In this document: positions 1 through 13,089 of the stretch, piece after piece
How positions within the stretch are numbered: position 1 is the stretch's first letter
Layout of the letters: each line of letters opens with the position of its first letter
Virus record (IMG/VR): IMGVR_UViG_2531839006_000011
Coordinates: 1 to 13,089 of that record
Origin: a virus
Taxonomy: Duplodnaviria > Heunggongvirae > Uroviricota > Caudoviricetes
DNA length: 13,089 nt
Reading direction: 5' to 3' (one strand)
Program-made: the position numbers and the translations under genes
The notes under the pieces: model-generated
Database searches by the model: none
What the model was told of the DNA's origin: nothing
The model's input: the letters and a program-made list of their open reading frames with translations, nothing else

Positions 1-7882: not shown

Positions 7883-8127
7883 AGATGAAAGAGCTGGTTC
7901 CCGGTCTGCTGAGCTGTCCCGGGGTACCGCCAGCCTGCCAGCGGAAGGCGGTGGACCTCGTTAACCGGTTTCGTCGCGGGGAGAGGAATTACCATGAACT
8001 GAAGGAAAAGGGATTCGGGTATATCAAGATTAATGTTGGTCCGGACTGGCGGTTACTGAGCAGGAACCGGGGACAAACCTGGGCGCTGTTGAGTCACGAG
8101 CGATACAACAATATGAGACTGAGGTAG
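7879..8127 (+). CDS. Hypothetical small protein (82 aa) with RelE/ParE-like C-terminal signature
   Basis: C-terminus WRLLSRNRGQTWALLSHERYNNM fits the RelE/ParE pattern of two beta strands ending in a His/Arg-x-Arg-x-Tyr region. The family call is by-eye inference only. Confidence 0.55.
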   Translation: MKMKELVPGLLSCPGVPPACQRKAVDLVNRFRRGERNYHELKEKGFGYIKINVGPDWRLLSRNRGQTWALLSHERYNNMRLR

Positions 8128-8133
8128 AGCAAA

Positions 8134-8310
8134 ATGACTGATTTTGGTTCAACTAAATATAACGCCAGTTTTGAAGAATGGCATGAAGTGTTAATGGACT
8201 ATGCCGGGTTACGTGGTGGAAGTGCCGCCGATGCCGAAGCATGGCGCGATGACTATGAAGCTGGAAAAACGCCTGTCGAAGCATATTGCGATGAGTGGGG
8301 TGATGAATGA
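8134..8310 (+). CDS. Small highly acidic hypothetical protein (58 aa)
   Basis: ATG 8134 with GAGG about 9 nt upstream; 15 of 58 residues are D/E against 5 K/R/H; its TGA (8308-8310) overlaps the next ATG (8307-8309). Confidence 0.5.
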   Translation: MTDFGSTKYNASFEEWHEVLMDYAGLRGGSAADAEAWRDDYEAGKTPVEAYCDEWGDE

Positions 8311-8519
8311 GCAAAATTGACTATCAGGAGCTGCGTGAGGCGGCAGAAAAGGCAATGCATGACGACTGGGGATTTGACACGGACCTTTTCTATGAGCTGG
8401 TAGAACCATCGATTGTGCTGGCTCTGCTGGATGAATGCGAGACGCTGGCAACTGAGAATGCGAAGCTGAAGACAGCACACCCTCAACTGTTCGGGAAAGC
8501 TGAAGGAGCGACAAAATGA
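8307..8519 (+). CDS. Ea22-like small protein (70 aa)
   Basis: MSKIDYQELREAAEKA...SIVLALLDECETLATENAKLK resembles the LREAAEKA / LALLDE motifs of lambdoid-prophage Ea22-like proteins (recollection). ATGA overlap with the next gene at 8516-8519. Confidence 0.6.
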   Translation: MSKIDYQELREAAEKAMHDDWGFDTDLFYELVEPSIVLALLDECETLATENAKLKTAHPQLFGKAEGATK

Positions 8520-8737
8520 GCAAGCCAACCGACGAAGAAATAGTTCGGGTGTTGGAAGAACACGGGCGCTGTATGACTTACGTCGTGACCAACTGGCTTA
8601 GGGATAAATATCGCACACTCAAAACGGCATACGTTTTGCGTCGTCTAAAGAAACTGGAGTTCGACGGGAAAGTAAAGCGCGTTAACAGTTCTTATATAAG
8701 ACAAATTTGCTGGGAGGCAACCAGTGAGCGAGATTGA
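8516..8737 (+). CDS. Small basic protein, possible winged-helix DNA-binding protein (73 aa)
   Basis: C-terminal YVLRRLKKLEFDGKVKRV resembles a wHTH recognition helix plus wing. ATG at 8516 overlaps the upstream stop. Confidence 0.5.
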   Translation: MSKPTDEEIVRVLEEHGRCMTYVVTNWLRDKYRTLKTAYVLRRLKKLEFDGKVKRVNSSYIRQICWEATSERD

Positions 8738-9323
8738 TTATCAGGCGCTACGGGAACGTTATTCACCTAAGCCAGTACCTGAATGCTCTGTTTGTGGCGA
8801 GGAAATGTCAATACAGCGCATATCTGGAGCACATGTTGTTTATGCCTGTTCCGGTGAGGGTGATGACGGATATTTTAAGATAGGGCGTACTTTTGCAGAC
8901 GAACATTATGAAGAATCACGCGTAACAGTAGTTGATGATAGTGATCCCGATGTGATTGCACTACTGGACGAACTGGAGGCAGCAAAATCAAAACTCAACG
9001 AGCAGCGTGAATATTACGAGGGAGTAATCGCGGATGGGAGTAAGCGTATTGCAGAACTGGAAGCACGGGAAATAAAACCAGCCAAAGGCGAAGTTCTTGT
9101 CGTTGTATCTGGTTTTACTGGTTGCGGAAAAAGCGCCATTGCCGGGGAAATAGAAATCGCGATGAAGGCTATTGGTGTGCCGGTTCTATGGACTAATGGC
9201 GATGCGGAAAAGCGCATGACAGGAGCTGACTGGCTGACAGCGATTGAGATGTACAAACCAAATGTGCGCATCGTGGAAGTTAATGTGCCACGCGTCGCTG
9301 GCATTCGCACCAAAGGAGAGTGA
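8724..9323 (+). CDS. Ea22-like N-terminus / Cys-cluster / coiled-coil / C-terminal P-loop protein (199 aa, GTG start)
   Basis: GTG at 8724 with GGGAGG 6 nt upstream. N-terminus MSEIDYQALRE parallels the 8307 ORF; Cys cluster CSVCGEEM...YACSGEGDDGY; VIALLDELEAAKSKL; Walker A-like SGFTGCGKSA. Confidence 0.55.
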   Translation: MSEIDYQALRERYSPKPVPECSVCGEEMSIQRISGAHVVYACSGEGDDGYFKIGRTFADEHYEESRVTVVDDSDPDVIALLDELEAAKSKLNEQREYYEGVIADGSKRIAELEAREIKPAKGEVLVVVSGFTGCGKSAIAGEIEIAMKAIGVPVLWTNGDAEKRMTGADWLTAIEMYKPNVRIVEVNVPRVAGIRTKGE

Positions 9324-9324
9324 T

Positions 9325-9840
9325 ATGGCGTTAACACACCGCGAACTCTGTCAGATTGCGTACAAGTTCCTTAAGCGCAACGGGTTCAAGGTTTGTTTTC
9401 ATGACCGCTTTATAGCTGTAACCAGTACCGGAGAACAGCCAGATGCTATGGGATTCAGAAATTCAGCATCATGCCTGATAGAGGCGAAATGTTCTCGTGC
9501 TGACTTGTTGGCAGATAGAAAAAAGCGTTTTCGTAAAAATCCATCTCTTGGAATGGGCGACTGGCGATTCTTTATTAGTGAGCCGGGAATTATTTCAATT
9601 GAGGATTTACCACCTGGCTGGGGATTACTTCACGTTGTTAACGGAAGAGTACGGAAAGTACATGGGTGGCCCAGGGGTAATTGCTGTTGGGGTAATCCTG
9701 ACGATAAGCCATTTACTGGAAATAAGCAGGTTGAATGCGATTACATGTTATCTGCATTAAGGCGCATGGAGTTGAGAGGGCACCTTAATGAAATATATGA
9801 CGGTGTAATTGTTAATAAGAAAGAAGGAAACGCAGCATGA
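9325..9840 (+). CDS. PD-(D/E)xK nuclease-like protein, MmcB-like (171 aa)
   Basis: AAAGGAG SD before ATG 9325. Motifs GEQPDAMGF ... LIEAKCSRADLLADRKKRF fit a D...E-x-K nuclease core as in the MmcB/DUF1052 family (recollection). Confidence 0.6.
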   Translation: MALTHRELCQIAYKFLKRNGFKVCFHDRFIAVTSTGEQPDAMGFRNSASCLIEAKCSRADLLADRKKRFRKNPSLGMGDWRFFISEPGIISIEDLPPGWGLLHVVNGRVRKVHGWPRGNCCWGNPDDKPFTGNKQVECDYMLSALRRMELRGHLNEIYDGVIVNKKEGNAA

Positions 9841-9977
9841 TCACTATTACCAAAGAGCGACTGCTGACAATCCAGCAGTGGCGCGAAACATACGGACCTG
9901 GTAGCAACGTTGTATTGCCAGCAGAAGAAGCGGAAGAACTGGCACGAATTGCACTGGCATTGCTGGAAGCAGAACCG
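9837..9977 (+). repeat. About 141-bp direct repeat, copy 1 (5' module of a paralogous gene pair)
   Basis: Hand alignment to 10668-10808 gives 9 mismatches in 141 bp; similarity ends abruptly after the module. Confidence 0.8.
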
Positions 9978-10235
9978 CTGGTGCCCGTCATGTATAAAGG
10001 AATGAAACTGTTAACAAAAGAGGGGCTTGAGCTTATTCGTGACGGTATTGCTGAGGCTACAGGACTGGAAGCAATGTGTATGGCTGAGGCTTTGCTGTCT
10101 GGGGCGTCAGTGCCGTCAGTGCCAGAAGAAATGTATTGGCAGGATGCGCCTGTTGGAGGCAGTAGCAAAGCAGCTGCATACGCGACAGGCTGGAATGCCT
10201 GTCGCGCCGCAATGCTTCAGGGAAAAGGAAAGTGA
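9837..10235 (+). CDS. Hypothetical protein, paralog A of a shared N-terminal module (132 aa)
   Basis: ATGA overlap with the upstream gene; the first 47 aa are near-identical to the ORF at 10668 and the C-terminus is unrelated. Confidence 0.6.
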   Translation: MITITKERLLTIQQWRETYGPGSNVVLPAEEAEELARIALALLEAEPLVPVMYKGMKLLTKEGLELIRDGIAEATGLEAMCMAEALLSGASVPSVPEEMYWQDAPVGGSSKAAAYATGWNACRAAMLQGKGK

Positions 10236-10236
10236 T

Positions 10237-10458
10237 ATGGCTAACTCGTTACTTGAAACCTGCAACAACTGGCAGATTCAGAGGGCGGAGATTTTATCTC
10301 GCAATCCAGATATGGCAATGACAATTGATAATCTGGACACGCTAATTGAACGGACCGTGCGTTCTGCAATTGATATAGCACATCGAGTGGATTGGGATTT
10401 CAGAGAAGCGGAGCGGCTTGCTAAAGAGCAGGAGAAAGCAGCGGGTAAAGGAGACTGA
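10237..10458 (+). CDS. Hypothetical small protein (73 aa)
   Basis: ATG 10237 follows the upstream TGA (10233-10235) with AAGGA upstream; its stop abuts the next ATG at 10460. The track's longer 10027 start overlaps the upstream gene and was not used. Confidence 0.5.
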   Translation: MANSLLETCNNWQIQRAEILSRNPDMAMTIDNLDTLIERTVRSAIDIAHRVDWDFREAERLAKEQEKAAGKGD

Positions 10459-10459
10459 T

Positions 10460-10657
10460 ATGGATAAAAACACCACTGCTTACTGGAATCTGTCACTTGA
10501 TACCGAATGCCCAAAATGCGGTCACAATTTCGATCTGCTTTGTGATCCAGATTTCTGGGAATTTTCTGGAGCAAAACAGGCATGTGAAGAAATAAAAGGT
10601 TACGAAACATGCTGTCCAGAATGTAACCATGAATTTAAAACAGATTTTGTGTATTGA
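10460..10657 (+). CDS. Small zinc-ribbon-like protein (65 aa)
   Basis: Two Cys pairs, CPKCGHNF and CCPECNHEF, spaced as in a zinc ribbon; ATG at 10460. Confidence 0.55.
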   Translation: MDKNTTAYWNLSLDTECPKCGHNFDLLCDPDFWEFSGAKQACEEIKGYETCCPECNHEFKTDFVY

Positions 10658-10667
10658 GGCATAACAA

Positions 10668-10808
10668 ATGACCACTATAACCAAAGAGCGACTGCTGACA
10701 ATCAAGCAGTGGCGCGAAACATACGGACCGGGTAGCAACGTTGTACTGCCAGCAGAAGAAGCGGAAGAACTGGCACGGATTGTACTGGCATCGCTGGAAG
10801 CGGAACCG
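10668..10808 (+). repeat. About 141-bp direct repeat, copy 2
   Basis: See copy 1 at 9837-9977. Confidence 0.8.
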
Positions 10809-11081
10809 GTGGCGTGGATGTGTGATGACGAAGATGGTCGTGAATATAACGGTCATAACGAGTTTTCTTATGGAAGACGCGGGATTCCCCTTTACGCCGT
10901 CCCGCCAGCGCCGAATGGATTGGTTAAAGCCGTAGCTTTCTATGAGCAGGTTAAACGTGAAAATCCGCCAGTTGAAACGGGAGCATGGAAAGACGCCGTT
11001 GACTGGGTGCTTAAACAAGCTTGTCAGGCTGTAAACACTGGCATCAATGAAAGAAGAACAATTGAAGAAAATGATGATTGA
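10668..11081 (+). CDS. Hypothetical protein, paralog B of the shared N-terminal module (137 aa)
   Basis: ATG 10668 with GAGG about 8 nt upstream; N-terminus MTTITKERLLTIKQWRETYGPGSNVVLPAEEAEELARIVLASLEAEP differs at 4 of 47 positions from the 9837 ORF. Confidence 0.6.
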   Translation: MTTITKERLLTIKQWRETYGPGSNVVLPAEEAEELARIVLASLEAEPVAWMCDDEDGREYNGHNEFSYGRRGIPLYAVPPAPNGLVKAVAFYEQVKRENPPVETGAWKDAVDWVLKQACQAVNTGINERRTIEENDD

Positions 11082-11129
11082 GCCGGAAGCAGCAAAAAAG
11101 CGCATTGCAGAACTGGAGGAGCGCCGGTC

Positions 11130-11345
11130 ATGAGAAAAATCAGTGGAATGTTGAACCTGGAGAAGGCCAGGATGCAGTTGCGTGTTTTGTTATCAGGACC
11201 GGTTCCTGCGATCACTCCGATGTCGCATGCCGTGGCAATTAAAGTTGTGCCTGATGCTCCGGATGCGAGTGAGCGGAGGGTGGCTGAACTGGAACAGGCC
11301 TGCGCTGCCGCGGGCATTCGTATCAAAGGGGAACAAGTGAAATGA
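11130..11345 (+). CDS. Hypothetical small protein (71 aa)
   Basis: GGAGGA about 9 nt upstream of ATG 11130; its stop overlaps the next ATG (ATGA at 11342-11345). Confidence 0.45.
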   Translation: MRKISGMLNLEKARMQLRVLLSGPVPAITPMSHAVAIKVVPDAPDASERRVAELEQACAAAGIRIKGEQVK

Positions 11346-11563
11346 AACTGAAGATGCAGGCAATGGACGGCCCGGTGATTATAGAGAGTAGTGATGTGAC
11401 ACAGTTTTACCCTGACCATGAAAGTGGCGGGGAACTCACCGCTGTTGAGTACCTTGCTGACGGGGGAAGAATCACCGCGAGGGTGAGGCACTCTTTTTAT
11501 CAGGTTGCTGCGGCACTTGCCGGGGCATGGCGTGCGGATGATGCATCAAAAAGCGGTGGGTGA
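11342..11563 (+). CDS. Hypothetical small protein (73 aa)
   Basis: ATGA-coupled to the upstream ORF; last gene of the small-ORF train. Confidence 0.45.
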   Translation: MKLKMQAMDGPVIIESSDVTQFYPDHESGGELTAVEYLADGGRITARVRHSFYQVAAALAGAWRADDASKSGG

Positions 11564-11823
11564 GGACTGTGCCGGAATGATTGTCTGTTCCGAAGCTGCT
11601 GAACCGCGACATAAATTTTTTATGTTGCGGTGAAGCAGCCGGCAAACGAAGAGCGTCAGCGTATCAACAGTTAAGGAAAATATCTTCTGAAGCCGGACGC
11701 GACAGTCAGTCCGGTGGTGCTCGTGTGGTGAAGTGTTTAGCCTGCATCTTTGACAGGGTTCAGTTATAAGCATTTCGGAAACCGTTCCCCGGCGCAGTCT
11801 GCCGGGATTTAAGGAGTTTATTT
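11564..11823 (+). promoter_or_regulatory. Structured 260-bp intergenic region upstream of the Rep-like gene (inverted repeats, iteron-related 11-mer, strong SD)
   Basis: Inverted repeats CCGCGACATAAA / TTTATGTTGCGG (11604-11630), CCGGAC / GTCCGG (11693-11714) and CCCGGC / GCCGGG (11788-11806); TTCGGAAACCG at 11774-11784 recurs inside the downstream gene (12644-12654); AAGGAG before ATG 11824. The track ORF here (11581-11769) is rich in rare codons. Confidence 0.4.
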
Positions 11824-13089
11824 ATGGCGCTACCTGCAGAAAGCCTTATTGCGCATACGCTCAGAAAAATGAAGGCCAGCATGGCAGAGAAAGCCAGTCG
11901 TGAGGACGGGAGGATACGCAGTGGGCTGTTGTTTACCGGCAATGTTCACGATTCGTATCCCCGCAGGCTGTTGCTGGATACGCGCCTTTCTCCCCTTGAT
12001 AAAACTGCGTGGATGATGATTCGTCTGCATGCCCTGAATAATGAGGGCGCAGTATTTCCGACGTACGATGAACTGCAGTTACAACTGGCATCTCCCGGGT
12101 GCGGGAAGGCGTCCCGTGAAACAGTGAGCCGGGTGCTGACAATGCTGCGGCTTACGGGCTGGCTGAGTCTGTGTAAGCGGGTCAGGGATGAAAAAGGGCG
12201 GGTCCGGGGGAATATTTACGCCCTGCATGATGAGCCACTGACCTGCTGTGATGCAGAAAAGTTTGACCCACGATACCTGGATATGGTTCTGGATACTGTG
12301 AGCAGGAGCCGGAACAAGACAATCCGGCACACAGCCAGTGAAGTGCTCAGTGATATCAAAAATGAGCCCGGTATGCGGCATTACCACAGCCATATCACTC
12401 TGTTTGAATCGCGTATGGGGGCAGCACAGACACCTGGTCAGCTGGCGGCGCGTCAGCGGGTGAACCCGATGGTGAATGAAAACACAGGCAGAGAGAGTGG
12501 TTCGGATTCCGTACATACCCCTGCACCTGTCGTGCAGGTAACCGAACTCAGTGCTCCGTTAACCGAACTCAGTGAAAAACAGGAAATGAGCCCACTCAGT
12601 TCGGATTCCGTACCGCCTGAAAAATCAGTAACTTATCACTCGGTTCGGAAACCGAACAATTACGTACGTAATATCACACACAGTGTGATTAAAAATACGT
12701 ACGTATTGCCTGAGTCGGTGAAATCGCAAATCAGCACAGAAGACACGGACATGCTGACAAAACAACTGCAGGCGTTGCCGGAAGAACTGGCAGGTAGTGT
12801 GCTGAGCAGCCTGTCACAGATGCTCAGCAAAAACACGCTCCAGAATCCGGTTGGCTGGATGCTGGCTGTGATGAAACGTGCGCGTGAGGGAAGTTTTAAT
12901 ACGCCGGATATGTCCGTGCATGAATCCCGGTCGCCAGCCCGTGCACCATATCAGCCTGTGTACAACCGTGATGAACGTGAACGTCGTCGCAGGAAAGTGG
13001 CGTCACCTGAAACGGTGAGCAACATTGTCGCAGAATTCCGTGCCAGCCTGAAACGTGCAAATGCTGCCCGTCTGGCGGCGCGTGTTTGA
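11824..13089 (+). CDS. Winged-helix DNA-binding protein, candidate replication initiator (421 aa, complete; TGA at 13087-13089)
   Basis: N-terminal region LSPLDKTAWMMIRLHA...GKASRETVSRVLTMLRLTGWLS...GRVRGNIYALHDEP looks like a wHTH initiator/regulator domain; a central low-complexity linker is encoded by iteron-like DNA repeats; basic C-terminus. The replication role is inferred. Confidence 0.7.
   Translation: MALPAESLIAHTLRKMKASMAEKASREDGRIRSGLLFTGNVHDSYPRRLLLDTRLSPLDKTAWMMIRLHALNNEGAVFPTYDELQLQLASPGCGKASRETVSRVLTMLRLTGWLSLCKRVRDEKGRVRGNIYALHDEPLTCCDAEKFDPRYLDMVLDTVSRSRNKTIRHTASEVLSDIKNEPGMRHYHSHITLFESRMGAAQTPGQLAARQRVNPMVNENTGRESGSDSVHTPAPVVQVTELSAPLTELSEKQEMSPLSSDSVPPEKSVTYHSVRKPNNYVRNITHSVIKNTYVLPESVKSQISTEDTDMLTKQLQALPEELAGSVLSSLSQMLSKNTLQNPVGWMLAVMKRAREGSFNTPDMSVHESRSPARAPYQPVYNRDERERRRRKVASPETVSNIVAEFRASLKRANAARLAARV
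12496..12706. repeat. Iteron-like repeat cluster inside the Rep-like CDS (candidate origin or operator array)
   Basis: Exact 15-mer GTTCGGATTCCGTAC twice (12500-12514, 12599-12613); exact 13-mer ACCGAACTCAGTG twice (12541-12553, 12562-12574); GGTTCGG-AA-ACCGAAC at 12642-12657; TACGTACGTA twice (12661-12670, 12696-12705) flanking ATCACAC-aca-GTGTGAT (12673-12689). Confidence 0.5.

Follow-up and report, generated by a model that had tools for sequence, protein, structure and literature searches.

Two neighbouring genes in a 13,089-nucleotide stretch of viral DNA (Duplodnaviria; Heunggongvirae; Uroviricota; Caudoviricetes; IMG/VR record IMGVR_UViG_2531839006_000011, positions 1 to 13,089; hereafter the window) encode proteins that begin almost alike, and the longer of the two carries a Walker A-like motif near its end. 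The locus therefore raises the questions of how the two genes are related and of whether the longer product, which an earlier note on this DNA had proposed as a small nucleotide-binding regulator or kinase-like effector, binds a nucleotide at all. The explanation that best accounts for the locus, and that we consider probable, is that both proteins are mosaic members of the Ea22 family and that the longer one ends in a phosphate- or nucleotide-binding module presented by an oligomer. Three overlapping genes are concerned:

8307..8519, plus strand: ORF A, a short Ead/Ea22-family protein of 70 aa (Pfam Ead_Ea22, identity to lambda Ea22, contig records).
8516..8737, plus strand: the intervening gene, 73 aa, a member of phrog_9799 (E = 1.9e-43; unknown function).
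8724..9323, plus strand: ORF B, a modular Ead/Ea22-family protein of 199 aa with a GTG start (Pfam Ead_Ea22).

Both ORF A (40.7 bits, E = 4.6e-10) and ORF B (92.9 bits, E = 3.5e-26) exceed the gathering score of 27 bits of the Pfam family Ead_Ea22 (PF13935), which upholds their earlier assignment to Ea22, and their family membership and mosaic architecture are close to certain. Temperate phages encode the proteins of this family as early accessory products. Residues 1-45 of ORF A, leader included (nt 8307-8441), form a lambda-type N-terminal region with 75.6% identity to residues 1-45 of lambda Ea22. The remainder is a unique 25-aa tail, and ORF A, lacking both the coiled-coil core and a C-terminal domain, appears to be an N-terminal-only short form of the lambda protein. 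At least 1000 public contigs encode exactly this 70-aa protein, under ead or Ea22-like names, and the exact 199-aa protein of ORF B is likewise encoded on at least 1000 contigs, where it is annotated as intact. A homologue search with ORF B returned more than 7000 homologues, and its architecture is common in Escherichia coli, Salmonella, Klebsiella and Citrobacter, the four genera that fill the homologue list; the domain combination is thus far from the unusual one it had been taken for. From the viewpoint of annotation, both proteins are ordinary and already bear names. The ATG start of ORF A overlaps the preceding stop codon (ATGA), and the 73-aa gene overlaps ORF A in the same manner and ORF B by 14 nt, and it is translationally coupled to both Ea22-like genes. 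Its product is possibly a winged-helix protein, as the Pfam matches of this type are all sub-threshold (E 0.04-0.15). A GGGAGG Shine-Dalgarno sequence at 8712-8717 lies 6 nt upstream of the GTG of ORF B.

The leaders MSKIDYQELRE (ORF A) and MSEIDYQALRE (ORF B, with M encoded by GTG) are identical at 9 of 11 residues (pairwise BLASTP, E = 4e-4), confirming that the two ORFs starting at 8307 and 8724 share their N-termini. In the DNA, however, 8 of the 33 nt of the leaders are different, and 4 of these changes are synonymous ones in third positions; the two genes are therefore not recent duplicates, and what is conserved between them is the leader peptide itself. The same 11-residue leader also heads many Ea22 variants with different downstream sequence. 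ORF A and ORF B are mosaic variants of one family joined by recombination, and not the product of a local paralogous duplication, as their designation as a paralogous pair had implied. Within ORF B, the following parts can be told apart:

8724..8756, plus strand: the 11-residue family leader MSEIDYQALRE, common to ORF A and lambda Ea22.
8757..8951, plus strand: a Cys-containing module, residues 12-76 (AF2 strands, Cys counts in homologues).
8952..9062, plus strand: the ALLDELE junction and family coiled coil, residues 77-113, AKSKLNEQREYYEGVIADGSKRIAELE (AF2 helix, likeness to lambda).
9081..9296, plus strand: the C-terminal mini P-loop domain, residues 120-191 (protein clusters, invariant residues, AF2).
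9111..9134, plus strand: the Walker A motif GFTGCGKS, residues 130-137 (read directly from the sequence).
9276..9278, plus strand: E185, an invariant residue and candidate Walker-B-like acid.
9297..9323, plus strand: the family C-terminal tail AGIRTKGE with the stop codon, a tail that also ends lambda Ea22.

The Cys cluster of ORF B lies where it had been reported and consists of three residues only (C21, C24 and C42). C21 and C24 form a CxxC knuckle, followed by a beta-hairpin (29-41), and C42 alone stands for the second knuckle; the AF2 model of residues 1-40 (pLDDT 80-86) places strands at 29-34 and 37-41. A fourth Cys is present in 28 of 60 homologues and missing in the other 32, and ORF B belongs with the relatives that lack it. 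The module looks zinc-ribbon-like, but with three Cys here, against the four Cys/His ligands that a zinc ribbon has in two knuckles around its hairpin, zinc binding is uncertain. It is optional within the Ea22 family and also occurs in other settings, as in the homologue P0095, which joins an ORF B-type Cys module to DUF551.

The LLDE segment noted in both proteins is present, as VLALLDECE in ORF A (residues 37-45) and VIALLDELE in ORF B (residues 77-85), although the pattern given for it was off by one residue and should read V(L/I)ALLDE(C/L)E. In ORF B this segment belongs to a single long helix (residues 75-114, pLDDT about 89-90 in the full-length AF2 model), in which about 27 residues of the coiled coil are near-identical to lambda Ea22 and also to the Ea22 of Escherichia phage APC_JM3.2. 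Lambda Ea22, which shares PF13935 membership and the N-terminal leader with both ORFs, has in common with ORF B the coiled-coil segment AKSKLNEQREYYEGVI.DGSKRIA.LE and the AGIR.KGE tail, and it follows the same plan of N-region, coiled coil and swappable C-terminal domain (PDB 8DSX for the lambda C-terminal domain); the protein is tetrameric and pro-lysogenic (PMC10834534). The two differ at both ends of this plan. ORF A shares the lambda-type N-region, whereas ORF B shares the leader only and carries the Cys module instead, and the beta-beta-alpha-beta-beta-alpha dimer that forms the C-terminal domain in lambda is replaced in ORF B by a Walker A mini-domain. Homology between the two C-terminal domains was considered and rejected (hhalign probability 0.5%), and the ORF B domain fills the slot of an unrelated domain. 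Tails of the AGIR.KGE type also end Ea22 variants whose C-terminal domains are unrelated.

Such exchange is normal for the family, since Ea22 C-terminal domains are swapped among phages, and in the Stx-phage variants V1, V2 (DUF551) and V3 one shared N-terminal and coiled-coil part is followed by differing C-terminal domains (PMC10834534), a mosaic principle that ORF B follows. None of the 23 phage records with the mini P-loop domain is among the Stx phages in Table 1 of that study, and the domain therefore represents a further C-terminal class absent from it. The same domain type, at 94-97% identity, occurs on the Ea22 scaffolds of APC_JM3.2 Ea22, phiV10 gp48 and D6 orf100, whose N-terminal modules differ from that of ORF B, being lambda-type in APC_JM3.2 and of other types in phiV10 and D6. 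APC_JM3.2 Ea22 thus consists of the lambda N-region and coiled coil with the lambda C-terminal domain replaced by the mini P-loop domain. In the literature searched, no paper pairs Ea22 with Walker A, P-loop or ATP-binding.

The mini P-loop domain was found in 435 representative protein clusters and reaches as far as Burkholderia and Ralstonia phages. It is C-terminal in 127, N-terminal in 14 and internal in 5 of 146 listed proteins; in Burkholderia phage BcepC6B gp37 it stands at the N-terminus, and the 110-aa protein P0163 comprises a short helix and this domain, with nothing else. Its size of about 70 residues is delimited by such occurrences at protein termini. The Walker A-like GFTGCGKS is real and near-invariant: GxxGxGKS is found in 381 of 384 copies of the domain and does not vary even in homologues of 33% identity, and the Glu that closes the last predicted strand (E185, in VRIVE) is present in all 383 of 383 copies. 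In a diverse domain alignment G130, G133, G135, K136, S137, A138, G141, G151, W156, E162, V181 and E185 are invariant. Compared with the copy in a Flyfo phage, the ORF B domain gives pS 0.83 and pN 0.06, which shows strong purifying selection. It is quite likely an autonomous, selected module of P-loop type. A profile search with the domain alignment recovered close relatives only, together with two proteins named 'ATP-binding protein', and a large homologue search seeded with a divergent domain copy from a Burkholderia jumbo phage found nothing.

The predicted order of elements is strand, P-loop, helix, strand, helix, strand. Residues G130-S137 match the Walker A pattern GxxxxGK[ST] and have the expected strand before and helix behind them: the motif follows the hydrophobic strand VLVVV, and both AF2 models start a helix at K136, so that the P-loop does not fall in an unstructured region. 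Modelled alone, the domain reaches a pLDDT of 81.5 overall and 90-94 around Walker A, yet contains no DSSP strands, whereas the full-length model of ORF B (20-sequence alignment, mean pLDDT 65) shows strands in a C-terminal domain of low confidence; for this reason the fold is tentative. A Walker B acid closes a hydrophobic strand that neighbours the P-loop strand; E185 may play this part, but the AF2 model of the isolated domain contains no confident sheet in which VRIVE would take that position. A P-loop NTPase is built on a complete three-layer alpha/beta core of five strands or more, whereas three are predicted here, and the C-terminal part, at about 70 residues, does not hold the complete nucleotide-binding fold about which the earlier note had asked. 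The characterised natural Walker NTPases are all known to be considerably larger than about 70 residues and three strands. A Foldseek search of the PDB with the full-length model returned no match with E below 0.24, and the structural search with the mini P-loop domain gave no significant match, to NTPases or otherwise.

Family searches likewise gave no profile support for a P-loop at curated cut-offs: Pfam contains no family for the mini P-loop domain, and no P-loop family reaches its curated threshold. The weak matches that do occur all fall well short of threshold and extend over no more than the first 40 or so domain residues, but the leading families for the 23 domain members tested are all P-loop NTPases (AAA_16 matched weakly by 22 of 23, APS_kinase by 20 of 23). 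The domain stays below the family thresholds of adenylyl-sulfate kinase, dethiobiotin synthetase and SRP54/FtsY, all of the kinase-GTPase division, and unlike these proteins it lacks lid, base-recognition and substrate elements; it is a member of none of the families of that division compared. A PDB profile search found Walker A stretches together with two artificial proteins, the designed 'phosphate-loop protein' 6c2u and 9jix, a de novo ATPase. The matches to these two (E = 0.008-0.01) depend largely on the Walker A stretch, although the alignment to 9jix (E about 0.01) spans 74 residues and includes the strand-end Glu. A GAPDH match from a single-sequence PDB search was spurious, and the idea that a conserved partner gene might complete the fold was dropped as well, the upstream and downstream neighbours being unrelated in six elements.

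Under the reading we favour, the coiled coil would oligomerise ORF B, as shown for the tetrameric lambda protein, and would gather two to four copies of the mini P-loop domain. The Walker A loop (K136/S137) and Glu185 would bind a phosphate-bearing ligand, most likely Mg-NTP, at a site probably completed across the subunit interface, because a single domain lacks the rest of the NTPase core. The state of the ligand may then gate interaction with a host or element factor, and ORF B, by analogy with the bias of lambda Ea22 towards lysogeny, may be an accessory modulator of the early development of its element. That the domain binds nucleotide is plausible, with doubt slightly outweighing confidence. 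A narrower and doubtful form of this reading takes the module as a natural minimal Walker domain, made of one strand-P-loop-helix and two further strands and equipped with both a Walker A motif and a Walker-B-like Glu; NTP binding, and perhaps hydrolysis, would then require assembly by the coiled coil. If true, the domain would be much smaller than every other natural P-loop nucleotide-binding unit and would represent a present-day equivalent of the engineered 'ancestral P-loop prototypes'. Its spread as a portable module covers accessory proteins that temperate phages, phage-plasmids and ICEs encode, and reaches from Enterobacteria to Burkholderia. Nucleotide binding by the oligomer would also bear on the minimum size of a functional Walker site.

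Among the features that speak against nucleotide-ligand binding, helix alpha-1 of the domain bears an invariant acidic GEIEI face, which is atypical of NTPases and could point to a protein-binding role. An unlikely rival is that the P-loop-like sequence is kept for protein-protein interaction or dimerisation, a role already suggested for other C-terminal domains of Ea22, and that no nucleotide is bound, the GKS turn and the acidic helix face being structural or partner-binding elements. In lambda and P27 Ea22 the C-terminal regions serve for dimerisation, have acidic surfaces and are not known to bind a ligand (PMC10834534). The small size of the domain relative to a complete NTPase core and its lack of a significant structural match to NTPases fit the same view, as does the fact that residues outside the Walker motifs (E142, E144, W156, E162, K163, D169, W170, Y177 and P179) are equally invariant. 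However, the Walker A residues G, G, G, K and S and the Glu are retained almost without exception from Enterobacteria to Burkholderia phages, as a ligand-binding constraint predicts, and the domain core, with a pI of 6.4, is near neutral rather than strongly acidic.

It is less probable still that the domain is a generalist binder of phospho-ligands (polyphosphate, ssDNA or RNA) that acts only as an oligomer, and not a specific NTP switch. The mini P-loop domain would then be the natural counterpart of the engineered prototypes 6C2U/6C2V and the de novo ATPase PL2x4_2 (9JIX), which are minimal, oligomerisation-dependent beta-(P-loop)-alpha units; P-loop prototypes of 40 residues, once oligomeric, bind NTPs, polyphosphate and ssDNA (bioRxiv 10.1101/2020.07.30.228619), and 6c2u and 9jix are among the best PDB profile matches. 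Recombination or replication genes also adjoin the domain gene in several phages, with an exonuclease and DUF2815 before it in BcepC6B, RusA in another prophage and a RecBCD inhibitor before it in APC_JM3.2. Nevertheless, the prototypes are laboratory constructs whereas the mini P-loop domain is natural and widespread, the similarity is weak (E about 0.01) and largely confined to Walker A, the acidic pI of the whole protein (4.8) disfavours nucleic acid binding, and no neighbouring gene is conserved across the six elements compared.

The genomic setting invites the further suggestion that both genes are decayed phage fragments, with ORF A a truncated ea22 remnant and ORF B a functionless in-frame fusion. 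Whereas lambda ea22 lies in the exo-xis early-left region, ORF A and ORF B lie in a cassette (about 8100-11100) that looks phage-derived, inside an SPI-7-type ICE of E. coli. A 100% identical locus in NZ_CP032265 is annotated by PGAP as an SPI-7-type element, the Ea22-like genes stand between ParB/DUF2786/DUF2857/ParE-like genes and an STY4528-family replication gene, and GC falls to 0.45-0.49 in the cassette, which was apparently inserted into the replication/partition operon of the ICE. In the NZ_CP032265 annotation ORF B is split into two partial pseudogenes, and several of the genes around it are frameshifted or incomplete; in the window, the upstream DUF2857 gene is frameshifted by a 1-bp deletion, and the lack of a coiled coil and C-terminal domain in ORF A could be read in the same way. 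Decay is nonetheless very improbable. ORF B is uninterrupted, has its Shine-Dalgarno sequence and is translationally coupled; the identical 199-aa and 70-aa proteins recur on at least 1000 contigs each with intact annotation elsewhere; the full architecture of ORF B is conserved across genera and its mini P-loop domain evolves under strong purifying selection; and mosaicism is the normal state of the Ea22 family (PMC10834534). No promoter-like site was found on the plus strand across 7200-11900, which, together with the overlapping starts and stops, fits expression of the cassette genes as an operon; the single plus-strand terminator-like match (10546-10559) is no more than expected by chance. 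Scans of the whole window for tRNAs and Rfam families were negative. Membership of the cassette in a defence system was rejected, as PADLOC gave no match for any of ten proteins from it.

The suggestion of a small kinase-like effector or toxin, prompted by weak matches to adenylyl-sulfate kinase, gluconokinase and PPK2 models and by one metagenome record that names an ORF B homologue (P0087) 'Polyphosphate:AMP phosphotransferase', is extremely improbable, as the matches miss the curated bit-score cut-offs by 10- to 50-fold and extend over the Walker A strand-loop-helix only, the 70 residues contain neither a lid nor a substrate-binding region nor space for either, and PADLOC gave no match. Few proteins of lambdoid phages are expressed as early as those of the Ea22 family, and few are as poorly understood; their function probably resides in the variable C-terminal domains, and a domain class whose ligand-binding motif can be recognised offers a testable handle on what the family does. 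In addition, the block shows that phage accessory genes of the exo-xis type are carried within a conjugative island.

Genes of the Ead/Ea22 family are represented by ORF A and ORF B, as the earlier note recognised, since both proteins exceed the gathering score of Pfam Ead_Ea22 and resemble Ea22 of lambda. Residues 1-45 of ORF A and lambda Ea22 share 75.6% identity, beyond which ORF A diverges and then ends. Three features recur in ORF B and lambda Ea22: the leader, the segment AKSKLNEQREYYEGVI(A/S)DGSKRIA(E/K)LE, and AGIR(T/I)KGE at the C-terminus. The region is organised as follows:

8307-8519, ORF A, 70 aa, start ATG
8516-8737, intervening ORF, 73 aa, overlapping ORF A and ORF B
8724-9323, ORF B, 199 aa, start GTG with GGGAGG ahead of it

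The overlap of the 73-aa ORF with both neighbours indicates that the three genes are translationally coupled. The leaders MSKIDYQELRE (ORF A) and MSEIDYQALRE (ORF B) are identical at 9 of 11 residues, and their DNA differs at 8 of 33 positions (4 synonymous); judged from these sequences, the leader is a conserved peptide rather than the trace of a recent local duplication. The sequence bears out the earlier note on the LLDE segments, on GFTGCGKS (residues 130-137, nt 9111-9134) and on the Cys cluster, with two small corrections: the cluster has three cysteines (C21, C24 and C42), not four, and the LLDE pattern shared by both ORFs reads V(L/I)ALLDE(C/L)E.

Lambda Ea22, a tetrameric and pro-lysogenic protein, has a coiled coil between its N-terminal region and its C-terminal domain; in Shiga-toxin phages, unrelated domains take the place of the latter (PMC10834534). 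The character of the Ea22 family as a kit of parts is directly visible in the sequences recovered here. The Cys module, the optional N-terminal part of ORF B, is also joined to other C-terminal domains (homologues P0055 and P0095, the latter with DUF551), and the mini P-loop domain, the C-terminal ~70-residue module holding GFTGCGKS, occurs on at least five other N-terminal parts, namely those of phiV10, of D6, of a siphovirus from Flyfo, of Yersinia phage fHe-Yen8-01 and of short proteins 110-150 aa long. In the APC_JM3.2 phage, Ea22 is of lambda type and the C-terminal domain alone is exchanged for the mini P-loop domain. The domain combination of ORF B, previously regarded as unusual, is in fact common: the exact 70-aa and 199-aa proteins each occur on at least 1000 public contigs under the name 'ead/Ea22-like family protein', and a homologue search with ORF B matches more than 7000 clusters, many of which, from E. 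coli, Salmonella, Klebsiella and Citrobacter, span its whole length.

Residues 112-199 of ORF B, used as the query in a sensitive search of 1.84 billion representatives, retrieved 435 clusters (337 at E <= 1e-10); the matching stretch measures about 70-75 residues in every case. Of 146 proteins listed, 127 have the mini-domain at the C-end, 14 have it at the N-end and 5 have it internally; it is N-terminal in Burkholderia phage BcepC6B gp37 (59% identity) and internal in Burkholderia/Ralstonia jumbo phages (39% identity), and in a prophage early region its gene adjoins RusA. An alignment of 23 sequences (33-81% identity) contains invariant G130, G133, G135, K136, S137, A138, G141, G151, W156, E162, V181 and E185, together with V126 and V128 of the first strand. 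GxxGxGKS is retained in 381 of 384 copies fetched, and the VRIVE strand ends in Glu in 383 of 383. When the window is compared with the copy in the Flyfo phage, pN is 0.06 and pS 0.83, with synonymous sites saturated, and dN/dS is 0.12-0.13 against phiV10 and D6. This spread, motif retention and low pN and dN/dS therefore show that the mini-domain is real, autonomous and strongly constrained.

The possibility that the Walker A match falls in an unstructured region, which the earlier note named as grounds for refutation, is not borne out, because in both AF2 models the motif comes directly after a hydrophobic strand and a helix begins at K136; pLDDT over this stretch is 90-94 in the domain-only model and low in the full-length model. 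Weak matches among mini-domain family members include AAA_16 (22/23) and APS_kinase (20/23), and all top-ranked ones are P-loop NTPases. A PDB profile search points to ABC and UvrA proteins in their Walker A regions, the engineered 'phosphate-loop protein' 6c2u and the de novo ATPase 9jix, the last through a non-significant alignment of 74 residues that includes the strand-end Glu. None of these family or PDB profile matches is significant or approaches a curated family threshold, and a Foldseek structural search returned no significant match. The mini-domain has space only for strand, P-loop, helix, strand, helix and strand. We conclude that it is a truncated P-loop-type module, neither a complete NTPase nor a kinase. 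DSSP strands are absent from the confident domain-only model, hinting that the sheet may form only between subunits, and in the six elements compared no conserved neighbour gene able to supply a missing half of the fold was found. [quoted passage not shown] The mini-domain falls in PHROGs of unknown function and has no Pfam family, and the literature searched contains no co-mention of Ea22 with Walker A, P-loop or ATP-binding. What retains interest after these checks is an undescribed and widespread class of Ea22 C-terminal domain, with an intact Walker A motif and a size far below that of a conventional NTPase.

Family membership, modular architecture, the C-terminal domain swap and the autonomy and constraint of the mini-domain are established. 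Beyond these, we propose that ORF B would oligomerise via its coiled coil, by analogy with lambda Ea22. The clustered mini-domains could then hold a phosphate-bearing ligand, most likely Mg-NTP, via K136/S137 and E185, in a site completed between subunits, and the ligand state may govern an interaction that modulates the early development of the element. That minimal contexts of this kind can work is demonstrated by engineered P-loop polypeptides of 40 residues, which are active only as oligomers (bioRxiv 10.1101/2020.07.30.228619). Alternatively, the mini-domain may be a pure interaction or dimerisation domain, or a generalist binder of polyphosphate or nucleic acid. The reading of ORF A and ORF B as decayed fragments, which follows the PGAP annotation of one genome (NZ_CP032265), is contradicted by their intact ORFs, translational coupling, abundance and selection. 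The suggestion of an unusual small kinase-like effector receives no support, the mini-domain being too small for a conventional NTPase and having no significant kinase match. A PADLOC search of ten cassette proteins returned no defence-system match.

In the Cys module, AF2 (pLDDT 80-86 over residues 1-40) predicts a CxxC knuckle and, after it, a hairpin, a zinc-ribbon pattern in the model. About half of its relatives carry a fourth Cys (…GCHY…); in the window type the loop is 3 residues shorter and Tyr replaces this Cys, so zinc binding by ORF B is uncertain.

Many E. coli strains carry in their chromosomes a 100% identical copy of the 1.8 kb around ORF A and ORF B. In NZ_CP032265, genes for ParA, an SPI-7-type DnaB, ParB, DUF2786, DUF2857 and a ParE-like toxin precede the small genes including ORF A and ORF B, followed by an STY4528-family replication protein, topoisomerase III, TraD and many ICE marker proteins; this annotation at the matching locus identifies the window as the left part of an SPI-7/ICE-type element. 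The proteins of ~8100-11100 are all small and match PHROG families of phage proteins, and GC is 0.45-0.49 versus 0.53-0.56 in flanking ICE genes; the segment resembles an exo-xis-like accessory cassette from a phage, inserted in the ICE replication/partition operon. On the + strand, no promoter-like site occurs at 7200-11900, and chance would account for the single terminator-like match (10546-10559).

Compared with the ICE of strain AR_0089, window 1-1451 (the integrase end) contains 45 of the 47 differences (about 97% identity) and 1452-13089 only two, which suggests a recombination boundary near the attachment or tRNA region. Between integrase and parA, PGAP annotates a 78-nt tRNA-Ser in the matching genome, at ~1460-1537 (-); no part of the window yields a tRNA with ARAGORN or with Rfam at gathering threshold. 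The window is otherwise near-identical to AR_0089 but lacks one G at ~7673. The resulting frameshift breaks the 193-aa DUF2857 gene (7305-7882) into a 157-aa ORF (7305-7778) and a remnant (7748-7882), and reflects either real inactivation or sequencing error. The ParE-like toxin domain protein at 7879-8127 (PF24732, E = 1.7e-19) overlaps the DUF2857 gene end at its start and has no recognisable adjoining antitoxin gene.

In NZ_CP032265, PGAP labels 8724-9323, 9325-9840, 9837-10235 and 10668-11081 as 'incomplete' or 'frameshifted' pseudogene pieces. All four are uninterrupted in the window, ORF B is annotated as intact in many other records, and the labels probably reflect mosaic genes confusing the pipeline. 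The ORFs at 9837-10235 and 10668-11081, probably the first pair of the earlier note, share the N-terminus M(I/T)TITKERLLTI(Q/K)QWRETYGPGSNVVLPAEEAEELARI, diverge thereafter, and both match phrog_60, phrog_660 and phrog_3323 (all of unknown function). The 171-aa product of 9325-9840 matches phrog_9263 and phrog_631 over its full length, with E as low as 8e-123, and weakly matches a PHROG named 'DNA repair protein'; its D…CLIEAKC, a candidate nuclease motif, resembles a PD-(D/E)xK signature. The 71-aa ORF at 11130-11345 ends in …AAAGIRIKGEQVK, the tail of Ea22 proteins with unrelated C-terminal domains, and a Yersinia phage neighbour protein (locus L004, 1703-2149) ends in …AAGGKVEGE; the shared tail may be a conserved joint at the gene end through which mosaic accessory genes recombine. 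The 65-aa protein at 10460-10657, with no family match, contains two CxxC pairs (CPKC … CPEC) and looks like a stand-alone zinc ribbon.

Follow-up and report, generated by a model that had tools for sequence, protein, structure and literature searches.

Two neighboring mosaic genes on an SPI-7-type element of Escherichia coli carry copies of a probably pool-wide, in-frame N-terminal cassette

The stretch of DNA that was analyzed (the window; 13,089 nt, one strand, positions 1 to 13,089 of the IMG/VR record IMGVR_UViG_2531839006_000011) was found to be 100% identical to E. coli chromosomes. There, the neighboring genes carry the RefSeq names ParA, SPI-7-type DnaB, ParB, DUF2786, DUF2857, STY4528 replication protein, topoisomerase III, SSB, and PilL, and the identical region in NZ_CP032265 contains a backbone of the SPI-7, PAPI-1, and ICEHin1056 type, including pilL/TIGR03759-type transfer genes (RefSeq names as annotated). 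Its gene content marks the window as the parA-dnaB-parB end of an integrative conjugative element of the SPI-7 type in E. coli. On the minus strand, a 50-nt segment at 1510 to 1461 presumably represents the 3' part of E. coli tRNA-Phe; no complete tRNA was found at that position with ARAGORN or Rfam.

A cluster of lambdoid-phage "ea-region" genes is packed into the island; the genes described below lie on the plus strand. Two Ead/Ea22-like genes, at 8307 to 8519 and 8724 to 9323, matched PF13935 with E values of 5e-10 and 4e-26 (40.7 and 92.9 bits; the gathering score is 27). They flank a small gene at 8516 to 8737 and share an N-terminal segment of their own (MSKIDYQELRE and MSEIDYQALRE; repeat family D3). 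The next gene, encoding 171 aa from the ATG at 9325 (9325 to 9840), matched phrog_9263 (E value of 8e-123) and is followed by ORF A (9837 to 10235; 132 aa) and, further downstream, by ORF B (10668 to 11081; 137 aa). Both ORFs open with a copy of one segment, here called the cassette. In Stx phages and P1-like phage-plasmids, cassette genes usually have the phrog_9263 gene as their left neighbor. This upstream context of copy A was common to 18 of 71 cassette copies, and Shigella phage 75/02 Stx has its genes in the matching order Ead/Ea22-like gene, phrog_9263 gene, cassette gene. Between ORFs A and B, and within the 831-bp unit that separates the two cassette starts, lie g1 (10237 to 10458; 73 aa), a RefSeq coding sequence that matched phrog_10585 over its full length (E value of 1e-42), and g2 (10460 to 10657; 65 aa), a zinc-ribbon-like protein of the CxxC...CxxC type that matched phrog_4173 (E value of 9e-28). 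The zinc-ribbon matches of g2 in Pfam were weak, all below the cut-offs. None of the ten proteins of the cluster (A, B, and eight neighbors) matched a PADLOC-DB profile at an E value of ≤0.01.

A repeat search of the window returned one direct repeat of 145 nt, at 9837 to 9981 (copy A) and 10668 to 10812 (copy B), with 93% identity and a spacing of 831 nt; the next-best repeats reached at most 37 nt and 86% identity. Our own count gave 10 mismatches over the 145 nt, 9 of them in the first 141 nt, with longest identical runs of 31, 25, and 24 nt at cassette nt 80 to 110, 38 to 62, and 13 to 36, respectively, and the probability of such a repeat arising by chance, over all placements in the window, was about 4e-60. 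Each copy comprises codons 1 to 47 of its ORF plus 4 nt, encoding MITITKERLLTIQQWRETYGPGSNVVLPAEEAEELARIALALLEAEP in A and MTTITKERLLTIKQWRETYGPGSNVVLPAEEAEELARIVLASLEAEP in B. The edges were sharp. Both copies begin exactly at the ATG, with an identity of 0.17 between the 40 nt upstream of A and of B, and the likeness stops at codon 47 to 48, with an identity of 0.25 over the 100 nt downstream; beyond residue 47, no BLASTP alignment between ORFs A and B was obtained even at an E value of ≤100. Across the 71 cassette copies, the mean pairwise identity was 0.34 to 0.50 upstream, rose to 0.93 to 1.0 at the ATG, stayed at 0.90 to 1.0 through nt 132, and was then 0.75 over nt 133 to 144 and about 0.33 past nt 145. 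The original prediction had described a near-identical 141-bp segment with 9 mismatches in two genes 831 bp apart, an abrupt loss of similarity, and unrelated C-terminal parts; the recount returned the same figures, and the flank identities and BLASTP results agreed with the remainder.

The nucleotide diversity among cassette copies was 0.015, 0.023, and 0.118 at codon positions 1, 2, and 3 of the plus-strand frame. Two antisense ORFs from the ORF list, at 9812 to 10168 (118 aa) and 10493 to 10738 (81 aa) on the minus strand, had been flagged as look-alikes that should not be annotated. They are present as ORFs but are spurious by-products, because variation among 72 cassette copies concentrates at the third positions of the plus-strand frame.

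Beyond the cassette, both proteins are composed of further segments, whose frequencies among the collected proteins change in steps along the chain. ORF A is a short-form member, consisting of the cassette, a middle (about codons 48 to 90; 9978 to 10107), and a tail (VPEEMYWQDAP...GWNACRAAMLQGKGK; 10108 to 10235), without DUF551. By hmmscan it matched phrog_5117 (E value of 7e-12; residues 1 to 130, profile positions 1 to 124 of 125). Over 100% of its length it was 86 to 92% identical to the first 130 aa in DUF551 proteins of 207 to 211 aa (P0353, 211 aa, and P0159, 207 aa and named a DUF551 protein at NCBI), and it was 61 to 64% identical to many PF04448-carrying proteins of 204 to 226 aa. 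The middle of A is rare, being found in just 17 to 19 of 524 collected proteins and, among complete E. coli genomes, only in the 26 with this island. The tail of A is common (about 500 genomes at 85 to 88% identity; 113 to 169 collected proteins) and precedes DUF551 in longer relatives.

ORF B consists of the cassette, a middle (VAWMCDDEDGREYNG...IPLYAVPPAPNG; 10809 to 10916), an LYAVPPAP linker, and a helical tail (LVKAVAFYEQVKRENPPVETGAWKDAVDWVLKQACQ...; 10917 to 11081). It matched phrog_660 over residues 1 to 129 (E value of 3e-43, hmmscan) and belongs to a family of 124 to 148 aa in E. coli and Salmonella, one cluster of which occurs on 506 contigs. The first part of its middle was present in 32 to 36 collected proteins and the second part in 2 to 8, and its tail, which matched phrog_26213 and phrog_250, also forms the C terminus of Ead/Ea22-type proteins. 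Both ORFs matched phrog_60 and phrog_3323 through the cassette (hmmscan); PHROGs 60, 660, 3323, and 5117 are all families of unknown function. Neither ORF matched a Pfam family at an E value of ≤0.1, PF13935 and PF04448 included, or an NCBIfam family.

The cassette was detected in 583 representatives of 50%-identity clusters in an exhaustive search of representatives (448 at an E value of ≤1e-10), almost always at residues 1 to 50. Phage records with the cassette numbered 200 (192 at ≥90% nucleotide identity), and at least 354 IMG/VR stretches encoded it. In 142 representatives among the matches listed, it was accompanied by DUF551 (at least 40), a dATP/dGTP pyrophosphohydrolase domain (at least 4), DUF4752 (at least 1), or Ead_Ea22 (at least 1), and the rest had no Pfam domain. 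Among the matches listed, at least 33 distinct junction-proximal segments followed the cassette, DUF551 and dATP/dGTP pyrophosphohydrolase domains among them, although these partner-segment counts include some fragments and frameshifted calls. The matches listed in a search with the 50-aa cassette protein were short or partial proteins. A one-genome-per-species scan, which says little about breadth, yielded at least 7 relatives, mostly from Enterobacterales together with two contigs in a "Segatella copri" bin. A survey of related elements for the same N-terminal module on other C-terminal domains had been proposed earlier, and hundreds of such proteins with many downstream segments were found.

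The exchange pool also takes in the conjugative island and P1/P7-like phage-plasmids, and chimeric proteins were observed. P0357 carries the body of A behind another N-module, and P0236 does so with the body of B. In P0293, the cassette and the middle of B are followed by an A-type tail that differs from A's own and by DUF551, whereas P0241 is composed of an Ead/Ea22 N terminus, the cassette, another middle, and a B-type tail. Dissimilar N-modules at the cassette position keep only the ...IALASLEAEP linker. Sharp-edged segments were thus found beside unrelated sequence in different genomes, as in an in-frame shuffled lambdoid accessory gene.

Two sister islands, L083 and L084, are set apart from the window by precisely the 831-bp unit that lies between its repeats. 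They each have a single 137-aa gene in which the upstream flank of A leads through a cassette into the body of B. The diagnostic sites of L083 are AAA followed by BBBBBBB, so that the crossover maps between nt 37 and nt 63, and the flanks are 100% identical to the window. Recombinants with a crossover inside the shared segment were therefore present, as a chimeric cassette in L083 and a single hybrid gene in L084. The ea cluster varies among sister islands, and P1-like phage-plasmids matched the window at 9042 to 9976 and 10175 to 10687 with 97% identity and a different middle in between. The single hybrid gene of the sister islands shows that the 831-bp unit is gained or lost by homologous recombination within the cassette; the event may have removed the unit from an island with two copies or added it to an island with one. 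The cassette DNA acts as a homology patch for homologous recombination, the step shown by the sister islands and the chimeric cassette. The same recombination would build the combinatorial architectures of the family and keep the cassette homogenized, with divergence-tolerant phage recombinases of the Rad52 type probably assisting. Taken together, we consider it likely that A and B are intact members of a mosaic family of small, acidic early-region proteins encoded by accessory genes of lambdoid prophages next to Ead/Ea22-like genes, and that the repeat is a portable, in-frame N-terminal cassette, nearly invariant throughout a pool of enterobacterial mobile elements, that recombines at its own homology.

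For the encoded peptide, AlphaFold2 models of both A and B placed helices at residues 6 to 19 and 29 to 43/45, with a cassette pLDDT of 65 to 81; the mean pLDDT was 75 for B, which is usable, and 49 for A, which is poor outside the cassette. As modeled, the cassette is a 47-residue two-helix hairpin ending in the linker ...RIALASLEAEP. Sequence and profile searches of the PDB gave no solved relative, and fold searches returned generic helical bundles only. The cassette dN/dS was 0.13 to 0.26, and this purifying selection at the protein level implies that the cassette has a function of its own, most likely, we infer, as a common oligomerization or partner-binding handle for the variable domains. 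A fuller version, compatible with the mosaic-cassette reading, is that the cassette binds one conserved partner of the host or element, or oligomerizes, and that the downstream parts are interchangeable effector or target-binding domains. In favor of this are the strong purifying selection acting on the helical hairpin, its near-invariance over hundreds of architectures, its almost exclusively N-terminal position, and the analogy with Ea22, in which the shared N-terminal and coiled-coil part supports tetramerization and the C-terminal domains vary (PMC10834534). However, no likeness in structure or sequence to a known interaction domain was found, and dissimilar N-modules replace the cassette before the same bodies, for which it is accordingly not obligatory. 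The proposal is a tentative one, and the originally suggested targeting or interaction domain, common to both proteins and fused to different effectors, is likewise plausible but tentative. The wider idea that a putative docking or oligomerization handle presents reshuffled host-directed or counter-defense domains, as a toolkit of lambdoid phages, P1-like phage-plasmids, and conjugative islands, with the cassette DNA doubling as a recombination linker, seems unlikely.

RefSeq (PGAP) annotates 9837 to 9971 and 10668 to 10802 as 135-nt partial pseudogenes, "incomplete; missing C-terminus," a call explained by a best reference protein that has nothing but the cassette in common with these genes. 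The label at both loci would suit decayed pieces of longer DUF551-type genes in which only the first 45 codons are meaningful, as would the alignment of A, which lacks the DUF551 domain itself, with the N-terminal 130 aa of 207- to 225-aa DUF551 proteins. Against this, 132 and 137 codons are open, both ORFs have ribosome-binding sites and are tightly coupled to their neighbors (for ORF A, a GAAGGA upstream and a start that overlaps the preceding stop as ATGA), and B is kept intact in the sister islands. Furthermore, B matches phrog_660 over residues 1 to 129 as well as the 124- to 148-aa family on hundreds of contigs, whereas A matches phrog_5117 end to end and has short relatives of 126 to 137 aa, ending at the same ...CRAAMLQGKG, that recur in other genomes and phages. 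The tails showed dN/dS values of 0.06 to 0.075 at a dS of 0.5 to 0.7 for A and 0.06 to 0.095 at a dS of about 0.77 for B. The comparative evidence thus indicates that ORFs A and B are intact, with full-length homologues, and under purifying selection, and we regard decay as distinctly improbable. The original prediction had conceded that its functional reading would fail if the module were simply a widespread phage domain of no specific role or if one copy were a pseudogene. Widespread it is, falling in PHROGs of unknown function (60, 660, 3323, and 5117), but the pseudogene part was not borne out, both ORFs being intact with tail dN/dS values of 0.06 to 0.1.

The repeat had been attributed to recent module exchange. 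Exchange as the cause is consistent with the many partners and with the crossover in the sister-island cassette, but not recent exchange between these two genes. The cassettes of A and B are 93.6% identical to each other, whereas each is 96.5 to 97.2% identical to copies in unrelated prophages, and ranked by identity the neighboring copy came 49th for A and 42nd for B out of 71. Since A and B are not each other's closest relatives, the repeat was not a local duplication. That the cassette was recently duplicated or gene-converted between the two neighbors in this island might be supposed from two same-strand copies with 93% identity and a spacing of 831 bp, and the single-copy sister islands show that two copies can recombine together. 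Nevertheless, besides the identity ranks, hundreds of other proteins have the cassette and copy A comes with the usual phage upstream gene, so that a local event is very unlikely. On these comparisons, the two copies appear to be two draws from a large shared pool, and the resemblance of A to B would come from that pool rather than from one gene copying the other.

Synonymous divergence was lower in the cassette (dS of 0.13 to 0.22) than in the tails (0.5 to 0.8), with small site counts, which we attribute to homogenization; added nucleotide-level constraint may also be a source. A scan for promoters and terminators gave counts no higher than in shuffles. That the 145 nt are kept as DNA or RNA (a recombinase site, a promoter, or a structured RNA), with the frame incidental, would fit this lower divergence and an antisense sigma-70-like hexamer pair in both copies, but third-position variation is eight-fold that at position 1 and five-fold that at position 2, promoter-like sites numbered 6 versus 4.5 ± 2.0 in shuffles, N-modules that differ in sequence can take the place of the cassette with just ...IALASLEAEP retained, and an RNA element was ruled out by the lack of Rfam matches and unremarkable folding z-scores (−0.5 to −0.9, both strands), making this reading extremely improbable.

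The repeat locus exemplifies ordinary, already known mosaicism of phage genes and leaves the current understanding unchanged. For annotation, it matters that RefSeq calls both genes and many of their relatives truncated pseudogenes, while the evidence indicates intact mosaic genes. The locus is also a clean, small example of mosaic formation, in which a 145-nt in-frame patch mediates gain or loss of an 831-bp unit of three gene pieces, and the patch connects lambdoid phages, P1-like phage-plasmids, and an SPI-7-type conjugative island in a shared pool. Should the cassette prove to be a common interaction handle, the family would offer a natural library of swappable domains for host-takeover or anti-defense screening.

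Among the closest known systems are the Ea22 proteins of lambda and Stx phages (PF13935), a family with genes immediately upstream in the window (8307 to 8519 and 8724 to 9323). The Ea22 genes of Stx phages were found to be mosaic with a shared N-terminal part, and DUF551 to be a portable domain (PMC10834534). Ea22 proteins are likewise acidic products of lambdoid early-region accessory genes, with a shared N terminus and swappable C-terminal domains that include DUF551 (PMC10834534). Unlike them, A and B lack PF13935, and their N-terminal cassette is of other sequence and forms a predicted short helical hairpin, whereas Ea22 has an N-terminal segment plus a long coiled coil; fusions of Ea22 with the cassette are rare (P0241). 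The prophage proteins named Eaa, EaA, or "DUF551 domain-containing" (PF04448) are in many cases headed by the same cassette, but A and B lack the DUF551 domain. YfdS of the E. coli prophage CPS-53 is the studied DUF551 protein (PMC4776307); a limited literature search on EaA, ead, and P22 returned nothing. PHROGs 660, 60, 3323, and 5117 are clustering families without function, and the overlapping matches of A and B to them themselves reflect mosaicism.

Mosaics of temperate phages were previously found to arise mostly from divergence-tolerant homologous recombination, often with swapping of within-gene fragments of about 100 bp (PMC3945230). The cassette resembles these mosaics in its short segments of 90 to 97% identity with sharp edges, in crossovers within patches of a few tens of nucleotides, and in sub-genic exchange. 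[quoted passage not shown] The replication and partition module of the SPI-7/ICEHin1056 family (PMC3739013) has the same backbone of parA, dnaB, parB, an STY4528-family gene, topoisomerase III, and ssb as the island described here, which differs in carrying the phage-type ea cluster as cargo between the DUF2857/ParE-like genes and the STY4528 gene.

A direct repeat of 145 nt was found at 9837-9981 and 10668-10812 (93% identity, spacing 831 nt), the sole long one in the window, where all remaining repeats were ≤37 nt. Each copy started precisely at the ATG of a plus-strand ORF, namely ORF A (9837-10235, 132 aa) and ORF B (10668-11081, 137 aa). The copies differed at 10 of the 145 positions, and a recount over the first 141 gave the same 9 mismatches as the original prediction. 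Outside the repeat, identity was 0.17 in the 40 nt upstream and 0.25 in the 100 nt downstream, and no alignment of the two proteins beyond residue 47 was obtained with BLASTP, even at E ≤ 100. Chance origin of the repeat was ruled out (∼4e-60 summed across all placements).

The segment encoded by the repeat (the cassette) was found to be widespread. A 50-residue query hit 583 cluster representatives (clusters at 50% identity), of which 448 reached E ≤ 1e-10, in proteins of 65 to 418 aa; the best 150 of the 583 nearly all matched at residues 1-50, with 82 to 98% identity. The 145-nt sequence was present in 200 phage records (≥90% identity in 192), from Stx1/Stx2 phages and Salmonella, Shigella, and Klebsiella phages, where the genes were annotated as EaA, Ea22, DUF551, or even "valyl-tRNA synthetase," and at least 354 IMG/VR stretches encoded it. 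A survey for the same N-terminal module on other C-terminal domains gave, among the matches listed, at least 33 distinct junction-proximal segments after the cassette (clustering of 187 proteins). Pfam domains in 142 representatives, also among the matches listed, were DUF551 (PF04448) in 40, dATP/dGTP pyrophosphohydrolase (PF04447) in 4, and DUF4752 and Ead_Ea22 in 1 each, with the remainder carrying none. Mean pairwise identity across 71 DNA copies was 0.34 to 0.50 upstream, 0.90 to 1.0 from the ATG to nt 132, 0.75 at nt 133-144, and ∼0.33 past nt 145. Because of this spread, partner variety, and identity profile, the cassette is a discrete, sharply edged unit, and the earlier modular reading, an N-terminal module joined to unrelated C-termini, was correct in outline. 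Cassette relatives (55 to 59% identical) were also seen on two short contigs of a "Segatella copri" metagenome-assembled genome (Bacteroidota bin; L091, L092); these are most likely mis-binned enterobacterial phage DNA.

The remainder of each protein was also a patchwork. When the collected proteins sharing each 12-residue window were counted, the counts changed in steps along both A and B. In A, the cassette (residues 1-47) was common to 440 to 506 proteins, the middle (about 48-90) to 17 to 19, and the tail (about 91-128) to 113 to 169; in B, the cassette was common to 445 to 504, the first part of the middle to 32 to 36, its second part to 2 to 8, and the tail (85-120) to about 100. Other collected proteins joined A's body (P0357) or B's body (P0236) to another N-module, or the cassette to another middle and A's tail (P0369), to B's middle, an A-type tail that differs from A's own, and DUF551 (P0293), or to an A-type tail behind a zinc-ribbon extension (P0447); P0241 ran from an Ead/Ea22 N terminus through the cassette and a different middle to a B-type tail. 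The alternative N-modules, at least six and dissimilar, all ended in a ...IALASLEAEP linker, and ...LY(A/T)APPAP... and ...CRAAML... were further repeated junction motifs. Full-length A matched the PHROG family phrog_5117 end to end and was 86 to 92% identical to the first 130 residues of 207- to 211-aa DUF551-type proteins; short A-type forms (126 to 137 aa) with the same ...CRAAMLQGKG end were found repeatedly. The B family (124 to 148 aa) occurred in E. coli and Salmonella, one cluster being on 506 contigs.

Sister islands varied in this cluster. In L083 (strain Br_112_kylling) and L084 (four genomes), a single 137-aa gene had A's upstream gene before it and B's body after the cassette, and the distance from cassette start to the next gene was 462 nt, equal to that of copy B. 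In L083, the A/B-diagnostic sites read AAA then BBBBBBB, placing the crossover at cassette nt 37-63, and both flanks (upstream, 120 nt; downstream, 300 nt) were 100% identical to the window. Therefore, the window and L083 differ by precisely the 831-bp unit, comprising A's body, the small genes at 10237-10458 (73 aa) and 10460-10657 (65 aa), and one cassette equivalent. L086, a more distantly related island lineage, likewise had a single cassette gene, here 157 aa long and with a B-type tail behind a different middle, and in L085 the cassette was reduced to its first 15 nt. The distribution of copies suggests that the one-copy state came first in the island family; for L083, a secondary deletion is equally plausible, and the crossover is located in the cassette whichever direction the 831-bp change took. 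The longest A/B identical runs in the cassette (31, 25, and 24 nt) are close to the minimum of ∼30 nt quoted for Red-beta recombination, and phage recombinases tolerate such divergence (PMC3945230). Compared with window 8300-11600, L083 to L086 varied in the cargo lying between the DUF2857/ParE-like genes and the STY4528 gene: in their Ead/Ea22 variants, in an XF1762-family and a DUF7446 gene, and in the number of cassette genes (one or two). This interval appears to be a variable hotspot of the island family.

The cassettes of A and B were 93.6% identical over 141 nt, compared with a pool mean pairwise identity of 94.8%. The best matches were on unrelated prophage contigs (97.2% for A, 96.5% for B), and the other window copy ranked 49th and 42nd in similarity among 71. 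A and B are thus two independent draws from a shared pool, not local duplicates. Of the "recent module exchange" originally predicted, the exchange of modules stood, with swaps and a crossover in the cassette; a recent exchange between these two genes was not supported.

Nucleotide diversity at codon positions 1, 2, and 3 of 72 cassette copies was 0.015, 0.023, and 0.118. By the Nei-Gojobori method, dN/dS was 0.13 to 0.26 in the cassette (dS 0.13 to 0.22), 0.06 to 0.075 in A's tail (dS 0.5 to 0.7), and 0.06 to 0.095 in B's tail (dS about 0.77). Both measures point to the plus-strand frame as the selected one and to the antisense ORFs at 9812-10168 and 10493-10738, present as predicted, as by-products. 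A and B are maintained outside the cassette too, A's rare middle having protein-level homologues only. Frequent exchange would homogenize the cassette, which fits its lower dS. That low dS might instead reflect a nucleotide-level constraint, but this has a small residual probability, since RNA folding z-scores were −0.5 to −0.9, Rfam gave no match, and promoter-like sites did not exceed shuffled-sequence counts. In both copies, the minus strand (9843-9870 and 10674-10701) held a sigma-70-like hexamer pair, TTGTCA and AATAGT or TATAGT with a spacer of 16 nt, scoring 9 and 10 of 12 matches; with such sites no commoner than in shuffles, the pairs are probably chance. RefSeq annotates partial pseudogenes "missing C-terminus" at just 9837-9971 and 10668-10802. 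These calls look like an artifact of mosaicism rather than decay, as do several other pseudogene flags in the cluster.

The window was 100% identical to chromosomes in ∼25 complete E. coli genomes, many poultry derived, and gene names were taken from RefSeq annotation of the identical region. A P4-type integrase (1-1263, strand opposite to the cluster) was followed in order by a tRNA-like remnant; ParA, SPI-7-type island DnaB, ParB, DUF2786, DUF2857, and a ParE-like gene; small genes in series, among them three "ead/Ea22-like" entries (8307-11563); and, beyond these, an STY4528-family replication protein, topoisomerase III, SSB, PilL, and conjugation genes. Given this island-type order, the cassette genes are therefore phage-type cargo in the replication/partition end of an SPI-7/ICEHin1056-type integrative conjugative element (cf. 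PMC3739013). The small genes ran in one direction and were tightly packed, with ATGA start/stop overlaps at 8516, 9837, and 11342, a 14-nt overlap at the 8724 start, and 1-nt gaps ahead of 9325, 10237, and 10460. A ParE family toxin-like gene (7879-8127) opened the small-gene run, followed by a 58-aa ORF (8134-8310). The neighboring genes at 8307-8519 and 8724-9323 both matched Ead_Ea22 (PF13935) and were alike only in their N-terminal segment (MSKIDYQELRE/MSEIDYQALRE, repeat family D3), a sharing as in A and B with a different module. The latter is an intact 199-aa ORF that RefSeq splits into two partial pseudogenes; similarly, 9325-9840 is an intact 171-codon ORF that RefSeq calls "frameshifted," annotating only 9325-9503. 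Its product matched phrog_9263 over residues 3-171 (E 8e-123).

RefSeq places a 78-nt "tRNA-Ser" at 1460-1537, where neither ARAGORN nor Rfam found a tRNA. The minus strand at 1461-1510 carries GGGGATTGAAAATCCCCGTGTCCTTGGTTCGATTCCGAGTCCGGGCACCA, which reads as the last 50 nt (3' end) of E. coli tRNA-Phe, with a hairpin and T-run after it. This segment is probably what remains of an att direct repeat separating the conjugative island, on its ParA side, from another island that owns the P4-type integrase; if so, the locus is a tandem island array at a phe-tRNA site.

P1-like phage-plasmids (L087) matched two stretches of the window, 9042-9976 and 10175-10687, at 97% identity and had a different middle separating them, and phage P7 (AF503408.1) gave a 97.6% match. 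The exchange pool thus covers lambdoid phages, phage-plasmids, and this island. P1/P7-like phage-plasmids (L087, L088; ∼95 to 100 kb) and Stx phages also share island-cluster segments at 97 to 99% across 9042-10807. An earlier study reported that mosaics of recent origin were absent between the lambda-like and P1-P2-Mu phage groups (PMC3945230); this small-gene region appears to have been exchanged across both and the conjugative island.

AlphaFold2 predicted two helices for the cassette in both proteins (residues 6-19 and 29-43/45). Past the cassette, B was modeled as a small three-stranded sheet with two long helices (mean pLDDT 75, pTM 0.56), and A was poorly predicted (mean pLDDT 49). Fold and sequence searches gave no informative relative, both proteins are acidic (pI 4.7 to 4.8), and no defense-system profile matched. 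By analogy with Ea22, the cassette could be a common oligomerization or partner-binding handle on early-expressed, host-modulating accessory factors, a possibility on the doubtful side. Three details are new: the lack of a Pfam entry for the cassette, its island context, and a clear one-copy/two-copy polymorphism whose crossover falls within a 25-nt interval. What is seen here in a conjugative island is the familiar in-frame mosaicism known for early accessory genes of the lambdoid type. Shigella phage 75/02 Stx has the same local gene order in its early accessory region: Ead/Ea22-like gene, phrog_9263 gene, and cassette gene, the last annotated there as "EaA protein." Ea22 is described (PMC10834534, PMC8614690) as affecting the lysis-lysogeny decision via an unknown host partner. 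The design of this neighboring family, a shared N-terminal part, a tetramerization-supporting coiled coil, and acidic C-terminal domains that vary, DUF551 among them (PMC10834534), is the same as that of the cassette proteins.

Follow-up and report, generated by a model that had tools for sequence, protein, structure and literature searches.

A predicted PD-(D/E)xK endonuclease of a sister family to the MmcB-like proteins, encoded in a cassette common to an integrating conjugative element and temperate phages

The gene and its setting in the conjugative element and in phages

The window analysed here, a stretch of 13,089 nucleotides taken as a whole, corresponds to the left-hand portion of a SPI-7-type integrating conjugative element (ICE) of E. 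coli. Its genes follow the order integrase, ParA, SPI-7-type DnaB, ParB, DUF2786, DUF2857, ParE-like, a train of small open reading frames (ORFs) and the STY4528 replication protein, after which come a PFL_4669/AcaB-like gene and topoisomerase III. The gene of interest is an intact ORF of 171 aa on the plus strand, which runs from an ATG at 9325 to a TGA at 9838-9840 in both the sequence and its translation. A preliminary description of this DNA had placed a nuclease-like gene here on the strength of two motifs, and both are indeed found in the product, GEQPDAMGF at residues 36-44 and LIEAKCSRADLLADRKKRF at residues 51-69. The features around the gene are as follows.

8724 to 9323, plus strand: upstream gene of the same operon, Ead/Ea22-like, 199 aa (Pfam PF13935, E 3.5e-26)
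9290 to 9977, plus strand: cassette with 96-98% DNA identity to P7 and Stx/Shigella phages (megablast against a phage collection)
9314 to 9318, plus strand: Shine-Dalgarno sequence AGGAG, read off the sequence, with the ATG 6 nt further on
9325 to 9840, plus strand: coding sequence of 171 aa, predicted PD-(D/E)xK endonuclease of a sister family to MmcB-like/DUF1052 proteins, orthologue of P7 Upf89.0
9837 to 10235, plus strand: next gene downstream, 132 aa, with a start codon that overlaps the stop codon of the nuclease gene

The stop codon of the upstream gene (9321-9323) lies two bases ahead of the nuclease ATG; on the other side, the start codon of the following gene (9837) shares the tetranucleotide ATGA with the nuclease stop codon. 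Given this overlap and the close upstream stop, the nuclease gene and its neighbours look translationally coupled. A promoter scan found no plus-strand promoter-like site within the small-ORF train, and the single plus-strand terminator-like match (10546-10559, about 700 nt 3' of the nuclease gene) is weak and no more than is found in shuffled sequences; the gene is therefore probably part of one long operon. A longer ORF proposed by the ORF finder, which begins with a TTG at 9244, was set aside, as every gene call, like the orthologues of P7 and Stx phages, gives 516 nt or 171 aa. Minus-strand ORFs that cross the gene (9014-9337 and 9812-10168) were dropped as mechanical products of ORF listing. 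Taken together, the data support a real gene under strong constraint.

In NZ_CP059907.1, PGAP splits the Ead/Ea22-like gene and the genes downstream into partial pseudogenes over positions 10725-11972, which correspond to about 8724-9971 of the window. Yet the ORFs are intact; the region is a mosaic, and these calls look like artefacts of the annotation.

We also record several observations on other parts of the window. The small-ORF train opens with a protein that carries a ParE-like toxin domain (7879-8127; PF24732, E 1.7e-19), and the annotation contains no obvious antitoxin gene next to it. At about position 7672, within the DUF2857 gene (7305-7778), the window has one G fewer than NZ_CP059907, which leaves an ORF of 157 aa where relatives have 192 aa; the missing G reflects a true frameshift or else an error of sequencing. 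On the minus strand at 1461-1510, in the gap that separates the integrase gene from parA, lies a 50-nt 3' part of a tRNA (...GGGGATTGAAAATCCCCGTGTCCTTGGTTCGATTCCGAGTCCGGGCACCA), which we take to be that of tRNA-Phe, with anticodon arm, T arm and acceptor end. RefSeq labels a 78-nt 'tRNA-Ser' at this locus, and neither ARAGORN nor Rfam called a tRNA in the window; the piece looks like the att repeat of the island and not a gene. Genes 9837-10235 and 10668-11081 encode proteins with near-identical N-termini of about 45 aa (M-x-TITKERLLTI-Q/K-QWRETYGPGSNVVLPAEEAEELARI) that diverge beyond this point, and the shared N-terminus is a duplicated module. The exact LexA box CTGT-N8-ACAG is absent from the window. 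The same pattern with one mismatch occurs 14 times against a mean of 4.7 in shuffles, none of 200 shuffles reaching 14, and this excess may be an effect of codon composition.

The stretch from 9290 to 9977 has close counterparts in phages. The match to P7 has 98.3% DNA identity over positions 592-1277 of a query taken from window positions 8700-10300, and Stx and Shigella phages show about 96-97% DNA identity to the cassette. In P7, the orthologue Upf89.0 belongs to an operon that contains a C1 repressor site. In Stx phages, the orthologue sits between an ead/Ea22-like gene and an EaA/DUF551 gene; in the ICE, the place of this last gene is taken by gene 9837-10235, whose start falls within the phage-shared stretch and whose 132-aa product gave no match in a Pfam search. 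The order of an Ead/Ea22-like gene followed by the nuclease gene is found in P7, in Stx phages and in a P22-like prophage. This prophage (L170, GCA_032670565.1) encodes a 100% identical protein 3' of erf and abc2, adjoining Lar. In lambdoid prophages, relatives with 66-67% identity occupy the nin region, where they either separate NinB from NinG or immediately precede RusA. Besides the ICE, the gene is thus found in the prophage loci L170 and L172-L175 in three settings: the ea region after erf/abc2, the NinB-NinG nin region, and the position upstream of RusA. The cassette appears to have been exchanged between the ICE and phages. More broadly, the evidence indicates that ICEs and phages draw on one pool of small early genes, which supplies both the small-ORF train of the ICE and the early regions of temperate phages.

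Across 139 neighbours on 76 viral contigs, we found no conserved partner gene of the kind of a methylase, an immunity protein or a helicase. The neighbours include DUF551 (9 of 139), Ead/Ea22 (4), dATP/dGTP pyrophosphohydrolase (3) and C5 methylase (3), and more rarely helicases, NinG, NinB, SSB and YbcO. A restriction-modification or toxin-immunity reading was set aside, since no conserved partner appears among the 139 neighbours. What these settings have in common is that the gene belongs to early operons of DNA metabolism in temperate mobile elements, in many cases with recombination functions nearby.

Family size, residue conservation and predicted fold

The protein is one of a large family, so far unnamed, that mobile elements carry. 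Its close homologues (n=316) come from Enterobacterales and every one of them is named "hypothetical"; public cluster names are likewise all 'hypothetical', bar one 'YraN family' label. The identical 171-aa protein is indexed in 1425 assembly-collection blocks. An exhaustive profile search over 1.84 billion cluster representatives recovered 3225 clusters at 50% identity with E<=1e-3, among them 2448 with E<=1e-10. Some long relatives contain fusions to TniB, DUF551 or dATP/dGTP pyrophosphohydrolase domains; these look like read-throughs of neighbouring genes and were left aside as uninformative on function.

Conservation was assessed in an alignment of 96 representatives that are 32-57% identical to the window protein. 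The conserved parts of the gene are listed below.

9430 to 9456, plus strand: motif I, GEQPDAMGF, residues 36-44, with E37 and, where strand beta-2 begins, the predicted catalytic Asp D40
9475 to 9531, plus strand: motif II, LIEAKCSRADLLADRKKRF, residues 51-69, with the predicted catalytic E53-x-K55 at the end of strand beta-3
9556 to 9639, plus strand: second half of the core, residues 78-105, with G78-D-W-R81-F in strand beta-4 and the strand P96-x-G-W99-G-L-L
9724 to 9774, plus strand: C-terminal helix, residues 134-150 in the AF2 model, with E137, R146 and R147

In motif I, D40 is kept in all 96 representatives, E37 in 94 and P39 in 92. In motif II, D60 is likewise present in 96 of 96, while E53, K55, D64 and K67 are each present in 95; the helix SRxDFxxDxK that follows E53-x-K55 is common to MmcB-like proteins. 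Residue R70 is kept in 95/96 and H5 in 94/96. The second half of the core is similarly constrained (G78 and R81 96/96, L101 95/96, W99 94/96), as is the C-terminal helix (E137 94/96, R146 and R147 each 87/96), which is likely to be a DNA-binding or dimer element. A single representative, P0154, is without E53, and it is without K55 as well. A D-x12-E-x-K arrangement could arise by chance in one protein; chance is ruled out here because the residues are conserved across relatives. The preliminary description had made its proposal depend on such conservation among homologues, and the joint retention of D40, E53 and K55 has the form of a predicted active site.

An AlphaFold2 (AF2) model computed from 45 homologues has a mean pLDDT of 87.1 and a pTM of 0.81. 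Its elements are a helix at residues 5-18, strands at 22-26, 41-45 and 48-54, a helix at 58-64 and a strand at 80-85, which in the model form the alpha-beta-beta-beta-alpha-beta core of PD-(D/E)xK nucleases. D40 opens strand 2 and E53-x-K55 closes strand 3. As judged by positions along the predicted secondary structure, the data support a placement of D40, E53 and K55, together with the family-specific E37 and H5, at the metal-binding or catalytic positions of the fold.

A Foldseek search of the PDB with this model returned 3DNX as the sole match with E<=1e-3 (E 2.3e-5, probability 1.00, TM 0.57/0.65). The alignment spans 172 columns, essentially the full length, with 23% identity. Weaker matches (E 0.02-0.6) are mostly to other PD-(D/E)xK proteins and include AF1548, Hjc, the R2 retrotransposon endonuclease domain, HincII, XisH, Bax1, Can2 and NucS. 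A Foldseek search of predicted viral structures ranked several phage entries among its best matches (E 7e-7 to 4.5e-4) that bear the name 'MmcB family DNA repair protein'. Fold and catalytic motif place the protein in the PD-(D/E)xK superfamily, with a predicted cleavage activity. The suggestion in the preliminary description that the D...E-x-K arrangement reflects a restriction-endonuclease-like fold is thus borne out by the conserved residues, the AF2 core and PDB matches that are mostly PD-(D/E)xK proteins.

Relationship to the MmcB-like and Hjc families

Searches with the single window protein gave no match to Pfam or NCBIfam even at E<=10, no family among the PADLOC defence models at E<=1, and nothing significant among PDB sequences. 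Routine annotation would miss the nuclease assignment, the signal for which comes only from family profiles and the predicted structure. The protein does match two phage families of unknown function, PHROG 9263 (E 8.4e-123, residues 3-171) and PHROG 631 (E 1.8e-94, residues 1-170), and more weakly a further PHROG labelled "DNA repair protein". A profile built from the close homologues alone reached 3DNX only at E 0.57, so that the wider profile from the exhaustive search was required. With this broad family profile, 3DNX is retrieved at E 1.4e-5 and Hjc (1HH1) at E 0.046.

The 3DNX sequence segment in turn retrieves entries of PF06319 and of the 'MmcB family DNA repair protein'. Profile-profile comparison with hhalign aligned the family with N-terminal MmcB-like fragments at 96.7% probability (E 4e-10) and with a full-length MmcB-like set, consisting of 77 ORFs extracted from Rhodobacterales genomes, at 98.2% probability (E 3.8e-14) over 98 columns and query residues 8-116. 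The alignment keeps the register of D40, E53-x-K55, the SRxDFxxDxK helix, the D-x-R-F strand and the LP..G-L-L strand. In it, D40 is aligned with the Asp of the MmcB-like RVDVM motif, and motif II with the IECKSSRADFxSDxK of 3DNX and MmcB-like proteins. The second half of the core (residues 78-105) is aligned with the CDRFFWAV ... LP..TGLII of MmcB-like proteins. The data thus support homology between this family and the MmcB-like proteins over residues 8-116.

Scans of the 96 individual members against Pfam gave sub-threshold matches to Hjc (PF01870) in 56/96 and to MmcB-like (PF06319) in 30/96. The best member E-values, 1.3e-4 for PF01870 and 2.9e-4 for PF06319, are weak and sub-threshold, and the two members listed individually scored 16.9 and 17.7 bits against the PF01870 cut-off of 21.1. 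We rank MmcB-like above Hjc on two bases, the Foldseek search of the PDB and the broad-profile search. The protein falls short of the Hjc threshold and has no full-length Hjc-like fold; nor does it reach the curated threshold of the PF06319 and NCBIfam MmcB models.

The label 'MmcB-like' given in the preliminary description therefore needs to be narrowed. A profile match does emerge once family profiles are used, as 3DNX and the hhalign result indicate, and the relationship to MmcB-like proteins stands; membership in PF06319 does not. Since the single-sequence Pfam and NCBIfam searches are empty while profiles and structure link the protein to MmcB-like proteins, we place it in an MmcB-like sister family that lies outside PF06319 by the curated threshold. 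PF06319/DUF1052 and 3DNX have been assigned to the PD-(D/E)XK superfamily as relatives of archaeal Holliday-junction resolvases (PMC1189080, PMC3424549), and our family and MmcB-like/DUF1052 both lie within this nuclease group. The signature of our family is H5, G-E37-x-P-D40, G76-M-G78-D-W-R81, P96-x-G-W99-G-L-L, E137 and R146-R147, and it is at present represented solely by PHROG clusters.

Proposed function and comparison with known nucleases

We consider it probable that the protein is a metal-dependent DNA endonuclease that recognises structure or damage and processes the replication or recombination intermediates of its own element, a role that we infer. In the proposed mechanism, D40 and E53, possibly with E37, would bind Mg2+ or Mn2+, and K55 would activate or stabilise the attacking water, whereupon the DNA would be cut. 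The basic residues R58, K67, R70, R81, R146 and R147 would contact DNA. The enzyme would recognise the structure of the DNA or damage to it, and not a sequence, and would act on branched or damaged intermediates of the element after excision or induction. Three features suggest recognition of structure or damage: the protein is a bare core to which no recognition domain is attached, its gene lacks a fixed methylase or immunity partner, and the neighbours in relatives include recombination genes (erf/abc2, NinB, NinG, RusA). Both the nuclease activity and the substrate are predictions from homology. The preliminary description had left open whether such a nuclease would serve replication and recombination or act on competing DNA, and the gene context favours the former. 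One point speaks against the enzyme being simply a redundant resolvase, namely that the relatives in nin regions adjoin a dedicated junction nuclease, NinG or RusA.

A possible but unlikely alternative is that the protein does the work of MmcB itself. It would then be a lesion-specific repair nuclease that acts early after SOS-type induction and incises around interstrand crosslinks or bulky adducts, which would allow a damaged phage or ICE genome to be replicated. Temperate elements are typically induced by DNA damage, and the gene lies in their early operons. MmcB-like proteins are also the closest family by fold and profile, and Caulobacter MmcB, described as an SOS-regulated PD-(D/E)XK endonuclease (PMC9578287), confers protection from mitomycin C and cisplatin (PMC9578287; bioRxiv 10.1101/2022.06.10.495655). 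However, identity to MmcB-like proteins reaches only about 25%, neither the Pfam nor the NCBIfam model is matched, the window holds no exact LexA box, and no translesion-polymerase partner is encoded nearby. Moreover, sister families within the PD-(D/E)xK superfamily often shift in function. If MmcB-type repair were true, it would link the DNA-damage induction of mobile elements to repair that they carry themselves.

A more speculative thought, and one we rate as rather unlikely, is that this protein is the first example of a mobile-element-specific nuclease family, one of more than 3000 clusters at 50% identity for which neither Pfam nor NCBIfam has a model, and that its task is neither junction resolution nor classical repair. 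In one version, an early 'self-repair' nuclease would act on the genome of its own element, unhooking crosslinks or adducts following the inducing damage; in another, the protein would have a new anti-defence activity. Self-repair or anti-defence would explain why an identical cassette moves among ICEs, lambdoid and P22-like phages and P7.

We find it distinctly improbable that the protein is a weapon that degrades the DNA of the host or of competing elements, in superinfection exclusion, defence or anti-defence. Restriction and defence systems commonly use a PD-(D/E)xK domain as effector, restriction enzymes and Can2 occur among the weak fold matches, and the gene sits amid variable accessory genes of phages and ICEs with Lar restriction-alleviation genes and methylases as occasional neighbours. 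Against this, the PADLOC models are unmatched, and the neighbourhood offers no conserved methylase, immunity or sensor partner, the C5 methylase being present in just 3 of 139. The C1 repressor site of the P7 operon implies that the gene would be silent in the lysogen, and in the AF2 model the protein is a bare 171-aa core without a target-recognition domain.

Very improbable is a non-catalytic DNA-binding protein that has kept the nuclease fold, for example a regulator, as is thought for XisH-type proteins. Inactive derivatives of PD-(D/E)xK enzymes exist, XisH-family structures appear among the weak fold matches, and P0154 has lost E53 and K55, but D40, E53 and K55 are retained in 95-96 of the 96 representatives, the pattern expected of an active enzyme. 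Finally, the notion that the motif arose by chance in an ORF that is spurious or in decay has practically no likelihood left: PGAP does place a 179-nt 'frameshifted' pseudogene at this locus in NZ_CP059907, but the DNA of window 9300-9900 is identical there, the ORF is full length relative to P7 Upf89.0 and Stx-phage gp71 (both 516 nt), and thousands of family members with strong residue conservation refute it.

Our preferred reading, an endonuclease that would process the element's own intermediates, provides a testable function and named active-site residues for a protein so far called "hypothetical" or a pseudogene. This protein reaches across thousands of Enterobacterales genomes, Stx phages, P7 and SPI-7-type islands. 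The gain lies in the annotation of a widespread "hypothetical" protein; the enzyme superfamily is already well known, and the biological role is the inferred part.

Among the named systems, NinG/Rap and RusA are functional analogues that occur in the same early recombination neighbourhoods of lambdoid phages. They are small enzymes with predicted or known structure-specificity, and they co-occur with the family described here and are not replaced by it. In Pfam searches with the window protein and the 96 members, no match relates them to NinG or RusA by sequence.

The Hjc (PF01870; 1HH1, 2EO0) and AHJR-like enzymes have the same minimal PD-(D/E)xK core, with a nearly equal spacing from D to ExK. 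In contrast, the Glu of Hjc helix 1 is only partly conserved in our family, where position 7 is E or D in 65/96. The fold match is weaker (TM 0.28-0.36), the C-terminal half differs, and relatives in our family adjoin a separate junction nuclease, NinG or RusA.

The MmcB-like/DUF1052 proteins (PF06319, COG5321), which include 3DNX (Silicibacter pomeroyi SPO1766) and Caulobacter crescentus MmcB, share the same fold over nearly the whole length and are of similar size (about 150-170 aa). Common to both are the D ... ExK arrangement, the SRxDFxxDxK helix after strand 3, the (G/C)D-x-R-F strand 4 and the Arg-Arg of the C-terminal helix, whereas H5, E37-x-P, G76-M-G78, W99-G-L-L and E137 are invariant residues of our family's own. 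The carriers differ as well, with Enterobacterales phages and ICEs and many viral contigs on one side and, on the other, MmcB-like genes that we retrieved from Rhodobacterales, in a family described as mostly alphaproteobacterial (PMC3424549). Caulobacter MmcB is described as SOS-regulated; the window is devoid of the exact LexA box, and the gene is probably read as part of a long operon.

The nearest counterparts are P7 Upf89.0 and the Stx-phage protein, which are orthologues with 96-98% DNA identity, equal length and the same flanking genes. They, like PHROGs 9263 and 631, are without functional annotation. Between these orthologues and the window protein there is no difference at the protein level; only the carrier differs, a phage in the one case and a SPI-7-type ICE in the other.

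What the first reader, a model, noticed from the sequence alone, without database searches (positions are those of the whole stretch)
11771..12706. Iteron-like repeats embedded in a winged-helix Rep-like gene, with a related site upstream: candidate origin inside its own initiator gene
Within about 210 bp of the coding sequence the 6-mer GTTCGG or its complement CCGAAC occurs six times, embedded in longer exact repeats: a 15-mer GTTCGGATTCCGTAC twice, a 13-mer ACCGAACTCAGTG twice in the opposite orientation, and an inverted-repeat site GGTTCGG-AA-ACCGAAC. These are followed by an AT-rich segment with TACGTACGTA twice around a 7-bp inverted repeat. The 11-mer TTCGGAAACCG also occurs at 11774-11784, about 40 bp upstream of the start codon, as expected for an autoregulatory operator. 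The repeats encode a low-complexity linker (TELSAPLTELSEK, SGSDSVH / SSDSVP) between a wHTH-like N-terminal domain and a basic C-terminal domain. Phage lambda carries its origin iterons inside the O initiator gene in the same way (established knowledge). The element also encodes its own DnaB-family helicase, so this could be its vegetative replication origin and initiator, distinct from the ParA/ParB module.
Basis: partly seen in the sequence, partly recalled or inferred. Interest (0 to 1): 0.72.

Follow-up and report, generated by a model that had tools for sequence, protein, structure and literature searches.

The report
Candidate ICE origin inside initiator gene
A cluster of short palindromic DNA sites followed by an AT-rich hairpin-forming stretch lies in the part of a mobile-island gene that encodes a floppy protein linker; it is conserved as DNA from E. 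coli to Pseudomonas and is most likely the island's own replication origin, placed inside the gene of its initiator protein as in phage lambda and some staphylococcal plasmids, an idea already proposed for this island family but never tested.

Summary
Six GTTCGG/CCGAAC hexamers lie within 158 bp (12500-12657), and a 33% GC inverted repeat follows (12661-12705). The window is the left end of an E. coli SPI-7/PAPI-1/pKLC102-type ICE, and the gene is an NCBIfam 'STY4528 family pathogenicity island replication protein'.

Comparison shows the constraint acts on the DNA:
- The unit is a 15-17 bp palindrome, (A/G)GTTCGG-N3-CCGAAC. It occurs 3-5 times at about 44/54 bp spacing at the same place in the gene in relatives down to 30% protein identity. 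pKLC102 has four perfect copies.
- The palindrome is read in up to three reading frames.
- Synonymous codons are frozen there (82-85% same codon, against 48-55% in the flanking domains).
- The sites lie entirely in DNA that encodes a predicted disordered linker.

The N-domain is a winged helix. It gives weak PHROG 'replication initiation O-like' matches, and its best fold matches are DnaD, Gram-positive DnaB and RepA_N. In ICEclc the ParB-like BisD does not bind the equivalent site.

The most likely reading is the iteron plus unwinding core of a theta-type origin inside its own initiator gene, as in lambda O and pSK41 Rep. The same palindrome was published in 2009 as a 'putative oriV' of PFGI-1, so this is a new member of a known kind. 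Origin activity is untested. The upstream 11-mer 'operator' is not conserved.

The parts
11824..13089 (+). Gene for a 421-aa STY4528-family protein, the putative initiator
   Evidence: It matches NCBIfam NF040582 with E 4e-117 and 391.9 bits against a cut-off of 130. RefSeq gives it the same name in identical E. coli loci.
11824..12459 (+). N-terminal folded domain (aa 1-212). It contains a winged helix at aa 57-134 (nt 11992-12225) and a putative recognition helix at aa 98-110 (nt 12115-12153).
12460..12684 (+). DNA that encodes the predicted disordered linker (aa 213-287). It holds the whole palindrome array.
   Evidence: pLDDT is 31-46 across aa 213-287. Among identical residues, 0.82-0.85 keep the same codon here, against 0.48 and 0.55 in the flanking domains.
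12500..12514 (.). Site 1, GTTCGGATTCCGTAC: a 6-N3-6 palindrome with one mismatch in the right arm
   Evidence: Other lineages have a perfect palindrome at the aligned position.
12539..12574 (.). Two direct copies of TAACCGAACTCAGTG (12539-12553 and 12560-12574, 21 bp apart), each an isolated CCGAAC half-site
   Evidence: The CCGAACTCAG flank matches the outer part of the published 23-bp PFGI-1 palindrome CTGAGTTCGGAATCCGAACTCAGT.
12599..12613 (.). Site 2, GTTCGGATTCCGTAC: a palindrome with one mismatch
12643..12657 (.). Site 3, GTTCGGAAACCGAAC: a perfect palindrome, read in a different frame (V-R-K-P-N) from sites 1 and 2
   Evidence: It is nearly invariant at nucleotide level across five E. 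coli lineages.
12658..12708 (.). AT-rich inverted repeat (arms 12661-12682 and 12684-12705; TACGTACGTA at both ends). It is a candidate DNA-unwinding or hairpin element.
   Evidence: GC is 0.31-0.33. Folded as single-stranded DNA it gives -14 kcal/mol, z -5.4. An AT-rich inverted repeat follows the last palindrome in nearly every lineage, with different arm sequences. 22 of 23 synonymous-capable codons are identical between the window and L046.
12691..12903 (+). C-terminal helical domain (aa 290-360) with the conserved NPxG(W/Y) motif. I infer that it interacts with a partner protein, possibly the helicase.
   Evidence: pLDDT is about 90. The domain is conserved across the family. The function is inferred only.
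11774..11784 (.). It is probably a chance match.
   Evidence: It is present. It is absent from the homologous upstream regions of L045-L048.
3539..4945 (+). Island-type replicative DnaB helicase (dnaB-PI), a likely partner of the initiator
   Evidence: Pfam DnaB_C gives 1e-89 and DnaB 2e-34. RefSeq names it 'SPI-7-type island replicative DNA helicase'.

Best explanation
The segment 12500-12708 is the core of a theta-type vegetative replication origin of an SPI-7/PAPI-1/pKLC102-family integrative conjugative element. It lies inside the gene of the element's own initiator.

Shown here:
- The DNA carries an array of dyad-symmetric sites, (A/G)GTTCGG-N3-CCGAAC(C/T), followed by an AT-rich inverted repeat of about 45 bp.
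- This arrangement is conserved as DNA, not as protein, across the family.
- It lies exactly in the stretch that encodes a disordered linker between a winged-helix N-domain and a helical C-domain.

Inferred:
- After excision and induction of the operon, dimers of the N-domain bind the palindromes and oligomerise, as the lambda O-some and pSK41 Rep do.
- This distorts the DNA and opens the adjacent AT-rich repeat.
- The C-domain recruits the element-encoded DnaB-type helicase.
- The element's SSB and topoisomerase III then assist replication.

The 36-bp tandem array that begins one base after the window ends is a separate, parS-like element. It is probably a loading or partition site and not the initiator's target.
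For: 1. The constraint is on the DNA.
- The palindrome recurs 3-5 times at the same gene position in four other E. coli lineages (61-81% aa identity), with spacings of 54/45/44 bp. It is translated in two frames there: G/S-S-E/D-T/S-E-P/L and V-R-K-P-N.
- pKLC102 of P. aeruginosa is about 30% identical in protein. It has four perfect GTTCGG-N3-CCGAAC sites at gene nt 675/719/773/817, read in all three frames.
- In 112 distinct loci the 400-bp linker region holds a mean of 4.2 seventeen-bp palindromes, against 0.55 in an N-domain control. 91 of 112 loci have 3 or more, against 1 of 112 in the control.
- Among identical residues the same-codon fraction is 0.82-0.85 in the site and AT-rich region, against 0.48 and 0.55 in the flanks. 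For a single pair it is 22/23 against 90/178, Fisher P 2e-5.

2. The anatomy is origin-like.
- The last palindrome is followed in nearly every lineage by the lowest-GC stretch of the gene. GC is 0.2-0.36 in genes of 0.52-0.64.
- That stretch is itself an inverted repeat whose arms differ between lineages: TACGTACGTA..., GTACGTACTTT..., and GTAGTAGTAGT...ACTACTACTAC. The last of these produces the peptide SSS...TTTT.

3. The protein is initiator-like.
- A Pfam HTH_36 N-domain supports replication in the staphylococcal plasmid pPR9.

4. The recognition helix and the half-site vary together over about 8 clades.
- ASRET goes with GTTCGG, including pKLC102.
- ASKST goes with GTTCGA.
- ASRGT goes with GTTCGC.
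- xxAT or xxAS goes with (A/C)TTCAA.

5. The context fits.
- dnaB-PI, ssb, topoisomerase III, a 'STY4534 family ICE replication protein' and ParA are in the same module.
- pKLC102 is reported to reach up to 30 extrachromosomal copies. Its listed genes show no classical Rep initiator in the 100 kb examined.

6. There are precedents for exactly this layout: ori-lambda inside gene O, and the pSK41 Rep boxes inside rep, with the linker they encode dispensable.

7. The same palindrome was proposed as the oriV of PFGI-1.

8. The main rival binder is excluded in a relative. In ICEclc, CTTCGGAtTCCGAAG inside orf96323 does not recruit the ParB-like BisD. orf96323 occupies the position after bisD-bisC.
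Against: - There is no direct evidence of binding or of origin firing, here or in any paper I could read. The published 'oriV' calls are sequence inspection only.
- In ICEclc, multiplication of the excised element depended on the TraI relaxase and oriT1. That points to rolling-circle replication, so a theta origin may not be needed.
- The window's own array is degenerate, with one perfect site out of three plus two half-sites.
- The window protein itself does not reach any Pfam threshold, and its PHROG O-like match is weak at E 0.0036.
- The helix/half-site association is confounded by phylogeny and has exceptions. L104 and L111 share the helix but differ at the inner base.
- Citrobacter-type relatives (L003-L007, L012) lack a clear array of this kind.
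- Plasmid pPant4 carries the module together with another annotated Rep gene, so the module is not evidently sufficient there.
- Mavrodi et al. stated that PFGI-1 encodes no Rep protein.
Confidence: 0.55

Rival explanations
1. The sites are operators. The winged-helix protein, or another island regulator, binds the intragenic palindromes to control transcription (autoregulation, a roadblock, or timing of the transfer-competence operon) and does not start replication.
Against: Operators normally lie at promoters, not 700 nt inside a gene. The proposed upstream operator is not conserved. An AT-rich inverted repeat is always attached to the array. The sites sit in the linker-coding DNA, as in lambda O and pSK41 Rep. 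The gene lies in a replication-gene neighbourhood.
Confidence: 0.15
2. The palindromes are real binding sites, but for a different island or host protein. Candidates are the PFL_4669-family protein encoded downstream, the STY4534-family protein, or a host factor. The position inside this gene would then be incidental.
For: No binding data exist. The helix/half-site association is confounded by phylogeny and would be seen for any co-inherited protein. The PFL_4669-family gene always follows.
Against: The array keeps its exact position in the linker of this one gene over very large divergence, with the gene's N-domain as its best-conserved part. The ASRET helix and GTTCGG are retained together in E. 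coli and pKLC102 despite about 30% overall identity.
Confidence: 0.1
3. The AT-rich inverted repeat is a single-strand initiation signal (sso/ssi). It would fold as a hairpin on the transferred or displaced strand to prime complementary-strand synthesis, with the palindromes as accessory sites.
For: Hairpin potential is strong: -14 kcal/mol, z -5.4 in the window and -11 kcal/mol, z -4.7 in a Pseudomonas relative. Arm sequences change between lineages while complementarity is kept. ICE replication through the relaxase and oriT would need such a signal.
Against: Both strands fold equally well, so there is no strand asymmetry. In pKLC102 the hairpin is weak (-3.6 kcal/mol, z -1.8). This reading does not explain the palindrome array or its place in an initiator-like gene.
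Confidence: 0.07
4. The array is a centromere or clamp-loading site (parS/bisS-like) for the island's ParB-family protein.
For: It is a palindromic array spaced at about 44 bp, reminiscent of plasmid centromeres. A ParA and a ParB-family protein are encoded in the window.
Against: In ICEclc the equivalent site (bisS-3, CTTCGGAtTCCGAAG in orf96323) gave no BisD foci, whereas the true bisS sites did. A far better parS-like candidate lies immediately downstream: 23 copies of a 36-bp unit carrying TGTTGGCAgTGCCAACA. Its half-site changes between lineages while GTTCGG stays fixed.
Confidence: 0.05
5. The repeats are only a by-product of duplicated peptide motifs in a low-complexity linker, or arose by chance.
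For: The linker is predicted to be disordered. In the window two of the repeats are exact duplications that encode SDSV and TELS.
Against: The same DNA palindrome is read in two or three frames and gives unrelated peptides. Peptide repeats have no reason to be encoded by reverse-complement-symmetric DNA. Synonymous sites are frozen. Chance clustering arose in 1 of 1000 simulations.
Confidence: 0.02

Closest known systems
Phage lambda O protein and ori-lambda (from my own knowledge, also P22 gene 18 with its DnaB-like gene 12 helicase)
   Same: The origin lies inside the initiator gene, in the part between the DNA-binding N-domain and the C-domain. There are four dyad-symmetric sites followed directly by an AT-rich stretch of about 40 bp. 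The N-domain gives weak PHROG 'replication initiation O-like' matches. As I recall for P22, the element brings its own DnaB-type helicase.
   Different: There is no Pfam Phage_rep_O match. The sites are 15-17 bp at about 44/54 bp spacing, not 18-bp iterons packed closely. The AT-rich part is itself a long inverted repeat. The host element is a conjugative island, not a phage. No lambda P-like loader was identified.
RepA_N plasmid initiators of Firmicutes (pSK41 Rep)
   Different: There is no Pfam RepA_N match. The host phylum differs. I recall the pSK41 boxes as direct repeats, not palindromes. The pSK41 CTD binds DnaG primase, whereas here the partner is unknown.
Published 'putative oriV' of PFGI-1, pKLC102, ICEHin1056, SPI-7 and PAPI-1
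   Same: It is the same element. PFGI-1 has four copies of CTGAGTTCGGAATCCGAACTCAGT in an A+T-rich half, then a second array of inverted-repeat-bearing direct repeats upstream of PFL_4669. pKLC102 shows both arrays, and so does the E. coli island.
   Different: In the papers I could read, the two arrays were treated as one non-coding-like oriV, PFGI-1 was said to encode no Rep, and nothing was tested. Here the first array is placed inside the linker-coding DNA of an initiator-like gene and is separated from the parS-like second array.
ParB/parS-type systems, including BisD/bisS of ICEclc
   Same: These are palindromic sites inside coding DNA of the same island module. BisD loads at 23-bp palindromes that lie inside inrR and ssb.
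   Different: The ICEclc counterpart of this site was tested and does not recruit BisD. The sequence is unrelated to bisS or to the Pseudomonas parS consensus TGTTCCACGTGGAACN quoted in that paper.
Iteron plasmids with Rep_3 initiators (F, R6K, pPS10, RK2 class)
   Same: Repeated initiator-binding sites lie next to an AT-rich unwinding region, and the initiator is a winged helix.
   Different: There is no Rep_3 match. From my own knowledge, iterons in that class are direct repeats outside the rep gene.

Membership tests
NCBIfam NF040582, STY4528 family pathogenicity island replication protein | HMM score above the curated cut-off of 130 bits | tested here: met
   The score is 391.9 bits, E 4e-117, over residues 33-359. 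RefSeq gives identical loci the same name.
SPI-7/PAPI-1/pKLC102/ICEclc-type ICE replication-partition module | Synteny parA ... dnaB-PI - ParB family (TIGR03764) - DUF2857 - STY4528 family - repeat array - PFL_4669 family - topoisomerase III / ssb | tested here: met
   window; downstream genes in the identical RefSeq locus; pKLC102.
Published putative oriV of the PFGI-1/pKLC102 family | Repeated palindrome with a GTTCGG-N3-CCGAAC core in an A+T-rich stretch upstream of the PFL_4669 homologue | tested here: met
   The window has one perfect and two one-mismatch palindromes plus two half-sites with the TCAG flank. The motif is identical to the one printed. A PFL_4669-family gene lies downstream.
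Published putative oriV of the PFGI-1/pKLC102 family | A second array of direct repeats, each with an inverted repeat, between the STY4528-family gene and the PFL_4669 homologue | tested here: met
   There are 23 copies of a 36-bp unit with TGTTGGCAgTGCCAACA, starting one base after the window ends. pKLC102 has 15.2 copies of a 57-bp unit. This array lies outside the window.
Lambda O-type initiator with an internal origin | Sequence membership in Pfam Phage_rep_O or an O-like family | tested here: inconclusive
   There is no Pfam match. PHROG 'replication initiation O-like' gives E 0.0036 for the window protein and 1.9e-5 and 4.6e-5 for relatives; a 'replication initiation protein' PHROG gives 1.7e-6 for a relative.
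Lambda O-type initiator with an internal origin | Repeated dyad-symmetric sites plus an adjacent AT-rich stretch inside the initiator gene, in the inter-domain linker | tested here: met
   The lambda layout is described.
Lambda O-type initiator with an internal origin | The N-domain binds the sites, and the segment supports initiator-dependent replication | not testable with these tools
   This needs EMSA or footprinting and a replication assay.
RepA_N plasmid initiators | Pfam RepA_N (PF06970) domain | tested here: not met
RepA_N plasmid initiators | The origin repeats lie centrally within the rep gene and encode a linker | tested here: met
.
Pfam HTH_36 (PF13730) winged-helix proteins | A match to PF13730 | tested here: inconclusive
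   The window protein gives no match at E up to 0.01. 62 of 76 aligned family members match, with a best E of 3.8e-11.
Rep_3 iteron plasmid replicons | A Rep_3 domain and direct-repeat iterons outside the rep gene | tested here: not met
   There is no Rep_3 match. The sites are palindromes inside the gene.
ParB/parS or BisD/bisS loading sites | Specific recruitment of the ParB-family protein to the site | not testable with these tools
   A published experiment on the ICEclc counterpart (bisS-3 in orf96323) was negative. The equivalence of orf96323 to this gene is inferred from synteny and motif.

The most novel reading that the evidence does not exclude
The STY4528 family would be a third, proteobacterial lineage of 'origin inside the initiator's linker' replicons, alongside lambdoid O proteins and Firmicute RepA_N proteins. 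It would give SPI-7, PAPI-1, pKLC102 and ICEHin1056-type islands a true theta-type, self-encoded replicon (initiator, own DnaB, SSB and topoisomerase III), separate from relaxase-driven rolling-circle copying. In this family the DNA symmetry of the origin dictates the protein sequence: QNL(N/K)S repeats come from the palindromes and SSS...TTTT comes from the inverted repeat. The adjacent variable 36-57 bp array would be a separate incompatibility or partition determinant.
Probability: 0.45. Interest if true: 0.6.

Novelty: new member of a known kind. Interest (0 to 1): 0.45.

Why it matters
Islands of this family carry the Vi capsule locus (SPI-7), virulence genes (PAPI-1) and antibiotic resistance (ICEHin1056, pKLC102 relatives). 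Some of them persist as multicopy episomes. How they replicate outside the chromosome is unsettled. The literature offers an untested 'putative oriV' and, for ICEclc, relaxase-dependent copying.

This analysis pins the candidate origin to about 210 bp and names its probable initiator. It also separates the origin from the neighbouring parS-like array. Together these make the question directly testable with a mini-replicon, EMSA and synonymous recoding. The locus is also a clear example of a cis-acting DNA element shaping the amino-acid sequence of the protein that overlaps it.

Tried and rejected
- A profile search of the family against PDB sequences found nothing meaningful; the best E was 0.25.
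- The first AlphaFold2 run, with a shallow alignment, was too poor to use (mean pLDDT 55). A second run with 76 diverse sequences gave usable domains.
- Foldseek against viral models returned only generic 'HTH domain' proteins.
- DnaA boxes are not enriched: 13 one-mismatch matches against 10.2 expected. One lies in the AT-rich repeat at 12684-12692.
- tblastn of the N-domain against phage genomes hit only two unannotated metagenomic 'Bacteriophage sp.' contigs and one Salmonella record.
- I looked for plasmids that carry this gene as their sole initiator. Pantoea pPant4 has another annotated Rep, so it is uninformative. pKLC102 shows no classical Rep in the 100 kb examined, but the PLSDB gene tables are incomplete.
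- The pKLC102 paper (Klockgether 2004) is not held in the library. My statement that its 'oriV' refers to the 57-bp repeats rests on memory plus the Tandem Repeats Finder result.
- I rejected the upstream operator idea because the 11-mer is not conserved.
- I rejected the peptide-repeat explanation on the frame and synonymous-site evidence.
- I considered testing ParB against the second array for covariation. I did not pursue it, because all island proteins co-vary with lineage.
Full report
**What the window is.** The window is the left end of a chromosomal E. coli island of the SPI-7/PAPI-1/pKLC102/ICEclc type.
- It encodes ParA (1604-2482), a DnaB-family helicase (3539-4945), a ParB-family protein of the TIGR03764 'ICE_PFGI_1_parB' type (4893-6584), DUF2786 and DUF2857 proteins, and several small ead/Ea22-like genes.
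- The gene in question (11824-13089) also belongs to this module.
- Nucleotides 11500-13089 are 100% identical to many E. coli chromosomes.
- There RefSeq calls the gene 'STY4528 family pathogenicity island replication protein' and the helicase 'SPI-7-type island replicative DNA helicase'.
- Downstream in those records come a PFL_4669-family ICE protein, topoisomerase III, a 'STY4534 family ICE replication protein', SSB and the type IV transfer genes.
- The NCBIfam model matches with E 4e-117.

**The observation.**
- GTTCGG or CCGAAC occurs six times between 12500 and 12657.
- A cluster of that size for any hexamer arose in 1 of 1000 Markov simulations of the whole window.
- The following stretch, 12649-12708, has the lowest GC in the gene at 0.33.
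- That stretch is a 22-nt-arm inverted repeat bounded by TACGTACGTA.
- As single-stranded DNA it folds at -14 kcal/mol with z -5.4.

**The real unit, and the evidence that the constraint is on DNA.**
- In four other E. coli lineages (protein 61-81% identical) the same hexamers cluster at the same place in the gene. There they form 15-bp palindromes, GTTCGG-N3-CCGAAC, in 3-5 copies spaced 54/45/44 bp.
- The window's array is a partly decayed version. It has one perfect palindrome (12643), two with one mismatch (12500, 12599) and two isolated half-sites in a 21-bp direct repeat (12539, 12560).
- The palindrome is translated in two frames in E. coli, as xGT TCG Gxx xCC GAA Cxx and as GTT CGG AAA CCG AAC.
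- In pKLC102 of P. aeruginosa the protein is only about 30% identical, yet four perfect copies lie at gene nt 675, 719, 773 and 817. They are read in all three frames, as EFGIRT, SSDAEL/SSDAEP and VRMPN.
- More distant relatives keep an array at the same position with altered half-sites. AGTTCGA occurs in Pseudomonas and Xenorhabdus, AGTTCGC in Azotobacter, and AGTTCAA, ACTTCAA or GTACAG in uncultured Gammaproteobacteria.
- Over 112 distinct loci, the 400 bp after the N-domain hold on average 4.2 seventeen-bp palindromes, against 0.55 in the N-domain control. 91 of 112 loci have three or more, against 1 of 112 in the control. These loci are not phylogenetically independent.
- A nucleotide alignment of the five E. 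coli lineages is almost invariant from the last palindrome through the AT-rich repeat, while the flanking coding DNA shows ordinary synonymous drift.
- Among identical residues the same codon is used in 82-85% of cases in aa 259-297, against 48% in the N-domain and 55% in the C-domain. For the single pair window versus L046 the counts are 22/23 against 90/178, P 2e-5.

**The AT-rich inverted repeat is conserved as a structure, not as a sequence.**
- In nearly every lineage the lowest-GC 45 nt of the region directly follow the last palindrome and form an inverted repeat.
- The arms differ between lineages. They are TACGTACGTAAT... in Enterobacterales, GTACGTACTTT... in Pseudomonas, and GTAGTAGTAGT...ACTACTACTAC in distant lineages.
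- In the distant lineages the two arms are translated as Ser-Ser-Ser and Thr-Thr-Thr, because AGT and ACT are reverse complements. This explains the family's odd 'SSSxYxxKKTTTTT' peptide. The DNA symmetry is dictating the protein.

**The protein.**
- With a 76-sequence alignment, AlphaFold2 gives two confident folded parts (aa 1-212 and 290-360, pLDDT about 90).
- These are joined by a segment predicted to be disordered (aa 213-287, pLDDT 31-46). That segment corresponds to nt 12460-12684 and so contains the whole palindrome array.
- The N-part contains a winged helix (aa 57-134).
- Generic winged-helix repressors follow closely, so this fold evidence is suggestive only.
- The window protein gives a weak PHROG 'replication initiation O-like' match (E 0.0036). 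Relatives match O-like and 'replication initiation protein' PHROGs at 1e-5 to 1e-6, always through the N-domain.
- 62 of 76 relatives match Pfam HTH_36. An HTH of this Pfam family forms the N-domain of the functional Rep of plasmid pPR9.
- No sequence match to any solved structure was found.

**Who binds the sites?**
- The start of the putative recognition helix varies together with the inner half-site over about eight clades. ASRET goes with GTTCGG, in Enterobacterales and also in the very distant pKLC102. ASKST goes with GTTCGA, ASRGT with GTTCGC, and helices with Ala at the third position go with (A/C)TTCAA.
- This fits self-recognition, but it is confounded by phylogeny and has exceptions.
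- The main alternative binder, the ParB-family protein, has been tested in a relative. In ICEclc a 'candidate bisS-3', CTTCGGAtTCCGAAG, lies inside orf96323 and did not recruit mCherry-BisD. The true bisS sites (GAGCTATCCCCnGGGGATAGCTC, in inrR and ssb) did recruit it.
- orf96323 follows bisD-bisC, just as the STY4528-family gene follows the ParB-family and DUF2857 genes in pKLC102. I infer from synteny and motif that the two genes are equivalent. I could not check this by sequence.

**A second, different array.**
- One base after the window ends, the identical RefSeq locus has 23 tandem 36-bp units, each with the 17-bp palindrome TGTTGGCAgTGCCAACA. RefSeq annotates this stretch as a hypothetical protein.
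- pKLC102 has 15.2 copies of a 57-bp unit with TGGTGCCAcTGGCACCA at the same place.
- Other lineages have TGGTGGCA, TGCTGCCA, TGATGGCA or TGATGCCA versions.
- This array changes its half-site even between E. coli lineages that share an identical initiator recognition helix and GTTCGG sites. It therefore probably serves another protein. It resembles parS or centromere arrays.

**What is already known.**
- Mavrodi et al. (2009) described a 'putative oriV' of PFGI-1 'immediately upstream of PFL_4669'. They reported four repeats of the palindrome CTGAGTTCGGAATCCGAACTCAGT in an A+T-rich first half and four 46-bp repeats in a second half. [quoted passage not shown]
- Juhas et al. (2007) mention iteron-like putative oriVs for ICEHin1056, pKLC102, SPI-7 and PAPI.
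[quoted passage not shown] Its listed genes include no classical Rep in the 100 kb examined.
- None of these origin assignments was tested experimentally in the papers I could read.
- For ICEclc, multiplication of the excised element required the TraI relaxase and oriT1.
- The layout 'origin inside the initiator gene, encoding a dispensable linker' is established for ori-lambda in gene O (four 18-bp iterons plus a 38-bp AT-rich stretch) and for pSK41 Rep (four Rep boxes centrally within rep).

**Conclusion.**
- The repeats are a genuine, strongly conserved cis-acting DNA element. I am about 95% confident of that.
- The best-supported reading is the iteron plus unwinding core of a theta-type origin inside the gene of an O/RepA_N-like initiator. 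I put this at about 0.55.
- Binding by the gene's own N-domain, opening of the AT-rich repeat and recruitment of the island's DnaB are inferred, not shown.
- The upstream 'operator' is not supported.
- The idea of an origin here is not new for the family. What this analysis adds is the placement in the linker-coding DNA of an initiator-like gene, the frame and synonymous-site evidence, the covarying inverted repeat, and the separation from the downstream parS-like array. I rate it a new member of a known kind, of moderate interest.

Noticed in passing
L001 15591-16417. This starts one base after the window ends and would be window 13090-13916.: There are 23 tandem 36-bp units (consensus TGGTTAAAAAATGTACGGTGTTGGCAGTGCCAACAG), each with a 17-bp parS-like palindrome. 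RefSeq annotates the stretch as an 831-nt 'hypothetical protein', probably an artefact of the in-frame repeats. Equivalent arrays with different half-sites occur in other lineages: 57-bp units in pKLC102, and TGGTGGCA, TGCTGCCA, TGATGGCA and TGATGCCA elsewhere. This is a candidate partition, clamp-loading or incompatibility site.
   Followed up: partly
L013, L019, L031, L032, L034 and L041, about 350-460 nt after the GNIYALHDE motif: In distant relatives the AT-rich inverted repeat has arms GTAGTAGTAGT / ACTACTACTAC. These are translated as SSS and TTTT, so a conserved-looking peptide motif (SSSxYxxKKTTTTT) is a by-product of DNA symmetry. The xQNL(N/K)S peptide repeats likewise come from the palindromes.
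   Followed up: partly
window 4893-6584, 6442-7308 and 7305-7778: A ParB-family protein (TIGR03764) is followed by DUF2786/DUF7168 and DUF2857 proteins. The DUF2857 protein has a weak FlhD-like match. This looks like the BisD/BisC transfer-competence activator pair described for ICEclc. Its loading site in this E. coli island is unknown.
   Followed up: no
window about 1462-1512, and 1-1263 (- strand): About 50 nt just upstream of parA read as the 3' part of a tRNA gene on the minus strand. The identical RefSeq locus annotates a tRNA at the corresponding place (L001 3961-4038). ARAGORN finds no complete tRNA in the window. To the left of it the window has a P4-type integrase, where the RefSeq strain has an IS110 remnant and kps genes. 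The island boundary, or a tandem island, therefore seems to lie here and differs between strains.
   Followed up: partly
window 11728-11773: A block upstream of the gene (GTGAAGTGTTTAGCC ... TTATAAGCATTT) is kept in the other E. coli lineages that have an intergenic region (L045, L047, L048), unlike the 11-mer next to it. It may be the gene's promoter.
   Followed up: no
window 12684-12692 (- strand): TTAATCACA, a DnaA-box-like 9-mer with one mismatch, lies inside the AT-rich inverted repeat. Such matches are not enriched in the window (13 found, 10.2 expected).
   Followed up: partly
L003-L007 (Citrobacter, Buttiauxella and Atlantibacter loci), gene nt about 630-750 and about 20-300 nt after the stop codon: These relatives lack the GTTCG-type array. 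Instead they have GAGACTAAGCC three times (two direct, one inverted) in the linker. They also have a separate AT-rich intergenic region with 33-35 bp repeats after the gene, and TGATGCCAnTGGCATCA palindromes further on. The origin-like features may have moved outside the gene in this branch.
   Followed up: partly
window 7879-11563; L001 10380-14064: There is a run of many small ORFs, including ead/Ea22-like genes. Several are marked frameshifted or partial in RefSeq. This suggests a decaying or rapidly changing accessory segment between the regulator genes and the initiator gene.
   Followed up: no

Follow-up and report, generated by a model that had tools for sequence, protein, structure and literature searches.

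What does a 260-nt stretch of strongly folded DNA do immediately ahead of a gene that resembles a replication initiator? The question is raised by the interval between the end of a 73-aa open reading frame (ORF) and the ATG at 11824 in the DNA analysed here (the window, 13,089 nt in all). An earlier note on the same DNA had reported a structured 260-bp gap before a Rep-like gene, and such a gap is present at 11564-11823. The gap is non-coding, modular and partly homologous to phage DNA, and it has one covarying hairpin at a fixed position. The earlier interpretation thus stood in its descriptive part, i.e., that the gap is non-coding and structured and shares an 11-mer with the gene; the roles that it had proposed (promoter, operator, small RNA, origin or oriT) received little or no support.

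We favour the reading that the gap is a transcribed non-coding intercistronic leader, the hairpins of which control the processing, stability or translation of the initiator mRNA, and give it a probability of about one half. Tuning of the initiator mRNA is the most likely role of the gap, in preference to that of a promoter or a transfer origin. Such a leader, plausible and predicted to be regulatory, leaves current ideas standing.

The element and its locus

The locus is the left arm of an integrative conjugative element (ICE) of the SPI-7/ICEclc/PAPI-1 type in E. coli, and the 801 bases around the gap are 100% identical to many E. coli chromosomes. Elements of the SPI-7/ICEclc type spread virulence, resistance and catabolic genes. 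In E. coli strain AR_0089, the neighbours on the 5' side are an integrase, a short annotated tRNA-Ser, parA, two small genes, a SPI-7-type DnaB and a 549-aa ParB-family protein, followed in order by DUF2786, DUF2857, a ParE-like gene and about 3.4 kb of small phage-type genes with several pseudogenes. On the 3' side are the STY4528 gene, a PFL_4669-family gene, topoisomerase III, STY4534, ssb, pilL and traD. The last cargo gene before the gap, the 73-aa ORF, is 'hypothetical' in the AR_0089 annotation and has relatives in the lambdoid phages ST64B and HK639. The gene downstream of the gap is annotated on E. coli chromosomes as 'STY4528 family pathogenicity island replication protein'; no relative of solved structure was found for this protein by sequence search. 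The coordinates of the features are collected in Table 1.

Among the closest known systems is the alpA-parA-shi-bisD-bisC-orf96323 region of ICEclc (PMC12409273, PMC7423338), which has, in an order matching that of the present element, the ParB-like BisD, the DUF2857 protein BisC, a gene with an internal TTCGGAnnnCCGAA palindrome, a PFL_4669/InrR-type gene, a topoisomerase and ssb. The DUF2857 protein of the present element, which has a weak FlhD match, and its long ParB-like protein correspond to BisC and BisD, respectively, as described in these two papers. The gene orf96323 is equated here with the STY4528 counterpart by synteny and the shared intragenic palindrome, not by sequence alignment.

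Table 1. Positions of the gap segments and neighbouring features in the window
Feature	Position	Strand	Basis or remark
73-aa phage-type protein ORF, last cargo gene before the gap	11342-11563	+	phrog_5994, 6.7e-26
S1, variable spacer directly after the stop codon	11564-11593	+	67% identity to L047 lineage
S2, large hairpin cassette	11594-11661	+	94% identity to L047 lineage
S3, hypervariable spacer including CCGGAC/GTCCGG repeat	11662-11728	+	55% identity to L047 lineage
S4, hairpin c	11729-11777	+	94% identity to L047 lineage
Iteron-like site TTTCGGAAACCGTTC	11773-11787		contains 11-mer 11774-11784; spans hairpin c 3' end and linker
S5, linker, hairpin d and ribosome-binding site	11778-11823	+	65% identity to L047 lineage
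Hairpin d (in S5), CCCGGCG 11788-11794 / UGCCGGG 11800-11806, 5-nt loop	11788-11806	+	z = -2.8, 3/200 shuffles
Shine-Dalgarno AAGGAG (11811-11816) and ATG (11824-11826) of STY4528-family gene	11811-11826	+	read from sequence
421-aa STY4528-family initiator-like gene	11824-13089	+	NF040582, 4e-117
Intragenic palindromic iterons	12500-12514, 12599-12613, 12643-12657		
Intragenic half-sites	12539-12553, 12560-12574		

Folding, coding potential and extent of the gap

The gap folds to -97.9 kcal/mol, compared with -76.7 ± 4.9 kcal/mol in shuffled sequences (z = -4.37 for the + strand, compared with -4.06 for its reverse complement), and its z-scores range from -4.4 to -6.1 across four lineages. The unusual structure claimed for it is therefore borne out. 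All of the three inverted repeats described previously are present, but the third, CCGGAC (11693-11698) / GTCCGG (11709-11714), is at chance level on its own (z = -0.6, with 47 of 200 shuffles as good).

Two ORFs are found here, one of 62 aa with a TTG start (11581-11769, + strand) and one of 75 aa (11546-11773, - strand). Both are truncated, frame-shifted or changed at their ends in the close variant lineages L047, L049, L050 and L051, and no family match was obtained for either in the NCBIfam or protein family search. The 62-aa ORF, the translation and conservation of which the earlier note had named as evidence against a non-coding gap, exists but is broken by indels or changed at its ends in relatives. 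A protein-coding reading was therefore rejected.

The segments S1 to S5 (Table 1) were defined by aligning the window with variant lineages, including 23 metagenomic copies found by DNA pattern. The adjoining coding DNA is 82-90% identical to that of the L047 lineage, and the hairpin segments S2 and S4 are higher. The spacer S3 occurs as three unrelated sequence types in relatives (those of the window, L047 and L299), and lineage L049 is a recombinant, with S1 and S5 of the window type and S3 of the L047 type.

The 260-nt gap is not family-wide. Among E. coli relatives of the element, gaps of 260-263 nt are found in the window type, L047, L050, L051 and L299, and shorter ones in L054 (126 nt), L048 and L052 (103 nt) and L053 (17 nt), while in L055 the gap is absent and the genes overlap. 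The relatives in Klebsiella, Mixta, Salmonella and Serratia have 81-124 nt here, directly 3' of the ParE-like gene; in the Citrobacter and Pseudomonas relatives, the STY4528-type gene abuts its neighbour. These last relatives show hardly any gap and lack hairpin c, whereas a ParE-like gene, cargo and a structured leader have been inserted in the enterobacterial SPI-7-like lineages.

A search for recurrence of any motif of the gap elsewhere in 30 kb of the ICE gave none, and the covariance model described below is single-copy; a regulatory motif repeated through the element was therefore rejected. No Rfam match was obtained at E ≤ 1 for the whole window, nor for the phage cassette, nor for hairpin c in L046, L045, L307 and L048. 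Membership of any known family is not established, and Rfam does not hold the conserved hairpin.

A covarying hairpin at a fixed position

Part of the evidence for the preferred reading comes from hairpin c, which was absent from the earlier note. It is bipartite: an internal loop separates an 11-bp outer stem (UGAAGUGUUUA / UAAGCAUUUCG) from an inner stem. In the window its stability is moderate (z = -2.35). It was aligned across 10 divergent lineages (E. coli classes A, B and C, Klebsiella, Mixta, Salmonella, Serratia, one metagenomic, and Xenorhabdus), the initiators of which are 47-100% identical to that of the window. An outer stem around UGUUUA/UAAGCA and an inner stem around CUGCA/UGCAG are found in all ten. 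RNAalifold gives 20 pairs, of which 12 show compensatory changes among the 10 elements, compared with 6.7 in shuffles and at most 3 with slid partners. The proportion of paired cells is 95.5%, compared with 80.1% in the shuffles, and this value is reached by none of 500 shuffles.

The loop has between 4 and about 9 nt, and the lineages are not alike in their internal loops; this variation favours a folded single strand over a fixed duplex operator. In eight of the ten lineages, hairpin c is more stable on the + strand (mean of -25.8 kcal/mol compared with -20.2 kcal/mol on the other strand), because of G.U pairs. This asymmetry is not uniform: L308 has the stabler hairpin on the - strand, and in L305 there is little difference between the strands. 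Covariation alone cannot separate RNA from folded + strand DNA.

The position of the hairpin is also fixed. With a covariance model (R1), a single copy is recovered from each element, on the + strand and always immediately ahead of the STY4528 gene; there is no other in 30 kb of the ICE and none in the Citrobacter or Pseudomonas relatives. The hairpin ends 34-58 nt before the start codon whatever gene is upstream (a ParE-like gene, an ead/Ea22-like gene or spacer), and in the short-gap lineages the hairpin begins 0-7 nt after the upstream stop codon. Since its position is independent of the upstream gene, hairpin c belongs to the initiator gene, with the cargo inserted upstream. Hairpin c thus shows two properties of a conserved RNA structure, namely compensatory pairs, and a fixed position and orientation. 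The relatives with a gap of 0-17 nt are without this proximal module, and it is therefore not essential to the family.

Conservation of the RNA fold across related elements had been proposed as a check on the earlier note. The hairpin with the 12-bp arms, to which that note had given prominence, is absent in many elements, whereas hairpin c, which it had not listed, is conserved.

The GC-rich hairpin reported just before AAGGAG is also present (hairpin d in Table 1), five bases before that motif. At the same position, most other lineages have GC hairpins with unrelated sequences (CCCGG/CCGGG, GCGGC/GCCGC, GGCCG/CGGCC and UGGC/GCCA), and a series with G-C, G-U and A-U pairs is seen in class C (GCGGC/GCCGC type).

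The iteron-like site and transcription signals

The linker between hairpins c and d bears on the operator suggested by the earlier note. The 11-mer said to be common to the gap and the intragenic iteron cluster, TTCGGAAACCG, was confirmed: it occurs at 11774-11784 and 12644-12654 only, in the 13-kb window with one mismatch allowed, and about 0.2 matches per 13 kb are expected by chance. The second copy is part of the palindrome GTTCGGAAACCGAAC at 12643-12657, which the iteron-like site of the gap matches at 12 of 15 positions, the exact 11-mer among them; only the CGG...CCG core of the upstream site is symmetric. In most lineages read, the intragenic palindromes are near-identical, with four copies at spacings of 54, 45 and 44 nt followed by TCACACACAGTGTGA, and they sit in the segment that encodes a low-complexity linker of the initiator. 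In this respect the gene is like lambda O, which likewise carries its iterons within a stretch of this kind.

While the iterons are near-identical, the upstream site varies across lineages (TTCGGAAACCGTTC, TTCAGTAACAGAAC, ACAGAACAGAAC and TTGTACCGGAT), and the half-site alone is retained. Only the window lineage and L049 have the exact 11-mer; at the linker of other lineages, TTCAGTAACAGAAC or ACAGAACAGAAC retains the half-site AACMGAAC, and the linker of class C gives a poor match only. The concordance between iterons and candidate operator across lineages is therefore partial, and about 4.8 palindrome matches with three mismatches are expected by chance per 13 kb. Of the suggested operator, the iteron-like site does exist, but it is single and degenerate, and its exact 11-mer is confined to one sublineage. 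Autoregulatory binding of the initiator at this candidate site is possible but weakly supported. It would resemble the operators of F repE, P1 repA and pPS10 repA in having a partial iteron just upstream of the initiator gene; unlike them, it is a single degenerate site with no recognisable overlapping promoter and with an exact match in one sublineage.

No promoter of the sigma-70 type (-35 and -10 elements at 16-18 bp spacing) was found in 11200-12000 or on the + strand in 7800-11900, by a scan with the sigma-70 consensus that promoters of the BisDC or activator-dependent type would escape. None was found upstream of the Salmonella homologue, and no promoter-like site overlaps the iteron-like site. 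The proposal of a Rep promoter in the gap is thus left with no sigma-70-like site in the gap, in the 4 kb upstream or in the Salmonella relative. No intrinsic terminator was found on either strand in 11200-12000 or at the phage cassette copy. This absence of a terminator on both strands and that of an Rfam match argue against the small RNA that had been suggested. As for an origin or oriT, the palindromic iterons lie inside the gene and not in the gap, and many relatives have a gap of only 0-126 nt.

The likeliest of the alternatives is control at the DNA level, although we regard it as rather unlikely. Under this explanation, the iteron-like site would be an operator for the STY4528 protein or another element-encoded regulator, repressing or modulating a non-consensus promoter with its -10 in the TATAAG/TAAGCAT block. 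Iteron plasmids offer a precedent, since their Rep uses a partial iteron to repress the promoter of its own gene. The exact 11-mer common to the gap and a perfect intragenic palindrome, the AACMGAAC half-site at the same place in other lineages, and the N-terminal helix-turn-helix of the STY4528 protein (a weak Crp-type match) are all in agreement with it, and 11 of 13 positions agree between the iterons of L299 (GAGTCAGAAACCGAACT) and the class B linker TCAGTAACAGAAC. The TAAGCA/TATAAG block is moreover invariant across lineages, but the invariant blocks are the two arms of the covarying stem. No promoter-like site has a usable -35 spacing, the TTGACA at 11750-11755 being unconserved and 9 bp from TATAAG (11765-11770), and the short-gap lineages have no room for a promoter upstream of the hairpin. 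Finally, the exact 11-mer is limited to the window lineage though the iterons are the same in all lineages, the class C match is poor, and three-mismatch sites arise by chance at the frequency given above.

The preferred reading of an mRNA leader includes transcription from upstream. In relatives, the genes lie on the same strand with small or no gaps, which points to an operon. In ICEclc, one transcript runs from alpA-parA-shi-bisD-bisC to orf96323, its last gene, and the next mapped start is downstream of orf96323 (PMC7423338, PMC2892462); the CTTCGGAtTCCGAAG palindrome inside orf96323, a candidate bisS-3, is not bound by BisD (PMC12409273). From the gene layout and the ICEclc transcript maps, we infer that the leader would be co-transcribed in the E. 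coli element as well.

The large hairpin and its phage counterpart

A very stable structure of the gap is the large hairpin in S2. The 12-bp arm pair reported previously is present, its arms CCGCGACATAAA (11604-11615) and TTTATGTTGCGG (11619-11630) forming 11 Watson-Crick pairs and one G.T, and the repeat extends to 21-nt arms (11595-11615 and 11619-11639) that are 86% complementary around a TTT loop. A 22-nt 3' tail that ends in GCGTCAGCG follows. As RNA, the hairpin has a folding energy of -30 kcal/mol (z = -8.1, with none of 200 shuffles as good). It has a T run in the loop and no U tract after the stem on either strand.

This 68-nt cassette is about 81% identical to copies in about 370 further E. 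coli genomes. It is also present in Peduoviridae phages such as P88 (Xuanwuvirus) and a Gemsvirus, and a pattern scan found it in more than 100 viral contigs, with a near-invariant core, variable flanks and a few copies with a perfect 21-bp stem. The copies in the plasmid collection are of the prophage type only. In the phages, the cassette is cos-proximal, with cos on one side and the stop codon of the portal gene (Q) on the other. If no gene intervenes, that stop codon falls within the GCGTCAG of the 3' tail, and a small + strand gene ends just upstream. Some prophages have an additional + strand gene that separates the cassette from the portal gene.

The ICE and phage copies are alike in the loop and the 3' tail. 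The stem reads CCGCGAC/GTTGCGG in the ICE and CCGGGGC/GCCCCGG in the phage, and both versions pair. The contexts differ: the phage copy usually faces the end of a + strand gene and has its tail at the portal stop, whereas the ICE copy lies between two same-strand genes, and the flanks share nothing. Many related ICEs are without the cassette. Arrival of the cassette together with the 73-aa gene was considered and rejected, because the relatives of that gene are lambdoid, not P2-like; the cassette therefore moved on its own. A P2 cos or packaging signal, by which the ICE might hijack packaging, was also rejected, since some 300 nt separate the phage cassette from the putative cos and the shared sequence is limited to 68 nt. 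The position of the cassette suggests that in phages, and by extension in the ICE, it may mark a transcript boundary, as a transcript-end element, or protect RNA ends. The sharing of a P2-type cassette shows that phages and conjugative elements exchange non-coding modules that are small and structured.

The same hairpins might instead act as signals in single-stranded DNA, folding in the transferred or displaced strand as priming sites of the ssi/sso type or as single-strand promoters, like the Frpo/ssi elements of conjugative plasmid leading regions, with the P2-like cassette doing likewise in rolling-circle replication. P2-like phages and ICEs do pass through single-stranded intermediates, and the covariation of hairpin c fits single-stranded DNA as well as RNA. 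The genes for ssb and topoisomerase III and the element's own DnaB are nearby, resembling a leading region, and the cassette has no terminator features. The gap is accordingly like the Frpo/ssi leading-region signals in being strongly folded non-coding DNA beside ssb-type and replication genes of a conjugative element; it is unlike them in that the leader folds on the sense strand, with short stems and a position fixed relative to the ribosome-binding site. That fixed short distance to the initiator ribosome-binding site, directly after a stop codon, suggests a role in mRNA. A single-strand promoter, moreover, needs a fold of the template (-) strand, but the + strand folds better in most lineages, and a 20-bp stem is too short for both promoter hexamers. 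In view of these points and the lack of an Rfam match, this explanation appears improbable.

We assign a similarly small chance to the possibility that the gap is a mosaic largely without function. The distal 160 nt would then consist of recombination scars and of phage cargo in decay, the hairpins would survive as recombination boundaries or hitch-hikers, and only the ribosome-binding site would matter. The neighbouring cargo is indeed rich in annotated pseudogenes, S1 and S3 are hypervariable with three unrelated types, L049 combines two of the types by recombination, the distal part or even the entire gap is missing from many relatives, and the CCGGAC hairpin is at chance level. However, hairpin c shows compensatory evolution across genera, S2 and S4 (94%) are more conserved than the adjacent coding DNA, and hairpin d has been rebuilt with different sequences in several lineages.

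A small protein from either ORF, or a trans-acting small RNA or antisense RNA against the initiator leader, is very improbable, for although both ORFs exist in the window and antisense control of rep leaders is common in plasmids, the ORFs are broken or changed in relatives and have no family matches, neither strand has a promoter or terminator, the - strand folds are weaker, and there is no Rfam match.

A proposed two-layer leader of the initiator gene

The preferred reading, that of an intercistronic leader acting on the initiator mRNA, may be drawn as two layers inside a long + strand operon (parA...dnaB...parB/bisD-like...DUF2857/bisC-like...ParE-like...phage-type cargo...STY4528). The proximal layer (11729-11823, about 100 nt) is an old conserved module tied to the initiator gene, and it would act in cis on the + strand RNA. 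Its predicted order is a bipartite hairpin of about 20 bp, a single-stranded linker with the iteron-like half-site, a small GC hairpin and the ribosome-binding site. For the upstream message, hairpin c could serve in processing or shield the 3' end; the linker might be used for cleavage or as a standby region, and hairpin d might stabilise the initiator message at its 5' end. Jointly, these parts may set the dose of the initiator, independent of the upstream genes and insulated from the cargo. The distal layer (11564-11728, about 160 nt) is a mosaic specific to the lineage, with the cassette shared with P2-like phages at its core, and would have been acquired either together with the phage-type cargo or later. 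An untranslated spacer as strongly folded as this may also limit Rho-dependent polarity. That the leader is transcribed from upstream, that it acts as RNA and that its parts have these functions in processing or stability is what we infer from the arrangement of the locus and from analogy.

In its predicted anatomy, the proximal layer is like the RNase III sites of T7, the hairpins of the pap and puf operons and the rpsO-pnp leader, in which a bipartite stem of about 20 bp, interrupted by an internal loop, occupies the space between two cistrons and follows the stop codon of the first. As with intercistronic hairpins for processing and stability, a single-stranded stretch and a small 5' hairpin then precede the next ribosome-binding site. 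The likeness to the T7 RNase III, pap, puf and rpsO-pnp sites is one of predicted anatomy, with no sequence relation. Unlike usual processing sites, hairpin c is also conserved in the sequences of its arms (UGUUUA/UAAGCA and CUGCA/UGCAG).

A bolder version of the preferred reading is put forward tentatively, as a possibility that we would hold to be true in perhaps a minority of outcomes. Hairpin c, the linker and hairpin d may together constitute an undescribed, dedicated RNA operator that gates the dose of a lambda-O-like initiator in SPI-7/ICEclc-type elements of Enterobacterales, through processing by RNase III/RNase E or through an element-encoded protein, and that links the replication of the element after excision with the activity of the upstream BisDC-type regulatory operon. 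Very stable hairpin cassettes would, in addition, pass between P2-like phages and ICEs and act in both as portable modules that mark transcript boundaries. The covarying leader hairpin offers an easily mutated handle on whether the dosage of the initiator is set after transcription.

As to translation, the region of the Shine-Dalgarno sequence and the ATG is mostly unpaired in the predicted folds. A ribosome-controlled switch, in which a helix between S1 and S5 would alternate with hairpin d and mask the ribosome-binding site, was considered and rejected, since the pairing probabilities of the Shine-Dalgarno sequence shift inconsistently across lineages. No consistent masking of the ribosome-binding site was found, and blocking of the first 14 nt, a mimic of a terminating ribosome, gave no switch, so a translational mechanism receives no direct support from the folds.

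The complementarity between S1 and S5 is an observation in its own right and is suggestive only. The first 12 nt of S1 (GGACUGUGCCGG) are complementary to 11790-11801 (CCGGCGCAGUCU). Long-range pairing of S1 with S5 is found in the minimum-energy folds of L049 and, with a different sequence, of L047, and the types of S1 and S5 co-occur in all of the four haplotypes seen.

Palindromes within the STY4528 gene

The initiator-like STY4528 gene (11824-13089, plus strand) contains an array of palindromes, which encodes the low-complexity linker of the protein. In most of the relatives read, there are four palindromes at a fixed spacing of 54, 45 and 44 nt. The origin of phage lambda lies inside its O gene, and the intragenic array of STY4528 is similar in layout. 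The same palindrome (bisS-3) has been reported in orf96323 of ICEclc, the gene equated with STY4528, and is not bound by the regulator BisD (PMC12409273).

Positions of repeat and cargo features in the window
Feature	Position	Location
Palindromes GTTCGG-N3-CCGAAC	12500, 12599, 12643	array 12490-12710, within the STY4528 gene
Half-sites of the GTTCGG-N3-CCGAAC palindrome	12539, 12560	same array
Two TACGTACGTA palindromes and TCACACACAGTGTGA	12490-12710	within the STY4528 gene
Small lambdoid-phage-type genes, ~3.4 kb	8134-11563	from the ParE-like gene to the conserved leader hairpin

Complementary segments and hairpins in the proposed leader

The first 12 nt past the upstream stop codon (11564-11575; GGACUGUGCCGG) are complementary to 11790-11801 (CCGGCGCAGUCU), which correspond to the 5' arm and loop of the small GC hairpin preceding the ribosome-binding site. 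A different complementary pair (GCCGGGGUU / AACCCCGGU) occupies the same two segments in the L047 lineage, and each segment type is invariably found with its partner, including in the recombinant locus L049. No consistent effect of the 11564-11575 / 11790-11801 complementarity on the accessibility of the ribosome-binding site is predicted.

The large hairpin cassette of the leader is shared with P2-like phages, in which its common form has an internal loop. In a few of the phage copies, found on viral contigs, the left arm has been rewritten, so that the stem is perfect over 21 bp (GCTGCTTCGCCGGGGCATAAA / TTTATGCCCCGGCGAAGCAGC). These rewritten arms suggest repeated palindrome repair or conversion.

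Gene content around the proposed leader

The cargo of the window includes ead/Ea22-like, phrog_660 and phrog_5994 genes, and several of its genes are annotated as pseudogenes. Other lineages carry zero to two genes in the same interval, which separates the ParE-like gene from the conserved bipartite hairpin (11729-11777); the site immediately 5' of this hairpin looks like a hot spot for cargo insertion.

Further upstream, the DUF2857 gene (7305-7883), which is BisC-like with a weak match to FlhD, is frameshifted. Its product ends at a stop at 7778 and has 157 aa, versus 192 aa in E. coli AR_0089. If activation of the BisDC type is required, the copy of the element in the window may be defective in regulation.

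In the identical AR_0089 locus, RefSeq annotates a 78-nt tRNA-Ser in the interval between integrase and parA (window ~1461-1538, minus strand), but no tRNA is recognized in the window by ARAGORN. The annotated feature probably represents an incomplete tRNA or the remnant of an attachment site where two islands join, with the integrase (1-1263) perhaps being part of the adjacent island.

In relatives L299-L310, the STY4528 homologues are followed by a 'PFL_4669 family ICE protein' gene, in the position held by inrR in ICEclc. Precomputed matches assign it to Pfam PF08900 (AcaB), a family of transcriptional activators of IncC plasmids. In another relative (L048, 2912-3168), two tandem elements of ~112 nt each follow the STY4528 gene. 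Their Rfam matches to the plant microRNA family MIR2933 (50.6 and 39.1 bits) fall below the gathering score of 70, and the pair is probably a repeated hairpin element.
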